Shown here: one piece after another, positions 1 to 64,000 of the stretch
Position numbering within the stretch: position 1 is the stretch's first letter
Layout of the letters: each line of letters begins with the position of its first letter
From: Vulcanimicrobiota bacterium
GTDB lineage: Bacteria > Vulcanimicrobiota > Vulcanimicrobiia > Vulcanimicrobiales > Vulcanimicrobiaceae
Length of the DNA: 64,000 nucleotides
Direction: 5' to 3'
Assembly (NCBI GenBank): GCA_963777315.1
Contig: CAVZQC010000006.1
Location: forward strand, 82,555 to 146,554
Notes under the pieces: generated by a model
The model's database searches: none
What the model was told of the DNA's origin: nothing
The model's input: the letters and a program-made list of their open reading frames with translations, nothing else
Position numbers and translations under genes: made by a program

Positions 1-258
1 CGCGAGTTCTTCGATCGCGCGCGCGTACGACACGTAATCCGCCCCCGAGCCGCCGTATTCTTCGGGCACGAGCAGACCCATGATGCCGGCGGCAGTGAGT
101 TTGCCGAACAGTTCGCGCGGAAAATAATGATCGCGATCCCACTGTGCGATGTGCGGCGCAATCTCGCGCTGGGCGATCTGGGCTGCAAGTTCGCCGACTT
201 GGCGCTGATCTTCGGTGAGTTCGTATGCCGTAGCGCTGGGATCAGCGCGCTGCGTAAT
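1..258 (-). CDS. Acyl-CoA dehydrogenase, N-terminal part (runs off the window edge)
   Basis: Manual translation gives [64 protein letters not shown], a typical ACAD N-terminus. Start is uncertain: ATT at 258 with GGAAGGGA upstream, or TTG at 303. Confidence 0.9.
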
Positions 259-1088
259 CGTAAAATCCCTTCCCGGATTTTTTCCCGTACCAGCCGGCGG
301 CAACGTACTGCTTGAGCAGCGGGCACGGCCGGTATTTGGTGTCGGCGAAGCCGTCGTACAGCACGTTCATGATGGCAAGGCACGTATCCAATCCGATGAA
401 GTCGGCCAGCTGCAGCGGACCCATCGGATGATTCATTCCCAGTTTCATCACCGTATCGATTGCATCGGGAGAACCCACGCCTTCGTACAAAGCGTAGATC
501 GCCTCGTTGATCATCGGCATGAGCACGCGGTTGGAAACGAAACCGGGAAAGTCGCGCACTTCTACCGGCGTCTTGTCGAGATCGCGCGCCAGCTGCTGCG
601 TGAAGTCGTACGTTTCTTGGGAGGTTGCGATACCGCGAATGATCTCGACGAGCTGCATTACGGGCACCGGGTTCATGAAGTGCATGCCGATGACCCGCTC
701 GGGGCGCTTGGTGGCCGCACCTAAGCTCGTGATGGAGATCGAAGACGTATTGCTGGCCAGGATTGCCTCGGGCGGGGTCGATCGATCGAGCGATCGGAAC
801 AGCTCGAGTTTGAGGTCAAGGTCTTCGGTAGCCGCTTCGATGGCGACGTCGACGTCAAAATCTTTGATCGCGGTTTCCGGCCGAATGTGCGTGAGAACGG
901 TCCCGCGCTGCTCTTGCGTGAAGCGTCCTTTCTCCACGCCGCGGTCCAGCGTGCGCTCGATGGCCGCAAGCCCGCGATTGACGCTGGCTTCGTCGCGATC
1001 GACCAAAATGACCGAATTGTGGTGCATTGCCGCGACTTGAGCTATGCCGGACCCCATTTGTCCGGCTCCCACGACAGACTATCCGCAC
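242..1088 (-). CDS. hbd: 3-hydroxybutyryl-CoA dehydrogenase (apparent +1 frameshift near 1078)
   Basis: [11 protein letters not shown]ossmann motif, [15 protein letters not shown] and HPMGPL. Removing one base gives a GTG start reading MRIAVVGAG. Confidence 0.93.
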
Positions 1089-1096
1089 GCGCAGAA

Positions 1097-2449
1097 TTAC
1101 TCGACGCGCACGAGTACGGCGTCGCCTTGGCCTCCGCCGCTGCAGATCGCAGCCACGCCCAGGCCGCCTCCGCGCGCGCGAAGCTGATGAACGACCGTGC
1201 CTATCAGGCGCGCGCCGCTCGCGCCGATCGGATGCCCCATGGCAACCGCACCGCCGAGCTTGTTGATTTGCTCGGGGTCGAGGCCTAATCTGCGGGCCGA
1301 CGTTATCGCGACCGCGGAAAACGCTTCGTTGATCTCCCAAACGTCGATTTGATCGGCGCGCAAGCCGCTCTTCGCGAGCAGCTTTTGCGCGGCCATCGCG
1401 GGGGTGAGCGCAATGTACGGCGAGTCCCACGCGACGGCCGCATGGCCCAGTACGCTGCCGATGACGCTGCAGCCGTGCTCGCGCGCGTAGCGATCGCTTG
1501 CGAGCACCATCGCGGCTGCGCCGTCGTTGACGCCGGGCGCGTTGCCCGCGGTGATCGTGCCGTCTTTGTCCAGCGGTTTGAGCTTGGCCATTGCTTCCAA
1601 ACTCGCGTCGGCGCGCACGCCTTCATCGCGATCGACCGCCGTGCTTGGAACGTCGCCCGTGACGAACGGCGCCCACTGCGCGTAGTCGAGCGTAAATTCA
1701 GCGGAAGGTTCATGCGACCACAAGTCGTCCGCGGACGAGCTCGACGAACCGGCGGCCACCGGAACGCGTGCGCGGGCCGGCAGTGGGAGCGCATCGACGA
1801 CGATCTTGCCTTTGGCCTTGGAGGCTACGCGAACCGGAATGATTTCAGCGGCAAGCTTGCCGGTTTGCTGAGCATGCGCGGCGCGGCGGTGGCTCTCGTA
1901 CGCGAAACGATCCTGCTCTTCGCGCGAGACGCCCAGCTCGCCGGCGACCTTTGCTCCCTGAGCGGCCATCGTCATCGGAAAATAGTAGTCCCACAGCCCG
2001 TCGTGAATCATCGCGTCGATCAGCCGTCCGTCGCCGAAGCGGTATCCACCGCGCGCGTCCTTTAATAGATACGGCGCGTTGGACATCGACTCCATGCCGC
2101 CGGCGCCGACCACGTCGTTGCTGCCTTCGTTGATGAGCCGGGCGGCATTGACGATCGCGAGCAGGCCGGAAGCGCACACTTTGTTGACCGTTTCAGCCGT
2201 TACGGTCTTGGCCAAGCCGCTTTTGAAGCCGACTTGGCGCGCGGGATTCTGGCCCACGCCGGCCTGAAGCACTTCTCCCATGATGACGTGCTCGATTTCG
2301 GCCGGGTCGACGCCCGAGCGCTCGATTGCGGCCACCATGGCGGCGGCCCCCAGCGTAGTCGCCTCCAGCGGGGCAAGCGCGCCGCCCAGACGCCCGAACG
2401 GGGTACGCGCGGTGCCCAAAATCACCGCCTTGGAACCATTGGAATTCAT
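1097..2449 (-). CDS. Acetyl-CoA C-acyltransferase (thiolase) with ~54-aa insertion
   Basis: Catalytic motifs NKVCASG, NEAF, GHPIGASG and CSGGG are all present. Confidence 0.95.
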   Translation of the reverse strand: MNSNGSKAVILGTARTPFGRLGGALAPLEATTLGAAAMVAAIERSGVDPAEIEHVIMGEVLQAGVGQNPARQVGFKSGLAKTVTAETVNKVCASGLLAIVNAARLINEGSNDVVGAGGMESMSNAPYLLKDARGGYRFGDGRLIDAMIHDGLWDYYFPMTMAAQGAKVAGELGVSREEQDRFAYESHRRAAHAQQTGKLAAEIIPVRVASKAKGKIVVDALPLPARARVPVAAGSSSSSADDLWSHEPSAEFTLDYAQWAPFVTGDVPSTAVDRDEGVRADASLEAMAKLKPLDKDGTITAGNAPGVNDGAAAMVLASDRYAREHGCSVIGSVLGHAAVAWDSPYIALTPAMAAQKLLAKSGLRADQIDVWEINEAFSAVAITSARRLGLDPEQINKLGGAVAMGHPIGASGARLIGTVVHQLRARGGGLGVAAICSGGGQGDAVLVRVE

Positions 2450-2520
2450 ACACGAGAACGCTTCGTGACGCTCCAGAAGGGGTCCTTATGCCGCTGCTTG
2501 CGCTTGACGCCCTACGTGGT

Positions 2521-2542
2521 AAACTAGTCTATGAACTAGTGC
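2521..2542 (+). promoter_or_regulatory. Putative TA autorepression operator: two ACTAGT palindromes
   Basis: aaACTAGTctatgaACTAGTgc lies just upstream of the antitoxin RBS. A similar motif precedes the second TA pair. Confidence 0.55.
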
Positions 2543-2558
2543 AAAGGAAGAGCGCGCC

Positions 2559-2795
2559 ATGAGATCCGTCGGGGCATACGAGGCTAAGGCTAACTTGTCT
2601 AAACTCTTGGAAGCGGTCGAAGCGGGCGAGTCCATTACGATAACTCGCAACGGCAAAGCGGTCGCGGAAATTCGCCCGATCGACCGCCGCGCACGAGCTC
2701 GGCAGGCTATTGCGGCTATAACTCAATTGCGCCGAGGTCTGACTCTGGGCGGCATTTCGGTGCGAGAACTCGTCGAGCACGGCCGCAAGCAATAG
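2559..2795 (+). CDS. Phd/YefM-family antitoxin
   Basis: VGAYEAKANLSKLLEAVEAGESITITRNGKAVAEI; lies directly upstream of a PIN gene. Confidence 0.92.
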   Translation: MRSVGAYEAKANLSKLLEAVEAGESITITRNGKAVAEIRPIDRRARARQAIAAITQLRRGLTLGGISVRELVEHGRKQ

Positions 2796-2805
2796 TAGGG
2801 CCGGC

Positions 2806-3207
2806 ATGTTCGTGGTCGATTCCTCAGTTGCGCTGGCATGGTTTTTCGAGGACGAGTCGACAGCCCGAACGATTGAGCTGCTGGAACGTTCCGCGGATGA
2901 CGGCATCGTCGTACCGCAGATTTGGCGCTACGAGATGATCAACGGTTTTCGAAGCGCAATGCTGCGCAGCCGAATGAATCATCGCCAAGCCGGACAAGCC
3001 GTGGTTCAGCTCTTGCGGCTTGCCGCCGAGGTCGATGAAAGCTCGGATGAGCGCATTAGAGCCACGTATGATTTGAGCAACGAGTATGCCTTGCCGTGCT
3101 ATGATGCTGCATACCTTGAGCTGGCGCGCCATCGACAGACTCCGCTGGCAACCAACGATGGGCAATTAGCAGATGCGGCGCGCAAGCTGCGCGTAGAGCT
3201 TTTATAG
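2806..3207 (+). CDS. VapC-family PIN-domain toxin
   Basis: FVVDSSVALAW...YE...YDAAYLELA...LATND acidic PIN residues. Confidence 0.92.
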   Translation: MFVVDSSVALAWFFEDESTARTIELLERSADDGIVVPQIWRYEMINGFRSAMLRSRMNHRQAGQAVVQLLRLAAEVDESSDERIRATYDLSNEYALPCYDAAYLELARHRQTPLATNDGQLADAARKLRVELL

Positions 3208-4101
3208 TCCCTCGCCCGGCGACATCGGCTGAGTGCAGACCACGCGTTCGTCGGCAGCGCAGTTCTCACATTCGAACTGCAGCGTAACGTGCGACACGCC
3301 GAACCGTTTGCGCACCATGGCGTCGACCTCGCGCAGAACGTACGTCGCTTCGCTCACTCGGCGATCGTCGATGAGCACGTGCGCGGAGAGCGCGCTTGCG
3401 CCGGTTCCGATCGTCCAGACGTGCAGGTCGTGAATTGCAACGATTCCCGCAAGCGACGCCATCGCTTCGCGGATCTCGCTCACGTGCATGCCGCGGGGCA
3501 CGCCTTCGAGCAGCACGTCGGCGGCGTCGCGCACTACGCGCAGTACGCCCACGACGATGATGGCCGCGACGAACAGCGAGAGCGCGGGATCGATCCACGG
3601 CGCGCCGGTTGCCGCGATCGCGGCGCCGCCGACGATAACCGCAAACGCGCCGAGCGCATCGCCCGCAACGTGAAACAGCACCGCTTTCACGTTGAGGTTT
3701 TGTTTACTGCTCCTTGCAAGCATCAGCGCGATGCCCGCGTTGACCAGAAGACCGACGCCCGCGATCGCACTCATCAGCGCGCCGTCGGGATGATGCACGA
3801 TAAAAAAGCGCTGCACGGCTTGGTAAGCGATGAACGCCGTCGCCGCGAGCAGCACGCTGCCGTTCACGAGCGCGCCCAATATTTCCACGCGCCCGTAGCC
3901 GAAGGTTTTGCGGGAGGTCGCCGGCCGCTGCGCTCCGGCCATCGCGAACAGCGCGATCCCCAGCGCGAAAACGTCCATGCACACGTGGACTGCGTCGGTA
4001 AGCAGCGCGAGCGATCCGGCACGTACGCCGCCCCAGAATTCTAAGCCCGCGACGCACGCGACCAGCGCGAGCGCAACCGTGAGCCGCGCGCGCGGCGACA
4101 C
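3202..4101 (-). CDS. Cation diffusion facilitator (CzcD/ZitB-like)
   Basis: SLALLTDAVH, TFGYGRVE, HVAGD, HDLHVW and HVTLQFE motifs. Confidence 0.93.
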   Translation of the reverse strand: MSPRARLTVALALVACVAGLEFWGGVRAGSLALLTDAVHVCMDVFALGIALFAMAGAQRPATSRKTFGYGRVEILGALVNGSVLLAATAFIAYQAVQRFFIVHHPDGALMSAIAGVGLLVNAGIALMLARSSKQNLNVKAVLFHVAGDALGAFAVIVGGAAIAATGAPWIDPALSLFVAAIIVVGVLRVVRDAADVLLEGVPRGMHVSEIREAMASLAGIVAIHDLHVWTIGTGASALSAHVLIDDRRVSEATYVLREVDAMVRKRFGVSHVTLQFECENCAADERVVCTQPMSPGEGL

Positions 4102-4105
4102 GGCG

Positions 4106-4705
4106 TTACGCCTTGCGCGCCTTGAGCGCGAGCACCGCCAGCATCGCGCCGAAGGTGAAGAACGTCTTGCTCTCCGCCGCGGCGATTGCGTCGGCCTTCC
4201 ACGTTCCCTGCTGCTGTGCCGCAGGCGTCAGCGCGGGAATCAGCGGCGGCACGCTCGCCCGATACGCGTCGTACTGCGGGCCGAACCGAGTGCGCAGATA
4301 CTGCTCTTCGTGCGGAACGATGATTGCGTACACTGCCGCCATGATTCCCAAACACGCCCCCGTCAAGGCCGCTCGCCGCGCCGCAGCGTTGCCGCCCGTG
4401 AACGCTATCGTGAAACCGCAAGCGGTGACGAAATTGCCGGCGTACAGCGGATTTCGTACGTAAGCGTAAGGCCCGGCGGTGACGAGCTCCGGCGCGGTGA
4501 CCCGATCGTCGCGCGTCGTGACGCCCGAATATCCGACCGCCCAGCAGCGGACCAGCTCACCGCACAGCGCGATGGGCAATCCTACGGCCACGCTGAATGC
4601 AGTGGGTTTGCCGAACGCGGCCAGCAGCGCTGCCGGTAGGGCCAGCAGCGCACCGCGGTTTTTGAAGACGAACGTGCGAACGCCGCCGGCACCGGGATCG
4701 CTCAT
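4106..4705 (-). CDS. Isoprenylcysteine carboxyl methyltransferase (ICMT/PEMT)-family membrane methyltransferase
   Basis: LVTAGPYAYVRNPLY and EEQYLRTRFGPQYDAY motifs. ATGA overlap with the upstream gene. Confidence 0.85.
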   Translation of the reverse strand: MSDPGAGGVRTFVFKNRGALLALPAALLAAFGKPTAFSVAVGLPIALCGELVRCWAVGYSGVTTRDDRVTAPELVTAGPYAYVRNPLYAGNFVTACGFTIAFTGGNAAARRAALTGACLGIMAAVYAIIVPHEEQYLRTRFGPQYDAYRASVPPLIPALTPAAQQQGTWKADAIAAAESKTFFTFGAMLAVLALKARKA

Positions 4706-5637
4706 GATGCGCCGCTCATTTGGGCGGCCCGGTAAATGTCCTGCAGCGAGCGCGACAGCGGAATTTTGGGTTCCCATCCGGTTGCCCGGCGCAGCTTTTC
4801 GTTGCTGCCGTACAGCAGCGCAGTGTCCGACGGGCGCATTCGCGCGGCATCTTCGCGCACTTCGACCGGCACGTGAGCGATGCGGATCAACTCCCCGAGC
4901 AAGTCCCGAATGGCGGTTGCAACGCCGCTGCACACGTTGTATGCCTGCCCGCGTTCGCCGCGTTCGGCCAGCGCAACGTAAGCGCGCACGACGTCGCGCA
5001 CGTCCAAAAAATCGCGCCGGGCCGCAAGGTTGCCGCAATGCAGCACCGCAGGCGCGCCTGCGGCTATCCGTGCGAGCTGCGCGGCAAACGAAGGAACCAC
5101 GAAGCGCTCGTTCTGCCCCGGACCGATGTGGTTGAACGCGCGCGCGATGACCGCGTCGACTCCGAAACTGCGCGCTTCGCCCAGCACGATTGCCTCGCCG
5201 GCGGCTTTGCTGGCAGCGTACGGGTTTTCGGGGTCGGGGCGGGCGTTCTCGTCCAATGGCGCCGCGCCGCCTTGGCGTCCGTATACGTCGGCAGAGCTGA
5301 CGAAAACGAATCGCGCATCCGATCCGCTGCGCTCGCGCCAAGCGCGCAGCGCGGCGAGCATACGAGAAGTTCCCATGATGTTGGTTTCATACGTTTGCTC
5401 GGGCGCTTCCAACGCGCGCGGAACGAACGCCTGCGCCGCCAGATGGAAGACGACGTCCGGAGCAGCGAGATCGAAAGCCGCGTTCAAACTCGCAGCATCG
5501 GCGAGATCGATCGGCACGAGATCGGTGCCGATATCGTGCATTCCGCCCGCAGCCAGGACCTCGTGCCCGCCCTCGCGCAAAGCCGGCACCAAGTACGGTC
5601 CCACGAACCCTCCCGCGCCGGTGACCAGCGCGCGCAT
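4702..5637 (-). CDS. rmd: GDP-4-keto-6-deoxy-D-mannose reductase-like SDR (GDP-D-rhamnose synthesis)
   Basis: TGAGGFVG, HLAAQAFV, YAASK and RAFNHIGPGQ motifs; directly downstream of gmd. Confidence 0.8.
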   Translation of the reverse strand: MRALVTGAGGFVGPYLVPALREGGHEVLAAGGMHDIGTDLVPIDLADAASLNAAFDLAAPDVVFHLAAQAFVPRALEAPEQTYETNIMGTSRMLAALRAWRERSGSDARFVFVSSADVYGRQGGAAPLDENARPDPENPYAASKAAGEAIVLGEARSFGVDAVIARAFNHIGPGQNERFVVPSFAAQLARIAAGAPAVLHCGNLAARRDFLDVRDVVRAYVALAERGERGQAYNVCSGVATAIRDLLGELIRIAHVPVEVREDAARMRPSDTALLYGSNEKLRRATGWEPKIPLSRSLQDIYRAAQMSGAS

Positions 5638-6621
<984 letters not shown>

Positions 6622-7305
6622 CTAGTTGAGGGTGGCGATGTTTTCGCCCTTGTCGTCGAAAACGAAGCGCGTCTCGAACATCTCGTCGCCTTCGGGTCCG
6701 ACGACCTTGGATTGGATCGTCAAGCGGTGCATGACCTTGCCTTCATGGCGCACCGCGCCGGAATAAAAGTACTGCACGAGCGGCGTTTGGCTGTCTTTGA
6801 GCGGCGCCAGGCGTCTGCGTGCGACCAATATTTCGAGCAGGCGCTGCTGCAGTTTGCTGGGCAGCAGCCGGCTCGCATCGTCCGGGCTCAGCCGCAGCGT
6901 GGTCAGCTCTTCCTGCGCCTTGTTGCTCTCTTCGACGGGCTTTCCGGTGGTGTAACGCACGATCGCGTCCCAGTCGTCGGCCGAGATGCCGGTAAAGCGC
7001 ATGCCGTAGCGCCATACGGATTTTCCTTGATGCGTGATCGTGTCTTGCCAAACGGATTTCGCGCGGACGCGAACGCCGCGCGATTCTATGGTCGCGCGGA
7101 CTTCGAACTCGTCTTTGCCGACGGGTTCCTGCGTGATGACGCACAGCCCGCCGCCGCCGATGTCGAGTCCAATCGCCGGCTTTTGTGCGGTTTCGGCACC
7201 GGCGCAAACCGTTGCCCGGTAAGCTTTCCGTCTGCGGGGATACTTCCGTCGATTCGGTTCCTTACCGGTAAACAACGCCAGCAAATCTGCCAGCATGGGG
7301 CGCAT
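6622..7305 (-). CDS. PilZ-domain protein with an unknown C-terminal domain
   Basis: NRRKYPR (RxxxR), DIGGGG (D/NxSxxG-like) and YGMRF. Start at 7305 or 7296. Confidence 0.75.
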   Translation of the reverse strand: MRPMLADLLALFTGKEPNRRKYPRRRKAYRATVCAGAETAQKPAIGLDIGGGGLCVITQEPVGKDEFEVRATIESRGVRVRAKSVWQDTITHQGKSVWRYGMRFTGISADDWDAIVRYTTGKPVEESNKAQEELTTLRLSPDDASRLLPSKLQQRLLEILVARRRLAPLKDSQTPLVQYFYSGAVRHEGKVMHRLTIQSKVVGPEGDEMFETRFVFDDKGENIATLN

Positions 7306-7316
7306 TTCGCCCCGGT

Positions 7317-8079
7317 TCAGATGCGTTCCGCCTGCTCTCGCGGACGCCGCGCGAGTTCGATGACGCGCCGAGCGACGAACGCGGCGACTTCGCTGGGAAC
7401 CGTCCCCCGCCCGAAGCCCGCATCGTAGCCCAGTTCCGCGGCCATGAGATTGGTCACGCGCGGGCCGCCCGCGCACAGCACCACGCTCTCGCGCAGCCCT
7501 TCGGCTTCGACGAGCTCGACCAGCGCGGTGAAGTTCTTTACGTCACTTCCCTTCTGCGTGACGACTTGCGAAGCCAGCAGCGCGTCAAGCCGCTTTTCCT
7601 TGGCGAACCGCACGAACTCTTCCACCGAAACCTGGCTGCCCAGGTTGTGCACCTCGAACGATTTGTAGCGCTCGAGTCCGTAGTCGCCTTTGTAGCCTTT
7701 CATGTTGAGGATGGCATCGATGCCGACCGTATGCGCGTCGGTGCCGATGCACGCGCCCGCGATGCGGATTTTTCGCCCCAAGCGTTCGGCTACGAGCGCG
7801 TCGGTTTCGTCCATCGACATCGCGTGCGCCTTGATCGACGGAGCCGAAACGGTGGAAAAATCGACCGCTTGCGGCGTCGCCGCATACACGACGAAAAACG
7901 AAAATCCATCGGCCACCGCGCGGCCTTCTGCGACCTGCACGTGGGTGAAACCCATTTTGACGACGAGCTGCCGAGCGGCTTCGTCGGCCGCTTCGCTCCA
8001 ATCGACGGGCAACGTGAACGACAGACTGCACCTTGCCGTCGTTCATCGTGTCGCCGTAGGGCTTGAGCGGGTGAATCAT
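7317..8079 (-). CDS. kamE: Lysine 5,6-aminomutase beta subunit (apparent +1 frameshift near 8025)
   Basis: LKPYGDTMNDGKVQ-LSFTLPV, B12-binding DAHTVG and NMKGY PLP lysine. ATGA overlap with kamD. Confidence 0.92.
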
Positions 8080-9603
8080 TCCTCGAACGGATTCCAATAG
8101 TTTGGACTGCGCCGGAAAACGCCGTCGAAGCCGCGTCCTCCATCCGGCGGCCGCGAAACGTCGGCAAAGACGGACGCTTGGATCGCATGCATCAACCCAA
8201 GGTCGTTCACCCGCACGAGCAAATCGCGGCATGCCGACAGCACGTCCTGCGCGCGGCCTTCGACTCTGCCGCCGGGTTTGAACGCGATTTCGTCACCGAA
8301 ATGCCGGGCGGTGTTCATGATGTAGCGCGCGTTTTCAAGCGAGAGCACGCGGTCGGTCAAAAACGGCGTGTGGATCGCCTCGGTCAGCATGCCGCACAGA
8401 TGAACCGTCTGATGCGTCATCACCGAGGTGAGGTTGAACATCGCGTCGACCAGATGCCCTTTGAAGATATCGCCGGTCATGTGCTTGGTGGGCGGCATAT
8501 ACTTGAGCGGCGCGTCGGGAAATATCTGCCGCGCGAGCTGCGCCTGCGCAACCTGCATCAAAAAGCCGTCCTGCAGATCCGGATCGATCTCGTACGCATC
8601 GCCTAAGCCGATCTGCTCGTCCGGCATGCCGGCGCGGTGGGCGAATTCTTCGTTGATGAACTGCGAGGCCAGCACCGCGGGCGCCTGTTCGACCGCATCG
8701 GCGGTCGTCAAGTAGTTGTCCTCTCCGGTGTTGATGATGATCCCGCTGGACGCGTTGAGCTTGCGGCTGAAGTGCTGGTCGATGAACGTGCGTTTCATGT
8801 TGATGTCGCGGAACAAAATGCCGTACATCGAATCGTTCAGCAGCATGTCCAGGCGCTCGAGCGCTGCCATCGCAGCGATTTCAGGCATGCACAAACCGCT
8901 GGCGTAGTTGGTGAGCATGACGTAACGGCCCAGGCGCTGCGGAGACTTCGTCGAGCGCCGCTCGCATGATCGTGAAATTCGCCTGCGTGGCATACGTGCC
9001 GCCGAATCCCTCGGTCGTCGGGCCGTACGGGACGAAGTCCAGCAGCGATTGCCCGGTCGACCGGATGACGGCGACGATCTGCGCGCCCGCCTGAGCCGCA
9101 GCCACGGCAGCGGTGCGGTCCTCATAGATGTTGCCGCTGGCGACGATGACGTACAGCAGCGGCGGCGGAAGCTGGGGCAGGCGCGCCAGCAGTTCGCGGC
9201 GCTCGTCCCGGCGGGCGGCGATACGGCTGCGGCCAAGCCGGGCGCACTTGCGAGCGACCTCGATAGCGGCCGGCTCGGGCACGTCGGAAAACTGCGCGAG
9301 CGTGAGCGCCCCCGCGCCCAGCTGCTCGCCTAGCACGGCGGGCTCGAGCCCCGTTTGAGCGAGCGCGCGCCCGAAAGCAAGGGACACGCCCGCCGCAAGT
9401 TGCTCTTGCTCGAGCGCGTCGACAATGAGGTTCGGCACCGGCACATCGTCGGCGCCGACGCCGTCCACGCCGAACAGGCGCAGCGCGGATCGCTCCACCG
9501 ACACCGTGGAATGCGCGGCGATGAAATCGCTCACCGGGGAAACGATGGCCGATGCCAGCTCCCGGCAGCGATCGACGATGCCGCTGTCGACGCGCAGTTC
9601 CAT
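8076..9603 (-). CDS. kamD: Lysine 5,6-aminomutase alpha subunit (apparent +1 frameshift near 8940)
   Basis: YVIVASGNIYED and RSTGQSLLDFVPYG in one frame; LTNYASGLCMPE, GEDNYLTTADA and KYMPPTK in the next. Confidence 0.93.
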
Positions 9604-9695
9604 GGCTCTATCTTACGGGCGGTCGGGCGTTTCTCCTCAATGCCGCAGGCGCGCTGCACAGGCATCCGCGCACCGGCGTGTGGTATGAGACAAGT

Positions 9696-10992
9696 ATGGC
9701 CAGAAGGTTTTGGAGCCTGTCAGCCGCTATCGCGGCGCTTGCCGGCGGCGCGCTTTTTTTCGCGCTGCACGGTACCGCCGGTACTGCTCCCGCGGTTCCT
9801 GCGACGGCGCCTTCGGATGAACGCGCGACGCATGCGTGGCCCGGATATCAATACTCGCCGGCGCACAACGCCGTCTTTGACGGAACGCTGCGCACGAACT
9901 GGCTGACCAGACTCGGCGACCGGATCAACGGCGGACTGGCCGTCGTCGACGGAACGGTGTACGCGGTGAGCTTCGACGACTCGCTCTACGCGCTTGACGA
10001 AGGATCGGGCAAAGTTCGCTGGAGCGCGCGCGCCGGCAACGTGCTCATGTCGACTCCCGTCGTAACCGCCGGCGGTCTCGTGATCGTCGGCAGCGGCAAA
10101 GACGGCTTTCTCAAACCGAACGACGCCGATTCACAGGTCTGGGGGCGCCCCGCAGGGGACGACTTCTACGCATTTGCGACCGACGACGGGCACGCGGTCT
10201 GGAAGTTTCACACCGACGGTGAAAACATGCCCTCGCCCGCGCTGCGCGGCGACACGCTGGTGTTTGCCAACGGCGACGCGCATGCGTACGCGATCGATGC
10301 GAGCACTTCGCGGTTGCGATGGAGGGTCGACTTGCCCGGCGTCGCCACGATGGCGTCGACCACGATCGACGGCGACGCAGCGTTCGTGAGCACTTGCCAC
10401 AACGCGCCCTATTTCTGCGAAACGCGCGCCATCGACGTGGAAACGGGCAAAACGCTGTGGAGCAATCCGCACGGAGGCAGCGACTGCACGCCCACCGTCT
10501 ACCGCGGCACGGTGTTCGTCAATTCGACGAACGTCGAGAATGCGCCATACACGCCGGGCGGATACGTAACGGTTGCGGCGATCGACGCGCACACCGGACA
10601 TACGAAATGGACGCGTCGCTTCGAGCGCGCTCCGTTCACGTACATCGCCTCCTCGGAACGGCAAATCGCCGGCACCGCGCACGGCGGCATGCTGTACCAA
10701 TCCATCGGAAATCTGCAGCGCGTGGTGGCGATGGACGCCGCGCACCGGAAAAATACGCTGGACCGCGCATACCTCGGGCAATGTGAAGATGAGTCCGGTC
10801 GTCAAAGGCGAGCGCGTGTATTTCGGCGACACGGCCGGCATTTTTTACGCGGTGGACCGGCGCAGCGGACGCATCCTGCACACCGTTTCGTTTCTTCAGC
10901 CGTTTTCGGTTTCGTCGCCGGTCATCGACGGCGGCACGCTGTTCGTGGCGGACGGCCCGATGGTTTTGGCCATGCCGCTGGACACGTTGTGA
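9696..10992 (+). CDS. Exported PQQ-like/BamB-like beta-propeller protein (frameshift near 10740)
   Basis: N-terminal hydrophobic signal and repeated YA(L/I)D..(S/T)G...W blades. The C-terminus continues in the frame ending at 10992. Confidence 0.8.
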
Positions 10993-11870
10993 GTCCGGCC
11001 GCGTTCGGCCGATTTTGCCCGTAGGTACGCCGCTAAGCCCTCGCGCCAGCCGGGCATCGACATCCCCAGAGCGTGCAGCCGCGCGTTGCGCAGCGCCGAG
11101 TACGCCGGCCGGCGCACGGACGATTGCCAGTCTCGGTGCGAGATCGGTTCGATCGTTCGTTCGATCCCGGCAATCCGCAGCGCTTCGCTCGCGTACTCGT
11201 GCCAGGTGACCGCGCCTTCGTTGACCATGTGATACACCCCGCACGGCGCATCCGCGTCGAGCAGCGCGAGCAGCCCCTGCGCCAAGTCTGCGGCGTACGT
11301 GGGCGAAACGGTTTGATCGGCGACCACGCGCAGCGGTTCTCCGGCCCGCGCCTGCGATACGATCCGATCGAGGAACGTATAGCCTTTGCTGCTGCTGGGC
11401 CGCAGTCCGTACACGCCGCACGTGCGCACGACATAGCAGCGTGAGGCGAGCCGCAGCGCGAGCAGTTCGCCGGCATATTTCGAAGCGCCGTACACGTTGA
11501 TCGGATTGGGCCGCGCGCGCTCGTCGTACGGCCGGCCGAGCATTCCGTCGAAAACGTAATCCGTGCTGATGGTGATGAAGGCGGCGTTTCGCTGCGCGCA
11601 CAATTCGGCAAGCGCATTCACCGCCAGCGTGTTGGCCGCAAACGCCTTTTCGGGTTCGGATTCGCAGCGTTCGACGTGGTGAAAGGCCGCGCAGTTCACC
11701 ACGGCCTGCGGAGCGTACCGATCGAAGGCCGGCGTTAGCGCCGCCCGGTCCGCGACGTCCACCTCCGAGCGCGCCGGCGCGGCGATTTCGCAAGCGGTCC
11801 ACAACCGGCGAATCTCCGTGCCCAGCTGGCCGGAGCCGCCCAGCAGCAGGACGCGGCGCGGGGAAGGCAC
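10896..11870 (-). CDS. rfbD: dTDP-4-dehydrorhamnose reductase
   Basis: GGSGQLG, ISTDYVFDG, YGASK, DQTVSPT and RRPAYSAL. Start is approximate. Confidence 0.9.
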   Translation of the reverse strand: MPSPRRVLLLGGSGQLGTEIRRLWTACEIAAPARSEVDVADRAALTPAFDRYAPQAVVNCAAFHHVERCESEPEKAFAANTLAVNALAELCAQRNAAFITISTDYVFDGMLGRPYDERARPNPINVYGASKYAGELLALRLASRCYVVRTCGVYGLRPSSSKGYTFLDRIVSQARAGEPLRVVADQTVSPTYAADLAQGLLALLDADAPCGVYHMVNEGAVTWHEYASEALRIAGIERTIEPISHRDWQSSVRRPAYSALRNARLHALGMSMPGWREGLAAYLRAKSAERGRTHNVSSGMAKTIGPSATNSVPPSMTGDETENG

Positions 11871-11929
11871 GGCGTAACAAATGCGCCCGCGAACGGTAGA
11901 AGCCTCCAAGAACCCGAATTGACAGGAGT

Positions 11930-12562
11930 ATGGCGATCGGAGAGCAGAGCGACGAGGCTCTGGTGCGTCGGGTCCGTAACGGCGAGCGCGAGCTCTTCTC
12001 GGTTCTGGTCGACCGGTACAAACGTGGGATTGCAAGTTTCATCAGCGCCGGCGTGCGCAGCCCGTCGGACGTGGCCGACCTCTCGCAGGAGACATTTCTG
12101 CGCGTCTACGCGCACCTGGACACCTTCAATCCCGCGCTCGGCAAATTCTCGACGTGGATCTATCAAATTGCGCGAAACGTGGTGCGCACGCACTTGGGCA
12201 AGTCCCAGCGACGCGTTGCGGTTGCGGAACTTCCCGAAGATCGCACGCTCGAAAACGCCTTGCCCGACGATTCGGGCGAGAGCGATCCCGCCGGCGGCGT
12301 GTTGCGCCAAGAAGCCGAGCGCGAGCTGCGCGAAGCGCTGGCCATGCTGCCCGAACGCACGCGGACGGTTCTAGCGTTGCGCTACTACAACAACATGGAG
12401 TACCACACCATAGCCAGCACGCTGGGCCTATCGCTGGGAAACGTGAAAACGCTCATTCACCGCGGCAAGATCGCGCTCGCGCAAAAGATGCGCGAGCGTG
12501 AAGCGCACGCCATGCAAAGCGTCGCCCCGAAGGGAGGCACCCGTGCGCTGCTCGTCCTGTAA
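11930..12562 (+). CDS. ECF sigma-70 factor (SigW-like)
   Basis: DLSQETFLRVY, FSTWIYQIARN and GNVKTLIHRG; AGGAG RBS. Confidence 0.93.
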   Translation: MAIGEQSDEALVRRVRNGERELFSVLVDRYKRGIASFISAGVRSPSDVADLSQETFLRVYAHLDTFNPALGKFSTWIYQIARNVVRTHLGKSQRRVAVAELPEDRTLENALPDDSGESDPAGGVLRQEAERELREALAMLPERTRTVLALRYYNNMEYHTIASTLGLSLGNVKTLIHRGKIALAQKMREREAHAMQSVAPKGGTRALLVL

Positions 12563-13103
12563 GCCTTTGCTCGAGCGTTACGTGGCGGGCAGGCTCACGC
12601 CGCGCGGAATGGCCCGGATAAGCGCGCACGTGCGCGAGTGCGCCGAGTGCAGCGCGCTGCTCGATGAAATCAAGGTCGTCGAGGGTTTACTGTTCACCGC
12701 TCCGGCGCCCGATTTGCCGCAGAACTTCACGTTCGCCGTCATGGCCGAAGTGCAGACGCTTCCGGCGCCGCGGGCGCGCCAGCATCCGCTCTGGAGCTTT
12801 CTGGTGCTGTATCCGGCCGCAGCTTGGGCGGCGATCGTCGTCGCCATGGCGCTCACGCGAACCTCGCCGAACGCCGTTGCCGGCATGCTTGCCGGCAGTT
12901 TGTCGCGCGCAGGCGCGGCATCCGGTGCTTTTGCGGCAAATATTTCGCACGGTCTTTCGACCACGATGCCTTCGCTGGCGGCATTCGGCGCAGGCGTTCT
13001 CCTCATCGACGCCGTCGTCGCGTGCGCGTTTGCGCTGCTCTACGTCGTCGTGCGGCCGCGTCTTGCGGCACATCTTGCGCCATCCCGGGAGGCCGTTCAA
13101 TGA
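12543..13103 (+). CDS. Zinc-binding (ZAS) membrane anti-sigma factor
   Basis: HVRECAEC (HxxxCxxC) plus two TM segments; directly downstream of the ECF sigma. Confidence 0.88.
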   Translation: MRCSSCKPLLERYVAGRLTPRGMARISAHVRECAECSALLDEIKVVEGLLFTAPAPDLPQNFTFAVMAEVQTLPAPRARQHPLWSFLVLYPAAAWAAIVVAMALTRTSPNAVAGMLAGSLSRAGAASGAFAANISHGLSTTMPSLAAFGAGVLLIDAVVACAFALLYVVVRPRLAAHLAPSREAVQ

Positions 13104-13954
13104 AAAATCGTCGCTACGCGCTGGTCGTTGCCGCGTTCGCCATCGCGCTGGCCGCGACGCTGGCACCGGCGTCCGCTCACACGCAGTCGATAACGCACGG
13201 CGGCCTCTATTTCGGCGACGTCGTCGTCGGGCCCGATCAAGTCGTCGACGGCGACATCACCGTCGTTTTGGGCGATGCCGACATCCAAGGACGCGTGAAC
13301 GGCAACGTCACCGCTTACGGCGGCGACGTGAAGTCCGAGCCCGGTTCGGAGATTACGGGACAGGAATATCCGTACCGCAGCAGTCTGATGTCGTGGGTGC
13401 CGTGGCTGCCCGGCAGCTCGACGATCGCGCGCGAAAACGAACGTCTGATGGTGCGGCTGACGTACAGCGTCATCGTCGTTTTAGCGTTTCTCATTTTTCC
13501 GGTTCGCGTGCGCACCGCGCTCGATCGCGTCGAACATCACCCCGGTCTTTCGGCCGCAGTGGGCGTGCTCGCGCTGGTCGCAGTCGTTCCGATTGCCATT
13601 TTGCTGCTGATCAGCCTGATAGGCTGGCCGCTCATCCCGGTGGAGATGATCGCGCTCTTTGCCGGCATCTTGATCGGTCAGGCGGCATTGGCGCTGCTCG
13701 TGGGGCGCCGGCTGTACGAGCTGATCCGCCCGCACGGCACTCCTTCGCCGCTCGGCGCGCTGATTTTGGGTTTGGTCGTCATCAGCGCGGCGGAGATTCT
13801 GCCCATCGTCGGCGGTTTGGTCACCGGTTTGGTGTGCTTGGTGGGACTGGGCGCCGCGATTCTGGCGTTCATTCGGGAAACGACCTTCATGAGTCCGGGC
13901 GCATCACCGCGTCCGCGTCCGCCGATCAGCGGACCTCCGATGTCGGCAGCATAG
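13100..13954 (+). CDS. Exported bactofilin-like beta-helix domain fused to a multi-TM domain
   Basis: Signal peptide, GDVVV..DGDITVVLGDADIQGRVNGNVTAYGGDV, then 4-5 TM helices. Confidence 0.7.
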   Translation: MKNRRYALVVAAFAIALAATLAPASAHTQSITHGGLYFGDVVVGPDQVVDGDITVVLGDADIQGRVNGNVTAYGGDVKSEPGSEITGQEYPYRSSLMSWVPWLPGSSTIARENERLMVRLTYSVIVVLAFLIFPVRVRTALDRVEHHPGLSAAVGVLALVAVVPIAILLLISLIGWPLIPVEMIALFAGILIGQAALALLVGRRLYELIRPHGTPSPLGALILGLVVISAAEILPIVGGLVTGLVCLVGLGAAILAFIRETTFMSPGASPRPRPPISGPPMSAA

Positions 13955-13961
13955 CTCGCCG

Positions 13962-14381
13962 CTACGCGCTGCCCCACGCCAAACCCAGTGCGGCCGCCGC
14001 GCGGGCAAGGTTCGCGTCTCTGGTCATGAGCGGGAGCTTTCGACGAACGGCAAGTTCCAAGTAGGCCGCGTCGTACGCCGACAACGAAAACCGGGCAGCG
14101 AGATCCAGACCCGTTGCCATCGGCGAACCGGCGATGAAACGATCGACTTCACAATCGAGCTCGTCTAGCGCCTGCAGCGCGGCGGCAACCTGGTCGTTCG
14201 AGAGCCGCTCGCTCCGCTCGGCCATCAGCAGCACGTTCTGGATTTCCCAGCGAAACAACGCGGGCACGACGGCGCCTTGCGCAGCAACGGCCCGCGCCAT
14301 GGTCAATGATGCTTCGTCGCGTTCGTCGGCGAAAAGCCATGAAATGGCCGCCGACGCATCCAGAACGCCGGCAGGCTTAAT
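13962..14381 (-). CDS. VapC-family PIN toxin (putative ATT start)
   Basis: VLDASAAISWLF...RWEIQN...AYDAAYLELA...LMTRD. Paralog of 2806-3207. Confidence 0.88.
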   Translation of the reverse strand: MKPAGVLDASAAISWLFADERDEASLTMARAVAAQGAVVPALFRWEIQNVLLMAERSERLSNDQVAAALQALDELDCEVDRFIAGSPMATGLDLAARFSLSAYDAAYLELAVRRKLPLMTRDANLARAAAALGLAWGSA

Positions 14382-14616
14382 AGCGCCGGCCTTCGTCGAT
14401 CAGCTCGCGGATCGTTAGCGGTGCCAGCGTCGCTTGGTTCGATAGAATGCGCTTCATGGCATCGGTTGCGCGCTTGCGTGAGGACGTCCGAGCGACGGGG
14501 CCGATCTGGGCAACGGGTTCCCCGTTTTTCGTGACGATAATGGTCTGCCCGTTTTTGGCTTCTTCGATGAGCGCCGAGAAGTGCGTCTTGCCTTCGAAAA
14601 CGCCGACTTTCTTCAT
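14377..14616 (-). CDS. Phd/YefM-family antitoxin
   Basis: VGVFEGKTHFSALIEEAKNGQTIIVTKNGEPVAQI. Confidence 0.92.
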   Translation of the reverse strand: MKKVGVFEGKTHFSALIEEAKNGQTIIVTKNGEPVAQIGPVARTSSRKRATDAMKRILSNQATLAPLTIRELIDEGRRY

Positions 14617-14637
14617 ACCGGGATGGTATCACGATTA

Positions 14638-14655
14638 CGACTAGTTGACTAGCTC
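14638..14655 (-). promoter_or_regulatory. Putative TA operator (ACTAGT tg ACTAGC)
   Basis: Tandem ACTAG motif about 25 nt upstream of the antitoxin start. Confidence 0.5.
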
Positions 14656-14735
14656 TGTGTCGGTCCCGGGGACGGGCGAGTGCGGGGACCTTTCGTACCA
14701 ACATGGGCAAGCGTTTTCAGGGAATACGGCACAGT

Positions 14736-15941
14736 ATGGCTACCACTGCGCGGACCGCCCGCTTTGCGGTGCGTACCGGACGCATGCGCGCTTCGACGAT
14801 TCGCGAGATGCTCAAGGTCACGCAGCAGGCCGACGTCATCTCGTTCGGCGGCGGGTTGCCCGCGCCGGAGCTGTTTCCCACCGAAGAAATAGCCGACTGC
14901 ACGCGCGAGGTCATGCGCGAGGTCGGTCCGCAAGCGCTGCAGTACAGCGTCACCGACGGCATCCCGGAACTGCGCGCGTGGGTGGCAGAACGGCTGACCC
15001 GGCGAATGGACGCGCCCTACGACCCGGCGGAAACGCTGATCGTCAACGGATCGCAGCAAGGGCTGGACTTGCTCGCGAAGATCTTCATCGATCCCGGCGA
15101 TCACATCGTGCTGGAGAATCCGTCGTACCTGGGCGCAATTCAGGCCTTCGACGCATATCAGTCGCGCTATTTGGTTGCGGACACCGACGACGACGGCATG
15201 ATCCCCGAATCGCTCGAACACGTGCTTGCGCACGCGCAGCCGCTTCCGAAATTCGTTTACGTCGTTCCGAATTTTCAGAATCCCACCGGCAGAACGCTCA
15301 GCGGCGAGCGCCGCGAGCGGATCGTGCGCATCTGCGAGCATTTCGGCGTGCCGATTGTCGAGGACGATCCATACGGTGAACTGCGCTTTGCCGGGGAGCA
15401 TCTACCCTCGCTGGCCTCGTTCGACAGCTCCGCGACGATCGTGTACAGCGGAACGGGAAGCAAAATCATGGCGCCGGGCATGCGCATAGCGTGGCTTGCC
15501 ACGCACGACCGCGAGGTACGCGAGAAACTCGTGCTGGCCAAACAAGGCGCCGACCTGCAAAGCGGAACGCTTGCGCAGTACGTGTTCACCGCTTACGTTT
15601 CCAAACGCGAAGCGTTCGAGCGGCATCTCGCTACGATCGTGCAGGTCTACGGCGACCGGCGCGACGTGATGCACGACGCGATGCGCGAATTCATGCCCGC
15701 GAACGTTTCGTACAATCACCCGCAGGGCGGTATGTTCATGTGGGCTCAGGTCCGTGGAGTCGACACGGTCGCACTGCTGGCGGCAGCGGCTGCATTGAAA
15801 GTGGCGTTCGTACCCGGCTTGTCGTTCTATCCACAGCGCGACGTGACCGACGGGATGCGTTTGAACTTTTCTCATTCGTCGCCAGAGAAAATCCGCATCG
15901 GCATCGAACGGTTGGCTCAAGCGGTTCGGTCGATGCCGTAA
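14736..15941 (+). CDS. PLP-dependent class I/II aminotransferase (LysN/2-aminoadipate transaminase-like)
   Basis: ISFGGGLP, NGSQQGLDL, PNFQNPTG, EDDPYGEL and SKIMAPGMRI. Confidence 0.9.
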   Translation: MATTARTARFAVRTGRMRASTIREMLKVTQQADVISFGGGLPAPELFPTEEIADCTREVMREVGPQALQYSVTDGIPELRAWVAERLTRRMDAPYDPAETLIVNGSQQGLDLLAKIFIDPGDHIVLENPSYLGAIQAFDAYQSRYLVADTDDDGMIPESLEHVLAHAQPLPKFVYVVPNFQNPTGRTLSGERRERIVRICEHFGVPIVEDDPYGELRFAGEHLPSLASFDSSATIVYSGTGSKIMAPGMRIAWLATHDREVREKLVLAKQGADLQSGTLAQYVFTAYVSKREAFERHLATIVQVYGDRRDVMHDAMREFMPANVSYNHPQGGMFMWAQVRGVDTVALLAAAAALKVAFVPGLSFYPQRDVTDGMRLNFSHSSPEKIRIGIERLAQAVRSMP

Positions 15942-15959
15942 CTGCGGAGGCAATCGCTC

Positions 15960-16421
15960 ATGGCTGAATATCTGGTAACCGGGATAGCCCAGACATCCGA
16001 CCCCGCCGCGCTCGAGTCCATCGTCGAAAAATGCAACTGCAGCAAAGAGCGCATCTCGATCATCACCAAAGCGAACTTGCCGGCGAACGCGCACGATCAC
16101 GGGCGCGGCGGAGCGTCGCTTTCGTCGGGCAGTATGATCATGACGGGCGCGGGGGGAACGTCCGTGCCCGGCATGGGCGGTAGGAACACGTCCCTGTCGT
16201 CACTCGTGGGCCATGGCTCGGGGCTGGACTATCTTGGCGGGTTGCCGCTCATTCCGGCCGACCAGGCGCAAAACTACAACATCGCGATCGCCGAAGGACG
16301 CAGCCTGGTCACGTACAAAGCCACCGCCGAGGACGCGCAGACCGTCGAAGCCGCATTTCGCGCAGCGGGCCTGCGCCGCGTGCGGACCTTCAGGTCCGAC
16401 ACGGCACCCTTGTCACCCTGA
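15960..16421 (+). CDS. Hypothetical protein, general-stress (YflT-like) architecture; paralog A
   Basis: GGAGG RBS; similar to the next ORF; IPADQAQNYNIAIAEGRSLV segment. Confidence 0.7.
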   Translation: MAEYLVTGIAQTSDPAALESIVEKCNCSKERISIITKANLPANAHDHGRGGASLSSGSMIMTGAGGTSVPGMGGRNTSLSSLVGHGSGLDYLGGLPLIPADQAQNYNIAIAEGRSLVTYKATAEDAQTVEAAFRAAGLRRVRTFRSDTAPLSP

Positions 16422-16434
16422 GCCTGTCGAAGGG
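16411..16434 (+). repeat. REP-like element TGTCACCCTGAGCCTGTCGAAGGG
   Basis: Resembles a widespread short intergenic repeat family, recognised from memory. Only one copy in this window. Confidence 0.55.
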
Positions 16435-16451
16435 TCGAAGGAGCAACGATC

Positions 16452-16934
16452 TTGGCCGAGCATCTGGTCACCGGAATTTCGCAGACGTCCGATCCCGCGC
16501 ATCTGGAAGATACGCTGTGCAGCAAAGAGTCGGTGGACTGCGACAAGCTTGCCGTCATCACGAAGGATTCGCCGACCGAAGACCACGAGGAGTCGGTCCT
16601 CAACTACATGCACGTCGGTCAGCAGCACACGACGAGCGATCTGGACCACGACGTCATCGCCGGCGGAACCTCGATTCTGACGAACATCAGCGAACCGCAA
16701 GTGCCGAATATCAGTTCGGACAATCGCTACATCGGTTTCTTTGCCGAGCCGCACATCATCGATCACCTTTCACAGTACGCGATTCCGCAGGACCAAGTGC
16801 AGAACTACAACGAAGCGATCGACGCGGGCCGAAGCGTCGTGGTGTACAAAGCGCAGCCGGCCGAAGCATCCGACGTCGCGCAGACGTTCAAGGAAGCCGG
16901 CTTAAAGAACGTTCAGACGTTCCAAGGAAAGTGA
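16452..16934 (+). CDS. Hypothetical protein, paralog B
   Basis: AAGGAG RBS and TTG start; MAEHLVTGISQTSDPA versus MAEYLVTGIAQTSDPA in paralog A. Confidence 0.72.
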   Translation: MAEHLVTGISQTSDPAHLEDTLCSKESVDCDKLAVITKDSPTEDHEESVLNYMHVGQQHTTSDLDHDVIAGGTSILTNISEPQVPNISSDNRYIGFFAEPHIIDHLSQYAIPQDQVQNYNEAIDAGRSVVVYKAQPAEASDVAQTFKEAGLKNVQTFQGK

Positions 16935-16955
16935 ACCCCGAACCGGCCCACTCGT

Positions 16956-17487
16956 TCAGCCGTTAAAGAGTGCAGCGGTTTCCAGTTCGAAACCATCCAA
17001 TTCCGGGTGCAAGCTCACCACGGCAATCTCGCGCGCGAGAATGGGGTCTTTCCCAGGACGAAAAATCTCCAGCGTGAGCTCGTACGGATCTACCAGCACG
17101 CCCAGGGCCGCGCCGTTCGCCAGATAGGCGGACATCTTTGCTCGCAGGTGTTTGAGCGCATCGGTCTTGGATCGTACCTCGAAGACGACGTCGGGGCATT
17201 TCCCACCGGCCGGCTCTCACCCACGATGCGTCCGGAGAGAGCACCGAACCGTCGGGCAACTTGAATCCGGTCGAGGAGTCGAACACTTTGCCCGAACCGC
17301 GCTTTTTGCTCCATTCGCGCAGCTGCCCAAAAACTTCACCGCTGCAGTAGCCGCTCTTCCCCGTCGTGGGCGTCACTATGAGGTCTCCTTTAGCACTGCG
17401 TTCGAACTGATAGCCGGGAAAACGCGCCGAGTACGCCAGCAGCTCGTCGTCGGCAATCGCGGTCGTGGGCGAGAAGACGGTCGCCAT
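16956..17487 (-). pseudogene. Uma2-family (PD-(D/E)XK) endonuclease with internal deletion and frameshift near 17197
   Basis: FDSSTGFKLPDGSVLSPDASWV in one frame; CPDVVFEVRSKTD..KMSAYLANGAALGVLVDP in another. About 10 residues appear to be missing at the junction. Confidence 0.8.
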
Positions 17488-17587
17488 GGAAAGTGCTCCT
17501 TGCTCGCGAGGGTGAGGAAATCTTGCGAGCCGGCCGAAGTGCCGAGCGCAGGAACTTTCCGGAATTAACCCCGACCCTCATCGATAT

Positions 17588-19546
17588 ATGCGAAACTTCA
17601 TCGGTCACCGGCGTTCCGCCGTCGTCGTTCTGCTGGCTGCCGCGATCTGCGGATCGGCGATCTCACGCCTGCAGGCCCGGGACGCGCAGCGCGCCGGAAA
17701 CACTCAAGCTCGCACGGTTTTGAGCCGGCGACTGCAAGACTTCTCGGTGAGAAGCAACGGCGGCGCAGCCTCATTAGATACGCGCGATCTGGCCGATGCT
17801 GCGTATCTCACGCTGCTTCAAGACGGCGATTCGGGAACGGCAGAGCGCTATATGCGCCGCCTGTTCGATGCGCAAGACATGAACGCGCAGAGCCGCAGCT
17901 ACGGCGCCGTCCGGTGGCGGACCGGCGATACAGCGATTTCCGACCAGAACGCGGTGGAATTCGCCGCTCAGGCACTTGGGCCGGTGCTTCTACGATACGG
18001 CGGCAAATTTTCACCGGACTTCGATCGAATCGCCGCTGGCCATGCCGCCGCGGCCATTGGCGCGATCGAGCGGCACGACGTACCGGTCGCGTACACCAAC
18101 ATCTACCTCATGAAGTGCGTGAATCTGCTGCTCTTAGGTCAATACGTGCGCGAATCAAACGTCGTCGCGCAGGCGCGCGATCTGCTGAGCGTATGGACGC
18201 AGTACACGCGCCGGAACGGCATCGCTGAATTCGACAGCCCGACGTATTATGCAACGGACTTGGATTCTCTGGTCAGCGGTTATCGCTACGCGGAAAGCGC
18301 AAGCGATCGCCAAACCTTCGCCGCGATCCTGCGCTACTTTTGGAGCGATATCGCCGCCAACTATTTTGCCGGCGGGCATCGCATTTCGGGCCCCTACAGC
18401 CGCGACTACGATTTCGTGAGCGGCCTTGGCGATCTCAACGCCTGGATCGCTTCGACCGGGTGGGACGCCACGCAAACATTCGAGGGAATAAAGAACCTGC
18501 AAGGAGCGTTTCTCTACGACAACCTGCAGCCCGGCGGCTATCGCGTCCCGGCCGGCCTGCGCAAGCTCGCGTTCACCACGCCGCGCACGGTCGTATCGAC
18601 ATGGGATACGGTGCCGACGCACATCCGGTGGAATTGGATCCAGCGCCGCATCTCGATGGGTTGCGCCAATGGTTCGTACGGACCGCAGGACAAAATGTTC
18701 AATACGACCTTCGCCGGCCCGGCGACGTTCCCTCAGATCAGCGTCGTGGTCAGCACGGACGACGCGCCCTATGGGCTAGGTACCGAACTCACGAAATCCG
18801 AGCACGTTTCGCCGCAGATAGGCTGCGCGGCAACACCCGGCGCCTCGCTGGTCACGCTGAATCTTGCGCCGTATGCCGCGTCCGAATCGACGGGCGGTCT
18901 GAGCACCAATATCATGTTGCCGCTGCATGCGGACGTCGCCCTCGACGGGACGCCGGTACATCCCGGCCTGCAGGCCATTCCGGTGCGCATGAACGACGTG
19001 ATCTCGGTCGCTGCCGGCGGCGCGAGCTTGGCCTTGCGGATCGTTCACGTAGACGCAGTGGATAATGCCGCGCCGCAAATGCAAATCATGACGGACCGCA
19101 CCGGTACGAACCGTGGTGTTGCATGGCTTCGCATCTTGCATCTGCAACCCGGAGAACGCACTGCACAGGCGAACCTCAAAGTTGCGTTGCTGTTCATAGC
19201 GCGCGACGATGATGCGGTTGCATCAGCCGTATCGCAAGCTCGGCAGGCGGCGATCGACGACGATCAACGCGCGGGGCTGTGGACGATCGCAGCGAGGATG
19301 CCGCGCGCAACGCTCAGCGTCGAACGCTCGGCGACGAGCCGCGGCCGGCTCATCAGTTTGCTAGCCGACGGACAGACGTTGCCGCGCGCGCCGCTCGCGA
19401 TCGACGGTCAGCCGCTATACCTTGCAGAAGGTCGGCGGCCGATGAAAACGATATCGCTGTCCGGCGCGCAGCTCCAAGATGCTTTGGCGGCTCAGCGCGG
19501 TATGCGCAGCGGTCTGGGACGTCGACGGCAAGCCGAACGCATATAG
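17588..19546 (+). CDS. Secreted 652-aa hypothetical protein, possibly heparinase II/III-like carbohydrate-active
   Basis: Signal peptide; helical N-half with YTNIYLMK, EFDSPTYY and SGPYSRDY; beta-rich C-half. Confidence 0.55.
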   Translation: MRNFIGHRRSAVVVLLAAAICGSAISRLQARDAQRAGNTQARTVLSRRLQDFSVRSNGGAASLDTRDLADAAYLTLLQDGDSGTAERYMRRLFDAQDMNAQSRSYGAVRWRTGDTAISDQNAVEFAAQALGPVLLRYGGKFSPDFDRIAAGHAAAAIGAIERHDVPVAYTNIYLMKCVNLLLLGQYVRESNVVAQARDLLSVWTQYTRRNGIAEFDSPTYYATDLDSLVSGYRYAESASDRQTFAAILRYFWSDIAANYFAGGHRISGPYSRDYDFVSGLGDLNAWIASTGWDATQTFEGIKNLQGAFLYDNLQPGGYRVPAGLRKLAFTTPRTVVSTWDTVPTHIRWNWIQRRISMGCANGSYGPQDKMFNTTFAGPATFPQISVVVSTDDAPYGLGTELTKSEHVSPQIGCAATPGASLVTLNLAPYAASESTGGLSTNIMLPLHADVALDGTPVHPGLQAIPVRMNDVISVAAGGASLALRIVHVDAVDNAAPQMQIMTDRTGTNRGVAWLRILHLQPGERTAQANLKVALLFIARDDDAVASAVSQARQAAIDDDQRAGLWTIAARMPRATLSVERSATSRGRLISLLADGQTLPRAPLAIDGQPLYLAEGRRPMKTISLSGAQLQDALAAQRGMRSGLGRRRQAERI

Positions 19547-20897
19547 CCGCCCCGATTCATCCGCGACGAACACGCCGCTGGGCACGACGACCGGCGAGGC
19601 GTAACTGTATCCGACGGTCGGGCTTTGCCAAAGCACCTTCCCGGAATCGGGATCCAAAGCCGCAATGCTTTGATCGAGCGTCGCAAACGCGACGCCGTTC
19701 GCGATCGCGGCATAACCCAAATCCGCGGTGTTCATGGCAATTTTCCACTTCACCGCGCCTTGCAGCGAGAGTCCGAAGAGGGTGCCGCCGGGAAGGCCGT
19801 TATAGGTGTCCGGATCGTGCACGTAGCCGCCGCCCACGATCAGCGTTTGACCCGCAATCGCGGGCGTGGCGAATCCGCCCGCACCGAGCGGGGCGCCCAG
19901 ACTCGTCGCCCAGAGCAGCCGGCCGGTTTGAAGATTTACTGCGTAGAGCGAGCCGTTCTTTCCGACTGCATACCCGTTTCCACCGTACGCGAGCACGGTG
20001 CCGCCCACATCCAAGTCCTCCAAAGCCGGTTCGGTATTGACGTGCCACACTTCGGTCAGCCCCGTGTTGAGCGAAACGATCGCGTTGGCTTCGTCGGGTG
20101 TTTGCGTGCACGTGTTGCCGCTGCCGAACACGATTTGGCCGCCGTAATACGTGAGACCGGACCAGATCCCGCCTCCGTCGCTTTGCGCGCCGGGAGAGGT
20201 GGTCCAGGAGAATCTCGGTTGACCGGTGCGTTCGTCAAACGCGTAAACGCCGCCCGCGCGGCAATAGCCGTCGTCGCCAAGTGAGACGGGAACGTAGAGC
20301 GTGCCGTTGCCGGCAATTGGCGAACCGTGCAGCCCCCCAGGAACCGACTGCGACCACAGCTGTTTTCCGGTGCTCGGATCCAGCGCCGTGATCGCATAGT
20401 TTCGATCGGACGCATCGTTCTGCTGGCTTCCCAAAAACAATATTCCATCGTACAGCGCCGGCGTCATTTTCGTTTCGTCCGAATCGTCGAGCTGATACGT
20501 CCACTTCACGTTTCCGGTAGCCGCATCCAAGGCAACGGCCAATCCGTTGAGGTCGACCGCATACACGACCCCGCTCACGACGATCGGACTCGCCTCGAAG
20601 CTGCCCGTACTATGGTACGTCCAATTCGAGCTGCAGGCTCGACACCGTCTGCTTGTCGATCCCCGTCGGCAACGACTCGGTGCTCGTGCGCTGCAGGTCG
20701 TGCGCGAACGTAATCCAGTCGTCGCCTTGGGCAAGCGACATGCCTGCGAAGGGCGGCCCCGCCGTTCCCGTCGGCCTCGGCGCGGGCGTCGCCGCCGCCT
20801 GGGGCGAAGCGCTCGTGCCGCCGCCCCCGCCGCAGCTTGCCAGCGCAACGCACACGATCATATAAGCCGCGCAGCGAGCAATCACGGTGCTTTTCAC
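19415..20897 (-). CDS. Lipoprotein with PQQ-like beta-propeller (frameshift near 20628)
   Basis: Lipobox LASC followed by GGGGG, DWITFAHDLQR, and repeated ALD..(T/S)GK..W blades. Confidence 0.8.
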
Positions 20898-20984
20898 GGC
20901 CGCCGATCTTCGCCTCCGCGCTGCGTTTCCTTTCCAAGGTCTCTAGCAGGCGCTCCCTGTCGCGCCCGGAATGAGCCGCCCCAA

Positions 20985-23318
20985 GTGTACCGAACGGCGT
21001 TGCGGTTGAACCATCGCAAGATTTCGGACCTCACCGCGCTGGTCTGCGTTCTCGGATTCGCCGCCTGGTTTTCATCCGGGGCGCCGATCCTGCGTCACGA
21101 CTGGCCCTCGCCCCATCCGGCCGTCGGAACGATGGTCGCCGCACTGTCCGGGTGGGACCCGGTCGGGATGGGCGCCCCGGTCGGCTACCCATCGTCCTTT
21201 ATCGCCGCGGCGGTTCAGTACGGCGTACTGAACGCATTCGGACCGTACGCCGGCACGCTGGTCTGGCAGATCTTCATCGCGTCGGTTTGTGCGTTTGGAG
21301 CGCAATCGTGCGCGCGCGTCTTTTCCACCTCTTGGAGCGCGCAAGCGGCGGCCGCGATCTTCGCCCTGTTCAATCCGTGGGTATACAACCAAGTCGTGGC
21401 CGGACATGCGTTCATGCTGCTCAGCTACGGCGGAACGTTTTGGCTTGCCCGCGAGGCGCTGTCGCCGACGAGCGAACTGCGGCTGATCGTCTCCGGATTG
21501 CTGATCGCGCCGCAAATCCAGTTTTTCGCGATAGAGTGGCCGCTGCTGCTGTTCGTCGCCGTACGCGACCGGCGACTACGAGCCCTGACCGCATGGGTGC
21601 TGCTGTCATTACCAATCGTCGTGGGCATGTTCGCCACGCGGACGATCTTGGCGGGCACGCCGCTGACGATTGCGTGGGAACGTCTCCAATCGATCGATCC
21701 GGTGAAGGCGCTTTTGCTGCTCGGCTATTTCCCGCATTACGCGCTGTTCGACGGCGTCGCACGAGCAGCAGATTGGGCGGTATTCGGCTGTGCCGCCCTG
21801 GGCGCAGTCCTTGTGTTCGCGAAGGCTCGCCGGTTCTGGCCCCTTCCCGCGCTGACGGCGCTCGCGATTGCCATTGCCGTCGGTTTCAACGCTCCTTGGC
21901 ACGCAGCCGTACGGTGGGCGTTCGCAAGCGTTCCCGAAACCGGATTGCTGCGAGAGTTGTACGGGGTTCTCGGGTTAGCGGCGGTCGGATACGTTCTGCT
22001 TTGCGCATTTCTGGCCGGACGCGCGCGCTACGCGGGTGTTGCGTGGGCTGCCGCATCGCTGTGTCTGCTCGCAGGGTGGATCGCTCGACCGCCGGCCACG
22101 TATTGGGTGGCCGCCGGCAACGTTCCGAGTGTAGCGGTCGACCAAGAACCCAACTCGCGCTTCGCCCTGCTGCCGGCCTTTCAGCCCATGCAATACCGCG
22201 GGCGCGGTTCGGGGATCGATCCCGACTCGTATTCACGCGCCGCCAATATCACGCCGCTCAACGAGTTTCTCGCATCGTATCCGGTCGCGGCTGCGTTCGG
22301 CCGCTATTTGCGCGATCGCGACGCGCGCTATCTCGCCGCGCTGAGCGTCGCCCGCGTTTATGGCAGGCCGTATTTGCAAAGCAATCTGTCCGATCTGCGG
22401 TATCAATGGTCCTTTCAAGATGCGCGCACGATTGCGCGCTTGCGTGCAACTGGCCTTCCCGCTCTTTCGGTTTTGCGGTATCTGCCCGAACTGACCGTAT
22501 CCGCAATGCCGGCGGTCGGCGCACTCGACACGAACATCGGCGCGGGCAACGTTCTCTTTTCCGACGCCCGCAGCGTGCGTGGTCCGTACGTCCCGCAGAA
22601 GTGGAAAACGTTTGGCGCCATCTTTGCCACCAAAGCGCCCAACGTCTACGTCAAGGCGAAGGACGGCTGGGTCGACGCCCGCCTGGCCTTTGCCGAGCGG
22701 CCGGAACTGGCGCAAACGTTCGGCGGCGCGCTCACCACGAATCCGCGCGCGCTGCTGCGCATCGTTCCGCGGCACGAAGCGCTGGTCTGGATCGACGGGG
22801 CGCTGCTGGCGGGCAACGGACGCCGCTTGAGTGGTGGAACGAGCGGCTACGCGTGGATCGAAATTCCGGTTGGAGTATCGGCCGTCCGCTGCATAGGAAC
22901 GTGCGTCGTGGCGGCGCAAGGCGATCCGCCGCACGTACCTGCCAACCCGCCGCCGCATGCCACTCGCGAAACACCGTTCGTTGCCTGGACTCCCTGGCTC
23001 ACCGTTGCAACGTTACCGCCGTCACCCGTGCGGCTGCTGCGCTACAACGTCGCATACGATTCCCACTGGATGGCGCTGCTTGCCGGGACGGCCTTGCCGC
23101 ACGTGCGCGTAGACGGCATCGTGAACGGCTGGATCGCACCCCCGCATGCGCGGCCCTTGCGCGTTCTTATCGTAGAATCCGGCGCGGCTGCAACGTCCGC
23201 GGCCGAAGCGCTGTGCGTCATCGGTCTGCTCGCGCTCATTTTCGTGGAGCTGCGCGTTTGGATCCGGGCGTCAGGGCTTTACCGCAATGCGGCCCGTGTA
23301 ATCGATCCGGTTCAATAA
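20985..23318 (+). CDS. Multi-TM GT-C-like protein (AftD/DUF3367/YfhO-like)
   Basis: SGWDPVGMG loop, AAIFALFNPWVY, and a YfhO-like tail YNVAYDSHW..HVRVDGIVNGW. Start is uncertain. Confidence 0.65.
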   Translation: MYRTALRLNHRKISDLTALVCVLGFAAWFSSGAPILRHDWPSPHPAVGTMVAALSGWDPVGMGAPVGYPSSFIAAAVQYGVLNAFGPYAGTLVWQIFIASVCAFGAQSCARVFSTSWSAQAAAAIFALFNPWVYNQVVAGHAFMLLSYGGTFWLAREALSPTSELRLIVSGLLIAPQIQFFAIEWPLLLFVAVRDRRLRALTAWVLLSLPIVVGMFATRTILAGTPLTIAWERLQSIDPVKALLLLGYFPHYALFDGVARAADWAVFGCAALGAVLVFAKARRFWPLPALTALAIAIAVGFNAPWHAAVRWAFASVPETGLLRELYGVLGLAAVGYVLLCAFLAGRARYAGVAWAAASLCLLAGWIARPPATYWVAAGNVPSVAVDQEPNSRFALLPAFQPMQYRGRGSGIDPDSYSRAANITPLNEFLASYPVAAAFGRYLRDRDARYLAALSVARVYGRPYLQSNLSDLRYQWSFQDARTIARLRATGLPALSVLRYLPELTVSAMPAVGALDTNIGAGNVLFSDARSVRGPYVPQKWKTFGAIFATKAPNVYVKAKDGWVDARLAFAERPELAQTFGGALTTNPRALLRIVPRHEALVWIDGALLAGNGRRLSGGTSGYAWIEIPVGVSAVRCIGTCVVAAQGDPPHVPANPPPHATRETPFVAWTPWLTVATLPPSPVRLLRYNVAYDSHWMALLAGTALPHVRVDGIVNGWIAPPHARPLRVLIVESGAAATSAAEALCVIGLLALIFVELRVWIRASGLYRNAARVIDPVQ

Positions 23319-24023
23319 AATGTGCGTGCCGGTTTCGCGGAAATACTCGTCGACGGCTTCGCGAGCTCCCTGCCAGTGTCCGTAATCGTCGATGATGAGC
23401 ACGCCGCCGGGTGCGAGCAGCGGAAAAAGGTGGCGCAGTTCGTGTTTGGTCGATTCGTACCAATCCGTGTCCAGCCGCAGCAGCGCGATGCGATCGGGAA
23501 TGGTTCGCGGAATCGTTTCTTCGACTTTGCCTTGGACGAATGAGATTTTTTCCGCGGGATATCCGACGGCCAGAACGTTCCGCCGCACGTCTTCCAGCGA
23601 CGCGTAGCACCATACCGATTCCGTGCGCTTCGGCGTCGACTCCAAAAGCCGGGTTGCGGATTCTCCGCTGAAAGCGCGGTCCCGCTGCGTCGGCGCGGAC
23701 ATTCCTTCGAACGTATCGTACAGGTACATGTGCCGTGAAAAATCGCCCAGCCGCAGCAGCATCGAGAGCGCGGCCATCGAGCTGCCTCCGCGCCAGACGC
23801 CGCACTCGACGAAGTCGCCGGGAATCCCCGCCGATGTAACGTAGCGTACCGCCTCGCAGAGCGCGTTGATGCGTTCGATCGACGTCATCGTAAAGGGGCG
23901 AACCGCTGCGTCGACTTGCTTCACGTCGTCGCAGAGGTCCACCGGCTGGGCCGCAACGACGTCATAACCGAAACGGCGAAACACCGATCGCAATCTATCC
24001 TGCACGGGCCGTCTCGACGTCAT
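23271..24023 (-). CDS. TylF/MycF/NovP-family sugar O-methyltransferase
   Basis: GDFVECGVWRGGS, DTFEG, LLRLDTDWYEST and IIDDYGHW. Confidence 0.93.
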   Translation of the reverse strand: MTSRRPVQDRLRSVFRRFGYDVVAAQPVDLCDDVKQVDAAVRPFTMTSIERINALCEAVRYVTSAGIPGDFVECGVWRGGSSMAALSMLLRLGDFSRHMYLYDTFEGMSAPTQRDRAFSGESATRLLESTPKRTESVWCYASLEDVRRNVLAVGYPAEKISFVQGKVEETIPRTIPDRIALLRLDTDWYESTKHELRHLFPLLAPGGVLIIDDYGHWQGAREAVDEYFRETGTHILLNRIDYTGRIAVKP

Positions 24024-26789
24024 CCGGAAACGCGGTACCGCGCCGAGCGATCGCCACGACCAAACCGGCGGCCACGCACACTACTGCAACGTAACCCGCA
24101 AAAGAGAGCCAACCATATCCGGTCTGCGCCTTCATCAGCAACAGCGCGCCCAACGCCAACGCCACGTCGCACAGCCCTAGTCCGAATATAAACGCGCCGG
24201 CCGTGAGCACCACCGCCACCACCGACCACAGCAAATCACCGCCTGCGAATGCGACGGCCATTGCGGCCAAGAGCGCGGTCCCCAACATCCGCACTACGCG
24301 CTCGTTTTGCCAGCGTACGACGCGTTGACGCGATTGCCACAGCGTATATAGCGCGTAACCCAAAAGCATTGCGACCGAAAGGCAAAAGACGACGTCCAGC
24401 GGATTGTCCCGAATCGTAACCGCAAACGCTGCCGTTACGAGGATCGCGCCAAAGTACGGTGAGCCTCTGCCGAACAGCACCGAATAACGGCCCGTCAACA
24501 ACGCCAGCGCGCCCGCGACGATCGTCAACACGACTACGGCGGCAAACACATGCATCGGTTGTCCCAGAATGCCCAGCAGCCCTTTGTCTTGCGGCCATAG
24601 ATAACTCCAATTGACGAAATCGCGCGTGCCGGCGACGGCGTACTGACACGCCGCCGCCAGCGCGCTGAGCAGCAGCGGATACGGGTTCAGAGCATCAACG
24701 TGATAGAACAGAAACATCGTCACGGCGATGAGGGCCCACCACGTCGAAACGTCGGTGCCGCTGTAACTGAGGAAGAATGCGAAAACGACGCCGGCAACGC
24801 AGGCGAGCACCTGCATCGGCCGCTTTGACGGCGGTACGTTCGATCTGCCAGGATGCGCACGTACTTCACCGCAAACGCTGCGGAAATGGCGCCGAAAACG
24901 ACGAACGTGATCCATGTCGACCACAGCGCCCCCACCCATTGCGGGACGATGTTATACGCCGTGAGGAGCCCCAGCCACGATCCCTCGCCGTAGCGATAGG
25001 AGTGCACGCGAAACGCTAGTGCGGTCTGCGCGAATCTGGGCGGCAAGGCGAGCCATTGCACGAGCACGCAGCCCACGCCCAGCGCCAGCAATCCCAGCGC
25101 TTGAATCACGTTGATCCGCTGTCTGCAATCTTGCGCTAAACGAAGGGCAGGCGGTAACAGGATCAGCGGCAGAAGCGATTCCGAAATAGAACCTGCGGCG
25201 ACCAGCACGATGGCCGAAAAGGTCAGCCGATTGCGAATTGCAAGTCCCATGCCGATTACGGCGAGCAGGGCGGCGACGACTTCGCGATAGCCTGCGGCCA
25301 TCTCGTACAAGGCCATCGGGGAGAGGAGCGTTGCCCAAAACAACAGCACGCGCTGTTCGGTACGCACCGTGGCGCGCGAGAGCAGATACGCAGTGCAGCA
25401 GCCGGCTTCACCGATCAGCAGTTTGAGCGCGCTTGCCGGTATTTCGGAACCGGAGTTCCCCGTAAGCGCGTATACGGCCATCTGCACGGGCGTAACCACC
25501 GATACGAGCATCGGCCAAAGCGGCGTTCCCGCCCACATGAAGGCAGGATTGCCGCTGCCGAAGCTGACGAGATTCGCGAACCGCACCCATACCGGAAAGT
25601 CCCACTGGTCGTGCGTAATAAGAGCCAGTGCGAGAATCACCACGACCGCGCAGGCGGCCGTCCAGCCGTAACCGGCAAACACGGCTCGCGTCAAAGCTGC
25701 TGCAGCGATCAACATCGCCAAAACGACGAGTGCCGCGAGCGCGACGGTCAACGGCAAGCTGTTCGCAACCAAACGCACCGGCGGATCGTAGTGCAAGACC
25801 ACGCCCACGCGCTGAACCGTCCAAAGCGCATTTTTCACGCGCAGCTGTATCTTCCACGTGGTGCTGCGGCACGCCGCCGGGTCGGCAACCGGAAACTCCA
25901 CGCCGGCGGGTTGATAGAGCGGGGTAAAAAAAACCGGAGCGGTGATGTTGGGCGCGTGACTGATCGCCAACGTGCTCACCGTTTTACCATCGAACCACGC
26001 CTGGGCCGATCCGCCTTTCCAGGCGCCCGTCAATGCGCCGATCACGTACAGATCCAGCCGGCACCGCACGCTGCTCTCACCTAAGTGCGAAAATTCGTAC
26101 TGCGGCAAGAACCAGGTGCCGGCCGCCGATTTGCCGGCAACGACGCCGTCGAGTATGGCCGTGTTGTTGGTTCCCGGTTCGACCGATCCGTCGGTTTGGC
26201 GAATTTCGCTGCCCAGCCGCTCGGCACGTTCGCGATGAACGAACGAGCGCACGGCGCCGGGAGAGTCGATGCGAACGTCGTGCACGTGCCAGGTGACGCC
26301 CCGAGCGCGAATCGCCACCCGCCAAAATGCATACGGCCAGGCGTGGCACGGCGGCGCTGCGATCGGCTGCGGACTCCGAAACGGCGCGGTCCAGTGCGCC
26401 GCCCGGCAGCCGTTGAAGCCGACGTCGATGAACGCGCCTCGAGCACGCGCAACCGGTACATCGGAGTCCAGGCGCATCGTAACGGGCGATTGGCCTTCGC
26501 GCATGCCTTCGGTCTCGTATCCTGAAAACACCCACGCGGCCGTCATGCGGCGAACGCGGCTGTCGAAAACCAGGTCGTGTGAGGGCCAATCGATCGCGGC
26601 ATGCGTATACGCGGCGGCTTGGCTTCCCAGGCTCACGAGAGCGTCCGGCCGAGGACGATGGCGTTGCCCGCTTTTGAAGCTGCCCTCCAGCTCCGTACCG
26701 TACGCGACAAGAGCGATGAGCAGCAGCAGCGCAACGGCTATGCGCAACGCTCGATCTCTGTGCAGTATGCGCGCGCCGCTTTGCGCCAA
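23995..26789 (-). CDS. Large membrane protein: extracytoplasmic domain plus GT-C-like multi-TM region (frameshift near 24840)
   Basis: ORFs 24720-26789 and 23995-24939 join into one TM-rich chain; THDQWDFPVW loop. Confidence 0.6.
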
Positions 26790-27778
26790 TCGAATTCACT
26801 CGTCCGTGCGCGCGCTCGAGCGGAAAGCTGCGCCCGGTCCGTTTCTTCCGAGAAAAAACGAACGAGCGCTTCGGAGAACGCCTGCGGTTCGAACGCGCTC
26901 ACGACGATTCCGCCGCCGTCGATCATCCAGCCGATGATCGGCGATGCGATAACCGGAACGCCGTGAGCGAGCGCCTCAATGACGGCCATGCTGCACGCTT
27001 CGTAGCGCGTAGTGGCAAGCATTGCCGCCGCGCCGGCGTATTCGAGCCGGACTTGCGCCGGAGACAGCGGACCCAGAAAAGTAACGCCGGGATGCTTGCG
27101 GGATTTCGTTTCAGCCGCCGTTACACCAACGACGCGCAGTTCCAGATCCGGAACGCGCGAACGCGCCAGGGCAATCGCGGTAAGCGCGACGTCCAGGCCT
27201 TTTTTATACGGATGCGTTCCGACCCAGACGACTCGCCGCGAAGACGAATTCGCAGCGAACTGCGCTTGTGCGGGCGGCTGCGCGCCGTTGACGATGACGG
27301 CGATGTGCCTTGAAAAACCGTACGTCAGCTCGAGCTCGTCCACAACCGTCGGCGAGACGGCGATATGCCGGTCGAACCGGCACGCCAAACGCTGCAGCCA
27401 GGTTTCGATTCGCCGGTAAGCGCGGACGGCAAACGACATGCGAGCCGTAAGGGCCGGAATTTCACATGCGCGCGTGCCGTGCCAGACGATGATGACTTTG
27501 CGAGCCCGGACCATCGCCAGCGCGAACGGCCACGCGTATTCCGCGCCGTTGATCAGAACGACGTCCGCGTTGCGGCTGCGCAATGCGATCAATAAACCGC
27601 CGACGATGTCGCACAGGAGCGGAAAAGAACTCACGAACGTCTTGCGGTCGAATGCCCACACGCGGTGAATGCGCCACGCCGGCCGCGCCGCAGCCAAATG
27701 CTCGGCTAATTCGCGCACGACCGTTTCGATGCCGCCGCGGAACTCGGGCGAATAGCGGCTCGTCAATGCAACGTTCAT
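26738..27778 (-). CDS. GT4 glycosyltransferase
   Basis: GGIETVV, KKGLD and YEACSMAVIEALAHGVPV. Confidence 0.9.
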   Translation of the reverse strand: MNVALTSRYSPEFRGGIETVVRELAEHLAAARPAWRIHRVWAFDRKTFVSSFPLLCDIVGGLLIALRSRNADVVLINGAEYAWPFALAMVRARKVIIVWHGTRACEIPALTARMSFAVRAYRRIETWLQRLACRFDRHIAVSPTVVDELELTYGFSRHIAVIVNGAQPPAQAQFAANSSSRRVVWVGTHPYKKGLDVALTAIALARSRVPDLELRVVGVTAAETKSRKHPGVTFLGPLSPAQVRLEYAGAAAMLATTRYEACSMAVIEALAHGVPVIASPIIGWMIDGGGIVVSAFEPQAFSEALVRFFSEETDRAQLSARARARTSEFDWRKAARAYCTEIERCA

Positions 27779-28659
27779 TGCAGCCTGTGCTTGGTCGTGG
27801 GCTGCGTTTCCCAGCCGCCCGCGTCACGACCCTTCGGGACGTAACCGACGACGAACTTGGCACGAACTTGTTGGAAGATCCAGTGCAATCCGCCGATAGG
27901 ATCTGCGAGCAGCTCCGCCATGAGCGCGCGTAGGCAAGCCGCCGTCCCGGGCTCTTGCGCGCGCGTAAGCAAACCCATCGTGCGCAACTGCGCATAACCG
28001 GCATCGGCTCGCTGGCGCTGAGCCGCAAAATCTCGCGTCACGGTCGCTTCGGAATACAGACACATTGCGGAAGGCTCGTAAACCGCCGCCAAGCCCTGCC
28101 GCGAAGCAAGACATGCTAAATAGGCGTCGTTCGCGATGATGTCCGTGCTCGCGACGTTTTCCAAAAACCACGACTGCCGTACCGCAAAGAAACGGCCGAT
28201 TATCGCTTCTTTGGGAAAGCCCAGCGCACGAACGCGATGCAGGATGTTGCTTCGAAACCGCGCCGCCGGAAAGCGTTGGTGCGTACCGGCGGCGATGACG
28301 CGGCCGCTCGCTGCGACGACGCCCCCCTGCAGCCGGGAACGCAGTATCTCGATGGCACCCCGCATCGGCAGCGCATCGCCGTCGATGAAGACGACTATCG
28401 GCTCGGACGCGGAGCGCGCCGCGCTCACCCATCCGGCAAGTTGTCCGCTGCGCTCGGCCGGCCGCAACATCCGAACGCGCGCGTCGGCGGATGCAAAAGA
28501 ACGCAATATCTCCGGCGAACGATCCGTACTCCAATCGTCGACCGCGACGACTTCGCCGACGACGCGCTCGGAAAGCAGCCGCTCCAACAGCGATGGAAGA
28601 TTTGCTTGTTCGTTGTAAATCGGCACGCCGACGGTAACGGACGCGTTGGGTTCGGGCAT
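27775..28659 (-). CDS. GT2 glycosyltransferase
   Basis: VGVPIYNE, VDDWSTD, FIDGD and QRQR. Confidence 0.88.
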   Translation of the reverse strand: MPEPNASVTVGVPIYNEQANLPSLLERLLSERVVGEVVAVDDWSTDRSPEILRSFASADARVRMLRPAERSGQLAGWVSAARSASEPIVVFIDGDALPMRGAIEILRSRLQGGVVAASGRVIAAGTHQRFPAARFRSNILHRVRALGFPKEAIIGRFFAVRQSWFLENVASTDIIANDAYLACLASRQGLAAVYEPSAMCLYSEATVTRDFAAQRQRADAGYAQLRTMGLLTRAQEPGTAACLRALMAELLADPIGGLHWIFQQVRAKFVVGYVPKGRDAGGWETQPTTKHRLQ

Positions 28660-28719
28660 AGAGATGAAGCCCTATTGGTAGGGCGTCGACTGCTATCCTC
28701 CGAACTCGAGCCAAGCAGC

Positions 28720-29442
28720 ATGGCGAAGCGTCATCGTGTCCCAAAGCGGCGTACAGCTCCTACCGTACCGATTTTTTATCCCGATTGGCTGCTGCTGAGC
28801 GAACTGTCCGCGGACATCGAAGCTGCGCTCGAGCGCTTTGCGACGGGTCGGTTATTGGACGTCGGGTGCGGAGAGTGTCCGTACGCCCGCTGCAACAGCG
28901 CGGTGACGCAGTGGATCGGCTTCGACGCCGATAGTAATTCGTCGGCGGATATTACCGGTTCCATCTATCAGCTTCCCGTTGAAAGCGCGTCGTTCGATAC
29001 CGTGCTGTGCACGCAAGTCTTGGAGCATTTGGAGCGGCCCGTGGATGCATTGCGCGAGCTGCATCGAGTCCTGCGGGCACCGGGCAAGCTGATTTTGAGC
29101 GTACCGCAATATTGGCCGCTGCACGAAGAGCCGCACGATTTCTTTCGTTACACCACACTGGGGTTGAACAGCGTCGTTTCGGCTTGCGGCTTCCGGCTCG
29201 TCGAAATGAAAAGCCAAGGTCGCGGAGCCCGCGTGGCTGGCCAGGCGCTCAACAACGCGATGCTGTGCGCCGGCGATACGTACGCATTCCGCGAGCAGCT
29301 CTGGTTCAAGGCGATGAAAGCGCCGTTCTATCTTTTGGTCAACATCACGTCGGCCTTGCTGGGAACGGTCTTAAAGACTCCGCGCGACGTGCTCAATCAT
29401 CTTATCGTCGCCGAGAAGGCCGAGCCTGCGGAGCCTCTTTAG
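28720..29442 (+). CDS. Class I SAM methyltransferase
   Basis: LLDVGCG, CTQVLEH and HEEPHDFFRYT. Confidence 0.88.
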   Translation: MAKRHRVPKRRTAPTVPIFYPDWLLLSELSADIEAALERFATGRLLDVGCGECPYARCNSAVTQWIGFDADSNSSADITGSIYQLPVESASFDTVLCTQVLEHLERPVDALRELHRVLRAPGKLILSVPQYWPLHEEPHDFFRYTTLGLNSVVSACGFRLVEMKSQGRGARVAGQALNNAMLCAGDTYAFREQLWFKAMKAPFYLLVNITSALLGTVLKTPRDVLNHLIVAEKAEPAEPL

Positions 29443-30223
29443 GATCGGACTTGCGGGCGAAATAGCGGAAGCTGCGCCACCCCTCGCCCACGTCTTCTTC
29501 CACGTAGCGAGCGGGCGCACCGGATTGGGCCAGAAGAGCCAGCACGCTGCTCTTTTTTGCGCCGTGCAACTCCATCGGATGTTCCTGAACCGCCAGCAGC
29601 ATGCCGCTGGGCGCGTTCGGATAGTGGCGACGCAGATACGCTCGCATCAACGGACGCGGAATATACGGAACGAGCGGCACGGCCGCGGCCTTGAGCCACT
29701 TCGAAAAGCGGATCGGATACCGATCCGGCAAGCGAAAGACGACGATCCCGCCGGAGGCCGCAACCCGCGCGAACTCGCGGATATATGCCCTCGCGTATCG
29801 AGGATGCATGTGCTGGAGCACGATGTCGGTGTAAACGAAATCGAACGTTCGGCTTTCGAACGCTCGCAAATCGTCGGCCGCGTTCAACACGAACCGGCAG
29901 TTTGCAATGCCGGAATTCAAGCGCCGCGCCTTTGCGATCATGGACGGAGCGATGTCGACGCCCGTTACGGCATCGAAACGGCGCGCCAGAGCGCGGGAAA
30001 GCCGGCCCAGGCCGCACCCGAAGTCCAAGGCATGACGACGGCTCGCATCAGGAAAGAGTCTCGCGACCGTTTGCATCACAGCGTCGACTTCGCGTTCTCC
30101 GGTTGAATAAAACTCCGCCTCGTTCCATCCGTGCCCCAGCTTCGAGGGTTCGCTCAACACGGCCCACATGGGATCGAGCTCGCCGAGCTTGTCCCAGTTC
30201 TGCTGCAGGCTGCGTAAATTCAA
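29402..30223 (-). CDS. Class I SAM methyltransferase
   Basis: ALDFGCGLGR, GVDIA and VLQHM. TTGA overlap start. Confidence 0.88.
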   Translation of the reverse strand: MNLRSLQQNWDKLGELDPMWAVLSEPSKLGHGWNEAEFYSTGEREVDAVMQTVARLFPDASRRHALDFGCGLGRLSRALARRFDAVTGVDIAPSMIAKARRLNSGIANCRFVLNAADDLRAFESRTFDFVYTDIVLQHMHPRYARAYIREFARVAASGGIVVFRLPDRYPIRFSKWLKAAAVPLVPYIPRPLMRAYLRRHYPNAPSGMLLAVQEHPMELHGAKKSSVLALLAQSGAPARYVEEDVGEGWRSFRYFARKSDPKEAPQARPSRRR

Positions 30224-32175
30224 GCAAGCACCTCGGCAGGACGTTCCAGCGAAATTTGCGTCGACGCCGGAGACTTCACGAGATTCCATTGCCCGCGCAC
30301 TTTCACCAGACCCAGGCGATCGCCGATGACGCAGCGCATGATGACGTCCATCATCGAGTCGGCCGACCGATCCCACGAGAACTCCGCGGCGCGCGCGAGG
30401 GCAGCGCGTTCGAGTCGAGCTCGTTCGCTGGGGTCGTGCAGGATGCGCAAGATCGGCTCGGACAAATCGCCGTCTTCGGCTATCGTGCGCCCGTTAAGTC
30501 CGTCGACGATCGCTTCACGCAAACCGGGCACATCGTACGACACGGCGGGCGTGCCGCAGGCGTTGGCCTCCACGACGGAAATGCCCCATCCCTCGATCTC
30601 CGAGGCGGAAACGAACACCCATGCCCCTTGCAAGAGCCGGCTCTTTCTTGCCTCGTCCACGAACCCTTCAAAGATCACTGCGTCCGCAATTCCACATTTG
30701 CGCGCATGGTGTTCCAGCCGGGCGCGATCGTCGCCGTCGCCGGCGATGTGCAGCACCGCATCCGGGATCGCTTGCCGCACGCCGTGCAGCGCATCGATAA
30801 TCCGATCGACGCGTTTATAGCGCTTCAGGCGTCCCAAGTACACCAAAGTCGGACGGGCAAATTTTTCGCCGGGCACCAGAGCGGCGTTCACGCCGTTTCG
30901 CACGATATCGATGGATTGGCGGGGTATGCCGATGCCGTGCATCGCTTCCCGCGTATCTTCGGAAACGGCGACGAATTTGCTGTTGCGGTACAGGCGCGGC
31001 ATCAGCCAGCACTCCATCCACGTCAGCACCAGCGCCAGCGGCGCGGCGAGATGATTGCGAAATACGTCTTTGTGCACGTGATGCACGACGCATATTTTCG
31101 GTTTCATCGAAAAGAGCGGGGAGAAAAACGGAATTCCGTTTTCGGCATCGAGGATCACGTCGAAGCGATCCCGGAAGTTGCGGGCGTATTCCAGAGGCAG
31201 CGCTGCGTACACCGTAAGGGCGTTGCCCACGCGAGTGATGCGGATCCCCTCGATCGTTTCGGTTGGCGGCGCGCCGGCAAACGACGCGGCAAGCCATTCG
31301 ACGGAGTGCCCTGCCGCTACCCAGCGCTTGCCGAGCTCGTGCAGGTACGTTTCGGCACCGCCGGCGGACGGATGCTTCGGATCGCGCCAGTTCAGCATGA
31401 GGATATTGAACCCGTCATGCACGCGGATGGGCTTGGTCGGAAACAATCGGTCGAACAACGGAACGACCACGCGCAAAAAAGAGTGGCGCATGCGCAGGCG
31501 CAAGATCGAGGCCAGCATGTGAGACGACGCCGGCAGGAGCTGAACTCTGGAGCCCTCGACGTCCCGCCAAACCGTCGCGCACTCCCGCACGCGCATTCCG
31601 GCGGCCTTCATCCCGAACAAAAGGTCGACGTCGAACGCAAAGTTTGCCGTTTCGACGCCGGGCAGAATTCTGCGAATGGACGCTGTGCGGAAAACCTTGG
31701 CGCCGCACTGCGTATCCGAAAAACGCAGCCCGAACAGCATTCGAATGCACGCGTTGAAGACGCGGCTTGCCACTCGCCGCCGAAACGGTTGAGCAATTTC
31801 CACGGTGGCTCCGGAAATCCAGCGCGATGCGATGACTGCGTCGTAATCGTGGAGCATTTCGCATAAGCGGCGCAACTCCGCGGCGGACGTTGCATGGTCC
31901 GCGTCAACATAGGCCACGATGGGCGCTCGCGCCAGCAAGAATCCCGCGCGAACTGCTCCGCCCTTTCCGACGGCCTCCTCGATGGACACGGCGGCAAGGT
32001 TGCCGATTTCGACGCGCAGGCGGCTGACTATGCTGCTCGTGGCGTCGGTGCATCCGTTGAGCACGACGACGATCTCCGAGTCGTCGAAGATCGCCGCATA
32101 GTCCCGCAGCGTCGATTCAATCCTGGCCGCCTCATTATGCGCGGGGATGATGATGGAGTATCGCGGCCGCATCAT
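30220..32175 (-). CDS. Fused GT2 (polyprenol-phosphate glycosyltransferase-like) and GT4
   Basis: IPAHNE, DAD, DTQCGAKVF, then NWRDPKHPSAGGAE and EGWGISVVEA. Confidence 0.9.
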   Translation of the reverse strand: MMRPRYSIIIPAHNEAARIESTLRDYAAIFDDSEIVVVLNGCTDATSSIVSRLRVEIGNLAAVSIEEAVGKGGAVRAGFLLARAPIVAYVDADHATSAAELRRLCEMLHDYDAVIASRWISGATVEIAQPFRRRVASRVFNACIRMLFGLRFSDTQCGAKVFRTASIRRILPGVETANFAFDVDLLFGMKAAGMRVRECATVWRDVEGSRVQLLPASSHMLASILRLRMRHSFLRVVVPLFDRLFPTKPIRVHDGFNILMLNWRDPKHPSAGGAETYLHELGKRWVAAGHSVEWLAASFAGAPPTETIEGIRITRVGNALTVYAALPLEYARNFRDRFDVILDAENGIPFFSPLFSMKPKICVVHHVHKDVFRNHLAAPLALVLTWMECWLMPRLYRNSKFVAVSEDTREAMHGIGIPRQSIDIVRNGVNAALVPGEKFARPTLVYLGRLKRYKRVDRIIDALHGVRQAIPDAVLHIAGDGDDRARLEHHARKCGIADAVIFEGFVDEARKSRLLQGAWVFVSASEIEGWGISVVEANACGTPAVSYDVPGLREAIVDGLNGRTIAEDGDLSEPILRILHDPSERARLERAALARAAEFSWDRSADSMMDVIMRCVIGDRLGLVKVRGQWNLVKSPASTQISLERPAEVLA

Positions 32176-33491
32176 GCTGCCTCCGGTGCTGCGGTCCGGG
32201 CGGCCTTCGTCCGAATCGCTACCCCGTACAAACACCCGGCTACCGCGATCGCGTTGCCGATCAACAGAACGTGTATGACGTCCCAAAGCGTACGATGGTA
32301 AAACGCGATCGCCAGCACTTCTCCAAGGACGACCGCACCGAGCATATAGAGGAAGTCGAATTGGTGCAGGCCGATTTTATAGTTGACCAGCAGCGTGAGT
32401 ACGGCCAGCATGCCCATCGCGCAGCCGTACGGAAAAACGAACGGCGCAGCTGCGGCGAAGGCGCCCCCTGCGACGAATCGCAGAACTTCCGCAGGCATGC
32501 AGGCGAATATCGCAAGAGCTCCGCCCAGCAAAAGCAGCGTTACCGATCCGGCCTGGGCCAGCATCGGGAGCGGATTTTCGCCGCTCGTGCTCTTGCCGAC
32601 GGCCTTGGGCAGCACGACGGCCGGGATGAAGGCGGCCAGAAAAAGGACGATCTTTCCGCTGAGATTTACGGCCGCATAGAGCCCTGCTTGCCGCGGCTCG
32701 AAGTAGTGCTTTACGAGCAGGACGTCCATGAAGCTGATGAACGTGAGGAACCCCGTCGCTAGTCCGACGCCCGCCGTGGTTTGCATCAGGCGGCGCAGGT
32801 CGAGCGATAACGGCACGGGGAGAGCCGCGGCGCTGCCGTGCTTGCGCAAGACGGCGCCGATCGTATACGCCAGCGCGCACGCGGTTCCGACGATCCATCC
32901 GAACATTGCGCCGCGAACGCCGAACCCGGCGTACACCAGCGCGATCGCGAGCAGCACTTTGATCGATGCTTCGAGCACCGCCGAAATGCTATAGCGTAGA
33001 AAGTCCTGCTCGCCCTGAAGAATGCCGCGCACGCTGGGCGTCATCAATCCGAGCGCGATAATGCCTAAAGCAAGAACGATGGCGATATCGTTCGGTATGC
33101 GCAGAAACGAAGCTATCTCGGCGCGCAGCAGCAAACCCAAGGCGAGGGCGATGATGCCCGCTATGCCCGTCCATTTGAGCAAAACCTGCGAAAGGCGCCG
33201 CACCCGCCCGGCGTCGCCTGCGGCGTGAAAAACGGCGGAGTACTTGACGACGACCAAGGTGAGCACCGACGTCGGGATCGACAAAATCATCAGGAAGCTC
33301 ACCAGCGACGACAAGGTCGCGAATCCTTCGACTCCGAGCCGGCGGCTGAGCGCAAAATTGAATAAGTAGTTCAGGACGTTTGCGGCCATCGTCGCGCCGA
33401 ACACCAGCGCGCTATGGCGCACGAAGTCGTTACGAAGCGCCCGCTGCACCGGAAGCGCCATGCGGCGCATCGCCAGACCGTTGACCGTCAT
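32172..33491 (-). CDS. Wzx-like polysaccharide flippase
   Basis: About 12 TM segments; NVLNYLFNFALSRRLG and AGLYAA. Confidence 0.8.
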   Translation of the reverse strand: MTVNGLAMRRMALPVQRALRNDFVRHSALVFGATMAANVLNYLFNFALSRRLGVEGFATLSSLVSFLMILSIPTSVLTLVVVKYSAVFHAAGDAGRVRRLSQVLLKWTGIAGIIALALGLLLRAEIASFLRIPNDIAIVLALGIIALGLMTPSVRGILQGEQDFLRYSISAVLEASIKVLLAIALVYAGFGVRGAMFGWIVGTACALAYTIGAVLRKHGSAAALPVPLSLDLRRLMQTTAGVGLATGFLTFISFMDVLLVKHYFEPRQAGLYAAVNLSGKIVLFLAAFIPAVVLPKAVGKSTSGENPLPMLAQAGSVTLLLLGGALAIFACMPAEVLRFVAGGAFAAAAPFVFPYGCAMGMLAVLTLLVNYKIGLHQFDFLYMLGAVVLGEVLAIAFYHRTLWDVIHVLLIGNAIAVAGCLYGVAIRTKAARTAAPEAA

Positions 33492-35107
33492 GCGATCGGT
33501 GCCTCGCGGTTCTCCGGCGGACTGGGCAAATTCCGGGCGAACTTCTGCACGATCAGGTTGAAGGCGATGCCCAATTCCTCGACGTCCAGCAACCGCGCCA
33601 TCGCAACGAACGCCAGCGCTCCAATGGCAATCTGGCCGAACAAGAACCACGCGCGCGAAATGAACGTGTGCGCCGGCTCGACGCCTAGCGCCGCTATCCA
33701 ATGCAGCGTTGCTACCATCACGCCGGAACTGACGGCAATTTTGAGCGTCGAAAGCCCCAGAGTGCGCCAATCGATGCGGTGGACCAGCCGCTGCACCAAA
33801 ACCAGCAGCATGACGGCTTGCATGGATTGGCTGAGCGAATTCGCCAGCAGCAGGCCGCGCGCGCCCAGCGTCGGCAGCCACAGCACCGACAGCAGCACGT
33901 TGACGACGACCGTGAACACCGAGATGGCGACGGTCCAGCTCGTTTCCTTGCAGGCAAACGCGCAGCGCGTCAGCACGACGTTCGCCGCCAGCGCCACCAA
34001 ACCGATCGCCGCATACGGCAGCAGTCCGGCGCATAGATCCGTCGCCGTCGATTTGAACGTTCCGCGCTCGAACAGAGTCTGCACGATCGGATGGGCCAGC
34101 ACCATCAGCGCGCACACGCTGGGAATCGTGATGAAGTTGACCAGCCGCAGGCCCATCGTCACGCTCTTGCCGACCGCCAACCGGTTTTCGCGGGCGAAAT
34201 GGGACGCCAGCAGCGGAAAGATCACCGTCGCGATTGCCGCGGCGAAAATCTGCTGCGGAAAGTTGACCAGCTTGGTGGCATAGTTCATGCCGGCCATGTA
34301 ACCCGGAGTCAGCGTCGAGGCAAAATAGCGATCGAAAAAGATGGCGATTTGCCCCGCAGCCGAGCCCACGATGATCGGTCCGAGCATGTCCCACATGCGG
34401 CGCAAGCCCGGGTGGCGCAGATCCAGGGTGAAACGGTACCGGCGCGTGAACAGCAGCGTGGGCACCTGCACGAGCATCTGCGCGGACAAGCCCAGTGCGG
34501 TGCCGAGAACCAATGCGTAGATGCCGAAGCGATGGTTGAGCGCCACTACGCACGCAATCGTCACCGCGTTCACGGCAATGCCGGTGAGCGACGCGGTGCG
34601 AAAGCGCTGATGCGCGTTGAGCACGGCGCTCAGCACGCCCGCAAGACTGACGGCAATGATGCTGGGCATGAGCCAGCGCGTCATCCGGATCGCGACGGCC
34701 ATTTGCGGGCCGGGAAACCCGTGCGCGATGAAGGGTACGTATACGGGCGCAAAAACGTAGCCCAGCACCGCACAACCCGTCAGGACGATGAGCAGGCCGT
34801 TGATGATCGTGTTTGCCAAACGCCAGCCTTCGTCGTCTTTGCCGCCGGCGATATATTCGGTGAACGTGGGCACCAGCGCGCTCACCAGCGCACCGTTGAA
34901 AACGCCGAAAAGGATCGTCGGAATGACGGCAGCGGCAAGAAACGTGTCCATCTCCCACTGCGTGCCGTAGTAGCGCGCATTGACCACCTCGCGGACGAAA
35001 CCCAGCAGCGTCGATCCCAGCGTAGCGGCAATGACGAACAGCGCCGAGCCTGCCAGCGCGGCGTGGGATTTTTGGTCGGGGGTGACGATGCGCAGCTGCG
35101 GTTTAAT
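33488..35107 (-). CDS. murJ: MurJ/MviN lipid II flippase (putative ATT start)
   Basis: LLGFVRE, ALVPTF, DRYFAS, AIATVIFP and LFERG. Confidence 0.88.
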   Translation of the reverse strand: MKPQLRIVTPDQKSHAALAGSALFVIAATLGSTLLGFVREVVNARYYGTQWEMDTFLAAAVIPTILFGVFNGALVSALVPTFTEYIAGGKDDEGWRLANTIINGLLIVLTGCAVLGYVFAPVYVPFIAHGFPGPQMAVAIRMTRWLMPSIIAVSLAGVLSAVLNAHQRFRTASLTGIAVNAVTIACVVALNHRFGIYALVLGTALGLSAQMLVQVPTLLFTRRYRFTLDLRHPGLRRMWDMLGPIIVGSAAGQIAIFFDRYFASTLTPGYMAGMNYATKLVNFPQQIFAAAIATVIFPLLASHFARENRLAVGKSVTMGLRLVNFITIPSVCALMVLAHPIVQTLFERGTFKSTATDLCAGLLPYAAIGLVALAANVVLTRCAFACKETSWTVAISVFTVVVNVLLSVLWLPTLGARGLLLANSLSQSMQAVMLLVLVQRLVHRIDWRTLGLSTLKIAVSSGVMVATLHWIAALGVEPAHTFISRAWFLFGQIAIGALAFVAMARLLDVEELGIAFNLIVQKFARNLPSPPENREAPIA

Positions 35108-35780
35108 GCGCGCCGTCCTTTCGAATGACGGCCGGAATCGTTCTGATCAATATCCCGATGTCGCCCAGCGGCGACCACGTATCGATGTACTCGTTGTCCA
35201 GGCGCATCCACTCTTCGAACGAAACGCTGCAGCGGCCGTTGATTTGCCACAGGCAGGTAATGCCCGGAATGACCGCGAGGCGCCGCAGCGCGTACGGCGT
35301 GTAATGCTCGACTTCGCTGGGCAGCGGCGGCCGGGGGCCGACGAGCGACATCTCGCCCCGCAGCACGTTGAACAAGTTGGGCAGCTCGTCGATACTGGTT
35401 CGGCGCAGCAGTTTGCCCAGCGGATGCACGCGCGGATCGTTTTTGATCTTGAACACGGGACCGTCCGCTTCGTTCAAGTGCACGAGATCGTCGCGCATTT
35501 CATGCGCGCCTTCCACCATGGTGCGCAGTTTGAACATGCGAAAGTGCCGGCCGCCGCGTCCCACGCGCTGCTGGCAGTAGAACGGCGATCCGCGATCGAC
35601 CAGCACGATCGCAAGCGCCGCCAGCCCGATGACCGGGAGTGCGGCGGCGGTGAGAAGCACGCCGAGTACGAGGTCGGTCAGACGCTTGACGAGGGGCCAG
35701 GCCGCGGGAATATTTCGAGGCGCACTCGTCTGCCCGTATTCGGCCGGCGCGATGCGGCGCCGTTCGTCCGCTAGTTGCAC
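35103..35780 (-). CDS. Priming undecaprenyl-phosphate sugar phosphotransferase
   Basis: KRLTD, KLRTM, DPRV, SIDELPNLFNVLRGEMSLVGPRP and PGITCLWQ. Confidence 0.93.
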   Translation of the reverse strand: MQLADERRRIAPAEYGQTSAPRNIPAAWPLVKRLTDLVLGVLLTAAALPVIGLAALAIVLVDRGSPFYCQQRVGRGGRHFRMFKLRTMVEGAHEMRDDLVHLNEADGPVFKIKNDPRVHPLGKLLRRTSIDELPNLFNVLRGEMSLVGPRPPLPSEVEHYTPYALRRLAVIPGITCLWQINGRCSVSFEEWMRLDNEYIDTWSPLGDIGILIRTIPAVIRKDGAH

Positions 35781-36916
35781 GCGGCCTCGCGGCTGTGCAG
35801 CGAAAAAGCTGCAGCGACCGTTTTGCCGACGTAATCCATTCCCTCGATGATGCCGAGATCGGCGCCGTCGCGGCGGCCGCCGACATGAACGAACGGCACG
35901 TACTCGCGAGTGTGATCGGTGCCGGGCGCGGTCGGATCGCAGCCGTGGTCCGCAGTGAAGATCATTTCGTCGCCCGGGCGCAGGAGCGATTCCAGCCTGG
36001 GAAGCAGTGCGTCGAGCGCGCCGAGCGCATCGGCATATCCGCGAACGTTGCGGCGATGCCCGTATTTTGAATCGAAGTCATTGAGGTTCACGAAGACAAA
36101 GCCGCTTTCGATCCGCTCGAGCAGATCGAACGTCTTTTCCATAGCATCACGATTATCGGCAACGCGCACCGACGTCTCTATGCCGCGTCCACAATAGATA
36201 TCGCAGATTTTCCCCACCGCGTGAATGGGAACGCCCTTGCCCGCCAGCTCGTCAAGGATGCTCGGCGGCGGTTCGATTGCGTAGTCGCGGCGGTTCGCCG
36301 TGCGCAAAAAAGCGCCGGGCCGTCCGATGAACGGGCGAGCGATAACACGATTGACCGCGTGCGGTCCAGTCAGCATTGCGCGCGCGCGCTCGCACCAATC
36401 ATAGAGCATCGGCAGCGGAACGACGCCCTCGTGCGCGGCCACTTGAAATACCGAATCCGCCGAGGTGTAAAGGATCGGGCGGCCGGTCGCGATGTGCTGC
36501 GGGCCCAGCTCCTCAATGATCTGCGTGCCGGACGCAGTGGTATTTCCAAGCGGTTCTTTGCCGGTGATGCGCGTGAACTTGTCGACTACTTCGGACGGAA
36601 AACCGCCCGGATACGTCGGGAATGGTACGTCGGTAACGATGCCGGCCATTTCCCAATGGCCCGTAATGGTATCTTTACCTTTGCTGCGCTCGGCAAGCCG
36701 GGCAACACGCGCGGCGGGAGCGGAAACGGACGCGACGCCGGCGATGTCCGTCAGCATACCGAGTCCCAATCGCTCGAAATTGGGCAACCGCAAGCCGCCT
36801 ACGGCGCGAGCGGTGTTTCCAAGGGTATTAGCGCCCGGAGCATCGCCGTACCGCTGCGCATCCGGCAACGCACCCACACCCCCCGAATCGAGAACGATCG
36901 TCACAAATCGGGTCAT
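35771..36916 (-). CDS. deoB: Phosphopentomutase
   Basis: IVLDSGG, GKDTITGHWE, YTSADSV and TADHGCDPT..TDHTRE. Confidence 0.96.
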   Translation of the reverse strand: MTRFVTIVLDSGGVGALPDAQRYGDAPGANTLGNTARAVGGLRLPNFERLGLGMLTDIAGVASVSAPAARVARLAERSKGKDTITGHWEMAGIVTDVPFPTYPGGFPSEVVDKFTRITGKEPLGNTTASGTQIIEELGPQHIATGRPILYTSADSVFQVAAHEGVVPLPMLYDWCERARAMLTGPHAVNRVIARPFIGRPGAFLRTANRRDYAIEPPPSILDELAGKGVPIHAVGKICDIYCGRGIETSVRVADNRDAMEKTFDLLERIESGFVFVNLNDFDSKYGHRRNVRGYADALGALDALLPRLESLLRPGDEMIFTADHGCDPTAPGTDHTREYVPFVHVGGRRDGADLGIIEGMDYVGKTVAAAFSLHSREAACN

Positions 36917-36997
36917 TGATCTTTCGCGATTCGCAGCCGCGCAAGGCCGCGCCTTCCGCAAGAGGCTCCGTTTCGAGCATCCCGAATCGGGCGGCTC

Positions 36998-38725
36998 GTG
37001 CTTTTTCTGCTCTTGGGCATCTTGCTTCACGTCAATGCGAGCAGCGTTCGATTCTACTACGATCGGTTTTTATTGGAAGCGGACGGCAACGTGAAGGTAC
37101 GCACGAGCGACGGCATGACGATGACCGGCGACGCATTTTCGATGGACCTCAAACTCAATCGCTTCGTGCTGGGCGGGCACGTGCACGTTCGCGATGCCGC
37201 GGGCGCGCAGGACGGCGCAGCGCTGGCGGATTTTTTAGACTACGATCGGATCTATTTCGTCCCTATTCTGGGCTCGATGCCGGATCGCTGGACCTTCCTG
37301 AACGGCGATTTCGCGCATCCGGCAAAAGGCCGCCAAATGCCCGGCGACACGTTCTTCTTTCCGGACTTGGGCGCGAGCAGCCCGTTTCTGATCTCGACGA
37401 GCGCAATCGTCGGCACGCGATCGTTCGTGCGCTTTTCCGGTAACCGCATCGACCTTGCCGGCGGGCTGGGCGCATACGTTCCGACGCCATCGTATTACGT
37501 CAACTTCTCGGACGACCAGCATTTGGGAGACAACTCGCTGGCGGGTGCGAATTACGACGCCACCTGGGAGTTCGCGGGCGGCGCGCACGCGATCAGCGCG
37601 CTGCATTTTCGGTACGACACGGTGAACAAAACGTATCTTTCATTCGAACAGCACCTGAGCGGTTCGAAAGCGTACGCCGTGTTCTCGATCAACCCGATGA
37701 CGCGACCTTCGAAATTTTGGGACCTCGTGCTCTCGGATAAACCGTCGGCTACGTTTCAAGTCCGAACCTTCACGCAGCTGCACACTTTTGGGCACTGGCT
37801 CTCCCAGCCCGACGAGTCGCGCCAGTTCACCGTATTGCAGGCCGTTCAAGCGCTGCCGCGCTCGTTCGTGCAGCTCAGCGTCACCGATACGAATTTTTCG
37901 CTTTTGCCGCCGGCCCCCCAGGGTTACCACGGCATGGTGCCCGTCATCGATCATCCCTGGCAGATGCTGCTGAGCGCGCAGACGTTCGATCACCGCATCG
38001 GCAAACTTCCGCTGTACGAACGAATCGGATACGGCTTCGGCTACACCCACGACGCCGTGGGGCTGCAGACGCTGCAAGGCGCCACGTATACGACGATTTG
38101 GCAGCACGATCTCGATCTGCAGGCTTACGTCCCGTCGCTCAAGCTGGGCAGCAGCGCGCTGGAATCGAAAAATTATTACCTCAACGCCGCGTTCGAAAAA
38201 AATCGAACCTGGAGCTCGGTGCCGCACTACGTCGATCTCACGACTACGCGGTTCAGCTTGAGCCGCGTCTTCGACCGGCATTTCGTATCGTTCCTGAACT
38301 ACTCGGTGCAGAACATCGGCGACTACTACGGCGCGCTGCAGAACTTTGCGTATCCGTCCTTCGTCCCGGTGGTGAACGGCACCGCGTATCCGGGCTATGC
38401 CGCCTTCCAGGGAAAAGCCACGTTCCGCGAACTCGCGCTGGGCGTCAATTACGGCAACGCCGGCAACCTGGCCGCGTCTTTGCTCCTGCGCAAGCACGAC
38501 GACTTTCCGGCTCCGGTTCCCGGGCTGTTCCAGCCGCCGCCGCTGGACGTGCTGGGGCGCCAAATCAACGGGCAAGACTATTTGGGCGAACCGCCTTACG
38601 ACGTGACGGCGGACGTGCGCGTGCGCGTCAACTCGCACATGTCGGTCGACGTGTCGCGAGCGTATTATTTCAACTTCGGCAACCAGCGCTGGAGCCCGCA
38701 GTTCATCATTCAGGTAATGCAGTGA
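36998..38725 (+). CDS. Putative outer-membrane LptD/OstA-like protein
   Basis: Signal peptide, jellyroll-like EADGNVKV...GHVHV, then aromatic amphipathic beta-strands. Confidence 0.55.
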   Translation: MLFLLLGILLHVNASSVRFYYDRFLLEADGNVKVRTSDGMTMTGDAFSMDLKLNRFVLGGHVHVRDAAGAQDGAALADFLDYDRIYFVPILGSMPDRWTFLNGDFAHPAKGRQMPGDTFFFPDLGASSPFLISTSAIVGTRSFVRFSGNRIDLAGGLGAYVPTPSYYVNFSDDQHLGDNSLAGANYDATWEFAGGAHAISALHFRYDTVNKTYLSFEQHLSGSKAYAVFSINPMTRPSKFWDLVLSDKPSATFQVRTFTQLHTFGHWLSQPDESRQFTVLQAVQALPRSFVQLSVTDTNFSLLPPAPQGYHGMVPVIDHPWQMLLSAQTFDHRIGKLPLYERIGYGFGYTHDAVGLQTLQGATYTTIWQHDLDLQAYVPSLKLGSSALESKNYYLNAAFEKNRTWSSVPHYVDLTTTRFSLSRVFDRHFVSFLNYSVQNIGDYYGALQNFAYPSFVPVVNGTAYPGYAAFQGKATFRELALGVNYGNAGNLAASLLLRKHDDFPAPVPGLFQPPPLDVLGRQINGQDYLGEPPYDVTADVRVRVNSHMSVDVSRAYYFNFGNQRWSPQFIIQVMQ

Positions 38726-39507
38726 AACGCGCGCTTTCGGCCGTTGCGCTCGCGCTCGTACTGGCCGGCGCCGCGACGGGCGCAACGACTGTCACGGGAC
38801 AAATTTTGGACTACGAAAGGGGCTATCTGTTCTTCACCACGGGTGACGGCTTTCGCGTTGCGCCCGATGCGACGATCGTCGGCGTTCCGCGAGCGCGCCG
38901 CTACGCGCGCGTCACCTTCGACGCTTCCGGCACGATCGTGCGGGTGGAAGTTTCTTCGCTCAAGCTGCCGCCTGAAGGCGATCTCGGCGCGCTCGCACGC
39001 TTTGCCGTCGCGATGTCCACGCCGGCACCCAATCCGGACCTTGCGCCCGCTCAAAGAGCCGGTCGCTGCTCGCGCACCGTGCGCGGCAAGCTCGTCGCCG
39101 TAACGATCAACGTTCAAGTGCCGCCGACCACTGCACTGACCGACACGGTGTACATGACCAGCGACCAAAGCGGATGGAACGCTCAAGCATACAGACTCGA
39201 TCGCATCGACGCACTGCACTACCGCACCATGCTCAAGCTGTACTCCGGAACCACCATGCACGTGCTGTTCGATCGCGGATCGGCGCAATCGATTCAGGTC
39301 GCGGAAAACGGCATCGAGCAGCAGCCCTATCTGCTGTGCATCGGCGACGAAGACGCGCAGGCGTTTCGCAGCGTGGTCTACCGCTGGGCCGACGAACAAA
39401 GCGGTCCCGGCGGCCAGATACCGCAGACGTTTCCCACGCCCTACAATCCCGCGCCGTTTCCGAACCTGCCCACGCCGCCGCCGCGGCCTTCGCCGCTACC
39501 GCACTGA
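38722..39507 (+). CDS. Secreted protein with a CBM20-like domain and Pro-rich tail
   Basis: VTINVQVPPTT..DTVYMT..GWN..V.RWAD. GTGA overlap with the upstream gene. Confidence 0.55.
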   Translation: MKRALSAVALALVLAGAATGATTVTGQILDYERGYLFFTTGDGFRVAPDATIVGVPRARRYARVTFDASGTIVRVEVSSLKLPPEGDLGALARFAVAMSTPAPNPDLAPAQRAGRCSRTVRGKLVAVTINVQVPPTTALTDTVYMTSDQSGWNAQAYRLDRIDALHYRTMLKLYSGTTMHVLFDRGSAQSIQVAENGIEQQPYLLCIGDEDAQAFRSVVYRWADEQSGPGGQIPQTFPTPYNPAPFPNLPTPPPRPSPLPH

Positions 39508-39945
39508 TATCGGCAGGTCGCGCTCGACGCTGCCTGCGCCGTTCGATGCCTGAATCTGCGCGGTGTACCGGCCGCGCAGAAAAAACGGAATGTGCGGCAA
39601 GCGATACGTCCACTCCCAAATGCCGGCGTGCGTTTGCGGAATATGGACGGTATGCCCGGCCAGATGAATTTGCACGCTGGCCACGTTGGTCGAAGTCACG
39701 ATCGTGCCGCTCACCGTTTCGCCGCTGTGAAACACGGGGTCGCTCAGCATCACCGCCAAAATTTGCGGCGGCGCATTGTCCGGCAAAACCAGGGGCGTGG
39801 GCAGCGGGGACGGCGACGGCGCGGCTTGCGCTCCGGGGGCAGGAACCGGTGAAGGCAAGGGCAGCGCCGGCGGCATTTGCGCGGTTGCCAGCACGAGCGC
39901 CGCTGCGGCAAAGAGCCGTGCGATCGGCACGCCGTTCGATCTCAC
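39496..39945 (-). CDS. Exported Pro-rich protein with an Ig-like domain (paralog 1)
   Basis: PPQILAV..SGTIVTSTNVASV..PFFLRGRY, shared with the neighbouring ORF. Confidence 0.65.
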   Translation of the reverse strand: MRSNGVPIARLFAAAALVLATAQMPPALPLPSPVPAPGAQAAPSPSPLPTPLVLPDNAPPQILAVMLSDPVFHSGETVSGTIVTSTNVASVQIHLAGHTVHIPQTHAGIWEWTYRLPHIPFFLRGRYTAQIQASNGAGSVERDLPISVR

Positions 39946-40532
39946 TGCAGCGTAATGGGGACCGTCGAACTAACGGCCTGCCCGCCGGCGTTACGCGCGA
40001 TCACTTGGACTGCGTACGTTCGATGCAGAAAGAACGGCAGCGAAGGCACGCGATACGTCAGCGCAAAGCGGCCCACGCCAATCTTTTGCATATGCGCCGC
40101 GTACCCGCCGACGCGCGCCTCCACGCTGGCGACGTTCGACGACGTCAGCACGATGCCGGAAAGGACTTGGCCCGCGTGCGCAACGGGTGCGCTCAACGAC
40201 ATCGCAAGGATGCGCGGAGGTTCCGCGGGCGAAGCTCGAACGACGGGCGGCACGCTCGCGGACGGCGCCAAGGTAACGGAAGCGTCCGGTGCGGACGACA
40301 CGGGCGCCGCAGTGCTTTGCGCGGCGGAGGACGGCTGCACGGGCACGTACACGACCGGACCGGGTGTCTTCGCCGGAGTCGCGGTCGGCACAGCCGTGAC
40401 GGCTTGGACGGGCGCCGGTGCCGCCGTACCGGGCCTCCCGATGTGGCTGTACCACTCCAAGGCGACCACGGCGCACGCAACGATCAGCGCAGCGGCAAAG
40501 CCGGCGGCGGTGCGGCTATCCATCATCTTCAT
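39942..40532 (-). CDS. Membrane-anchored Pro/Ala-rich protein with an Ig-like domain (paralog 2)
   Basis: PPRILAM..SGIVLTSSNVASV..PFFLHRTY. Confidence 0.65.
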   Translation of the reverse strand: MKMMDSRTAAGFAAALIVACAVVALEWYSHIGRPGTAAPAPVQAVTAVPTATPAKTPGPVVYVPVQPSSAAQSTAAPVSSAPDASVTLAPSASVPPVVRASPAEPPRILAMSLSAPVAHAGQVLSGIVLTSSNVASVEARVGGYAAHMQKIGVGRFALTYRVPSLPFFLHRTYAVQVIARNAGGQAVSSTVPITLQ

Positions 40533-40611
40533 CTACTTCGGCCAACGGTCGGCCGATACACAACCGTTCCCTGCACGAAAAGTCTCCGCGTCCGGCGAAC
40601 GCAAGGCCGGA

Positions 40612-41589
40612 ATGGCCGTTACCGCACCGCCGGCCCCTACGCTCAGCGTCGTCGTTCCCCTGTATAACGAAGAGGGAAACGTCGCGCCGCTGCTCGAGCG
40701 AATCGCCGGCATCGTCGAGCGTTTGCCCGGTGCGCCGCCATACGAAATCGTGCTGGTGAACGACGGCAGCACCGATCGCACCCAGGTGCGTATTCGCGAA
40801 CAACTCCTGCGCCGGCCCAATCTCGTCTTGGTCAATCTGTCGCGCAACTTCGGCCATCAACTGGCCGCGACGGCAGGCCTGGACGCCGCGCGCGGCGAGG
40901 CCGTCATTCTGATGGACGGCGACCTGCAGGATCCGCCCGAACTGATCGAGCGGTTCGTGGAAAGCTGGCGGCAAGGCAGCGACGTAGTTTACGCGGTGCG
41001 GCGTTCGCGCAAAGGCGAAAGCATTTTCAAACTGCTGACCGCGCGGGTCTTCTATCGTACGATCAAGCGACTCACGAACGTTTCGATTCCGGTCGATACC
41101 GGCGATTTCCGGCTCATGAGCCGCCGCGTCGTCGAGGCGCTCAAGTCATCGCGCGAACGTCACCGTTTTCTGCGCGGGCTGGTCAGTTGGGCGGGCTACG
41201 AGCAGATCGGCATCGAGTACGACCGTCAAGAGCGCTTCTCGGGTTCCACGAAGTACCCGCTGCGCAAAATGCTCACGTTTGCGATAGACGGCATCACGTC
41301 GTTTTCGGACGTGCCGCTTCGCTTCGCATCGTACTTGGGCTTCACGGTCAGCACCGCCGCCTTCATCTATGCCCTGATCATCGTCATCTTTCGCGCCTTC
41401 CGGCTCGGAACGCCCGAATACGCGCGCGGCTGGGCGTCCACGATGGTCGTGATTCTGTTTCTGGGGGGCGTGCAGCTGATCGGCATCGGCATTCTGGGCG
41501 AATATCTGGGACGAATCTACGATGAGGTCAAAGCCCGGCCGCTGTATTTGGTGGCCGGAGTCGAACGCAGCAGCGCGGATCAGTCGTAA
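40612..41589 (+). CDS. GtrB/ArnC-like polyprenol-phosphate glycosyltransferase (GT2)
   Basis: PLYNEE, SRNFGHQ, DGDLQDPP, GDFRL and two C-terminal TMs. Confidence 0.92.
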   Translation: MAVTAPPAPTLSVVVPLYNEEGNVAPLLERIAGIVERLPGAPPYEIVLVNDGSTDRTQVRIREQLLRRPNLVLVNLSRNFGHQLAATAGLDAARGEAVILMDGDLQDPPELIERFVESWRQGSDVVYAVRRSRKGESIFKLLTARVFYRTIKRLTNVSIPVDTGDFRLMSRRVVEALKSSRERHRFLRGLVSWAGYEQIGIEYDRQERFSGSTKYPLRKMLTFAIDGITSFSDVPLRFASYLGFTVSTAAFIYALIIVIFRAFRLGTPEYARGWASTMVVILFLGGVQLIGIGILGEYLGRIYDEVKARPLYLVAGVERSSADQS

Positions 41590-42821
41590 AAGAGCGGCGG
41601 AGGTTCGACGGGCCGGTCGCGCAAGGTAAATGCCGAGCTCAATTCGTCTGCGCCCGCACGCTGCGCGCCGTAGGCGTACAGCAGCGTTTGGCCCGGCGTG
41701 ACGCGATCTCCGATGCGCGCCGTAACGCGCAAGCCGCCCAGCGCATCATGCGAACTCAGGTTGCGGGCGGCGTTTCCGAGCCGCACGACGTCGACCGCGC
41801 GCACGTATCCCGCTTCGCGCGCGGGTACGGGCTCCGCGCCGCCGGCATGCATGGCTTCGAACGCCTGCGGATCGCCGTGCTGCGCGCGGATCATCTCCAC
41901 CAGCTTGGCGTAGCCCATGCCGTTGTCGAGAGCGCGCGCGACCCGGGTTTGAGCGTCGTCCAACCCGCATTCCTCCACGAGCGCGGCGGCTATCGCGAGC
42001 ACGACTTCGCGCGCGCGCGAATCGCCCGCTCCGCGTAGAAAATCGCGCGCTTCGATCGCTTCCAATCCCGGACCGATGCAGCGCCCCAGCGGCTGGTTCA
42101 TGTCCGTGACGAACGCGCGCGCGCGCCGGCCGAAACGTCCGGCGATTTCGACGAGCAGGCGCGCCAGCTCGCGCGCCTCCCGTGCATGCGGCACGAACGA
42201 CGCGGCGCCGGTCTTTACGTCGAACACGAACGCGTCCGCGCCGCCCGCTATCTTCTTTGAAACGATCGATGCGGCGATCAATCCCGTTGCCGGAACCGTC
42301 GCGGTGCGGTCGCGCAACCGGTAGATGCGCTTGTCCGCCGGGACGATCTCGTCGCTTTGCGCGGCGATGGCGCAGCCGACGCCGCGCACCTGCGCGACGA
42401 ATGCGTGCGGCGTCATAGCAACGCGAAAACCCGGGATGCTCTCGAGCTTGTCGATCGTTCCGCCGGTGTGTCCCAGAGCGCGGCCCGAGAGCTTGGCCAC
42501 GTGCGCACCGCAGGCCGCCGCCAGCGGAACGGCCGCGATCGAAACGAGATCGCTCACGCCGCCGCTGCTGTGCTTGTCGACGACCGGGGTCGAACCTTCA
42601 AACGCGATCGTCGTACCGCTGGCCACCATAGCGCCCGTGAGCGCGTACGATTCGTCGACCGACATGCCGCGCCACACGCATGCCATGCACAACGCAGCCA
42701 TCTGCGCTTCGTCGATCGCTCCGCGCATAAACGCGCTTACGACCGCGGCCCACTCGTGTGGCTGCAGCTCCGCTCCGTCGCGCTTGCGCACGATCAGGGC
42801 CCGCATCGCGCTCTCGTCCAT
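41580..42821 (-). CDS. pdp: Pyrimidine-nucleoside phosphorylase
   Basis: DKHSSGGV, SGRALGHTGGTIDKLESIPG and SIVSKK. Confidence 0.94.
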   Translation of the reverse strand: MDESAMRALIVRKRDGAELQPHEWAAVVSAFMRGAIDEAQMAALCMACVWRGMSVDESYALTGAMVASGTTIAFEGSTPVVDKHSSGGVSDLVSIAAVPLAAACGAHVAKLSGRALGHTGGTIDKLESIPGFRVAMTPHAFVAQVRGVGCAIAAQSDEIVPADKRIYRLRDRTATVPATGLIAASIVSKKIAGGADAFVFDVKTGAASFVPHAREARELARLLVEIAGRFGRRARAFVTDMNQPLGRCIGPGLEAIEARDFLRGAGDSRAREVVLAIAAALVEECGLDDAQTRVARALDNGMGYAKLVEMIRAQHGDPQAFEAMHAGGAEPVPAREAGYVRAVDVVRLGNAARNLSSHDALGGLRVTARIGDRVTPGQTLLYAYGAQRAGADELSSAFTLRDRPVEPPPLFYD

Positions 42822-42863
42822 TGCTGCGTGGATTTCGCACCCCTCCCGGCGAAGCCCGCCCGC

Positions 42864-44138
42864 GTGATCCTCGAGCCGCTCACGGCCATCCTATACGTCG
42901 CGTTTTTTGCCGCGGTCGCGCTCATGACGATGCGCAGGCCGGTGCACGGCGTTTGCATACTGCTGATCGTGCAACCGTTTGCGTTCTATCAGAGCGTGGA
43001 GGCTACCACGATCACGCTCCCCAAGGTGGCGCTGGTGGGCGTGCTGCTGGGCATAGCGGCGTACCGCGACGCGTTCGCGCCGGTGGGCGCGAAAGTACCG
43101 TGGCGGATCCTCACCGCCGGCATGTTCGTGCTCGCTGCAACGATCGTGTCGCTCGCGCACGCGGCGTATCACGGTCCGGTCCTGCGCGAAACGCTCAAAA
43201 CGCTGGAATACATCGTGCTGTTTTGCGTCGTGGTTGCCGCTTATCGCCTAGAACCCAACCGGAGCTCCGTTCGCACGGCGATTCTCGCCACGACGATCGC
43301 CGTGGCACTGCTGGCGCTCGCGCAGGAAGTGCTCGGAGCTCCGTCGGCAATGCTGCTCAACGGACATACGATCCCGCGCATTGCCGGACCACTCGAAGGG
43401 CCAAATCAGCTTGCCGGCTATTTCGACGTCGCATTACCGCTGGCGATGGCGCTTGCCGTGGAAGAGCCGTCGCTGCCGGCCGGCGTGGCGCTGTTCCTGA
43501 TCGCCGTTACCGACGTGCTCACGTTTTCGCGCGGAGGGTCGATCGGCGCGGTTGCCGCGATCGCGACCGTGGCGCTGGTATCGCGCAGAAACTTGCGGCC
43601 GGTTTTTACGGCCTTGGGCGCCGGGCTTGCCGTAGGTTTGGGCGTTGCGGTGTCGTGGGGCATCGTGGCCGACACGATCGGCCTGGAACGCTTTTGGGAT
43701 TTTCGCCAGTCCGACTATGCCGGCGGCGTCGGCACGCGGCCGGAACTCTGGCGCGCGGCATGGACGCTGTGGCGAAACCATCCCCTCTTCGGCGTGGGCG
43801 CGGGGAACTTCGAACGTGAGATCCCGCTCACGGGTTTGCACGGAGTGCGCACGCACGCGAACAGCCTGTACCTGCAAGCGCTGGTCGAGGGCGGCATTCC
43901 GCTGTTCGCGGCAACGCTGTGGCTGGTGTATACGTCGATTGCAACGTTCGCGCGGGAGGCGCTGCGCTCGCCGTTCGTGCTGGCTGCATTTGCGGCGAGC
44001 ATCGCGCTCGCGCTGCACCAAGTGGTCGATTTTCTCACTTTTTATCCCAAGGTCGGAGGCGAATGGTGGATCGCGCTCGCGCTTGGCGCGGCGGAACTTG
44101 CCGCCCTGACTCCCGTGAAACGAGCGGCGTGCGCGTAG
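42864..44138 (+). CDS. O-antigen ligase/Wzy_C-family protein
   Basis: PNQLAG, TFSRG, PLFGVGAGNF and HANSLYLQALVEGG. Confidence 0.87.
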   Translation: MILEPLTAILYVAFFAAVALMTMRRPVHGVCILLIVQPFAFYQSVEATTITLPKVALVGVLLGIAAYRDAFAPVGAKVPWRILTAGMFVLAATIVSLAHAAYHGPVLRETLKTLEYIVLFCVVVAAYRLEPNRSSVRTAILATTIAVALLALAQEVLGAPSAMLLNGHTIPRIAGPLEGPNQLAGYFDVALPLAMALAVEEPSLPAGVALFLIAVTDVLTFSRGGSIGAVAAIATVALVSRRNLRPVFTALGAGLAVGLGVAVSWGIVADTIGLERFWDFRQSDYAGGVGTRPELWRAAWTLWRNHPLFGVGAGNFEREIPLTGLHGVRTHANSLYLQALVEGGIPLFAATLWLVYTSIATFAREALRSPFVLAAFAASIALALHQVVDFLTFYPKVGGEWWIALALGAAELAALTPVKRAACA

Positions 44139-45526
44139 CGGCTTTGGTTCCGGCCGGCTTTGCGATCGGTGCCGGCGCGTGCGCGATCGTGCTGCATTAC
44201 GCGCCGCGCCGCATCGCCGTCGATCTCGCCCAGCCGCTGCCCGTGGTTACGTACTGGCATGGTTTCGGCGCGCTGCTCTGGTTGGTGCTGTTGGTCTCGA
44301 CGGCACTGGCGAGCTGCGGGTACGTAGCAGTGCTCCGAGCGCCGCTTGGGCTGCGGCTGCGTGCGCTCGTCGCGGTCAGCGCAATTGCGTGCGCGGCCGC
44401 CCTTGCGTTTCCAATCGTCTTTTCGAGCGACGTGTACGCATACGCCGGATACGGCGACATGGCGCTGCACGGCATCGATCCGTACGCGCACGTGCACATC
44501 GCGCTGAACGACCCCCTCGCGCGCGCGATGATTTGGCAATGGGGTAATCCCGCCCCGACGTGCGTGTACGGCCCCGCGTTCGTTTGGCTGGCGCAAGCCG
44601 TGGTTTGGGCGCTGCAGTCTTTGGGGGCCGCCGCGCCGCTGTGGGCGTTTCGCGTCCTGGCCTGTGCGGCACTGGTCGCATGCGCGCCGCTGGCGTACGC
44701 AGCGTTCGAACCCTTTTCGCCAAGACATCGTCTGCGCGCCGCGGCCGGCATCGCGCTCAATCCGATTGCGATTTGGAGCTGCGCGGAGGGGCACAACGAC
44801 GCGATCGCGATCGCCTGCATTTTGGCAGGCTTCGCGCTGGTAGTTTACGCGCGCGCCTTTGCGGGAGCCCTGACGATCGCGCTCTGCGCGCTGCTCAAAG
44901 CGCCGGCGCTCGCCGGGGCGGCCGGGTTGGTGCTGTCCTCCTGGAAGCGTCCCGATATTCGTTCGCGCATTACGGCCGGTGCGGGGCTGGGCGTGCTGAT
45001 CGTACTGGCCGTCGCGGTGCCGCTCGAACGGGGCGTGCGCGAGCATTTAGTTCCGGCGGGACATTACGCGCCGCACTTTTCGCCGCAGTACCTGCTGGCA
45101 TGCATCATGCCGTTGCCGCTCGCGGCGGTAATCGTCGCCGGCGCAGCATTCCTTCTGGCGGCGTTCGGCGCTCGCGAATTGCTCGCTCGCAGGCGGCAGG
45201 GAGCAGCGTTCATCGCTTTTGCCGTGTGGGCGGCGGTTCCGAATCCCTATCCGTGGTACGCGCTGTGGATCGTACCGCTTGCATTTTTGGCCACCGACGT
45301 TCGAGCGATGTGGGCCCTGCTGTCGGCGTCGCTGCTGATCGTCGCGCGCTACTACGGCGACGCGACGGCGCCCCTTCCACCGGCGCTCGAGGCGTTCATC
45401 GTCGCGCTGGAATTCGGCCTTCCGTTAGGTCTCATGTGCGCGGCGGTGCGCACGTCGTATGCGCGTCGCGGCCGCCCGGAAAACCGTAGACCGGCCCCTG
45501 ATTTTGCGCCGCTCCGTCTTCGGTGA
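44129..45526 (+). CDS. MptA/MptB-like polyprenol-phosphate-mannose-dependent GT-C
   Basis: SSDVYAY, GIDPY, VYGP, LNP, GHND and YPWY. Confidence 0.78.
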   Translation: MRVAALVPAGFAIGAGACAIVLHYAPRRIAVDLAQPLPVVTYWHGFGALLWLVLLVSTALASCGYVAVLRAPLGLRLRALVAVSAIACAAALAFPIVFSSDVYAYAGYGDMALHGIDPYAHVHIALNDPLARAMIWQWGNPAPTCVYGPAFVWLAQAVVWALQSLGAAAPLWAFRVLACAALVACAPLAYAAFEPFSPRHRLRAAAGIALNPIAIWSCAEGHNDAIAIACILAGFALVVYARAFAGALTIALCALLKAPALAGAAGLVLSSWKRPDIRSRITAGAGLGVLIVLAVAVPLERGVREHLVPAGHYAPHFSPQYLLACIMPLPLAAVIVAGAAFLLAAFGARELLARRRQGAAFIAFAVWAAVPNPYPWYALWIVPLAFLATDVRAMWALLSASLLIVARYYGDATAPLPPALEAFIVALEFGLPLGLMCAAVRTSYARRGRPENRRPAPDFAPLRLR

Positions 45527-45911
45527 CCGAGTCGTACACGCGCTCTTCCCGATCGAGTTCGTTTTGGGCGTCGCGGGCGAGCCGCGCGATTCCCTGCGCC
45601 AGCCGCGTCTTCGCCTGAACCTGCGAGCGGCCGATGCCCTCGACGCTGCCCGCGGAAGCGCGCGCGACGCGCCGCGCGATCGCGCCATGGCCGCGCGCGT
45701 GATCGACCAGACCCGGATCTGCGTTCGGTATCACCGCGCGCGTGCGTTCGACGACGCGAAACACGAGTTTAGCGGACGCGTGATACCCGTGCGCGAGGCG
45801 CTGCATGCGGGCTGGCGAAACGACCGCCTGCAATGCATAAGCCGGGTGCGCGTTGCACCGCGGCGCAGACAGTGCAAGCGTTCCGGACAAGATCGCGATC
45901 GTCGCCAACAA
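45432..45911 (-). CDS. Secreted DUF922-like protein
   Basis: Signal peptide, LVDHARGHGAIA and YDSVTEDG. Confidence 0.5.
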   Translation of the reverse strand: MLATIAILSGTLALSAPRCNAHPAYALQAVVSPARMQRLAHGYHASAKLVFRVVERTRAVIPNADPGLVDHARGHGAIARRVARASAGSVEGIGRSQVQAKTRLAQGIARLARDAQNELDREERVYDSVTEDGAAQNQGPVYGFPGGRDAHTTCAPPRT

Positions 45912-45943
45912 GCAAAAAGTCCCGCCTGAACGAGACTTTTTGC
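45912..45943. terminator. Inverted repeat, probable intrinsic terminator after hsp20
   Basis: GCAAAAAGTC...GACTTTTTGC. Confidence 0.65.
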
Positions 45944-45971
45944 ATAGCGACTGCGGGGTTCCCGCACCGGA

Positions 45972-46364
45972 TTACTTGGTTTTGACTTCGATGCGCTTGG
46001 GCTGCGCTTTCGGAAGCAGCGTCAGCGCCAAGTTGAGCAGGCCGTGCTCGACGTTGGCCTCGATGCCGTCGGCGTCGACGTCTTCCGGAACGGTCAGCGA
46101 ACGCGTGAAGGACCGCTTTTCGTTCTTGCCCGTGACCGTGAGCACGCCGTCTTCGAGCGTTACCTCGATGTCGCCGGGTTTGAATCCGGCCACCGGGATC
46201 TCAACGGCATATCCGGTCTCGGTTCGCATGACCTCGATACCGGCAAATCCGGTCATCGGAGCCAGGAACGTCCGGAACGGGTCGCCTCCCCACAGATCCG
46301 CAAACGGTCTGCCGAGGACGCTGCCGTTGCCGGCGGGCCGATCGCGCTTGAGAAGATCGCTCAT
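45972..46364 (-). CDS. Small heat-shock protein (Hsp20)
   Basis: DIEVTLEDGVLTVTG, SFTRSLTVP, IEANVEHGLL and PKRIEV; GGGAGG RBS. Confidence 0.95.
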   Translation of the reverse strand: MSDLLKRDRPAGNGSVLGRPFADLWGGDPFRTFLAPMTGFAGIEVMRTETGYAVEIPVAGFKPGDIEVTLEDGVLTVTGKNEKRSFTRSLTVPEDVDADGIEANVEHGLLNLALTLLPKAQPKRIEVKTK

Positions 46365-46387
46365 ACTGTGAAAACCTCCCATAAAAT

Positions 46388-46414
46388 TTGGCACTCTCCT
46401 GTAGAGACTGCTAA
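46388..46414. promoter_or_regulatory. CIRCE element (HrcA operator)
   Basis: TTGGCACTC-N9-GACTGCTAA versus consensus TTAGCACTC-N9-GAGTGCTAA; lies upstream of hsp20. Confidence 0.88.
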
Positions 46415-46466
46415 GCCTTAAAACCCGCGGCCCCGAGCGGTGGTTGCATGTTGCGGTTATCATCGA

Positions 46467-49400
46467 ATGGCTGTGAACGCAGAAATCGCCACCTCGCCCG
46501 AGCGTACCGGACCCGCTGACGCCCCGAACGGCGGCCGGTCCATTGCCGGCACGCTGCTGCGGGCGTTGTCCGGCTCGAATGCGGTCGTGTCCGCGCTGAT
46601 TGCGGACCTGCGCCGCGGCGTGGGCGCCTTCGCCCTGCACGAAACGACCGCCGCGGCCCGACCTGCGCTGCTCGCGAGCGTCTACCGGGCGCTGGGAGGC
46701 CAGCTGTTCGTCCTGCTGCCGACGGCCGACGCGGCGGAGCGCATGTTCGCCGACCTCCTGTATTACCTGGAAGAGGATGAGCCCCGCGTCGTTCGCCTTC
46801 TGCGCGCGCGCGAAGAGAGTGCCGGCGCAATCGAGTCGCCCTCCGAACGCAGCGCGCGCATGGCACTGCTGGGCGATCTTGCGGACGGCGCTTCGGGGAT
46901 TTTTTTGGCTCCGCTGGCGGCCCTGCGGCAATACGTCGTACCGCTGGAAACGTTCCAAGGCGCGCGTTTCACGCTTCGCGTGGGCGCGACTCCGGGCTGG
47001 GACGCGGTCATCGAACGCCTCTACCGCTTGGGATATCGCCGCTGCGACGTGGTCAGTGCGGCCGGCGAATATGCCGTTCGCGGCGGGATCCTGGACGTGT
47101 TCGCCGCGTCTGCCCCCACGCCGGCGCGCATCGAATTCTTCGGCGACACGGTGGAAAGCATCCGGCCGTTCGACCTCGAGTCGCAGCGCAGCGGGGGTTC
47201 GCTCGACGAGCTCCAGGTCGTGCCCTGGACCGAAATCCAGCGCGATCCGCAAACGCGCGCGGCAGTCCTGGATCGCTACGCCGGCCCTTCGAACGCGGCG
47301 GCGGCGCTGCGCGGCTATCTCGAATCCGGCGCGGACGTTCCCGACCAGTGGCTGCCGCTGGCATTCGAGCGGCGCGAAACCGCGTTGGACTATCTCGCGC
47401 GAAACGCAACAATCGTCATCGACGAGCCCAGCATGCTGTCCACGATCGAGCGCGCGCTCGACGACGAACGCTCGCGCGAAAACGACGTGCTGCGCTCGAG
47501 TGAAGCGGACGCGAGCACACAAGCACTGCTGGCGGAGATCGATTTGCCGTATCCGCGCCTTGTCGATCTCGCTCCGGCGCTGGCCCGCCATGCGAGCCTG
47601 ATTTTTCCCGCGGGAATCGAGAGCGCGCACGCAGCGGACTGGATGCCGCCGGTCGGCCGAACCGCCGCGCTGGAAACGCGCCCGGCGGATCATTTCAACC
47701 GGCAAATCGATCTCTTCAGCCAATCGCTTCGCGAGTGGGTGAGCGCGGGCGAAACCGTAGTGCTCGTTACGTCGGGAACCGGACGCACGAGCGACGTCGT
47801 TCGCGCGGCAGGCCTGGAGCCGCAACGCTCCGCACCGGCGCAGCTGCGCGACCACGGCAAAACGGTACTGATCGATCAAGGCAGCATCGAGGCCGGATTT
47901 ACGATTCCGCAGCTGCGCTTGCGCGTGCTGGGCGATCGCGAAATCTACGGACAGCCGCCCAAACGCGTGAAACTGCGCGCCGTCAAAGAGGGCGTTCCGG
48001 TCACGCTGGCAGATCTCAAGGTCGGCGATTACGTGGTTCATGCCGTGCACGGCATCGGTCAGTATTTGGGATTGCGCGGCGAAACGATCTTGGGCGCGAC
48101 GCAAGACTATCTGGATTTGCAGTACGCCGGCACGGATCGCATGCTCGTGCCGGTGACGCAGATGCACCAGGTGGCCAAATACGGTGCGGCCGAAAGCGGC
48201 ACGCCGCGGCTTTCCAAGATGGGCGGAGCGGATTGGGCGCGCACCAAATCGCGCGTCAGCGAATCCTTGGCCAGAATAGCCGACGGCTTGGTGCAGCTGT
48301 ACGCCGAACGCGAAATGTCCAAGGGCCACGCGTTTGCGCCCGATACGCCCTGGCAAGCCGAACTCGAAGAGGCGTTTCCCTACGAAGAGACGCCCGACCA
48401 GCGTAAAGCGATCGACGATTCAAAAGCCGACATGGAGCGCGCGCGCCCGATGGATCGCGTCGTCTGCGGCGACGTGGGTTACGGAAAAACCGAGGTCGCC
48501 ATTCGAGCGGCCTTCAAGGCAGTCGCCGACAAAAAGCAGGTCGCGATACTGGTTCCGACCACGCTGCTTGCCGATCAGCACTATCGCAACTTCAGCGCGC
48601 GTTTTGCCGGCTTTCCCATGCAGATCGAAGAGATATCCCGCTTCAAAAGCAAAGCGGAGCAGCGCCGCATCGTGCAAGACCTCGCGCAGGGGAAGGTCGA
48701 CATCGTCATCGGCACGCATCGCCTGCTGCAAAAAGACGTCGCTTTTGCCGATTTGGGCCTGATCGTCGTCGACGAAGAGCAGCGCTTCGGGGTGATGCAT
48801 AAAGAGCGGCTCAAACAGCTGCGGGCGAGCGTCGACGTGCTGACGCTGTCCGCTACGCCCATTCCGCGCACTCTGCACATGTCTTTGATGGGCGTGCGCG
48901 ATCTCTCGCTCATACAAACCGCTCCCAAAAACCGCATGTCGATCAAGACGGTCGTCGTTCCGGCCGGGGACGCGGTCGTGCAGCGCGCCGTAGCCGCGGA
49001 GCTGGACCGCGGCGGCCAAGTCTATTATCTGCACAACCGGATCGAATCGATCCATGCAGTCAAAAACGCGATCGAACGATTGGTGCCGCGTGCGCGCGTC
49101 GCCATCGGGCACGGGCAAATGGAGGAGCGCGAGCTCGAGCCGGTCATGGAGTCGTTCATCGACGGCAAGATCGACGTGCTGGTCGCCACGACGATTATCG
49201 AAAACGGCATCGACATTCCCAACGTGAACACCATCGTCGTCAACGACGCCGACAGATTCGGCTTGGCTCAGCTGTACCAGCTGCGCGGACGCGTCGGGCG
49301 ATCGAACCACCAGGCGTACGCGTATCTGATGTATCAGGCGCACAAGGCCTTGACCGAAGAAGCCAAAGCGCGTCTGGAAGCAATCCGCGAATTCACGCAC

Positions 49401-50018
49401 TTGGGCAGCGGCCTGCAGATCGCTATGCGCGATTTGGAGATTCGCGGCGCAGGCAACCTTTTGGGATCGGCGCAGTCGGGATTCATCGCGTCGGTCGGTT
49501 TCGATACCTACTGCCAACTGCTGGCCGAAGCCATCGCGCAGCGAAAGGGCGAACAGGCCGCACTCGAAGAGCAGCGTGAAGCCGTCATCGACGTCAAAAT
49601 CGACGCCTACGTCCCGAACGACTACATTCCGCAGGCGTCCCAAAAAATCGCGGTGTATCAGCAGCTCGCCAAATCGCGCAGCCAAGAGCAAGTCGAGGAG
49701 ATCGCCGCCGGCGTTCGCGATCGTTTCGGCCCGTTGCCGGTCCCGCTCGAAAATCTGATCGAGATCACCAAGCTGCGCACGATCGCGCTGCACAAGCACA
49801 TCACGCGAGTCGTCGTCGATGAAAAGCGGCTCACGCTCGGCGTGGGGAGCGCCTTCGAGCTGCAGCCCAGCGCAATCGGCCGGTTTCAATCGCTGACCAA
49901 AAATCGCTTCCGTTTCGCCGAGGGGAAGATTCTGGTCGATTTGCCCGCGCTGGCCGCCGGACGCCGCGCGGAAGAAACGTGGATGCCGCTCCTGCGCCGG
50001 CTGCTCGAAGCGATGTGA
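46467..50018 (+). CDS. mfd: Transcription-repair coupling factor
   Basis: RGGILD, GDYVVH, GDVGYGKT, DEEQRFG, ATPIPRT and QLRGRVGR. Confidence 0.98.
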   Translation: MAVNAEIATSPERTGPADAPNGGRSIAGTLLRALSGSNAVVSALIADLRRGVGAFALHETTAAARPALLASVYRALGGQLFVLLPTADAAERMFADLLYYLEEDEPRVVRLLRAREESAGAIESPSERSARMALLGDLADGASGIFLAPLAALRQYVVPLETFQGARFTLRVGATPGWDAVIERLYRLGYRRCDVVSAAGEYAVRGGILDVFAASAPTPARIEFFGDTVESIRPFDLESQRSGGSLDELQVVPWTEIQRDPQTRAAVLDRYAGPSNAAAALRGYLESGADVPDQWLPLAFERRETALDYLARNATIVIDEPSMLSTIERALDDERSRENDVLRSSEADASTQALLAEIDLPYPRLVDLAPALARHASLIFPAGIESAHAADWMPPVGRTAALETRPADHFNRQIDLFSQSLREWVSAGETVVLVTSGTGRTSDVVRAAGLEPQRSAPAQLRDHGKTVLIDQGSIEAGFTIPQLRLRVLGDREIYGQPPKRVKLRAVKEGVPVTLADLKVGDYVVHAVHGIGQYLGLRGETILGATQDYLDLQYAGTDRMLVPVTQMHQVAKYGAAESGTPRLSKMGGADWARTKSRVSESLARIADGLVQLYAEREMSKGHAFAPDTPWQAELEEAFPYEETPDQRKAIDDSKADMERARPMDRVVCGDVGYGKTEVAIRAAFKAVADKKQVAILVPTTLLADQHYRNFSARFAGFPMQIEEISRFKSKAEQRRIVQDLAQGKVDIVIGTHRLLQKDVAFADLGLIVVDEEQRFGVMHKERLKQLRASVDVLTLSATPIPRTLHMSLMGVRDLSLIQTAPKNRMSIKTVVVPAGDAVVQRAVAAELDRGGQVYYLHNRIESIHAVKNAIERLVPRARVAIGHGQMEERELEPVMESFIDGKIDVLVATTIIENGIDIPNVNTIVVNDADRFGLAQLYQLRGRVGRSNHQAYAYLMYQAHKALTEEAKARLEAIREFTHLGSGLQIAMRDLEIRGAGNLLGSAQSGFIASVGFDTYCQLLAEAIAQRKGEQAALEEQREAVIDVKIDAYVPNDYIPQASQKIAVYQQLAKSRSQEQVEEIAAGVRDRFGPLPVPLENLIEITKLRTIALHKHITRVVVDEKRLTLGVGSAFELQPSAIGRFQSLTKNRFRFAEGKILVDLPALAAGRRAEETWMPLLRRLLEAM

Positions 50019-50080
50019 AGGAGCGCGAGCGCCCGCCCCGAAACGGGCGGCGGTTATTTCCCTTGAACTGGAGCTCTAGA

Positions 50081-51029
50081 ATGTCGAACGCCCACCGGCT
50101 CGTTGCGGGTATTGCCACCGCACTGCTCACCGTTTCCTTGGCCGCATGCGGCGGGGGCGGTGGAGGCGGCAACGTCGCAACCGTGAACGGTCACGCGATC
50201 AGCCACGCCGATCTCGATCAGAAATTGGAGGGCAGCCCGGCGGCGCGGGGCGTGCTGCAGCAAATGGTCACCAACCAGCTGATCGACCAGTACGCGAAAG
50301 ACAAGAACATTTCGGTCAGCCAGAGCGAAATCGACAAAATCGAGAATCAATACAAAGCCCAGTACCCCAACGGGCAATGGGACGAGCTGCTCAAAGCGCG
50401 CGGTTTGAGCGAACAGGACGTGCAGGATCTCATTCGCCGCCAAATCGTCTTGGACAAAGCGGTCGGCGGAAGCGTTCACGTGAGTGAAAAGCAGATCAAA
50501 GACTACTTCGACAAGAACCACGCGCAGTTCGACAAGCCGCCGATGGTGCGCGCGCGCCACATCCTGGTACCCGATCCCAAAACCGCGCAGAAAATCGAAG
50601 CCGACCTCAAAAACGGCAAAGACTTTGCGGCCGAAGCCAAACAGTATTCGATCGACCCGGGCAGCCGCGACAAAGGCGGCGAGCTGGGCTGGTTCCGCAA
50701 GGGCCAGATGACGCCGGCGTTCGAGCAGTACGCCTTCAGCGGCCCTATCGGGAAAATCGAGCTCGCCGGTGAAATCGCCGTTCGGCTACCACATCATCCA
50801 AGTGGAGGAACGCAAGCCCGGTCAGAACGCAACGCTCGCGAGCGCGCACGATCAAATCGCGCAGCAGCTGCGTCAGCAGCAGGAAGCGCCGCTGATTCCG
50901 TCGTTCCTGCAGCAGCTGCAGGCAAACGCGAAGATCGACATCAGCGATCCGCGCTTCGCCGGGCTTTACCCGACGCCCGCGGCGAGTGCTGCCCCGGTGG
51001 CCGCGCCGACGGCCGTTCCGACGAAGTAG
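50081..51029 (+). CDS. prsA: PrsA-like parvulin foldase lipoprotein (frameshift near 50759)
   Basis: Lipobox LAAC, ARHILV and KGGELGW; VKSPFGYHII follows in the next frame. Confidence 0.88.
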
Positions 51030-51062
51030 CAGCTCCGGCATTGCAGGCGGCGGGATTGCAGC

Positions 51063-52253
51063 GTGCTGGTGCGCATCGTCGGACTCGGACCGGGCGATCC
51101 CGAACTGCTCACCTTCGGCGGTATCGAAGCGCTGCGCGCGGGCCGGCTCGCCGTAGCGCTGCTCGCACCGCCCGATCTCACGCACGCGCTGCATAACCAC
51201 GGCATCGCGCTCGAACCCGATCTGGTCGAAGATCCGGCGCTCTTCGTGCGCGGCAGCGAGGACGTCATTGCGCGTTTCGCTCGGCGCCTGGGAGCAGCGG
51301 ACGGCGACGTGAGCATCGGCGTGCCGGGCAATCCCGTTTCCGACTTTGCCGGACTGCCGCTGCTCCTGCGCGAGCTGCACTCGCTGGACGCAACGACGCA
51401 GATTGTTGCAGGAATGCCCAAAGCCGCGCTCGCGGCAGCGATCGGCATGCCGCTCGTGCCGCTGCCGCCGGCATCGGCAAGCTATGGGTGGGAGGATCTG
51501 ATCGAGATCATGGCGCGATTGCGCTCTTCCTGTCCGTGGGACCGCGAGCAGACGCACCGAACTCTGGTTCCGTACCTGATCGAAGAAACGTACGAGGTCG
51601 TCGAAGCGATCGAACACGGCGACGCGGGGGCACTCTGCGAAGAGTTGGGCGACCTGCTGCTGCAGATCGTCTTTCACGCGCAGCTCGGCAGCGAATCCGG
51701 GACTTTCACCGTCGCAGACGTCGTCAACGCGCTTTCCAACAAGATGGTGCGCCGCCATCCGCACGTTTTCGGCGATGCGGTGATCGAAGACGTGAACGCG
51801 CAGTGGAAGAACTGGGAGCAGCTCAAATCACAGGAAGCGACCGGCCAAAAACGCGCAAGCCGATTGGACGGCATTCCGCGTCACTTGGGCGCACTGCAGC
51901 GCGGACAGCGCATGCAGGAAAAAGCTTCACGCGTGGGATTCGATTGGCCGGGCGTTCCCGACATTCTGGCGAAAATGAACGAGGAACTGGACGAGCTCGC
52001 CCAGGCTCAGCGCGAAAAACAGGACGATCCGCGCGTGCGTGAAGAGTTGGGCGACGTGTTCTTCACATTGGTGAATCTCTCTCGCGCCATGGGCATCGAC
52101 GCCGAAACCGCAATGCGAGAAGCCAACGAGAAATTCTACAAGCGCTTTTCCTTCATGGAACGGCGCGCGGCCAAAGAAGGCAAAACGCTTTCCGACATGA
52201 CGCTGGACGAGCTCGAGGAACTGTGGCAACTGGCCAAGACGCAAGCAGCGTAA
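51063..52253 (+). CDS. mazG: YabN-type MazG nucleotide pyrophosphohydrolase with a tetrapyrrole-methylase-like N-terminus
   Basis: [22 protein letters not shown] and RRHPHVF. Confidence 0.94.
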
Positions 52254-52621
52254 TTCGCGTCCGGATGAGCGCGCACGACGCTCACTACGGCGGCAATCTC
52301 GTCGACGGGGCGCGCATGCTTGCGCTGTTCGGCGACGCCGCCACCGAGCTGCTGATTCGAATGGACGGCGACGAAGGGCTGTTCGTGGCGTATGAGAGCG
52401 TGGAGTTCTTGGCCCCGGTCTTTGCGGGCGACTATATCGAAGCGCGCGGATGGATCGAGACGGTGGGCAACACGTCGCGCAAGATGCGCTTCGAAGCGCA
52501 CAAGGTGGTCGCGGCAAGGCCGGACGTAAGCGAAACGGCGGCCGACGCGCTCGCGAAGCCGGTCGCCGTATGTCGCGCTGCGGGAACGTGCGTAACTCCG
52601 AAAGAGAAAAAGCGCCGGTAG
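52223..52621 (+). CDS. kal: 3-aminobutyryl-CoA ammonia-lyase (hotdog fold)
   Basis: [49 protein letters not shown]. Confidence 0.9.
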
Positions 52622-52668
52622 GCGAACACTACCCCGCCGGCCATGCTGGTTCGGCAGGAGGAAGATAC

Positions 52669-52869
52669 ATGAAACGTCTTTTTATCGCTTTGATTTCATC
52701 CGTAGCGCTCTTCGCATTTGGTCTGGCTGGCGCTCCCAGCGCGTACGCGCACAGCTCGGGCCACATGCACAGCAGCTCGAAGATGAAGCATTCGTGTCCC
52801 AGCGGCGAGCATTGGGTCAAAGGTTACATGCGCAACGGCAAAAAGGTCCACGGGTACTGCCGCAAGTAA
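52669..52869 (+). CDS. Small secreted His/Lys-rich protein (66 aa)
   Basis: AGGAGG RBS, Sec signal ending AYA, and its own terminator. Confidence 0.8.
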   Translation: MKRLFIALISSVALFAFGLAGAPSAYAHSSGHMHSSSKMKHSCPSGEHWVKGYMRNGKKVHGYCRK

Positions 52870-52890
52870 GCGCACGCCGTGCAACGAACG

Positions 52891-52926
52891 AGCGCCGGAT
52901 CCGTGAGGACCGGCGCTTTTGCTTTT
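52891..52926 (+). terminator. Intrinsic terminator
   Basis: AGCGCCGG...CCGGCGCT followed by T-runs. Confidence 0.75.
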
Positions 52927-52951
52927 GGCGAGAGAGTCTGGCGTCCCGACG

Positions 52952-54343
52952 CTAGATCAAGCGCTCGTGCGTCTTCCTTCGCCAAACCAAGGCGTAATAC
53001 GCAAATTGCAAGGCTGCGGAAACGAAGAACGCGATCGGATAGCCCATCCACACGCCGTCCAAGCCGTAGTGCTTCATCAGCAGAAACGCGCACGGCACTT
53101 CGACGCCCCAGATCGAAAAGATGCCGATGGCCGTAGGCCAAAACACGGTGCCGCTGCTTCGCATCACGCCGCTGAGCACGCTGCTGTTGCCGAAGAGCAG
53201 ATAACTCCACAGCGTAATCATCAACAGCGTGTGCGCGATGTGTAGCGTATGCTGCTGCGTGATGAACCAGCCCAAGATGTCCCAGGCGAACACGTAACAG
53301 ATCAGGATCAAAATGCCGCCGACGGCGTAGTTCAATACCACGCCCGACCGGATGACGCTTTCGAGCTTGTCCTCGCGGCGCGCGCCGATGCACTGCGCGC
53401 CGAAAATCGAAGCCGTGATGCCGATGCTGATGGCCGGAAACTGCACGTATCCGACGATCTGGTTGACCGCGCCGTACGCGGCGGTCGCGTCCGAACCGAA
53501 ATAATTCACGAACGATATGACGGCAATCTCGGCCAGCGCAACCATGATGACTTGGATGCCCGTCGGAACGCCGATGCGAACGACCGTGCGCAACAGGCGC
53601 CAGTCGACCCGCATGTCGCGCACCATCTCGCGATCGAAGCGCAGCGGGTGGCCGGTGGCGCTCAGGTACGCCAGCAGCCCGGCGAAACCGATGCCGTTTG
53701 AGATCAGCCCCGAGAACGCTGCGCTCGCCACGCCCAAATGCGGCCCGAACCAGCCCAGAATGAACGCCGGCGTAAAGATCAGCGACAGCGCCGTGCTCAA
53801 GATCAGCGCGTAAAACGGCGTTTGCGAATCGCCGGTGCCGCGCAGGAACGTCGTATAGGCGATGTACGGAAAAAAGATCGGCAGATAGGCGAACAGCACG
53901 CGCGCATATGAAGCCGAGTCGCTCAGGATGTTCGCCGGCGTCCGTACCACCTGCAGCAGCGGCTCGGTGGCCAAAGCGCCGAAGATGCCCACGGCGAATC
54001 CAAGCACCAGACTCACTGTGAGCGTCGTGCCGGCTACGCGCTTCATCGTCCGAAAGTCGTTCGCGCCGAACGCCTGACCGATGAGCACCGTGCTGCCGCT
54101 GGACAAACCGATGATGAAGGACACGAGCAGGAACACGATCGGAAAAACCGCCGACACTGCCGCCAGCGCGTTCACGCCGATGAGCCGCCCCAAAAAGATG
54201 CTCGCTGCAGTTTGCGAGGCGGACTGCAGCGCGTTGCTGAGCATCAGCGGAATCAGAAAGACGAGAAAGAGCCGCCACATCGGACGGCTCTGGTCGAAGA
54301 TATTGATCGAACCGCGGCGCGCGCGCGGCTGTGCCTGGGCCAT
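52952..54343 (-). CDS. MATE-family efflux transporter
   Basis: About 12 TMs; IGQAFGA, LRGTGDSQTP and AQCIGA. Confidence 0.93.
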   Translation of the reverse strand: MAQAQPRARRGSINIFDQSRPMWRLFLVFLIPLMLSNALQSASQTAASIFLGRLIGVNALAAVSAVFPIVFLLVSFIIGLSSGSTVLIGQAFGANDFRTMKRVAGTTLTVSLVLGFAVGIFGALATEPLLQVVRTPANILSDSASYARVLFAYLPIFFPYIAYTTFLRGTGDSQTPFYALILSTALSLIFTPAFILGWFGPHLGVASAAFSGLISNGIGFAGLLAYLSATGHPLRFDREMVRDMRVDWRLLRTVVRIGVPTGIQVIMVALAEIAVISFVNYFGSDATAAYGAVNQIVGYVQFPAISIGITASIFGAQCIGARREDKLESVIRSGVVLNYAVGGILILICYVFAWDILGWFITQQHTLHIAHTLLMITLWSYLLFGNSSVLSGVMRSSGTVFWPTAIGIFSIWGVEVPCAFLLMKHYGLDGVWMGYPIAFFVSAALQFAYYALVWRRKTHERLI

Positions 54344-54421
54344 GCGCCCTCCGTTGGCAAGCGGCCGTCCCGAGCCCTGTTCGGCATGAGGAGCGAAGTA
54401 CGGCGCGCAATATCGCTACCG

Positions 54422-54697
54422 ATGCGGCTGGACAAGTTCATGAAGGTGTCGCGTTTGAGCAAGCGCCGAAGCGAGGCGCAGGAAGCGCTCGCGCACGGAC
54501 GGATCACCAAAGACGGCAAAGCGCTCAAACCGGGTTATCAGGTCAAGCCCGGCGACGTGCTGGAGATCCATTACGCGACCAAATACGTCACCGTGCGCGT
54601 GCGGGAAGTGCCGCTGCGCATGCTGCCGCGACACGACGCCGCGGACCTGTACGAGATCCTGGATCGGCGCAGCGACGAACCGCTGCAGTGGACGTGA
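54422..54697 (+). CDS. S4-domain RNA-binding protein (YabO/RqcP/HslR-like)
   Basis: MRLDKFMKVSRLSKRR..KPGYQVKPGD. Confidence 0.9.
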   Translation: MRLDKFMKVSRLSKRRSEAQEALAHGRITKDGKALKPGYQVKPGDVLEIHYATKYVTVRVREVPLRMLPRHDAADLYEILDRRSDEPLQWT

Positions 54698-55587
54698 GCC
54701 TGAGCGCGGACGCCAAAGACGCGCTCGCGCGCGAGCTTCCGCAGAATGCGCACTGCCGCAGCGCCTTGCTTGCCGCGCTTTCACTGTACGGTCAAAACGA
54801 CGGCTACTTCGTCACGCAGCGCAACGCGGTCGCGCGGCTGCTGCGCTCGCTGCTGGGCGCCCAAGGCGAACATCACATCGAAAAACGTTCGCAAACGCGC
54901 TTGGCGGCGGCGCCCGTTTACCGCCTGAAGATGCCCGAAAGCTCTGGGGAATTGCCGGCTAAACCCGCGCGCCGGTGCGATCGCATCATGGAAACGCGGG
55001 CGGCCTTTTTGGCCTGCGGTTCGCTCTCAGCCGGCACGCAAGGATACCATCTCGAGTTCGTGCTGCGCGATCGCGCGCGCGCCGCGCGGTTGTCGTGGAT
55101 GCTGCGCGCGCTTGGAGCGCCGCCGAAAACGATGCAGCGAAAGCGGCGCTGCGTTTTGTACTTCAAAGACTTCGAAGCGATCGTTCGGATTCTCACGATC
55201 GTCGGCGCGCACGGCGCGGTCTTACGCCTGGAGGGCGTGCGCGCGCTCAAAGAGACCAAAAACCGCATCCACCGGCTGGTCAACACCGAAGCCGCGAACT
55301 TGGAACGCACGGCTGCGGCCGCAGCGGCCCAGCGCGAAGTCATCGACTATCTGTGCGCTGCGTACGGCCTGAACCAATTGTCGCCCCAACTGCGAGAAAT
55401 CGCGCAGCTGCGCCTGAACCATCCGGATGAGAGTCTGACCGAACTGGGACGGCGATGTAATCCGCAGGTCGGCAAGCCGACCGTCAACAGCCGCTTGACG
55501 GCGCTGGGCCGGTTGGCCGGCCGCCTGCGCGGGGAAAGTACGCGCGCGGCTCGTAAAGGTCGTCGGCGGGGCGCCGCTCGCGCGTAG
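54694..55587 (+). CDS. whiA: DNA-binding protein WhiA
   Basis: AFLACGS, YHLEF, RLVNTEAANL and LRLNHPDESLTELG. Confidence 0.92.
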   Translation: MSLSADAKDALARELPQNAHCRSALLAALSLYGQNDGYFVTQRNAVARLLRSLLGAQGEHHIEKRSQTRLAAAPVYRLKMPESSGELPAKPARRCDRIMETRAAFLACGSLSAGTQGYHLEFVLRDRARAARLSWMLRALGAPPKTMQRKRRCVLYFKDFEAIVRILTIVGAHGAVLRLEGVRALKETKNRIHRLVNTEAANLERTAAAAAAQREVIDYLCAAYGLNQLSPQLREIAQLRLNHPDESLTELGRRCNPQVGKPTVNSRLTALGRLAGRLRGESTRAARKGRRRGAARA

Positions 55588-55608
55588 ATCGTCAACGGGA
55601 GTTCCTTC

Positions 55609-56622
55609 ATGCGTATCGGGATCAACGGCTTCGGCCGCATCGGAAGAAATTTTGCCAAAGCGCTGCTCGAGCGCCATCCGGGCATACAAATCGCCGCGGT
55701 CAACGACCTGACGAGCGCCGCCGAGTGCGCCCACCTGTTTACCTATGACTCCAACTACGGAACCTACGAAGGCTCGGTCGGCGTCGACGGCGATGCGATA
55801 TCGATCGACGGGCAGAAAATCGCGGTGCTCGCCGAGCGCGATCCCGCAAAACTGCCGTGGAAGGATCTGGGAGTCGACGTCGTCATCGAATCGACCGGTC
55901 TGTTCACCGACGCCGCCAAAGCTCGCGCGCACATCGACGGCGGGGGCGCCAAGAAAGTGCTGATTTCGGCGCCGGCCAAGGGCGAGGACATCACGATCGT
56001 CTTGGGCGTGAATCATAAAAACTACGATCCGGACAAGCACGACGTCATCTCCAATGCCTCGTGCACGACAAACTGTTTGGCTACGGCGGTCAAACCGATC
56101 GTCGACGATCTCGGATGGGTCAAGGGATTCATGTCCACGATCCACTCCTACACCAACGATCAGAACATTTTGGACGCGCCGCACAAGGATCTCCGCCGCG
56201 CGCGCAGCGCCGCAACCAACATCATTCCGACGTCCACTGGCGCCGCAAAAGCCCTCTACCTGACGATCCCCGAAGTCAAAGGTACGTTCGACGGCTTCGC
56301 GCTGCGCGTACCCACGCCGACGGTTTCGATGGTCTATCTCGTGGCGCAGGTCGGCAGGGAAACGACCAAAGACGAGGTCAACGCGATCCTCAAACGAGCG
56401 GCGGACGACGATCTCAAAGAATACGTGCAATATAGCGATCGCGAACTGGTGTCGAGCGACTTCAAGCACTCGCCGTACAGCTCGATCGTCGACGCGTCGC
56501 TGACGGGGGCGAACGGCGACCTGATACAAATCGGCGCGTGGTACGATAACGAATGGGGCTATTCGTGCCGCCTGGCCGACCTGACCGCGATGGTTTTGGA
56601 GAAGATTCCGGCGGGCGTGTAA
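55609..56622 (+). CDS. gap: Glyceraldehyde-3-phosphate dehydrogenase, type I
   Basis: [18 protein letters not shown] and WYDNEWGY. Confidence 0.98.
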
Positions 56623-56628
56623 CCGGCA

Positions 56629-58596
56629 GTGCATGCGTTCCTGGCAGCTGTTCTGCTCGGCGGCGTTCCTCGCGCCGCCGAGCCGCATTTCACGCTAGCA
56701 GACACGTATCGAACCGTGGGCGTTTCCTCGCCGCGAGTATCGCCGGACGGCAAGACGCTGGTTTTCGTGAAAACGACGGTCGATCTGGATCGCAATCGCC
56801 GCGACGGACAACTGATCGTTCTTACGATCGGTTCGCGCGCGCAGCAGGTGCTGCAGACCGATCGCACGGTACACGATCCCGCCTGGTCGGCGGACGGCAC
56901 GCGCATCGCGTACCTGGCCGACGACCGGGCGCATCACGCGCAGATCTGGGTGATCGGATCGCACGCAGGAACGCCGCAGCCCGTGACCGGCGCAAAGACC
57001 GGCGTCGACCAATTCGCCTGGCGCCCCGACGGAAAAGCGATCGCGTACGTCAGCACCGATCCGCCGCCGCAGCGCACCGGCATTGCGCGCTGGCAAGACG
57101 CATTCCGCGTCACCGATAACGCCTATTTGGATCCGGGGCCGTTTCCGCCGGCGCATCTTTGGCTGGCGGTAGCCGCAAACGCTGCGTGGCAAAGCCGGCG
57201 TCTGACGCACGGTGCGTGGAGCGTGGCAACCGGCGATGCCGCTTCGACGATCTCCTGGTCTTCCGACGGACGAAAGCTGCTCTACGTCCGGCTGCCGAAT
57301 GCTTTGCTGGGCGATGCCGATCGCTCCATCGTCGAAGTGCTGGACGTTTCGAGCGGGCGCAGCCGGCAGCTCACCGCACGCAGCGCGCTCGAGTTCAATC
57401 CGCGCTTCTCGCCGGACGGCACGCACGTCGCATACACCTACGCTCGCGGCGGCGATCCGATGAACGAAGCCGACATCTTTCTTTCGCGCGCAGGCGGCGC
57501 CGGCGTCGACATATCGCGCGCGCATCTCGACGCGAATGCCGTCAACTATTCGTGGTATCCGGATTCGCGCGCGCTGCTCGTTCAAGGGCATGCCGGAACG
57601 CGCAGCGTCCTTTGGCGCCTGACGACGGGCGCAGCCGTGCACCGCATCGATCTGGGCGGCGTGAACGCTCTGGGAGACTTCGACCAAAGCATCGCGCGCG
57701 ATGGATCGATCGCGTTCGCCGGCTCCTCGGCGCATCGCCCGGCGGAGATCTATTACCGCTCCGCGGCCGGATCGCTCGCGCGGCTGACCGATTACAACGC
57801 AGCTATCGCGGCAAAGCCGCTGGGCAAAGTCGCCACGCTGGCTTGGAAAGGCCCGAGCGGGTTTGCCGAAGACGGCGTTCTGACGTACCCGCTCCATTAT
57901 CGGCCCGGTACGCGCTATCCGCTGGTTCTGCTGATTCACGGCGGCCCGACGGGCGCGTCCACGACCGGATTCGACGAACTCGCGCAACTGATGTCGGCGC
58001 GGGACTGGTTCGTTTTGCGGCCCAACTATCGCGGCAGCGACAATATGGGAAACGCCTACCAGCACGCCATCTACGCCGATGCGACGCGCGGCCCCGGACT
58101 GGACATACTCGCGGGCACGACTGCCGCAGAGCGCAGGCTGCCGGTCGACTCGCGTAAAGTCTGCGTTTCGGGGTGGTCGTACGGCGGCATGATGACGTCG
58201 TGGCTGATCACGCAGGACCGGCGCTGGGCGTGCGCGGTCTCGGGAGCAGCGGTCAACGACTTGGTGTACGATTACTCGTTAGCCGACGACATCAGCGCGG
58301 ACCGTGAGTCGATGCCCGGCTCACCGTTCGTAAACGGCAATTTGGCGCTGTACCGCGCGGTTTCTCCGCTGACTTTTTATCGCAACGTCCGTACTCCGAC
58401 GCTCATTCTGTCCGATATGTACGACGATCGCGTGCCGGCCGCTCAATCGTACGCGTTTTATCATGCGCTGCGCGATAACGGAACGCCCGTCGAATTCTAT
58501 CAATGGCCGGTTCACGGCCACTGGCCCGCGGATCCCGTTCGAACGGCGGACGTCTACCGTTACTGGATCCGGTGGATCGCCGAGCACGTGCAGTAG
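56629..58596 (+). CDS. S9-family peptidase (acylaminoacyl peptidase-like)
   Basis: PD40-like propeller, IHGGP, GWSYGG, DDRVP and HGH. Confidence 0.92.
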   Translation: MHAFLAAVLLGGVPRAAEPHFTLADTYRTVGVSSPRVSPDGKTLVFVKTTVDLDRNRRDGQLIVLTIGSRAQQVLQTDRTVHDPAWSADGTRIAYLADDRAHHAQIWVIGSHAGTPQPVTGAKTGVDQFAWRPDGKAIAYVSTDPPPQRTGIARWQDAFRVTDNAYLDPGPFPPAHLWLAVAANAAWQSRRLTHGAWSVATGDAASTISWSSDGRKLLYVRLPNALLGDADRSIVEVLDVSSGRSRQLTARSALEFNPRFSPDGTHVAYTYARGGDPMNEADIFLSRAGGAGVDISRAHLDANAVNYSWYPDSRALLVQGHAGTRSVLWRLTTGAAVHRIDLGGVNALGDFDQSIARDGSIAFAGSSAHRPAEIYYRSAAGSLARLTDYNAAIAAKPLGKVATLAWKGPSGFAEDGVLTYPLHYRPGTRYPLVLLIHGGPTGASTTGFDELAQLMSARDWFVLRPNYRGSDNMGNAYQHAIYADATRGPGLDILAGTTAAERRLPVDSRKVCVSGWSYGGMMTSWLITQDRRWACAVSGAAVNDLVYDYSLADDISADRESMPGSPFVNGNLALYRAVSPLTFYRNVRTPTLILSDMYDDRVPAAQSYAFYHALRDNGTPVEFYQWPVHGHWPADPVRTADVYRYWIRWIAEHVQ

Positions 58597-58610
58597 CGTA
58601 GGAGCGCATC

Positions 58611-59807
58611 ATGAACTTTCGCACGCTCAAGGACGTCAACGTCAAAGGCAAACGCGTACTGCTGCGCGAGGATCTCAACGTGCCGATGCACGAGGGAAAC
58701 ATCCTGGACTACAAACGCATCGACGCGTCGCTCGAAACGCTGCGGTATCTTTCGGATCGCGGCGCAAAAACGATCGTCGTCTCGCATTTGGGCCGCCCCG
58801 ACGGCAAGCCGGAAGCGAAATACGGCATGAAGCCCGTGGCCAATGCGCTCGCGAGCCGGCTCAGTACCGACGTGACGTTTGCGACCGACGTCGTCGGCCC
58901 GTCGGCTCACGAGGCCATCGAGCAAATGCACGCCGGCGATATCGTGATGCTCGAAAACGTTCGCTTCGAACCGGGCGAAGAACAGAACGATCCGCACTTT
59001 GCGCAGCAGCTCGCCCAGCTGGCCGACGTCTACGTCGACGATGCTTTCGCGACGGCACATCGCGCGCACGCCTCTACCGCAGGCGTCGCGCAGTATCTGC
59101 CGAGCTACGCCGGCTTTCTGATGCAAGCCGAGATCCAAGCGCTCTCCAAACTGCTGCACGATCCGCAGCAGCCCTACGTCTGCGTCATCGGCGGCGCGAA
59201 AATCAAAGACAAGGTCGGCGTCTTTACCGAGCTCATGCGCAACGTGCATGCCTTCTGCATCGGGGGCGGCATGGCGAACACGTTTCTAGCCGCGCGCGGC
59301 ATCGACGTGGGCACGTCGCTGCGCGACGACGATCTCGAGCCCGCTCGCGTCATCGTGGAGCTGGCGCGAACGCGTGACGTTTCGCTGCTGCTGCCGGTCG
59401 ACGCCGTCGTGTCGAGCAGCTTCGACAACGACGAGGGCGCCCATACCGTCGATTTACCGCAAGTCGGATCCTCGATGATCCTGGACATCGGGCCGAAAAC
59501 GGCCCAGCAGTACGCCCGGGCCATTGAAACCGCGCGCACCGTGGTCTTCAACGGGCCGATGGGAGTGTATGAAAAAGCGCCGTATCGTGAAGGCACGCGC
59601 GCTATCGGCGAAGCGATGAAAGCGGCCACGCAGTCGGGCGCGACGACCATCGTCGGCGGTGGCGATGCCGCTGCGGCTGCCGAGGAGCTCAAATTCGGCG
59701 AGAGCATGACGCACGTGAGCACCGGCGGCGGCGCGACGCTGGAATTTCTGGAGGGAAAGACGCTGCCCGGCATCGCCGCTCTCGAACAAGCCAAAGAACG
59801 TGAGTAG
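58611..59807 (+). CDS. pgk: Phosphoglycerate kinase
   Basis: DLNVP, SHLGRP, LENVRF and HVSTGGGA. Confidence 0.98.
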   Translation: MNFRTLKDVNVKGKRVLLREDLNVPMHEGNILDYKRIDASLETLRYLSDRGAKTIVVSHLGRPDGKPEAKYGMKPVANALASRLSTDVTFATDVVGPSAHEAIEQMHAGDIVMLENVRFEPGEEQNDPHFAQQLAQLADVYVDDAFATAHRAHASTAGVAQYLPSYAGFLMQAEIQALSKLLHDPQQPYVCVIGGAKIKDKVGVFTELMRNVHAFCIGGGMANTFLAARGIDVGTSLRDDDLEPARVIVELARTRDVSLLLPVDAVVSSSFDNDEGAHTVDLPQVGSSMILDIGPKTAQQYARAIETARTVVFNGPMGVYEKAPYREGTRAIGEAMKAATQSGATTIVGGGDAAAAAEELKFGESMTHVSTGGGATLEFLEGKTLPGIAALEQAKERE

Positions 59808-60558
59808 ACGCATCTGCGCCGGAAACTGGAAAATGCACAAGACGACCGGCGAGGCAGTCGACTACGTCCAGCGTTTTCTTCCCCAGATGGCCTCGGTGCC
59901 GCAGAACGTGCGCGTGGTTCTCTGTCCGCCGTTCACGGCGCTCGCGGCCGTCGGCAGCGCATTGCGCGAATCCGACTGCGCGGATGCCCCGCGCGTTGCG
60001 TTGGGCGCGCAGACGATGCACTGGGAAGCCGCCGGCGCGTACACCGGCGAGATCTCGCCGCCGATGCTGCTGGACCTAGGCGTTTCGCACGTCATCGTGG
60101 GGCATTCCGAACGCAGAGTGCATTTCGGTGAAACCGATGAATTCGTGCGCCTCAAAACGCGCGCCGCGCTCGAGAACGGCCTGACGCCGATCGTGGCGGT
60201 GGGCGAACCGGCCGCCGTCCGCGAAGCCGGAGGCGCCGGGGAATACGTCACGGCTCAGGTCCGCGCCGCCGTCGACGGGCTTTCGAGCGATGCGGTTGCC
60301 GGCATCGTGCTCGCGTACGAACCGATCTGGTCGATCGGCACGGGGCAGAACTGCGATCCCGCCGATGCAAACGCGATCATGCGCGCGATCCGCGATTGTT
60401 TGCCGGCGCTGCGTGACGTGCCAATCCTCTACGGCGGCAGCGTAAAGCCCGACAACATCGCGAGCTACACGCAGCGTCCCGACATCGACGGCGGGTTGGT
60501 GGGCGGCGCTTCGCTCGATCCCGCAGGCTTTGCAAGCTTGTGCGCTGCGGCCGCATGA
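59800..60558 (+). CDS. tpiA: Triosephosphate isomerase
   Basis: AGNWKM, GHSERR, AYEPIW and LVGGASL. Confidence 0.98.
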   Translation: MSRRICAGNWKMHKTTGEAVDYVQRFLPQMASVPQNVRVVLCPPFTALAAVGSALRESDCADAPRVALGAQTMHWEAAGAYTGEISPPMLLDLGVSHVIVGHSERRVHFGETDEFVRLKTRAALENGLTPIVAVGEPAAVREAGGAGEYVTAQVRAAVDGLSSDAVAGIVLAYEPIWSIGTGQNCDPADANAIMRAIRDCLPALRDVPILYGGSVKPDNIASYTQRPDIDGGLVGGASLDPAGFASLCAAAA

Positions 60559-62129
60559 AGTATTCACCGCTCGTATTGACGGTGCTCGACGGCTGGGGCT
60601 GCAGCAACCGCACGCACGGCAACGCCATTGCGGCAGCACGGCTGCCGTTTTGGCATTCGCTGTTCGAACGCTACCCATGGACGATGCTGCACGCCAGCGG
60701 CGAAGAGGTCGGCCTGCCCAAAGGCATTATGGGAAACAGCGAAGTCGGCCACATGAATCTGGGCAGCGGGCGGGTCGTTGCGCAAGGCGTGGTGATCATC
60801 GATGCCGCCATCGCCTCGGGCGAGTTTGCGAAGAACCCCACGCTGAACGCGTGCCTGGATCACGTCAAGCGCACCGGCGGCACGCTGCATCTGATGGGCC
60901 TGGTTTCCGACGGCAGCGTCCACAGCTCGCTGGATCATCTGCTGGAGCTGCTGGCGTGCGCGCATGCTGCAGGCGTGAAGGTTGCCGTTCATGCGTTCCT
61001 GGACGGCCGCGATACGCCGCCGCGCTCGGCGCAGAATTTTCTGGACGGCGTCGAGCGAACGTTGCAACGGCTGGGTCACCCGGGCGCGATCGCAACCGTA
61101 ATTGGCCGCTACTACGCGATGGACCGCGACAAGCGTTGGGAACGAACGCAGCTCGCGTACGATGCAATCGCGCGCGGCAAGGCACCGTACGCTGCACCAT
61201 CGGCGGCGCAAGCGCTGCAGGCGGCGTACGCACGCGGCGAAGACGACGAGTTCGTCAAACCGACGATCGTCGCAGAACCGCGGCCGGTGCGCAGCGGAGA
61301 CGCCTGCATCTTCTTCAATTTCCGGCCCGATCGAGCGCGTCAGATGACGATCGCGTTCGAGGGCGGCGCCGGCGGCGAGATTCCGTTTCCGGTCGAGCGT
61401 TACGATGATTTCGTGTTCGCGACGATGACCAAATACGACGAAACGTTTTCCAATCCGGTGCTCTTCGGGCCGCGTCCCCAGCCGGAAACGTTCGGCGAAA
61501 TCGTTTCGCGGCATGGGCTGCGTCAACTGCGCCTGGCGGAGACCGAAAAGTACGCGCACGTCACGTATTTTTTCAACGGCGGACGCGAGGACGTTTTTCG
61601 CGGTGAAGATCGTCAGCTCATACCGTCGGATCGCTCCGTTCCGACCTACGACTTGGCGCCCCAAATGCGCGCCGGAGAGATTACCGCTTATGCGGTGGAG
61701 CAGATCGAGGCGCGAGCGTACGACGTCGTGATCATGAACTACGCCAATGCGGACATGGTCGGACATACCGGCAAATGGGAGCCGACGATCGAGAGCGTGC
61801 AGATTCTCGATCGGTGCTTGCGCTCGCTGGCGCATGCCGTGCTGGGCGCCGGCGGCCTGCTGGCGATCGTCGCGGATCACGGCAATGCCGAAGACAAAAT
61901 CGATAAAGACGGCAACCCGCTGACGGCGCACACGACCAATCCCGTTCCGTTTCTGTTGATCGCAAACGGCATCGAAGGCACCCTTGCGCCGGGCGGCAAG
62001 CTCGGCGACGTCGCTCCCACGTTGCTGCACCTCATGGGCTTGCCGGTGCCTAAGGAAATGACGGGCACTGATTTGTTCGTGCCGTCGGCAGCCCCGCTTT
62101 CCGGCGGCGTCCCGAGTAACGGCGCATGA
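60555..62129 (+). CDS. gpmI: 2,3-BPG-independent phosphoglycerate mutase
   Basis: LDGWG, GNSEVGH, DGRD, ETEKYAHVT and ADHGNAE. Confidence 0.98.
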   Translation: MKYSPLVLTVLDGWGCSNRTHGNAIAAARLPFWHSLFERYPWTMLHASGEEVGLPKGIMGNSEVGHMNLGSGRVVAQGVVIIDAAIASGEFAKNPTLNACLDHVKRTGGTLHLMGLVSDGSVHSSLDHLLELLACAHAAGVKVAVHAFLDGRDTPPRSAQNFLDGVERTLQRLGHPGAIATVIGRYYAMDRDKRWERTQLAYDAIARGKAPYAAPSAAQALQAAYARGEDDEFVKPTIVAEPRPVRSGDACIFFNFRPDRARQMTIAFEGGAGGEIPFPVERYDDFVFATMTKYDETFSNPVLFGPRPQPETFGEIVSRHGLRQLRLAETEKYAHVTYFFNGGREDVFRGEDRQLIPSDRSVPTYDLAPQMRAGEITAYAVEQIEARAYDVVIMNYANADMVGHTGKWEPTIESVQILDRCLRSLAHAVLGAGGLLAIVADHGNAEDKIDKDGNPLTAHTTNPVPFLLIANGIEGTLAPGGKLGDVAPTLLHLMGLPVPKEMTGTDLFVPSAAPLSGGVPSNGA

Positions 62130-62866
62130 ACGCGATCGGAACGATCGACGTAACCGTCGTCCTGGGAAGCGGCCTTTCGGATCTGCTTGAAGCGCACGGC
62201 GCGTTCGAGCGCGTGGAGTACTCCGCAATCGGCATACCTGTGGCGCAACTTGCCGGCCACGCGGGCCACGCGCTCGCCGGCAGACGGCACGGTAAACGCG
62301 TGCTGGCGTTTGCAGGGCGCGTGCACGCTTACCAGGGCTTCAATGCGTCGGAAGTTACGCGCACGATTGCCTTCGCGGCGGATCGCGGCGCAAAGGTCGC
62401 GCTGCTGACGAATGCTGCGGGTGCGGTCAATCCGCAGCTGCACGCCGGCGATCTGATGGCGATAGCGGATCACATCAATCTGAGCGGCATGAATCCGCTC
62501 GCCGGGAGCGGTCTGGCGGATCCGTTCGTCGCAATGACGGACGCTTATAGCCCGCGCCTGCGCGAACTCGCACACCGCATCGACGGGAACCTGCGGGAAG
62601 GCGTCTATGCCGGATTGCTCGGACCCACGTACGAAACGCCGGCTGAAGCGCGTTATCTGCGAACGATCGGCGCCGATGCGGTGGGTATGTCGACCGTGCT
62701 GGAAACCATTGCGGCGCGTTCGCGCGGCATGGAAGTGTTCGGCGTGAGTTTGATCGCCAATGCAGTGGCGGCGCCGGGCGTTTCGCATGCCGAAGTAACG
62801 CGCGCAGCGCAATCCGCTGCGCCCAGACTGGCGCATCTGCTCGACGCTCTGCTCGAGCTGATTTAG
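62126..62866 (+). CDS. punA: Purine-nucleoside phosphorylase (trimeric type)
   Basis: LGSGL, GRVHAYQG, TNAAG, GPTYETPAE and VGMSTV. Confidence 0.92.
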   Translation: MNAIGTIDVTVVLGSGLSDLLEAHGAFERVEYSAIGIPVAQLAGHAGHALAGRRHGKRVLAFAGRVHAYQGFNASEVTRTIAFAADRGAKVALLTNAAGAVNPQLHAGDLMAIADHINLSGMNPLAGSGLADPFVAMTDAYSPRLRELAHRIDGNLREGVYAGLLGPTYETPAEARYLRTIGADAVGMSTVLETIAARSRGMEVFGVSLIANAVAAPGVSHAEVTRAAQSAAPRLAHLLDALLELI

Positions 62867-63159
62867 TCCAGGCGATAACTGCCGCTGACGTCTACGGTGA
62901 ACTCGCGGCCGCCCACTACGATGCCGCGCACGTGATGATCCCAAAACGTCAAAACGCGTAGCGCGATGGGACGCAGCCGCGCAATCAGCTGCCGCGTTCG
63001 GTTGGAAACGGCCACGGCGTCCTTGACCCACTTTGGATGCTCGCGCGGAAGCGGTGGCGTTTCGAGTTCGTCGTAGGGCGCCGGCGGCACGATCGCTGCG
63101 CCGGGCAGCGCCGGGGGCGCAAGCGGCATCGCGCTGCGCTCGGGATCAATGCGCGGCAT
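62863..63159 (-). CDS. Hypothetical protein downstream of fliA
   Basis: Fills the gap and overlaps the fliA stop; no recognised motif. Confidence 0.5.
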   Translation of the reverse strand: MPRIDPERSAMPLAPPALPGAAIVPPAPYDELETPPLPREHPKWVKDAVAVSNRTRQLIARLRPIALRVLTFWDHHVRGIVVGGREFTVDVSGSYRLD

Positions 63160-63823
63160 GCAGCACCTTGCGCAGCTTTCGCAGCCCCGCCAAATGCAGC
63201 TGCGATGCTCGCTGCGGTGAAATGGACAGCGCTTTACCGATCTGGTGCAGCGATATTCCGCGCAGATAGTGCATGTCGAGCACGTCGCGCTGGCGCGGCG
63301 GCAGAGCGCCCAGGGCGGCGCGAACGTTGTGGCGCTCGGCGCGATCGGCGGCTATGGCTGCAGGATCGGCCGTGAAATCGAGCGCGAACTTTTCGTTGAG
63401 CGGAAGCGGACCGTCGAGCGAAAGCGGGGCGTACCGGTACGCGTGCAGGTTGGCGCGCCGCAGCGCCGGCCGGCGCCGTTCCATCTCCGGCATGGAAGGC
63501 AAGTGCCCTTCGCGCGACGCCAGCGCAAAGCGTTCGCGTTCGGCTTGCCGGATTTCACGCCGCACGCGCTCGGAAACGGGGTCCAAGCGTCGCAGGCCGT
63601 TGAGCATGGCTCCGGCCACGATCTGCGACGCATACCGCTCCAGCGTAGGCCCGCGCGCGGCGTCGAACGTATCGACGGCGCGAATCAAGCCGATGCAGCC
63701 TTCGCCGACCAAATCGTCGATATCGCTTCCGGGCACCATGCGCGCAACGCGTCGCGCGATTCGCTTGACCAGCGGAAACAACTCGCGGATGCGAAGTTCG
63801 CGCTCACCGCAGTTTTCATTCAT
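63146..63823 (-). CDS. fliA: FliA/WhiG-family sigma factor
   Basis: PLVKRIA, DDLVGEGCIGLIRAV and PQRASQLH; flagellar context. Confidence 0.85.
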   Translation of the reverse strand: MNENCGERELRIRELFPLVKRIARRVARMVPGSDIDDLVGEGCIGLIRAVDTFDAARGPTLERYASQIVAGAMLNGLRRLDPVSERVRREIRQAERERFALASREGHLPSMPEMERRRPALRRANLHAYRYAPLSLDGPLPLNEKFALDFTADPAAIAADRAERHNVRAALGALPPRQRDVLDMHYLRGISLHQIGKALSISPQRASQLHLAGLRKLRKVLHAAH

Positions 63824-63977
63824 GCAAACCATCCAGCACGCGCGCCAGCACCTGTGCGAAAGCGGGCGCCGCGATCGCGGCATAGTCGCCGAATGCGCCG
63901 GACAGCGGTTCGAACATCGGCTCGAACACGATCGATTCCAATTGCACGCGCAGTTGCGCGGCAGCGGCGCTATGCAC
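63816..63977 (-). CDS. Short FlgJ-like rod-binding protein (53 aa)
   Basis: Manual translation MHSAAAAQLRVQLESIVFEPMFEPL...; lies between a rod gene and fliA. Confidence 0.5.
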   Translation of the reverse strand: MHSAAAAQLRVQLESIVFEPMFEPLSGAFGDYAAIAAPAFAQVLARVLDGLHE

Positions 63978-64000
63978 GGCTCAAGTTGTTTGCGATGCGC
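63970..64000 (-). CDS. C-terminal end of a probable flagellar rod protein (FlgG-like)
   Basis: Only RIANNLSRA* is visible. Confidence 0.35.
   Translation of the reverse strand, partial: RIANNLSRA

Follow-up and report, generated by a model that had tools for sequence, protein, structure and literature searches.

The murJ gene of the window (the whole 64,000-nt stretch of Vulcanimicrobiota DNA that was analysed) very probably starts at an ATT codon (35107) formed by the last sense codon and the stop of the gene ahead of it. The earlier note had placed this start in a 5-nt ATTAA overlap with the CAT-TAA end of a priming transferase. Both the sequence itself and the alignment of the junction in related genomes agree with that placement, ATT being kept at −5 in 50 of the 62 distinct murJ junctions, down to 51% MurJ identity. 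As far as sequence comparison can tell, the overlap is real, conserved, and under selection. The features of the locus are collected in Table 1.

Table 1. Features of the transferase-murJ locus (positions are those of the window).
Feature	Position	Strand	Remark
Gene order: deoB, short priming sugar transferase, murJ, 439-aa membrane protein (without family match), glycosyltransferases		−	
Short priming sugar transferase, upstream of murJ	35103..35780	−	Aligns with the C-terminal portion of WbaP/WcaJ-type models; scores below cut-offs
Transferase stop TAA (5-nt ATTAA overlap)	35103..35105	−	TAA in 32/50 and TAG in 18/50 ATT junctions of the family
Final transferase sense codon, CAT (His); its AT forms the beginning of ATT	35106..35108	−	
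ATT, inferred murJ start; its T doubles as the first base of the transferase stop	35105..35107	−	ATT there in 50/62 junctions
AAGGA, Shine-Dalgarno (SD)-like motif 8 nt ahead of ATT, in the Lys-Asp codons of the transferase	35116..35120	−	
In-frame TGA closing the murJ frame, 14th codon upstream of ATT	35147..35149	−	
murJ, 539 aa from ATT	33488..35107	−	TIGR01695 match
First canonical start, GTG, codon 41	34985..34987	−	Used by the public 499-aa gene call
TM1 with LGFVRE	34988..35053	−	Lost if translation starts at the first canonical codon
N-terminal motif KPQLRIV (family xKPxLRVV), directly after ATT	35084..35104	−	Synonymous variation
Predicted 6-bp hairpin partly covering the SD-like motif	35112..35132	−	z 0.12, within chance

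The transferase ends in AAG GAC GGC GCG CAT TAA, and the murJ frame reads ATT AAA CCG from 35107. Two further details of the earlier note hold as well: AAGGA lies 8 nt before ATT (35120-35116), and between the in-frame TGA 14 codons upstream (35149-35147) and ATT there is no ATG, GTG, or TTG. The first canonical codons of the frame are 41 (GTG at 34987) and 53. The junction after murJ in the same operon is an ordinary ATGA overlap, and no promoter-like site was found near the transferase-murJ junction. A hairpin hiding the SD-like motif was considered and rejected, its z value being within chance; when the 50 junctions were folded locally, most of the SD segment was paired in 33, and the folding energy was similar to that of the upstream control.

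According to the TIGR01695 MurJ model, the protein scores 321.5 bits (cut-off 235.55), the match beginning at residue 19 of the protein (position 3 of the profile); alignments to solved MurJ chains begin at residues 18-27 and extend over about 450 residues. With model and structure matches beginning this early, translation from codon 41 would cost the protein TM1 and, with it, the counterpart of E. coli Arg24. Both alignments thus confirm the proposed loss of the TM1/LGFVRE segment from a start at 34987. Arg39 of MurJ aligns to E. coli Arg24, which we take to be important, and Thr33 to Arg18; the latter residue, encoded at 35009-35011 of the minus strand, is a Thr where E. coli has Arg, the Arg24 equivalent being kept. 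According to PF03023, murJ is the only match found in this 90%-complete genome. The public protein cluster contains only shorter MurJ calls (499 and 524 aa), both of which are truncated. The gene resembles the MurJ/MviN lipid II flippases in scoring above the equivalog cut-off and in keeping the Arg aligned to E. coli Arg24, but differs in that its N-terminus is longer by 17 residues, which include a conserved KPxLRVV. Distant MurJ orthologues begin MATAKRPALV.

The murJ junction counts rest on published genomes alone. Out of 76 murJ loci examined, we removed 4 that lacked the 5′ end, 9 that were duplicates, and 1 that had no transferase, which leaves the 62 distinct junctions; named relatives are labelled Vulcanimicrobiota, several of them Vulcanimicrobiaceae or Baltobacteraceae. 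The relatives are not independent samples, and the counts therefore represent persistence, not probabilities. GTG, ATG, TTG, or CTG occupies the same protein position as ATT in 6 of the 62 junctions. When a spacer is present, the start is canonical in 4 of 4 cases, again at that position (GTG in L014, L019, and L021; ATG in L022), and CAT persists in 3 of these 4. A CTGA overlap occurs in 1 of the 62 and a TTGA overlap also in 1 (L028); the latter is the CATTGA arrangement that the earlier note had set against its own reading, and it appears as a separate state. CAC replaces CAT in 4 of the 62, every one with ATG at −14. One junction lacks the N-terminal motif, and another (L062) keeps ATT and the motif, with the frame shifting just after, probably because of an indel.

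A canonical codon is absent within −8 to +4 codons in 40 of the 50 ATT junctions, and 20 of the 50 have none at all from the upstream in-frame stop to TM1. ATG at −14 is present in 5 of the 50 and could be the real start there. ATT is followed by Leu in 46/50 (four codons) and Arg in 41/50 (several codons); the conservation of these residues despite synonymous variation implies that they are translated. In a more distant family (15 genomes), an in-frame ATG or GTG precedes TM1 of murJ and no transferase-type C-terminus lies ahead. A quick version of the MurJ tree, with three rows in broken frame and L068 omitted, serves to show the spread of ATT only: ATT junctions are found across the family, and other states arise several times. 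The same junction is also present in four loci titled Verrucomicrobiia, Acidiferrales, or Binatia (L045, L049, L052, and L069), which nest among Vulcanimicrobiota MurJ and whose taxonomic labels may be loose.

Codon usage at the junction points to selection. The last His codon is CAT in 50/50 ATT junctions, compared with at most 74% T-ending codons in 62 other conserved two-codon columns (His, Asn, Asp, Tyr, Phe, or Cys) and with CAT in 23/60 last-codon His genome-wide in G000. The duplex of the SD-like motif with the 16S tail of this genome has an energy of −6.3 kcal/mol. Across the family, the mean SD-like signal is −6.9 kcal/mol, versus −4.8 for synonymous shuffles, and it is the stronger of the two in 45 of 50 junctions. 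The Lys codon in the motif is AAG in 27 cases and AAA in 2, versus 47% AAG in Lys-Asp genome-wide. Avoidance of ATG at −14 was rejected as a further signal, GAT making up 6 of the 33 Asp codons there versus 11% for Asp-Gly genome-wide.

Near-cognate starts recur at other junctions. As for def-fmt, 31 family loci were compared, and 7 of them have ATT at −5 (3 of the 31 are from the unpublished G021, G028, and G029, including one GTT and two GTA). The last residue at these junctions is His or Tyr, and AT is thus kept while the amino acid changes. No canonical codon is near in 6 of the 7, and in 4 of these 6 an SD is missing as well (−1.7 kcal/mol). Relatives have ATG, GTG, or CTG at the same place and, twice, GTT at −5; L248 repeats the CAC-for-CAT pattern of the ATG-bearing murJ junctions. 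In L247, the ATT of fmt lies two codons after an in-frame stop, behind a modest SD, a layout which implies that ATT can serve outside an overlap. Of 30 loci with the pyrG-GT2 junction, 7 show ATTAA and 15 CTGA at the same N-terminus (one ATTAA and one CTGA locus are from the unpublished G019 and G021), and galK has ATT at −5 in 2 of 11 loci, both in genomes of this genus. The SD motif, present for murJ, is absent for most fmt, galK, and GT2 ATT starts. In the window, a PIN-domain (VapC-like) gene (13962-14381, minus strand) has no canonical start until codon 26 and an ATT in a TAT-TAA overlap; its relatives have ATTAA likewise in G001 and TAGTG in G016. A gene for an ABC substrate-binding lipoprotein has ATT in this genome and TTG in G001, and the efp-tauE junction (G000:C1:158676, L272) has ATAA here, CTGA in G001 and G002, and a stand-alone CTG in G159.

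The same tolerance extends to −4 overlaps at ymdB, for which 68 distinct loci were collected, 61 of them within the family and one from the unpublished G021. A −4 overlap is found in 57 of the 61 family loci (ATA 29, CTA 16, GTA 7, CTG 3, and TTA 2), and 44 of the 57 have no canonical start before the catalytic Asp; where the codon is CTA, a Leu codon a little further downstream could be the start instead. A-ending Arg codons make up 27/46 at this overlap versus 36/192 genome-wide. In this genome (G000:C5:231310, L277), the upstream 188-codon frame ends in AKASARR and has no Pfam match. In three other families ymdB starts with ATG. Since the middle T at −4 is supplied by the stop, the need for a middle U is testable by the −5 cases (ATT and GTT) only. 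ATA and GTA at −4 were also tried as general starts. The G000-G015 swap table is asymmetric, but most of these junctions have TAATG, TAGTG, or another canonical codon close by, and the general claim was rejected while the individual loci stand.

Genome-wide counts were obtained with our own codon-model gene finder (2,492 genes kept). ATT lies at −5 in 22 of 370 open junctions of G000 versus 36 of 933 in the background (one-sided p = 0.07), and in 5 of 20 junctions without a canonical start nearby versus 3.9% in the background (p = 0.001). The corresponding values for G015 (1.6 of 2.3 Mb) are 8/202 (p = 0.45) and 2/16 (p = 0.12). Overall, the enrichment of ATT at −5 is weak in G000 and absent in G015. 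A strict orthologue screen, which recovered prfB and still contains frameshift fragments and artefacts, flagged 19 and 23 of 1,062 pairs, with overlaps accounting for 8 and 12 of these. Among close junctions, those that lack a canonical start number 41/943 in G000, 35/508 in G015, and 1/85 in a GC-matched genome of another class. This outgroup control is one 400-kb sample; by hand estimate, the family rate would predict about 4 such junctions in it, and the lower number is no more than suggestive. The feature concerns roughly 1% of genes, and roughly six to seven of those in G000 have ATT at −5, i.e., a handful of genes and not a general code. At such numbers (22/370 vs 36/933, about six to seven genes needing ATT), the overlap is not a frequent device of this lineage. 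As for the idea of an AUU-based usage in this lineage, comparative evidence upholds the ATT start and its recurrence beyond murJ; restriction to AUU does not stand, because ATT (−5), CTG (−4), ATA/CTA/GTA (−4), and GTT (−5) swap. Coupling, the tuning of expression, and a sensitivity to IF3 are putative.

The initiation machinery appears ordinary. For IF3 residues Y75 and R131 and 16S A790, G1338, and A1339, we assume a role as fidelity sites, and KsgA is presumably linked to fidelity as well. IF3 of this genome keeps R25, Q33, Y75, and R131 and has K at 66, as do many other families of the phylum, and its discrimination residues, to which attention had been drawn as a possible cause, are thus ordinary (R25, Q33, and R66 are taken from the accessible part of PMC9723500). 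The three GC pairs of the initiator tRNA are intact, 16S A790, G1338, A1339, and the anti-SD are identical to those of E. coli, and ksgA and frr are present, above cut-offs. At the top of 16S helix 44 (1410-1416 and 1484-1490; G000:C4), most pairs differ from E. coli (e.g., C1414-G1486 for U-G), with pairing kept. No trans-acting cause was found in IF3, initiator tRNA, the 16S sites, KsgA, or RRF, and relaxed-fidelity machinery (altered IF3, initiator tRNA, KsgA, or RRF) was rejected, the examined parts being ordinary. The infC gene of this genome starts at ATA behind GGAG; across the phylum sample (L194-L223), infC has an ATT, ATA, or ATC start.

Judging from the junctions compared, murJ is probably translated by termination-reinitiation at the near-cognate AUU. 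A ribosome finishing the transferase would restart almost in place: at termination, CAU would occupy the P site and UAA the A site, with AUU lying one base 3′ of the P-site codon. The one-base move would be the shortest that any overlap allows, AUGA needing two and UAAUG five. In that position, AAGGA can pair with the 16S tail and would hold the subunit while fMet-tRNA samples AUU. In-place re-initiation would offset the weak codon. We infer that AUU would be decoded as fMet and that initiation would depend on upstream translation; a low MurJ-to-transferase ratio is a plausible output, although rare starts need not imply low expression (PMC5499595, accessible part). Restarting in this way would also account for ATT starts that lack an SD (fmt and GT2) and for the family's CTGA, ATAG, and ATAA starts. 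According to the part of PMC10666635 that could be consulted, termination-reinitiation works best from −8 to +6 relative to the upstream stop, and the murJ pair sits within this window (−5 in 50/62). Two reports, each as far as accessible, count against coupling: an SD-less aUAA junction in E. coli gave zero downstream translation (PMC9955659), and IF3 restrains re-initiation (PMC2268962). A wider version, tentative and rather doubtful, is that after termination the ribosomes of this family might re-initiate by position, on almost any middle-U codon overlapping the stop (AUU, GUU, CUG, AUA, CUA, or GUA), even without an SD and with ordinary IF3. If that is true, about 1% of the genes, murJ and fmt among them, would be expressed by this route and truncated by gene callers, ymdB being the extreme case.

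Free 30S subunits might instead read the ATT start de novo via AAGGA, as in infC and pcnB, the overlap reflecting compaction and a mutational trap, since NTG at −5 cannot arise without destroying the stop. The murJ SD-like codons are under selection, so free initiation without coupling would be possible. Such a reading also fits the ATA start of infC behind GGAG, the existence of stand-alone CTG, ATC, and ATT starts (obgE, an oppB-like gene, recF, and fmt of L247), and the AUU and AUA starts behind strong SD motifs reported for S. aureus (PMC13009471, accessible part). However, the murJ SD is short, the ATT starts of fmt, galK, and GT2 are mostly SD-less, and the murJ start is canonical in all four spacer junctions. 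Two observations favour coupling, namely the lack of an SD at the ATT starts of fmt and GT2 and the change to a canonical codon whenever murJ gains a spacer, and we consider de novo initiation unlikely. Initiation at some other near-cognate codon (ACG at −14, CTG at codon 5, ATC at codon 7, or CTG at codon 18), with ATT being an Ile codon or incidental, is very unlikely. Such codons do exist at the junction of the window, and ACG occurs at −14 in 29/50, but none is conserved: ten different codons occur at −14 and codon 5 is CTG in 18/50, compared with ATT in 50/50, and it is ATT with which the canonical starts of relatives align.

Still less probable is a prfB-like +1 frameshift at CAU-UAA that would yield a transferase-MurJ fusion. 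The murJ frame is indeed +1, with the stop at the shift site and an SD-like motif upstream, as in prfB-type frameshifting. By established decoding rules, however, tRNA-His cannot re-pair on AUU, and the junction thus lacks a re-pairing codon; the SD is 8 nt away, murJ of relatives has its own separate ATG or GTG at this position, and the same layout follows Tyr and Asn codons between unrelated genes. An assembly error, the true sequence being CATTGA (TTG start) or having lost a base, has a negligible chance of being correct. CATTGA does occur in L028, and indels are found elsewhere in these assemblies (L062 and several genes), but 49 other distinct junctions, including that of a same-genus genome, share the frame and ATT.

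The statements taken from the literature below refer to the accessible parts of the sources. In E. coli, infC and pcnB are the only confirmed AUU starts, and AUU, AUA, AUC, and CUG gave 1-2% of AUG (bioRxiv 10.1101/063800). In S. aureus, cvfC1 (AUU) and ccpN (AUA) lie behind extended SD motifs, AUU giving about 10% of AUG (PMC13009471). The murJ start resembles these four in being a conserved, likely weak near-cognate codon where a canonical one does not fit: no canonical in-frame start keeps the conserved N-terminus, and ATT aligns with the canonical starts of orthologues. In contrast to the four, which are described as SD-led, its ATT is built from the last upstream codon and the stop, it precedes an essential-type membrane flippase, and several unrelated junctions repeat the layout, many of them SD-less. 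Known termination-reinitiation pairs share the stop/start overlap in a conserved gene pair but use −4 (NTGA), −1 (TAATG/TGATG), or −8 with NTG (PMC10666635), whereas murJ has −5 with ATT and the usual forms in few relatives. According to PMC10666635, −5 overlaps are >1,000-fold rarer than −4 and seem completely ruled out except via ATT (ATTAA, ATTAG, or ATTGA) or annotation error; PMC3887535 states that short phase-1 overlaps require the extremely rare ATT. A worked −5 example is absent from the accessible parts of both papers. No published conserved −5 ATT overlap and no start-codon study for the phylum were found in the open literature without supplements; Supplementary Table S4 of PMC10666635 may list pairs.

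AUU starts and coupled overlaps are known, and what is new is the filling of a near-empty overlap class together with a family-wide tolerance of near-cognate starts at stops. The murJ junction represents a deeply conserved case of a class that two surveys deem practically excluded, at the only murJ found in the genome. It comes with natural controls, in that CAT relaxes to CAC once ATG appears and the start becomes canonical once a spacer opens, and with repeats at fmt, galK, GT2, and the PIN gene. Given that the public MurJ calls are truncated, the surveyed rarity of −5 overlaps may partly be a gene-calling artefact. Re-annotation of gene starts in this soil family appears to be needed. These junctions are suited to asking whether re-initiating ribosomes escape the start-codon check, since AUU is a single base away from the P site at termination.

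Several minor observations concern the N-terminus of MurJ and starts away from overlaps. The XB peptide of SspB acts as a ClpX tether. The KPxLRVV motif of MurJ (35084-35104, minus strand) resembles this peptide as described in the accessible part of PMC3983244 and, on that resemblance, might possibly be a protease tether. Stand-alone CTG codons seem to be starts at G000:C2:461962, C4:574029, C1:296773, and C4:140220 (all minus strand), in genes that, by their motifs, look like obgE, tig, an ABC permease, and a hydantoinase. In G015, ATC is the seeming start of a recF-like gene.
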